Shown: positions 1 to 64,000 of the stretch, piece by piece
How the letters are laid out: the number at the start of each line of letters is the position of its first letter
Numbering within the stretch: the first letter of the stretch is position 1
Assembly: GCF_044704955.1 (NCBI RefSeq)
Contig: NC_091998.1
Coordinates: forward strand, 61,628,001 to 61,692,000
DNA length: 64,000 nt
Reading direction: 5' to 3'
Source of the DNA: Pristiophorus japonicus
Lineage: Eukaryota
The notes under the pieces: model-generated
The model's database searches: none
Told to the model about the DNA's origin: nothing
Seen by the model: only the letters and a program-made list of their open reading frames with translations
Position numbers and translations under genes: made by a program

Positions 1-34000: not shown

Positions 34001-35581
34001 ATTATGTAACAAGTGGCTGATCTTCAAATCATTTACTCCCTTATTACAATGTTAATTAAGATTGAATGACACGAAGAGTAACTTAAAAGTTCCAGTTCTG
34101 ACAGGTGGTCATCGACCCGAAAGGATCACTCGGTTTCTGCACCTCACCTGCAGAGGGTTCCCAGCAGTTTCTGGATTTATGTTGAATGTATCTTACCTTG
34201 TATCTTATTGCGACATGGCTTTTTCACCTCCGCTGTGCTCTCAGTGTATCGCACCGCTGTGGGAAAGGATTGAGAGAGTGAATTTCCAGCATGTTTAACA
34301 TTGAAGTAGGACCATACAGACAGGGAACGGGTGTGCAGCTTAAGCTGTGGCTTGTGTCTCCTGGACAGCACCCCGACCAGTCACTGGGTTAGATTCTGAA
34401 ATCCGGAAACCTCCCAATGAGAACGCAGATTTAGAATCTATCGTCTCTCGCACGCTCCCCGCCGCGGTGCGCGACTTCCCCTTATTCCCAGCTCCGCCGC
34501 TGCCTTCCACTCTGCACATCGCTCCCACTCCCCCCCCTAGGACCACTGCTCTCCTCCACCGTCACTCTCACAGACCCTCAACCTTCACCCAGTCTCCTTC
34601 CCCAGCCCCCCACCCTTCACCGGACCCCACCGCAGACCCCTGCTCTCGCCTGGGCCCCCACCCTGGACCCCTGGCTGATTTCCCCTCTCTCTAACCCAGG
34701 GGATTACTGGTCAGTGACCAGGAGCAGGAACCCTGGCTGATTTCCCCTCGCCTTCTAACCCAGTGGTCACTGGACAGTGATCAGGAGCAGGATTGTGGCC
34801 GATTTCCTCCTCTCTCTGACCCAGGGGTCACTGAACAGAGATCAGGAGCTCTGGCTGATTTCCCCGCTCTCTCTAACCCATGGGATTACTGGTCAGTGAT
34901 CAGAAGCAGGAACCCTGGCTGATTTCCCCTCTCTCTCTAACCCGGGGGTCACTTGGCAATGATCAGGAGCAGGAACCCTGGCTGATTTCCCCTCTCTCTA
35001 ACCCAGGGAGTCACTGGTCAGTGATCAGGAGCAGGAATCCTGGCTGATTTCCCCGCTCTCTCTAACCCGGGGTTCACTGGTCAGTGACCAGGAGCAGGAA
35101 CCCTGGCTGATTTCCCCGCTCTCTCTAACCCAGAGGGTCACTGGTCAGTGATCGGGAGCAGAACGCGGGCTGATTTCCCCTCTCTCTAACCCAGGGGATT
35201 ACTGGTCAGTGATCAGGAGCAGGAACCCTGGCTGATTTCCCCTCTCTCTAACCCAGGGGGTCACTGGTCAGTGATCAGGAGCAGGAACATGAGCAAACTT
35301 TTCTCTCCCTCAGTCAGGGGCAGCGATGTGAGCAGTGTGATGCACACCAAGGGGGGGATTCCATTAGTTTGCTTCTCGCGGTTAGAAAAGACAATAATTT
35401 TACGTAGCTTCGAAACAAGACTTGTACCTTGGAAGAAAGTCTCCTCGGAGCGGGTTGTTGTGAGCAGTCCCTCAGTCAACAGGAAGCCACATTCAGTGCA
35501 CACCACGTGGCACTGGCTGTAGTGCGAGTCCTCTTCCACCGCACTGGAGCCACACTCGGGGCACTTGGTCTGTCTGGGCAT
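26380..35581 (-). CDS. BRF2: Transcription factor IIIB 50 kDa subunit BRF2; coding exons 35428-35581, 34197-34256, 29278-29599, 26380-27341 (apparent frameshift near 26770-26795)
   Basis: N-terminal Zn ribbon CPECGS...VCTECG; cyclin-fold repeats [12 protein letters not shown]...[13 protein letters not shown]; [29 protein letters not shown]; C-terminal LPPC pin and [22 protein letters not shown]. Exon sizes 154/60/322 match my recollection of vertebrate BRF2. Confidence 0.95.
27432..28840 (+). mobile_element. L2 3' end with a 56-bp tandem expansion (~7 units), an internal CT microsatellite (27940-28323) and the assembly gap
   Basis: CCTACATTGGCTCCC (LHWLP); L2 sequence resumes right after the Ns. 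Confidence 0.85.
28324..28542. other. Assembly gap (N run)
   Basis: Run of N. Confidence 1.
29278..29599 (-). CDS. BRF2: BRF2 322-nt exon (first cyclin repeat)
   Basis: ctcccccag| acceptor, GG|gtcagt donor. Confidence 0.93.
29617..30010 (-). mobile_element. CR1 3' fragment abutting the BRF2 exon-3 acceptor
   Basis: [16 protein letters not shown]...; (TTCTTATG) tail ends ~17 nt from the AG. Confidence 0.9.
30150..31185 (+). repeat. SacSINE1-like SINE with an internal 30-bp minisatellite expansion (~22 units, 30178-30850)
   Basis: (CAGTACTGAGGGAGCGCCGCACTGTCGGAGGGG)-type units, then intact SINE 3' half. Confidence 0.88.
31775..33995 (+). mobile_element. CR1 fragments, including a 5'-truncated young copy (32815-33940) nested in an older CR1 3'UTR
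   Basis: ORF 32790..33851 is RT, nearly identical to the 2501-6780 element. Confidence 0.9.
32036..32370 (-). mobile_element. RTE-clade LINE 3' end
   Basis: [20 protein letters not shown]-terminal peptide and (ATG)n tail. Confidence 0.8.
34197..34256 (-). CDS. BRF2: BRF2 60-nt exon ([21 protein letters not shown])
   Basis: ttcccacag| acceptor, CAAG|gtaaga donor; phase 1-1. Confidence 0.88.
34670..35290 (+). repeat. ~62-bp tandem repeat (~10 units)
   Basis: CTGGCTGATTTCCCCTCTCTCTAACCCAGGGGATTACTGGTCAGTGATCAGGAGCAGGAACC. Confidence 0.92.
35428..35581 (-). CDS. BRF2: BRF2 first coding exon (Zn ribbon); exon begins at an acceptor near 35615
   Basis: ATG at 35581-35579; CAAG|gtacaa donor; upstream ttgtttctgttgcag acceptor implies a separate 5'UTR exon. 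Confidence 0.92.
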
Positions 35582-35724
35582 CTTGCACGCAGGAGACCAG
35601 AGATTCCGTCCCTCTCTGCAACAGAAACAAACGCAGTGATTGAAAAATTATTGCATCCATAAAATTACAGTTCACGGAGCTACAGGATCACTGAATCTCC
35701 CTCACCCTGTCACACCAGAGACCC

Positions 35725-37930
35725 ATGTAAATACCGACACACTCCCGGGGACCCCCTGTAAATACCGACACACTCCCAGGGACCCCCTGTAAATACCGAC
35801 ACACTCCCGGGGACCCCCTGTAAATACTGACACACTCCCGGGGACCCCCTGTAAATACTGAGACACTCCCGGGGACCCCCTGTAAATACTGACACACTTC
35901 CGGGGACCCCCTGTAAATACTGACACACTCCCGGGGACCCCCTGTAAATACTGACACACTCCCGGGGACCCTCTGTAAATACCGACACACTCCCGGGGAC
36001 CCGCTGTAAATACCGACACACTCCCAGGGATTCCCTGTAAATACTGACACACTCCCAGGGACCCCCTGTAAATACTGACACACTCCCGGGGACCCCCTGT
36101 AAATACTGACACACTCCCGGGGACCCCCTGTAAATACTGACACACTCCCGGGGACCCCCTGTAAATACTGACACACTCCTGGGGACCGCCTGTAAATACT
36201 GACACACTCCTGGGGACCGCCTGTAAATACTGACACACATCCGGGGACCCCCTGTAAATACTGACACACTCCAGGGGACCCCCTGTAAATACTGACACAC
36301 TCCTGGGGACCGCCTGTAAATACTGACACACTCCTGGGGACCGCCTGTAAATACCGACACACTCCCGGGGACCCCCTGTAAATACCGACACACTCCCGGG
36401 GACCCCCTGTAAATACCGACACACTCCCGGGGACCCCCTGTAAATACCGACACACTCCCGGGGACCCCCTGTAAATACCGACACACTCCCGGGGACCCCC
36501 TGTAAATACTGACACACTCCCGGGGACCCTCTGTAAATACTGACACACTCCCGGGGACCGCCTGTAAATACTGACATACTCCCGGGGACCCCCTGTAAAT
36601 ACTGACACACTCCCCGGGGACCCCCTGTAAATACTGACACACTCCCGGGGACCCCCTGTAAATACTGACACACTCCCGGGGAGCCACTGTAAATACTGAC
36701 ACACTCCCGGGGACCCCCTGTAAATACTGACACACTCCCGGGGACCCCCTGTAAATACTGACACACTCCCGGGGAGCCACTGTAAATACTGACACACTCC
36801 CGGGGACCCCCTGTAAATACTGAGACACTCCCGGGGACCCGCTGTAAATACTGACACACTCCCAGGGACCCCCTGTAAATACTGACACACTCCCGGGGAC
36901 CCGCTGTAAATACTGACACACTCCCGGGGAGCCGCTGTAAATACTGACACACTCCCGGGGACCCCCTGTAAATACTGACACACTCCCGGGGACCCCCTGT
37001 AAATACTGACACACTCCCGGGGACCCCCTGTAAATACTGACACACTCCCGGGGACCCCCTGTAAATACTGACACACTCCCGGGGACCCGCTGTAAATACT
37101 GACACACTCCCGGGGACCCGCTGTAAATACTGACACACTCCCGGGGAGCCACTGTAAATACTGATACACTCCCGGGGACCCGCTGTAAATACTGACACAC
37201 GCCCAGGGACCCCCTGTAAATACTGACACACTCCCGGGGAGCCACTGTAAATACTGACACACTCCCGGGGACCCCCTGTAAATACTGACACACTCCCGGG
37301 GACCCGCTGTAAATACTGACACACTCCCGGGGACCCCCTGTAAATACTGACACACTCCCGGGGAGCCACTGTAAATACTGACACACTCCCGGGGACCCCC
37401 TGTAAATACTGACACACTCCCGGGGACCCCCTGTAAATACTGACACACTCCCGGGGAGCCACTGTAAATACTGACACACTCCCGGGGACCCCCTGTAAAT
37501 ACTGACACACTCCCGGGGACCCCCTGTAAATACTGACACACTCCCGGGGACCCCCTGTAAATACTGACACACTCCCGGGGACCCCCTGTAAATACTGACA
37601 CACTCCCGGGGACCCCCTGTAAATACTGACACACTCCCGGGGACCCGCTGTAAATACTGACACACTCCCGGGGACCCCCTGTAAATACTGACACACTCCC
37701 GGGGACCCGCTGTAAATACTGACACACTCCCGGGGACCCCCTGTAAATACTGACACACTCCCGGGGACCCGCTGTAAATACTGACACACTCCCGGGGACC
37801 CCCTGTAAATACTGACACACTCCCGGGGACCCCCTGTAAATACTGACACACTCCCGGGGAGCCACTGTAAATACTGACACACTCCCGGGGACCCCCTGTA
37901 AATACTGACACACTCCCCGGGGATTCCCTG
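35725..37930 (+). repeat. 31-bp minisatellite (~70 units) in the BRF2 5'UTR intron
   Basis: TGTAAATACTGACACACTCCCGGGGACCCCC. Confidence 0.97.
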
Positions 37931-38026
37931 AATTGAAACACTTGCATTTGCTGGGCGACTCGCGGCCGGGAGGAGTGTCTGTGGCCCTGGTGGGGGCGGG
38001 GGGAGAAGCGCCAATGTGTGACTGAC

Positions 38027-38085
38027 CTTTCACCCCTGACCCCGGGACACGGCGCGTTTGCCGACCGTCAGTTTCTGCCGGAAAT
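38027..38085 (-). other. BRF2: Putative non-coding first exon of BRF2
   Basis: Minus-strand AAAG|gtcagt donor at 38027/38026 in CpG-rich DNA next to an ETS-like CCGGAAAT; pairs with the acceptor at 35615. TSS position is a guess. Confidence 0.55.
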
Positions 38086-38458
38086 AAAAATCACAATTTG
38101 CAGCAAATAATCAATAATCCCGCGATCCTTCGCAGAAAAAGGCGCATGCAAACCTATATGAATATATAACACTGTGCGGCTTGACAGAACCAGGAAGGTT
38201 ACACTGGGCAGGAGTAAGAACAGAATTAAGCGGCAATGCGCCCCTCACAAAGATGGCGTCGGATCATTTGCCCCTCACAAAGATGGCGCCGGACCATTGT
38301 CCCGTCGCAAAGATGGCGCCGGCTCATTTGCCCATCACAAAGATGGCGCCGGCTCATTTGCCCCTCACCAAAATGGCGCAGGACAATTGGCCCATCACAA
38401 AGATGGCGCTGACGGTTTTCTTCATCCCACGCCCCGGTGCGGCTGCTGCGCTTGCGCG

Positions 38459-38613
38459 ATGGCCCTAGCGCGGCGCGGGGGCCTGGGCCTGGGCCTGGGC
38501 CTACTGCAGGCGGCCGGGAGCGGGAGGCGGTTCTGGGACCCGAGTGAGGGGAGAGCGGGCGGCGGGGTCCTGAGCGCAGCCATGAGCAAGAACAAGAGCA
38601 AAATCCCGGACAG
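38459..38613 (+). CDS. DUSP11: DUSP11 exon 1 (two in-frame ATGs at 38459 and 38582)
   Basis: ...MSKNKSKIPDR; AG|gtaaag donor. Confidence 0.85.
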
Positions 38614-41600
38614 GTAAAGCCCTCGGCCCCATTCGGTGGGCGGCGGGAGAGAGGCCGAGCCCCGGGGCCGCGCTTCAACCCCCCCCCCCATGTCTCTCTT
38701 CCCCCCCCCCCCCATGTCTCTCTTCCCCCCCCCCCATGTCTCTCTTCCCCCCTCCCCCCCCATGTCTCTTCCCCCCCCCCCATGTCTCTTCCCCCCCCCC
38801 CATGTCTCTCTCCCCCCCCCCCATGTCTCTCTCCCCCCCCCACGTCTCTTTCCCCCCCCCACGTCTCTTTCCCCCCCCCACGTCTCTTTCCCCCCCCCAC
38901 GTCTCTTTCCCCCCCCCCACGTCTCTTTCCCCCCCCCACGTCTCTTTCCCCCCCCCACGTCTCTTTCCCCCCCCCACGTCTCTTTCCCCCCCCCACGTCT
39001 CTTTTCCCCCCCCATCACGTCTCTTTCCCCCCCCCATGTCTCTTTCCCCCCCCCCATGTCTCTTTCCCCCCCCACGTCTCTTTCCCCCCCCCATGTCTCT
39101 TTCCCCCCCCATGTCTCTTTCCCCCCCCCATGTCTCTTTCCCCCCCCCATGTCTCTTTTCCCCCCCCATGTCTCTTTTCCCCCCCCATGTCTCTTTCCCC
39201 CCCCCCCATGTCTCTTTCCCCCCCCCCCATGTCTCTTTCCCCCCCCCCCCCATGTCTCTTTCCCCCCCCCCATGTCTCTTTCCCCCCCCCATGTCTCTTT
39301 CCCCCCCCCATGTCTCTTTCCCCCCCCCCATGTCTCTTTCCCCCCCCCCATGTCTCTTTCCCCCCCCCATGTCTCTTTCCCCCCCCATGTCTCTTTCCCC
39401 CCCCATGTCTCTTTCCCCCCCCATGTCTCTTTCCCCCCCCCCATGTCTCTTTCCCCCCCCCCATGTCTCTTTCCCCCCCCCATGTCTCTTTCCCCCCCCA
39501 TGTCTCTTTCCCCCCCCATGTCTCTTTCCCCCCCCATGTCTCTTTCCCCCCCATGTCTCTTTCCCCCCCCATGTCTCTTTCCCCCCCCCATGTCTCTTTC
39601 CCCCCCCCATGTCTCTTTCCCCCCCCCATGTCTCTTTCCCCCCCCATGTCTCTTTCCCCCCCCCACGTCTCTTTCCCCCCCCCCACGTCTCTTTCCCCCC
39701 CCCCACGTCTCTTTCCCCCCCCCACGTCTCTTTCCCCCCCCCCACGTCTCTTTCCCCCCCCCACGTCTCTTTCCCCCCCCATGTCTCTTTCCCCCCCCCA
39801 CGTCTCTTTCCCCCCCCCCACGTCTCTTTCCCCCCCCCCACGTCTCTTTCCCCCCCCCACGTCTCTTTCCCCCCCCCACGTCTCTTTCCCCCCCCCACGT
39901 CTCTTTCCCCCCCCCACGTCTCTTTCCCCCCCCCATGTCTCTTCCCCCCCCCATGTCTCTTTCCCCCCCCCACGTCTCTTTCCCCCCCCCACGTCTCTTT
40001 CCCCCCCCCACGTCTCTTTCCCCCCCCCACGTCTCTTTCCCCCCCCCACGTCTCTTTCCCCCCCCCACGTCTCTTTCCCCCCCCCATGTCTCCCCCCCAT
40101 GTCTCTTTCCCCCCCCCACGTCTCTTTCCCCCCCCCACGTCTGTTTCCCCCCCCCACGTCTGTTTCCCCCCCCCACGTCTGTTTCCCCCCCCCACGTCTG
40201 TTTCCCCCCCCCACGTCTGTTTCCCCCCCCCACGTCTGTTTCCCCCCCCCACGTCTGTTTCCCCCCCCCCCACGTCTGTTTCCCCCCCCCCACGTCTGTT
40301 TCCCCCCCCCCACGTCTCTTTCCCCCCCCCCCACGTCTCTTTCCCCCCCCCCACGTCTCTTTCCCCCCCCCCCACGTCTCTTTCCCCCCCCCCACGTCTC
40401 TTTCCCCCCTCTTCTTCCCCCCCCTCTTCTTCCCCCCCTCTTCTTCCCCCCCCTCTTCTTCCCCCCCTCTTCTTCCCCCCCTCTTCTTCCCCCCCTCTTC
40501 TTCCCCCCCTCTTCTTCCCCCCCTCTTCTTCCCCCCCTCTTCTTCCCCCCCTCTTCTTCCCCCCCTCTTCTTCCCCCCCTCTTCTTCCCCCCCTCTTCTT
40601 CCCCCCCTCTTCTTCCCCCCCCTCTTCTTCCCCCCCCTCTTCTTCCCCCCCTCTTCTTCCCCCCCTCTTCTTCCCCCCCTCTTCTTCCCCCCCTCTTCTT
40701 CCCCCCCTCTTCTTCCCCCCCTCTTCTTCCCCCCCCCTCTTCTTCCCCCCCCCTCTTCTTCCCCCCCCTCTTCTTCCCCCCCCCTCTTCTCTTCCCCCCC
40801 CCTCTTTCCCCCCCCCCCCCCATGTCTCTTCCTCTTCCCCCCCTGGCTAATTTGGGCTGTGTCTGATGCCTTTTCTTTTATCCCCTGACTACAGGTGGCA
40901 GGAATACTCTGCCGTTGGACGGAGGCTCTCGGGGACCAGATTCATCGCGTTTAAAGTTCCACTGAAGAAGGTCAGCAGCTTTCCCCCCCCCACCCCCCAA
41001 CCAAACATTACCCAGCAGGACGATGACAACCCAGTCAGCGGGGCACAAACGGGCCGGACCTGCACATGAACACCACCACCTGGGCCCCCCACCACCTGGG
41101 CCCCCCACCTGTGAGACGTGTGATGGTGGGTCTGGGCGGTGTCAGCGGGTTTGGTGGTTCTGATTCTGGACCGCACTATAAAGCTGATGTGTTGGACCTG
41201 CCTCAGCTCGTCCATCCTGAGAGTGGCGTCTGGTGTCCCAGCTTGTCCAACAGTTCCCTCGTGGGAACACACCTCAATTTCGTGTCTCTGACTCATCCAA
41301 AAATACTTAACACATTGAATCACCTTTGCGGAGCAGTGACTGTTCTGTGGGCAACTGCAGTCGGAACACTGGGAGGCTCCAGGTAGATTGGACCTCCTTG
41401 TGTGAAGTACATTTATAAAGAGCAGATTGTTGAGCAAGTTCTCAATCTGCTTTTCACTTTTTAATCTGCCCCCTTTGTCTCACTCCTGATGCCAGTTCAA
41501 GTGACATACCCGAACTCCCTGCTTCACACCGAGTGCAGTCGTGTTAAATCTCCATGTCTCCTCTCACGGCTGAATCAGTTGCGTTGCTTCGAACTTGGTC

Positions 41601-44600
41601 CTCTAAATGTGGGTACTCCAGTTTGTCATACTGTCCCTGGGTCTGTGCTGGTTCAGTTCTGGCCTGACCCAGTTTGTCGGTCTGGGTCTGTGCTGGTTCA
41701 GCTCTGGCCTGGCCCAGTTTGTCATACTGTCTCTGGGTCTGTGCTGGTTCAGTTCTGGCCTGGCCCAGTTTGTCGTACTGTCCCTGGGTCTGTGCTGGTT
41801 CAGTTCTGGCCTGGCCCAGTTTGTCGGTCTGGGTCTGTGCTGGTTCAGTTCTGGCCTGGCCCAGTTTGTCATACTGTCTCTGGGTCTGTGCTGGTTCAGT
41901 TCTGGCCTGGCCCAGTTTGTCGGTCTGGGTCTGTGCTGGTTCAGTTCTGGCCTGGCCCAGTTTGTCATACTGTCCCTGGGTCTGTGCTGGTTCAGTTCTG
42001 GCCTGGCCCAGTTTGTCGGTCTGGGTCTGTGCTGGTTCAGTTCTGGCCTGGCCCAGTTTGTTATACTGTCTCTGGGTCTGTGCTGGTTCAGTTCTGGCCT
42101 GGCCCAGTTTGTCATACTGTCCCTGGGTCTGTGCTGGTTCAGTTCTGGCCTGGCCCAGTTTGTCGGTCTGGGTCTGTGCTGGTTCAGTTCTGGCCTGGCC
42201 CAGTTTGTCATACTGTCTCTGGGTCTGTGCTGGTTCAGTTCTGGCCTGGCCCAGTTTGTCGTACTGTCCCTGGGTCTGTGCTGGTTCAGTTCTGGCCTGG
42301 CCCAGTTTGTCATACTGTCTCTGGGTCTGTGCTGGTTCAGTTCTGGCCTGGCCCAGTTTGTCATACTGTCTCTGGGTCTGTGCTGGTTCAGTTCTGGCCT
42401 GGCCCAGTTTGTCATACTGTCCCTGGGTCTGTGCTGGTTCAGTTCTGGCCTGGCCCAGTTTGTCGGTCTGGGTCTGTGCTGGTTCAGTTCTGGCCTGGCC
42501 CAGTTTGTCATACTGTCTCTGGGTCTGTGCTGGTTCAGTTCTGGCCTGGCCCAGTTTGTCGGTCTGGGTCTGTGCTGGTTCAGTTCTGGCCTGGCCCAGT
42601 TTGTCATACTGTCTCTGGGTCTGTGCTGGTTCAGTTCTGGCCTGGCCCAGTTTGTTGTACTGTCCCTGGGTCTGTGCTGGTTCAGTTCTGGCCTGGCCCA
42701 GTTTGTCATACTGTCTCTGGGTCTGTGCTGGTTCAGTTCTGGCCTGGCCCAGTTTGTCATACTGTCTCTGGGTCTGTGCTGGTTCAGTTCTGGCCTGGCC
42801 CAGTTTGTCATACTGTCCCTGGGTCTGTGCTGGTTCAGTTCTGGCCTGGCCCAGTTTGTCGGTCTGGGTCTGTGCTGGTTCAGTTCTGGCCTGGCCCAGT
42901 TTGTCATACTGTCTCTGGGTCTGTGCTGGTTCAGTTCTGGCCTGGCCCAGTTTGTCGGTCTGGGTCTGTGCTGGTTCAGTTCTGGCCTGGCCCAGTTTGT
43001 CATACTGTCTCTGGGTCTGTGCTGGTTCAGTTCTGGCCTGGCCCAGTTTGTCGTACTGTCCCTGGGTCTGTGCTGGTTCAGTTCTGGCCTGGCCCAGTTT
43101 GTCATACTGTCTCTGGGTCTGTGCTGGTTCAGTTCTGGCCTGGCCCAGTTTGCCATACTGTCTCTGGGTCTGTGCTGGTTCCGTGCTGGGCTTGACATAC
43201 CGTTGCTTCTTTCAGCTGTTCGAAAGCAGCCTGCCGGCCACTGAAGTCTTCTCGCCAACTGACCTTGTGCGGCAAATCGAGGATCAGAGAGAGGAGTTGG
43301 GGAAAATCATCGACCTGACCTTTACAGAGCGTTATTATGACTCTATGGTAAGAACAGGAGGGCCTCGGCTTTAACCCTTTGCTGAGCAGGGCTGTGGGGG
43401 AGGTTGGACGAGACTGTCCCAGTTGTGTGAGCAGGATTTCGGTCCCCTGTTTACGCTGGTACCGATGGTTCGCCAGAGAGTGTTGCTACTGAGGAGCGTT
43501 GCTGCTGACCAATATCTCAGTCTCACAGCTCATTAGGTTAGTCTTTGACCTCGGTTTAGTCCCGCTCGTGTAAGGATAACGGTTCTTGTTTTTAATCTCG
43601 TTTTTGATTCTTAAATTGGGTGTGTTTTGATTTTGGAACAAAGTTGGTCACGATCATTGATTTTTTTTCCCATTTTATTTTCTCTTAAAAAGATTCTTCT
43701 GTCCCCAAAATTAATTATTTAAATCTTGTCTCCCGAATTAATAAATGGTGGCCTGAGAGAGACGGGAAATGTAACGTTTTGTTTCTGAGAAGTTGTGGGT
43801 TGTCTCACTCCAAGAGATCATTGGTTATTGCTTCCATCAGAAATGTGATCTTTGTTTTCACCAGCAAAATTCGAGCTCCTGGCGAGGAGCAGGTGGGGGG
43901 GAGGGAGTCAGCACTGTGGGGGAGAAAAGAAAGACTTGCATTTATATAGCGCCTTTCACGACCACCAGATGCCTCAAACCACTTTGCAGCCAATAAAGTA
44001 CTTTGTGAAGTGTCGCTGTCATAGGCAGTCCCTCGAAATCGAGGAAGACTCGCTTCCATTCTAAACGTGAGTGTAGTCACTGTTGTAATGTAGGGAACGC
44101 GGCAGCCAATTTGCGCCCAACAAGCTCCCACAAACAGCAATGTGATAACGACAAGATCATCTGGGGTTTTTTTTTAAAGTGAAGTTGATTGAGGCTAGGA
44201 CACCGGGGAGAACTTCCCTGCTCTTCTTCGAAATAGTGCCATGGGATCTTTTACGTCCACCTGAGAGAGCAGACAGGGCCTCGGTTTAACGTCTCATCCG
44301 AAAGACGTGTACAGTGTCCCCTCAGTACTACACTGGGAGTGTCGGCCTAGGTTTTTTTTTTGTGCTCAAATCCCTGCAGTGGGACTCGAAACCACCACCC
44401 TTTGACTCAGAGTGCTACCCACTGAGCCACTGTTTGACCAAGATGTCTGAAGTGTAACGATCGCTGTGCAAAGTTTGAGATGCATAAAAGCACTCGGCGG
44501 TACACTTTCGAATTTGGGCTGTGTGGAGGGAGTTCTGCGGTCTGGCTAACACTGGGGTGAGGTACAGGCGCGGATGGACGGGGCTGTCACTGGCGGTGGA

Positions 44601-56221: not shown

Positions 56222-59200
56222 TCTCTGCCTTTTCAAAACGTCAAGTACCCTGGAATATTTAGCTCCCACTGTTGGTCACTGTGCAACCACGTTTCTGTAA
56301 TGGTTATTAGATCAAACCCATTTATCTCTATTTGTGCCATTAATTTGTTCATCTTGTTACGAATGTTTTGTGCATTCAGATAAAGCGCTTTTAATTTTAA
56401 TTTTTTTACCATTTTTTCCTGATGTGCCATTCACTGATGCACTATTGCCATTAAACTCTCTCTCCCTTCCTGTCACACTCTGCTTATTTTTACCCTAATC
56501 GCGACACTGTTCTATTACCTTGACTTTTCTCTTTAGATTTCTATGTTTGCCCTCACCTGAACCCACCTGCCACCCCATATTTTTGGTATAAAGCCCTATC
56601 TACTGCCCTAGTTATTCAATTCACCACGACACTCGTTCCAGCCCAGTGGTGCCCGTCCCAATGGAACATAACATAATAGGAACAAGAGAAGGCCTTTTGG
56701 CCCCTTGAGCCTGCTCCGCCATTCAATAAGATCATGGCTGATCTGATCATGGACTCAGCTCCACTTCCCTGCCCGCTTCCCATAACCCTTTACTCCCTTT
56801 TCATATAAGAATATAAGAACAGAAGAATTAGGAACAGGAGAAGGCCATCGAGCCCCTCGAGCCTGCTCCGCCACTCAACAAGATCATGGCTGATCTGGCC
56901 GTGGACTCAGCTCCACTTACCCACTCGCTCCCCGTAGCCCTTAATTCCCTTATTGGTTAAAAATCTATCTATCTGTGATTTGAATACATTCAATGAGCTA
57001 GCCTCAACTGCTTCCTTGGGCAGAGAATTCCACAGATTCACAACCCTCTGGGAGAAGAAATTCCTTCTCAACTCGGTTTTAAATTAGCTCCCCCGTATTT
57101 TGAGGCTGTGCCCCCTAGATCTAGTCTCCCCTACCAGTGGAAACAACCTCTCTGCCTCTATCTTGTCTATATCCCTTTCATTATTTTAAATGTTTCTATA
57201 AGATCACCCCTCATCCTTCTGAACTCCGAGTAAAGACCCAGTCTACTCAATCTATCATCATAAGGTAACCCCCTCATCTGCGGAATCAGCCGAGTGAATC
57301 GTCTCTGTACCCCCTCCAAAGCTAGTATATCCTTAAGTAAGGTGACCAAAACTGCACGCAGTACTCCAGGTGCGGCCTCACCAATACCCTGTACAGTTGC
57401 AGCAGGATCTCCCTGCTTTTGTACTCCATCCCTCTCGCAATGAAGGCCAACATTCCATTCGCCTTCCTGATTACCTGCAAACTAACTTTTTGGGGTTCAT
57501 GCACAAGGACCCCCAGGTCCCTCTGCACTGCAGCATGTTGTAATTTCTCCCCATTCAAATAATATTCCCTTTTACTGTTTTTTTTCCAAGGTGGATGACC
57601 TCACACTTTCCGACATTGTATTCCATCTGCCAAACCTTAGCCCATTCGCTTAACCTATCTAAATCTCTTTGCAGCCTCTCTGTGTCCTCTACACAACCCG
57701 CTTTCCCACTAATCTTTGTGTCATCTGCAGATTTTGTTACACTACTCTGTCCCCTCTTCCAGGTCATCTATGTATATTGTAAACAGTTGTGGTCCCAGCA
57801 CCGATCCCTGTGGCACACCACTAACCACCGATTTCCAACCCGAAAAGGACCCATTTATCCCGACTCTCTGCTTTCTGTTAGCCAGCCAATTCTCTATCCA
57901 TGCTAATACATTTCCTCTGACTCCGCGTACCTTTATCTTCTGCAGTAACCTTTTGTGTGGCACCTTATCGAATGCCTTTTGGAAATCTAAATACACCACA
58001 TCCATCGGTACACCTCTATCCACCATGCTCGTTATATCCTCAAAGAATTCCAGTAAATTAGTTAAACATGATTTCCCTTTCATGAATCCATGTTGCGTCT
58101 GCTTGATTGCACTATTCCTATCTAGATGTCCCGCTATTTCTTCCTTAATAATAGTTTCAAGCATTTTCCCCACTACAGATGTTAAACTAACCAGCCTATA
58201 GTTACCTGCCTTTTGTCTGCCCCCTTTTTTAAACAGAGGTGTTACATTAGCTGCTTTCCAATCCGCTGGTACCTCCCCAGAGTCCAGAGAATTTTGGTAG
58301 ATTATAACGAATGCATCTGCTATAACTTCCGCCATCTCTTTTAATACCCTGGGATGCATTTCATCAGGACCAGTGGACTTGTCTACCTTGAGTCCCATTA
58401 GCCTGTCCAGCACTACCCCCCCTAGTGATAGTGATTGTCTCAAGGTCCTCCCTTCCCACATTCCCGTGACCAGCAATTTTTGGCATGGTTTTTGTGTCTT
58501 CCACTGTGAAGACCGAAGCAAAATAATTGTTTAAGGTCTCAGCCATTTCCACATTTCCCATTATTAAATCCCCCTTCTCATCTAAGGGACCAACATTTAC
58601 TTTAGTCACTCTTTTCCGTTTTATATATCTGTAAAAGCTTTTACTATCTGTTTTTATGTTTTGCGCAAGTTTACTTTCGTAATCTATCTTTCCTTTCTTT
58701 ATTGCTTTCTTAGTCATTCTTTGCTGTCATTTAAAATTTTCCCAATCTTCTAGTTTCCCACTAACCTTGGCCACCTTATACGCATTGATCTTTAATTTGA
58801 TATTCTCCTTTATTTCCTTGGTTATCCATGGCTAGTTATCCCTTCTCTTACCGCCCTTCTTTTTCACTGGAATATATTTTTATTGAGCACTATGAAAGAG
58901 CTCCTTAAAAGTCCTCCACTGTTCTTCAATTGTGCCACCGTTTAGTCTGTGTTTCCAGTCTACTTTAGCTAACTCTGCCCTCGTCCCACTGTAGTCCCCT
59001 TTGTTTAAGCATAGTACGCTCGTTTGAGACACTACTTCCTCACCCTCAATCTGTATTACAAATTCAACCATACTGTGATCACTCATTCCGAGAGGATCTT
59101 TTACTTGGAGATCGTTTATTATTCCTGTCTCATTACACAGGGCCAGATCTAAGATAGCTTGCTCCCTTGTAGGTTCTGTAACATACTGTTCTAAGAAACA

Positions 59201-61090
59201 ATCCCGTATTCATTCTATGAATTCCTCCTCAAGGCTATCCCGTGCGATTTGATTTGACCAATCGATATATAGGTTAAAATCCCCCATGATTACTGCTGTT
59301 CCTTTTTCACATGCCTCCATTATTCCTTTGATTATTGTCTGCCCCAACCGTGAAGTTATTATTTGGGGGCGTATGAACTACGCCCACCAGTGACTTTTTC
59401 CCCTTACTATCTCTAATCTCCACCCACAATGATTCAACATTTTATTCATTAGAGCCAATATCGTCTCTCAGAACTGCCCTGATATCTTCCTTTATTAACA
59501 GAGCTACCCCACCTCCTTTCCCTTCTTGTCTATCTTTCCGAATTGTCAGATACCCCTGTATGTTTAATTCCCAGTCTTGGCCACCCTGCAACCACCTTTC
59601 TGTAATGGCCACCAAATCATACCCATTTGTAATGATTTGTGCCGTCAACTCAGTTACTTTATTTCGAATGCTGCATGCGTTTAGGTAGAGTGTTTTAATA
59701 CTAGTTTTTAAACCATGATTTTTTGTTTTGACACCTCCTGCAGCCCCTTTTATATTCATACATATTGTCCCTTCCTATCATCTTGTGGTTTACACTTACC
59801 CCAGTGCTACTCTGCTCTGTTGCCTCCTGCCTTTTGCATTCGTTCTTGAGATCCTGTTCATCTGAGCCCTCATCCATTCTAACTAGCTCAGAGCCCTCTC
59901 CTATGTTCCGAATACTCCTTGCATTGAGGCACCGAGCTTTCATGCTTGCCTTTTTATTACACTTTGACCCTTTAGAATCTGTCTAACCCAGCCGTACTGA
60001 GTTGAATGATCAGCCCTGATCTTATTGAATGGCGGTGCAGGCTCGAAGGGCTGAATGGCCTGCTCCTGCACCTAATTTCTATGTTTCTATGTAAATATAT
60101 TCAATGATCTAGCCTCCACACCTCTCTGGAGCAGAGAATTCCATAGATTTACAACCCTCAGAAGAAATTTCTCCTCATCTCTGTTTTAAATGGGCGGCCC
60201 CTTATTCTAAGACTATATCCTCTAGTTTTAGTTTCCCCTGTGAGTGGAAATATCCTCTCTGCATCCACCTTAAGGAACAGATCCCTCTTTCATAGTACTG
60301 GTGCCTGTGCCCCATGAATCAAAATCCTTCCTTCCACACCACTCTTTGAGCCACACATTCAACTCTCTGATCTGCTTGACCCTATCTCATTTTGTCCATT
60401 GCTCAGGTTGTAACCCAAAGATTTGAGATTCTGCTTATTAATTTGGACCGTTGTTCCTCAAACCCCCTCAGGAAAACATCATTCCTAGTTCCACCTGTCA
60501 TTGGTTCCTACATGGACCACGACAACTGGATTCTGTCCCTCCGACTCAAAGTTCTTCTCTGGCTGCGAGGAGATGTTCTTAACCCTGGCAACCGGGCAGG
60601 CAGCACAACATTTGGAACTCCCAGTCACGGCTGCAGAGAACAGTATCTATCCCCATGACTATACTGTCCCCTACCACTGCTGCATTCCTTTTAACTCTCC
60701 CACTTGACTGTCCTCCTGTACCACAGTGTCACGGTCAGTTCACTCATTGAGCGATAAGGGAGTAAAGGATTATGGGGAGCGGGCAGGGAAGTGGAGCTGA
60801 GTCCATGATTATCTTATTGAATGACGGAGCAGGCTCGAGGGGCCAAATGGCCTACTCCTGTTCCTATTATGTTCTTATGTTCGACCTTGCAGATTCTGCC
60901 CTCATCCACACAGGCAGCAAGAACCTCATACCTGTTGGATAAGGGCAATGGCCGATGCTCCTCCAGTACTGCACATGGGGTCCCCTTACCTGCCTGACTT
61001 GCAGTCACACCCTCCTGTCCCTGGCAACTAACCAGACTAGAACATTTCCTAATCTAAGCGGCGTGACTGCCTCCTGGATCAAAGTGTCCA
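56222..61090 (-). mobile_element. Nested CR1 complex, including a degraded ORF2-length copy at ~56805-59980
   Basis: ORFs 59442..59759, 57742..58521 and 57322..57558 encode APE/RT; flanking host CR1 ORF1/APE remnants at 56222-56665 and 60270-61090. Confidence 0.88.
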
Positions 61091-61419
61091 GCGTAATGTG
61101 TGAATGGTCAGGAGCAACTTCATAGAGCTGTTCTTAACTGTTCTTAAATCCTTTGAAAAATAGGCTTTATCAACTATAGCTAATAAGTATCTCTGTCTAT
61201 GTTTATTACCCTAGCCACATAAGTTGCACTTTAATCACTCATGACTTTGACATCATGATGCATCACCAACACTTATTTCCTCACACAAGCGCTTTTTGCA
61301 TCAGAAGACCAGCTATGCGTTCCTTTCACAACACTTCAGACTTGTCATATTTATAGTGGAAAACCTGTTGCTCCAAGATACAAAGAAGTTTGAGTGTTAA
61401 ACTTTTAACTCTCCACGCT

Positions 61420-62705
61420 GTCCAACAGATTGCAACAGACTTCAGGAGGACATAGACAGACTGGTGAAATGGGCAGCAAGAATGAGGAGGCAATATGATT
61501 ATATGGTACAATGTTTAAGGGGGTGCAGGAATACAGAGGATGTATGCAAACATCTTTGAAGGTGGCAGGATAAGTTGAGAAGGTTGTTGAAAAGGCAAAT
61601 GGGATCCTTGGCTTCATTAATAGAGCGATAGACTACAAAAGCAAGGACATTTTGCTAACCCTTTATAAAACACTGGTTAGGCCTGAACTGGAGTATTGTG
61701 TCCCACCTGTGACAGGGTCTGTGGCTCTAGTATTGGACTGTTCAGCCACCAGAGAACTCACTTTGGGAGTGGAAGCAAGTCTTCCACGATTCTGAGGGAC
61801 TGCCGATGATGATAATGATGATGATGATCAATTCTGGGCGGCACATGTTAGGAAGGATGTCAAGGCCTTGGAGAGGGTGCAGAGCAGATTTACTAGAATG
61901 GTACCAGGGCTGAGGGACTTCAGTTATGCGGAGAAACTGGGGTTCTCCTTAGAGCAGAGAAGGTTAAGGAGAGATTTGATTCTAAATCATGGAAGGGTTT
62001 TGGATTTTGGAGTAAATAAGGAGAACCTGTTTCCTGGGGCAGGAGGGTCGATAACCAGAGGACACACATTTAACGTGATTGGCAAAAAGAACCAGAGGCA
62101 ACATGAGGATTTATTTTTACGCAGCGAGTTGTTGTGATCGGGAACGCGCTGCCTGAAAGGGTGGCGGGAGCAGATTCAATCGTAACTTTCAAAAGGGGAT
62201 TGGATATATACTCGAAGGGAATACATTGGCAGGGGACAGAGCAGGAGAATGGGGCAAGGAATGGCTCCTTCACAGAGCCGGCACAGGCTGGAGCGGGTAA
62301 GTGGAGCTGAGTCCACGGCCAGATCAGCCGTGATCTTGTTGGGTGGCGGAGCAGGCTCGAGGGGCTAGATGGCCTACTCCTGTTCCTAATTCTTATGTTC
62401 TTATAAATGTTGGGGAAGTCCAGAACCAGGGGTCACAGTCTAAGGATAAGGGGTAAGCCATTTAGGACCGAGATGAGGAGAAACTTCTTCACCCAGAGAG
62501 TGGTGAACCTGTGGAATTCTCTACCACAGAAAGTTGTTGAGGCCAATTCACTAAATATAATCAAAAAGGAGTTAGATGTAGTCCTTACTACTCGGGGGAT
62601 CAAGGGGTATGGCGAGAAAGCAGGAATGGGGTACTGAAGTGAATGGCGGTGCAGGCTCGAAGGGCCGAATGGCCCACTCCTGCACCTATTTTCTATGTTT
62701 CTATG
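61420..62705 (+). mobile_element. CR1 3' fragments (old 61420-62405; young-family 3' end 62405-62705)
   Basis: RT C-terminal peptides; 62407..62637 matches the young family C-terminus. Confidence 0.85.
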
Positions 62706-62879
62706 GAGAGGCTGAATGGATCATTCTCTGACTGCAGCCGGGGAGCGGCCTGTGGGGCAGGGAGCGGCTGCACACCGCCTAGCTTTGAGATTTATGAATG
62801 ATTACATTAGAGTTCCACATTTGATGCAGGAAGAATAAATACATCTTTAAAGAAGGCAAAGGCTGGAGCAGCAGTCGAA

Positions 62880-63117
62880 TGTAGTTCGAGCGCTGTGATT
62901 GGTCGGTGACGGGGCTCGCGGTTCGAGCGCTGTGATTGGTCGGCGGACGGGACTCGCGGCCCGAGCGCTGTGATTGGTCGGTGACGGGGCTCGCGGTTCG
63001 AGCGCTGTGATTGGTCGGCGGACGGGACTCGCGGCCCGAGCGCTGTGATTGGGCGGAGCTTTCCGCTGCGGCGGCGCGGGCTTGCGGCCTAGTCGCGGAT
63101 TCCTCCTCCCGCCTCCG
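62880..63117 (+). promoter_or_regulatory. CpG-island promoter and probable non-coding first exon of an unidentified downstream gene
   Basis: Five GATTGG (reverse CCAAT) boxes at 62898, 62935, 62973, 63010, 63048; GGGCGG box ~63051; CCG|gtaaga donor at 63117/63118 and a second gtgagt at 63144. Confidence 0.65.
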
Positions 63118-63229
63118 GTAAGAGTGAGAGGGCCCGCGGGTGGGTGAGTGAGTGCGGCCCCCCAGCTCTCCGCCCCTCAGGGCACCGACTCCGGCCGGGG
63201 GTCGGGGAACAGAGAGCCCGGGCGGTGCC

Positions 63230-63730
63230 GGCGCCGGCCCTCTGTCCCTCTCTGGGCCCCCCTGTCCCTCCCCGGGCCCCCCTGTCCCTCCCCGGGCCCC
63301 CTGTCCCCCCCCCCCCGGCTTCGGGCCCCCGGCCCCCTGTCCCTCCCCGGGCCCCCGGCCCCCTGTCCCTCCCCGGGCTCCGGGCTCCCTGTCCCTCCCC
63401 GGGCCCCCTGTCCCTCCCCGGGCCCCTCGGCTCCGAGCTCCCGGCCCTCTGTCCCTCCCCGGACCCTCGGCCCCCCGGCTCCGGGCTCCCGGCCCCCTCT
63501 CCCTCCCCGGGCCCCCTGTCCCTCCCCGGCCCCCTCGGCTCCGGGCTCCCGGCCCTCTGTCCCTCCCCGGACCCTCGGCTCCGGGCTCCCGGCCCCCTCT
63601 CCCTCCCTGGGCCCCCGGCCCCCTGTCCCTCCCCGGGCTCCCGGCCCCCTCTCCCTCCCCGGGCCCCCGGCCCCCTCTCCCTCCCCGGGCCCCCTGTCCC
63701 TACCCGGGCTCCCGGCCCTCTGTCCCCAGG
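63230..63730 (+). repeat. GC-rich degenerate tandem repeat (CCCCCTGTCCCTCCCCGGGC)
   Basis: Direct inspection. Confidence 0.9.
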
Positions 63731-64000
63731 GTCAGGCCCAGACTGTGTTGCTTCAGTATTTTTTGGGAGAGGAAATGATCAAAGAGGCTGCTGGAATGCT
63801 GGCCTTTATAACTGGAGACCTGGAATGTAAAGGGGTAGAAGTTATGCTGCAGCTGCACAAAGCCCTGGGTAGTCCACACCTGGAGCACCGTGAGCAGTCC
63901 TGGGCACCGCACCCTGGGGAGGAGATGGTGACCATTGTGTGCAGCGCAGGGTCACCACAATCTCCCCGGACTCCAAGGGTTACATTATGAGGAGGGATTA

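Follow-up and report, generated by a model that had tools for sequence, protein, structure and literature searches.

BRF2 and DUSP11 as a head-to-head gene pair in the sawshark Pristiophorus japonicus, with a predicted mitochondrial leader on DUSP11

Background

The closest described systems for the locus analysed here are divergent gene pairs on CpG-island promoters, and dual-targeted enzymes with two in-frame starts such as REXO2, LIG3 and TOP3A. More than 10% of human genes are divergently paired according to PMC2077898, which gives YY1, GABP, NRF-1, Sp1 and CCAAT motifs as enriched in divergent promoters. Descriptions of human DUSP11 place it chiefly in the nucleus, with some activity in the cytosol (PMC7706711, PMC12058148), and DUSP11 is discussed in the literature as nuclear and cytosolic. 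In the MitoCoP data human DUSP11 is assigned to class 1 of the TOMM40 importomics (log2 -1.54, p 0.002) with a mitochondrial pool of about 1,400 of 25,700 copies per cell, a figure that rests on two to three peptides in three of four replicates and appears in the supplements of that paper, not in its main text. No description of a mitochondrial DUSP11 isoform was found in the literature searched.

The window analysed is a stretch of 64,000 nucleotides of P. japonicus (NC_091998.1, positions 61,628,001 to 61,692,000, forward strand). The locus is best explained, with a probability of roughly 0.6, as a head-to-head BRF2/DUSP11 pair on one ordinary CpG promoter, with a DUSP11 first exon that holds two ATGs, the first of which adds a predicted presequence.

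Identity and first exons of the two genes

The identification of the two genes as BRF2 and DUSP11 is correct (Table 1). The BRF2 product has a zinc ribbon, two cyclin repeats, a BRF2-type C-terminal repeat and the PPC motif (FLPPCLT); a profile search matched PF21886 (E 6e-60), PF00382 and, below its cut-off, PF08271, and the best PDB match is the TFIIIB 50 kDa subunit. The DUSP11/PIR1 product has the HCTHGxNRT loop and an Arg at Cys+40 (the role of the human residue, R192, was taken from the literature). It is nearer to DUSP11 than to the capping enzyme: human DUSP11/PIR1 4JMJ is the best PDB match, and exon 3 matches it with E 1.2e-9 vs 0.4 for the capping enzyme. The named records (P0002, P0122) and the human structures agree on both genes, placing the end of DUSP11 exon 1 at 38613 and that of the last exon at 52471. 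With the genes on opposite strands and spliced contigs on both sides, the head-to-head arrangement given in a preliminary description of this DNA holds.

Table 1. Features of the BRF2/DUSP11 region (positions in the window)
Feature	Position	Strand	Basis or remark
BRF2 coding exons	35581-35428, 34256-34197, 29600-29278, 27340-26380	-	match to named records (P0002, P0122 for the pair) and human structures
BRF2 exon 2	35615-35428	-	34 nt UTR, ATG 35581, zinc ribbon
BRF2 later coding exons	34256-34197, 29600-29278, 27340-26380	-	cyclin repeats and FLPPC motif
BRF2 non-coding first exon	37946..38022	-	X5 contig, 77 nt, no differences
AAG/GTCAGT, BRF2 donor proposed earlier (38027)	38019..38029	-	sequence; donor use not seen
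Intergenic promoter between observed 5' ends	38023..38516	.	495 bp, single copy in assembly
ETS-like CCGGAAAT, GCGCATGC, NRF1-like TGCGCTTGCGC	38078, 38142, 38447		within intergenic promoter
30-bp tandem repeat, 5.7 copies, six AA(G/A)ATGGCG YY1-type motifs	38240..38409	+	sequence
DUSP11 in-frame 41-codon leader, predicted mitochondrial presequence	38459..38581	+	sequence, comparison
DUSP11 conserved start (MSKNKSKIPDR) and exon 1 donor	38582..38613	+	spliced to exon 2 at 40895 in 3/3 spliced runs
DUSP11 coding exons 2-9	40895..52471	+	HCTHGVNRT loop intact

The contigs come from three runs of one study (X5, X6 and X7). As these contigs are spliced, the runs are taken to be RNA; contig ends are not mapped start sites. 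On these contig 5' ends, BRF2 begins at 38022 and DUSP11 at 38517-38533, pointing apart on opposite strands at a distance of 495 bp, within 1 kb. The first exon of BRF2 is spliced at 37946/37945 (AAT/GCAAGT, a GC donor in this assembly), and the loose end of the X5 contig matches exon 2 (35586-35615) in 28 of 30 letters. It was seen in one run of the three, X6 and X7 having no BRF2 piece on the stretch. Since the X5 contig spans 38022-37946 and joins exon 2, a BRF2 start near 35.6 kb, which would have spoken against the pair, did not occur in X5.

The preliminary description had put the first-exon donor of BRF2 at 38027. The sole junction seen is at 37946, and the observed exon falls inside the would-be intron of that donor, which thus finds no support; contig placement misses exon pieces shorter than about 31 nt, so the donor is only unseen. 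The same letters also read as an initiator-like TCAGTC, whose A (38023) lies one base ahead of the adapter-joined end of the BRF2 contig. The spacing of about 430 bp claimed between 38027 and the ATG at 38459 is correct (432 bp).

The promoter between the genes

The region 37930-38680 is, as had been proposed, a single CpG island (GC 0.61, CpG observed/expected 0.88), and together with the 495-bp spacing this supports a short promoter common to both genes. All six plus-strand AA(G/A)ATGGCG motifs of the window fall in the tandem repeat. Their ATGs, the last at 38403, stand in one common frame that ends with a stop at 38466-38468, overlapping the ATG at 38459. The ETS and NRF1 motifs are near-matches only. 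The CpG island with its six YY1-type motifs has the make-up of a divergent promoter, and it is likely that the promoter is of the ordinary housekeeping type (YY1/ETS) and fires both ways. The interval 38023-38516 has no X5-X7 contig cover, which is not evidence of silence.

Two independent back-to-back promoters would account for the same layout, with BRF2 using the elements at 38023-38180 and the YY1 array having arisen as a local minisatellite expansion with a role for DUSP11 only, or with none. All six YY1 motifs indeed point one way, the CpG island is split by an AT-richer core (GC 0.42), minisatellites fill most introns in the window, and a CCAAT-box repeat of 38 bp is present in the next promoter. 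We nevertheless regard this as improbable: the extended YY1 motif recurs at two further sites, of which one is CpG-rich and resembles a promoter, and GGCGCCATCTT, the YY1 site of the Peg3/Usp29 repeats, is exact in three of the six units, on the reverse strand.

Other origins of the intergenic DNA were rejected. A PSE and TATA box at U6-like spacing, the signs of a type 3 Pol III promoter, were not found in it; its best match to the U6 PSE of this genome is 12/21, which equals background, and no Rfam family came near its cut-off, which speaks against a type 3 promoter or small RNA gene between BRF2 and DUSP11. The single match in the assembly speaks against a dispersed mobile element.

Adjacency in other vertebrates

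Adjacency was judged by the gap between accession numbers, a proxy that gives no orientation. The gap is at most 34 in 10 of the 12 other sharks and rays, which suggests that BRF2 and DUSP11 are adjacent there; it is 252 and 429 in the other two. In Heptranchias the two gene models are consecutive and both lack their 5' exons, and in an older assembly of Chiloscyllium punctatum each gene sits on its own scaffold as a 5'-partial model; the loss of a common 5' region to a single gap would account for both cases.

In zebrafish, 925 kb separate brf2 from dusp11, and their neighbours differ. The accession gaps in all five sauropsids compared are 100-16,220, with no sign of adjacency in crocodilians and geckos. 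Chicken BRF2 starts at chr22:2,241,277, between ERLIN2 and ASH2L, and DUSP11 is not among the 30 of 190 chr22 rows listed. The comparison left out chimaera, gar, bowfin, bichir and frog, for which no BRF2 record was listed, and coelacanth, whose accessions come from different releases. Because of the zebrafish distance and the crocodilian and gecko data, the pair is not the general jawed-vertebrate layout; the adjacency asked for in the preliminary description is, by accession numbers, kept in most of the sharks and rays compared, whereas an ancestral gnathostome arrangement, one of the two origins it offered, receives no support from the bony vertebrates compared.

The shark gene order is BRF2, DUSP11, STAMBP-like and, after 2.3 Mb, a RAB11FIP-type gene; the zebrafish block runs in reverse (brf2, rab11fip1b, stambpa, dusp11). 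A single inversion was rejected as the whole history, as the outer neighbours disagree (NPC1L1-like in shark, tcf7l1a in zebrafish). TPRKB was located on C13, not on C22, and a family search for PLPBP gave no match. A rearrangement on an old common chromosome may have joined the two 5' ends, or bony fishes may have separated them; in sharks and rays the pair would then have been retained, since moving one promoter would also move the other.

Coupling of Pol III output to triphosphate removal

It has been proposed that selection keeps the pair, the common promoter tying BRF2-driven type 3 Pol III output to the removal of 5'-triphosphates by DUSP11, which would limit RIG-I activation. Besides the adjacency kept by accession numbers in most sharks and rays, this agrees with Y RNA and RMRP being type 3 transcripts that DUSP11 modulates, and with the amplification of the BRF2 target U6 in this genome (37 of 48 matches in one C8 region, mostly a tandem array). 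The fit to known RNA biology is only partial, however, as vault and Alu RNAs belong to type 2 and depend on BRF1, and U6 is methyl-capped by MePCE. The SINEs, which had been brought forward as a reason for coupling, make a weak argument: the six SINE-like copies found in the window have internal A and B boxes, a type 2 layout that needs BRF1 and not BRF2. The promoter lacks a PSE and so offers no type 3 element for direct feedback. Zebrafish moreover manages without the link, its two genes lying in different expression clusters. With divergent pairs common and the SINEs of the BRF1 type, functional coupling is unproven, and we consider it unlikely as the reason for the pair. On the preferred reading of an ordinary promoter, any co-regulation would be of the loose kind usual in housekeeping pairs.

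The leader of DUSP11

The ATG at 38459, named as the first of DUSP11 in the preliminary description, is indeed the first in frame, and it puts a 41-residue Arg-rich, acid-poor leader before the conserved start at 38582. The named gene model includes the leader. The DUSP11 contigs of all three spliced runs, however, begin between the two ATGs (38517, 38533 and 38529), and no contig covers 38459. The leader could accordingly be GC-rich 5' UTR of a gene whose pairing with BRF2 is real, extended by gene predictors to the first in-frame ATG, with only the short protein made. Random frames have an in-frame ATG before the first stop in 22-30% of cases, GC-rich ones are Arg-rich regardless, and two leaders compared with the ESM Atlas yielded nothing usable. 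We think this possible, though on balance doubtful, in view of the comparative evidence.

The first 25 residues contain four Arg, no Asp or Glu and seven bulky hydrophobic residues. These three traits occur jointly in 0.1% of 3,000 open-frame shuffles, vs 13.6% for the lack of acidic residues alone; the hydrophobic count leans on a GGCCTG repeat. The hydrophobic moment is 0.49, equalled or exceeded by 54% of shuffles, and reaches 0.86 in catshark and 0.84 in a frog. An R-x-F/L/Y-S cleavage motif, defined after seeing the sequences, is absent here and present in 4 of 19 leaders (0.48 in shuffles). Similar leaders were found in sharks, rays, chimaera, coelacanth, paddlefish, bowfin, eels, herrings and a frog, and an Arg-rich, acid-poor start precedes a second Met in 13 of the 14 elasmobranch models whose first exon is intact. 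The leaders start in frame at 31-41 codons in sharks and chimaera and at 25-91 in ray-finned fishes, they can be aligned between distant lineages (sawshark-catshark 51 vs 24 shuffled, coelacanth-bowfin 48 vs 23.5), and they are depleted in acidic residues (8 in 455 first-24 positions vs 4.7-6.6% in random open frames). A long leader is absent in 88 of the 113 anchored DUSP11 records, including most teleosts and all sauropsids listed. A signal peptide is a less likely reading of the leader, whose peak 11-residue hydropathy is 1.63, a value of at least 2.0 being found in 4 of the 19 leaders.

Taken with the human TOMM40 import data, which also speak against a mere UTR, these sequences make a mitochondrial DUSP11 isoform plausible, at about even odds. 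Most DUSP11 mRNA would start between the two ATGs and give the short nuclear enzyme; a less-used start, within the 50 bases that separate 38403 from 38459, may yield a long form, which would be imported into mitochondria. Somewhat more tentatively, DUSP11 may be ancestrally dual-targeted. The upstream ATG, which is retained in sharks, rays, chimaera, coelacanth, early ray-finned fishes and a frog, would direct an RNA 5'-triphosphatase to mitochondria, where it would remove triphosphates from primary mitochondrial transcripts. In sharks the nuclear-to-mitochondrial ratio would depend on which start site is chosen on the promoter common with BRF2.

Mitochondrial primary transcripts start with a triphosphate, according to PMC6900737, and leaked mitochondrial RNA can set off RIG-I-like sensors. 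By itself the pair is a lineage-wide case of a common layout; it offers a natural test for co-regulation of Pol III initiation with 5'-end cleaning. The leader is of more consequence: a predicted presequence that is conserved, together with the human import data, makes DUSP11 a candidate mitochondrial RNA triphosphatase.

Comparison with known systems

As in REXO2, LIG3 and TOP3A, the upstream ATG would add a mitochondrial address and the downstream ATG give the nuclear/cytosolic form, import being putative in the shark; in contrast to those enzymes, two-start dual targeting was not found reported for DUSP11 in the literature searched. The shark enzyme resembles human DUSP11/PIR1 (PDB 4JMJ; PMC7706711, PMC12058148) in its loop and in the Arg 40 residues past the catalytic Cys, and differs from it in the presequence-like leader and a repeat-rich tail.

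The pair shares with the vertebrate divergent pairs on GABP/YY1/NRF-1 CpG promoters (PMC2077898) the opposite strands, a distance below 1 kb, the CpG island and the motifs. Unlike those pairs, it is not found in zebrafish nor, by accession numbers, in sauropsids, and its YY1 motif forms a six-copy tandem array in a promoter of putative bidirectional activity. The nearest parallel to this array is the Peg3/Usp29 bidirectional promoter (PMC4196374). At Peg3, an imprinted mammalian locus, the array is located within intron 1, whereas the shark array lies between the two starts of a pair with no sign of imprinting; in both, tandem repeats with GGCGCCATCTT stand beside the promoter.

Gene structure and 5' ends

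The window corresponds to C22:61,628,001-61,692,000 of our assembly. Its BRF2 and DUSP11 genes match P0002 and P0122, the named BRF2-like and DUSP11-like records of Pristiophorus japonicus, exon by exon. DUSP11 has nine coding exons and an intact catalytic loop; its exon 3 matches human DUSP11 with an E-value of 1.2e-9, as against 0.4 for capping enzyme. A repeat in its last exon codes for a QS(Y/C)QPESS-type tail and extends the protein to 446 aa. In the last exon of BRF2 the frame shifts within a G-rich repeat, part of which the P0002 model omits, and the FLPPC motif and the C-terminus lie in another frame, reflecting either an assembly error or a small intron.

Coordinates of the features (window positions unless a contig or locus of our assembly, G000, is named)
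Feature	Position	Strand	Remark
BRF2 last-exon repeat	26640-26880	-	G-rich
BRF2 ATG	35581	-	
BRF2 splice acceptor	35615	-	ahead of ATG
BRF2 exon 2 stretch compared	35586-35615	-	UTR
BRF2 first-exon piece	38022 to 37946	-	run X5
BRF2 first-exon junction	37946/37945	-	run X5; GC donor in assembly
Intergenic repeat	38240-38409		30 bp, 5.7 copies
DUSP11 upstream ATG	38459	+	
Stop of the YY1 ATG frame	38466-38468	+	
DUSP11 contig starts	38517, 38533, 38529	+	
DUSP11 conserved ATG	38582	+	
DUSP11 last-exon repeat	52102-52382	+	27 bp, in frame, 9.4 copies
STAMBP-like promoter repeat	62884-63120	+	38 bp, 4.5 copies
Retro-element	L007:9181 to L008:7439	+	
Extended YY1-type motif, once	L002 (C11:522047)		
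Extended YY1-type motif, six times	L004 (C3791:84869)		unplaced contig
U6 array	C8:186.58-186.83 Mb		L053-L059

Since the BRF2 ATG sits behind a splice acceptor, the gene requires an upstream exon. Contigs of four of the seven listed sequencing runs were compared with the window: those of X1 are genomic and continuous, and spliced contigs come from X5, X6 and X7, which represent three samples of a single study. DUSP11 exon 1 is joined to exon 2 in all three spliced runs; the BRF2 first-exon piece was found in X5 alone, and its loose end matches the exon 2 UTR in 28 of 30 letters, the two mismatches with the assembly being perhaps alleles. Because this piece joins exon 2, the BRF2 5' end agrees with the position proposed in the preliminary description, whereas the observed junction differs from the donor placed there at 38027. 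The X5 contig runs into adapter one base beyond the A of TCAGTC, which we take to resemble the initiator consensus, and for this reason the GT motif formerly read as a donor may be an initiator instead. The DUSP11 contigs all start between the two ATGs of that gene; such contig ends are hints to start sites and do not map them.

The upstream start codon of DUSP11

The upstream ATG, a more interesting lead than the gene pair, puts 41 in-frame residues ahead of MSKNKSKIPDRW, the DUSP11 start common to most vertebrate records. Sixteen elasmobranch species have a DUSP11 record, with the first exon intact in 14; 13 of these 14 models carry an Arg-rich, acid-poor segment before the second Met, the exception being Mobula hypostoma. 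Similar leaders were found in chimaera, coelacanth, paddlefish, bowfin, five eel-group records, two herrings and the frog Discoglossus. The anchor motif is present in 113 of the 120 DUSP11 records listed; at least 28 residues precede it in 25 of the 113, and the long leader is absent in 88. Four of the 25 long leaders (two mammals, Cirrhinus and M. hypostoma) are not presequence-like. Among 19 leaders chosen for alignment as presequence-like, acids occupy 8 of 455 positions in the first 24 residues, and 21 of 171 pairs, including sawshark-catshark and coelacanth-bowfin, score above shuffled sequences with p no higher than 0.02, where about 3 pairs would be expected, counts that are not independent because the species are related. 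The shark leader exceeds 99.9% of shuffles in charge and hydrophobicity taken together but not in helical moment, and no clear cleavage motif was found in it.

Independent support for a mitochondrial DUSP11 comes from human data, in which DUSP11 is a MitoCoP protein and BRF2 is not; DUSP11 is class 1 in TOMM40 importomics (log2 -1.54, p 0.002, 3 of 4 replicates), with about 1,400 of 25,700 copies per cell in mitochondria (PMC8664129). The table of that paper gives a mass of 43,710 Da and does not specify the imported form. This mass fits about 373 residues; the major human form has 330. The main text of PMC8664129 does not name DUSP11, and by title or abstract start none of the literature matches listed describes a mitochondrial DUSP11. 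We give about even odds to the predicted mitochondrial long form starting at the upstream ATG.

Conservation of the gene pair

Linkage in other species, apart from zebrafish, was judged by gaps between accession numbers, which do not give orientation. Accession numbers tend to track gene order within one annotation; a small gap is informative, a large gap less so. In each of 12 other elasmobranchs with both records, BRF2 and DUSP11 come from a chromosome of the same length, and their gaps (1, 1, 1, 2, 3, 4, 8, 14, 23, 34, 252 and 429, those of 23 and 34 from series with isoforms stepping by ~9) suggest that direct pairing is common to elasmobranchs. The models are consecutive in Heptranchias, both without 5' exons; older models of Chiloscyllium punctatum are both 5'-partial and on separate scaffolds. 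Gaps in five sauropsids range from 100 to 16,220, with the same chromosome or scaffold length for both genes in all except Alligator sinensis. Coelacanth has both genes on one chromosome, its accession gap not being comparable. Zebrafish brf2 (chr10:41.36-41.38 Mb, adjoining rab11fip1b) and dusp11 (42.31-42.32 Mb, adjoining stambpa) lie 925 kb apart, in separate expression clusters (PMC5690287). BRF2 and DUSP11 are old chromosome mates.

The shark order is the reverse of the zebrafish brf2-dusp11 block, with different outer neighbours. It reads FHIP2B-like, BRF2, DUSP11 and STAMBP-like, followed after 2.3 Mb by a RAB11FIP-type last exon and then by NPC1L1-like; Pfam domains underlie the first three of these four neighbours. 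A retro-element near or within the STAMBP-like gene has frames for protease, reverse transcriptase and RNase H, together with a 737-aa frame that has no Pfam match. Among the papers found with both gene names, none deals with BRF2-DUSP11 linkage as far as the title or the start of the abstract shows, and none of the matches listed for shark head-to-head pairs concerned this pair.

The probable shared promoter

The preliminary description had proposed that the pair could couple Pol III output to triphosphate removal. DUSP11 modulates vault, Alu, Y and RMRP RNAs (PMC7706711, PMC7808613); Y and RMRP are of type 3, vault and Alu of type 2, and U6 is capped by MePCE (PMC12193147). Pol III types 1 and 2 require BRF1 (PMC13535238). 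The overlap between DUSP11-modulated and BRF2-type RNAs is partial, and it seems unlikely that selection for such coupling has kept the pair together. Six SINE-like copies were found in the window, each with internal A and B boxes. Compared with a U6 promoter of the same genome, the intergenic promoter lacks a PSE, and no Rfam family came near cut-off in it. The array region on C8 holds 37 of the 48 U6 matches, most of them in tandem in ~2.57-kb units, with PSE- and TATA-like elements in the three upstream regions examined.

The genes are separated by a CpG island (GC 0.61, CpG o/e 0.88) that occurs once in the assembly and contains near-matches to GABP and NRF-1 sites. Its 30-bp repeat carries all six plus-strand YY1-type motifs of the window. 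Their ATGs share one frame, and because of its stop, translation from 38459 needs a transcript start after 38403. Elsewhere, the extended YY1-type motif is found in a CpG-rich promoter-like stretch (L002) and in L004; the CCAAT box in each unit of the STAMBP-like promoter repeat is a second instance of a tandemly multiplied factor motif. Divergent pairing involves more than 10% of human genes, and divergent promoters are enriched for the YY1-, GABP- and NRF-1-type motifs found here (PMC2077898). The head-to-head arrangement is genuine and is retained in sharks and rays; we consider it most likely, with a probability of about 0.6, that an ordinary housekeeping promoter serves it. The exact YY1 site of the Peg3/Usp29 repeats is also present in three units of the shark 30-bp array (PMC4196374).
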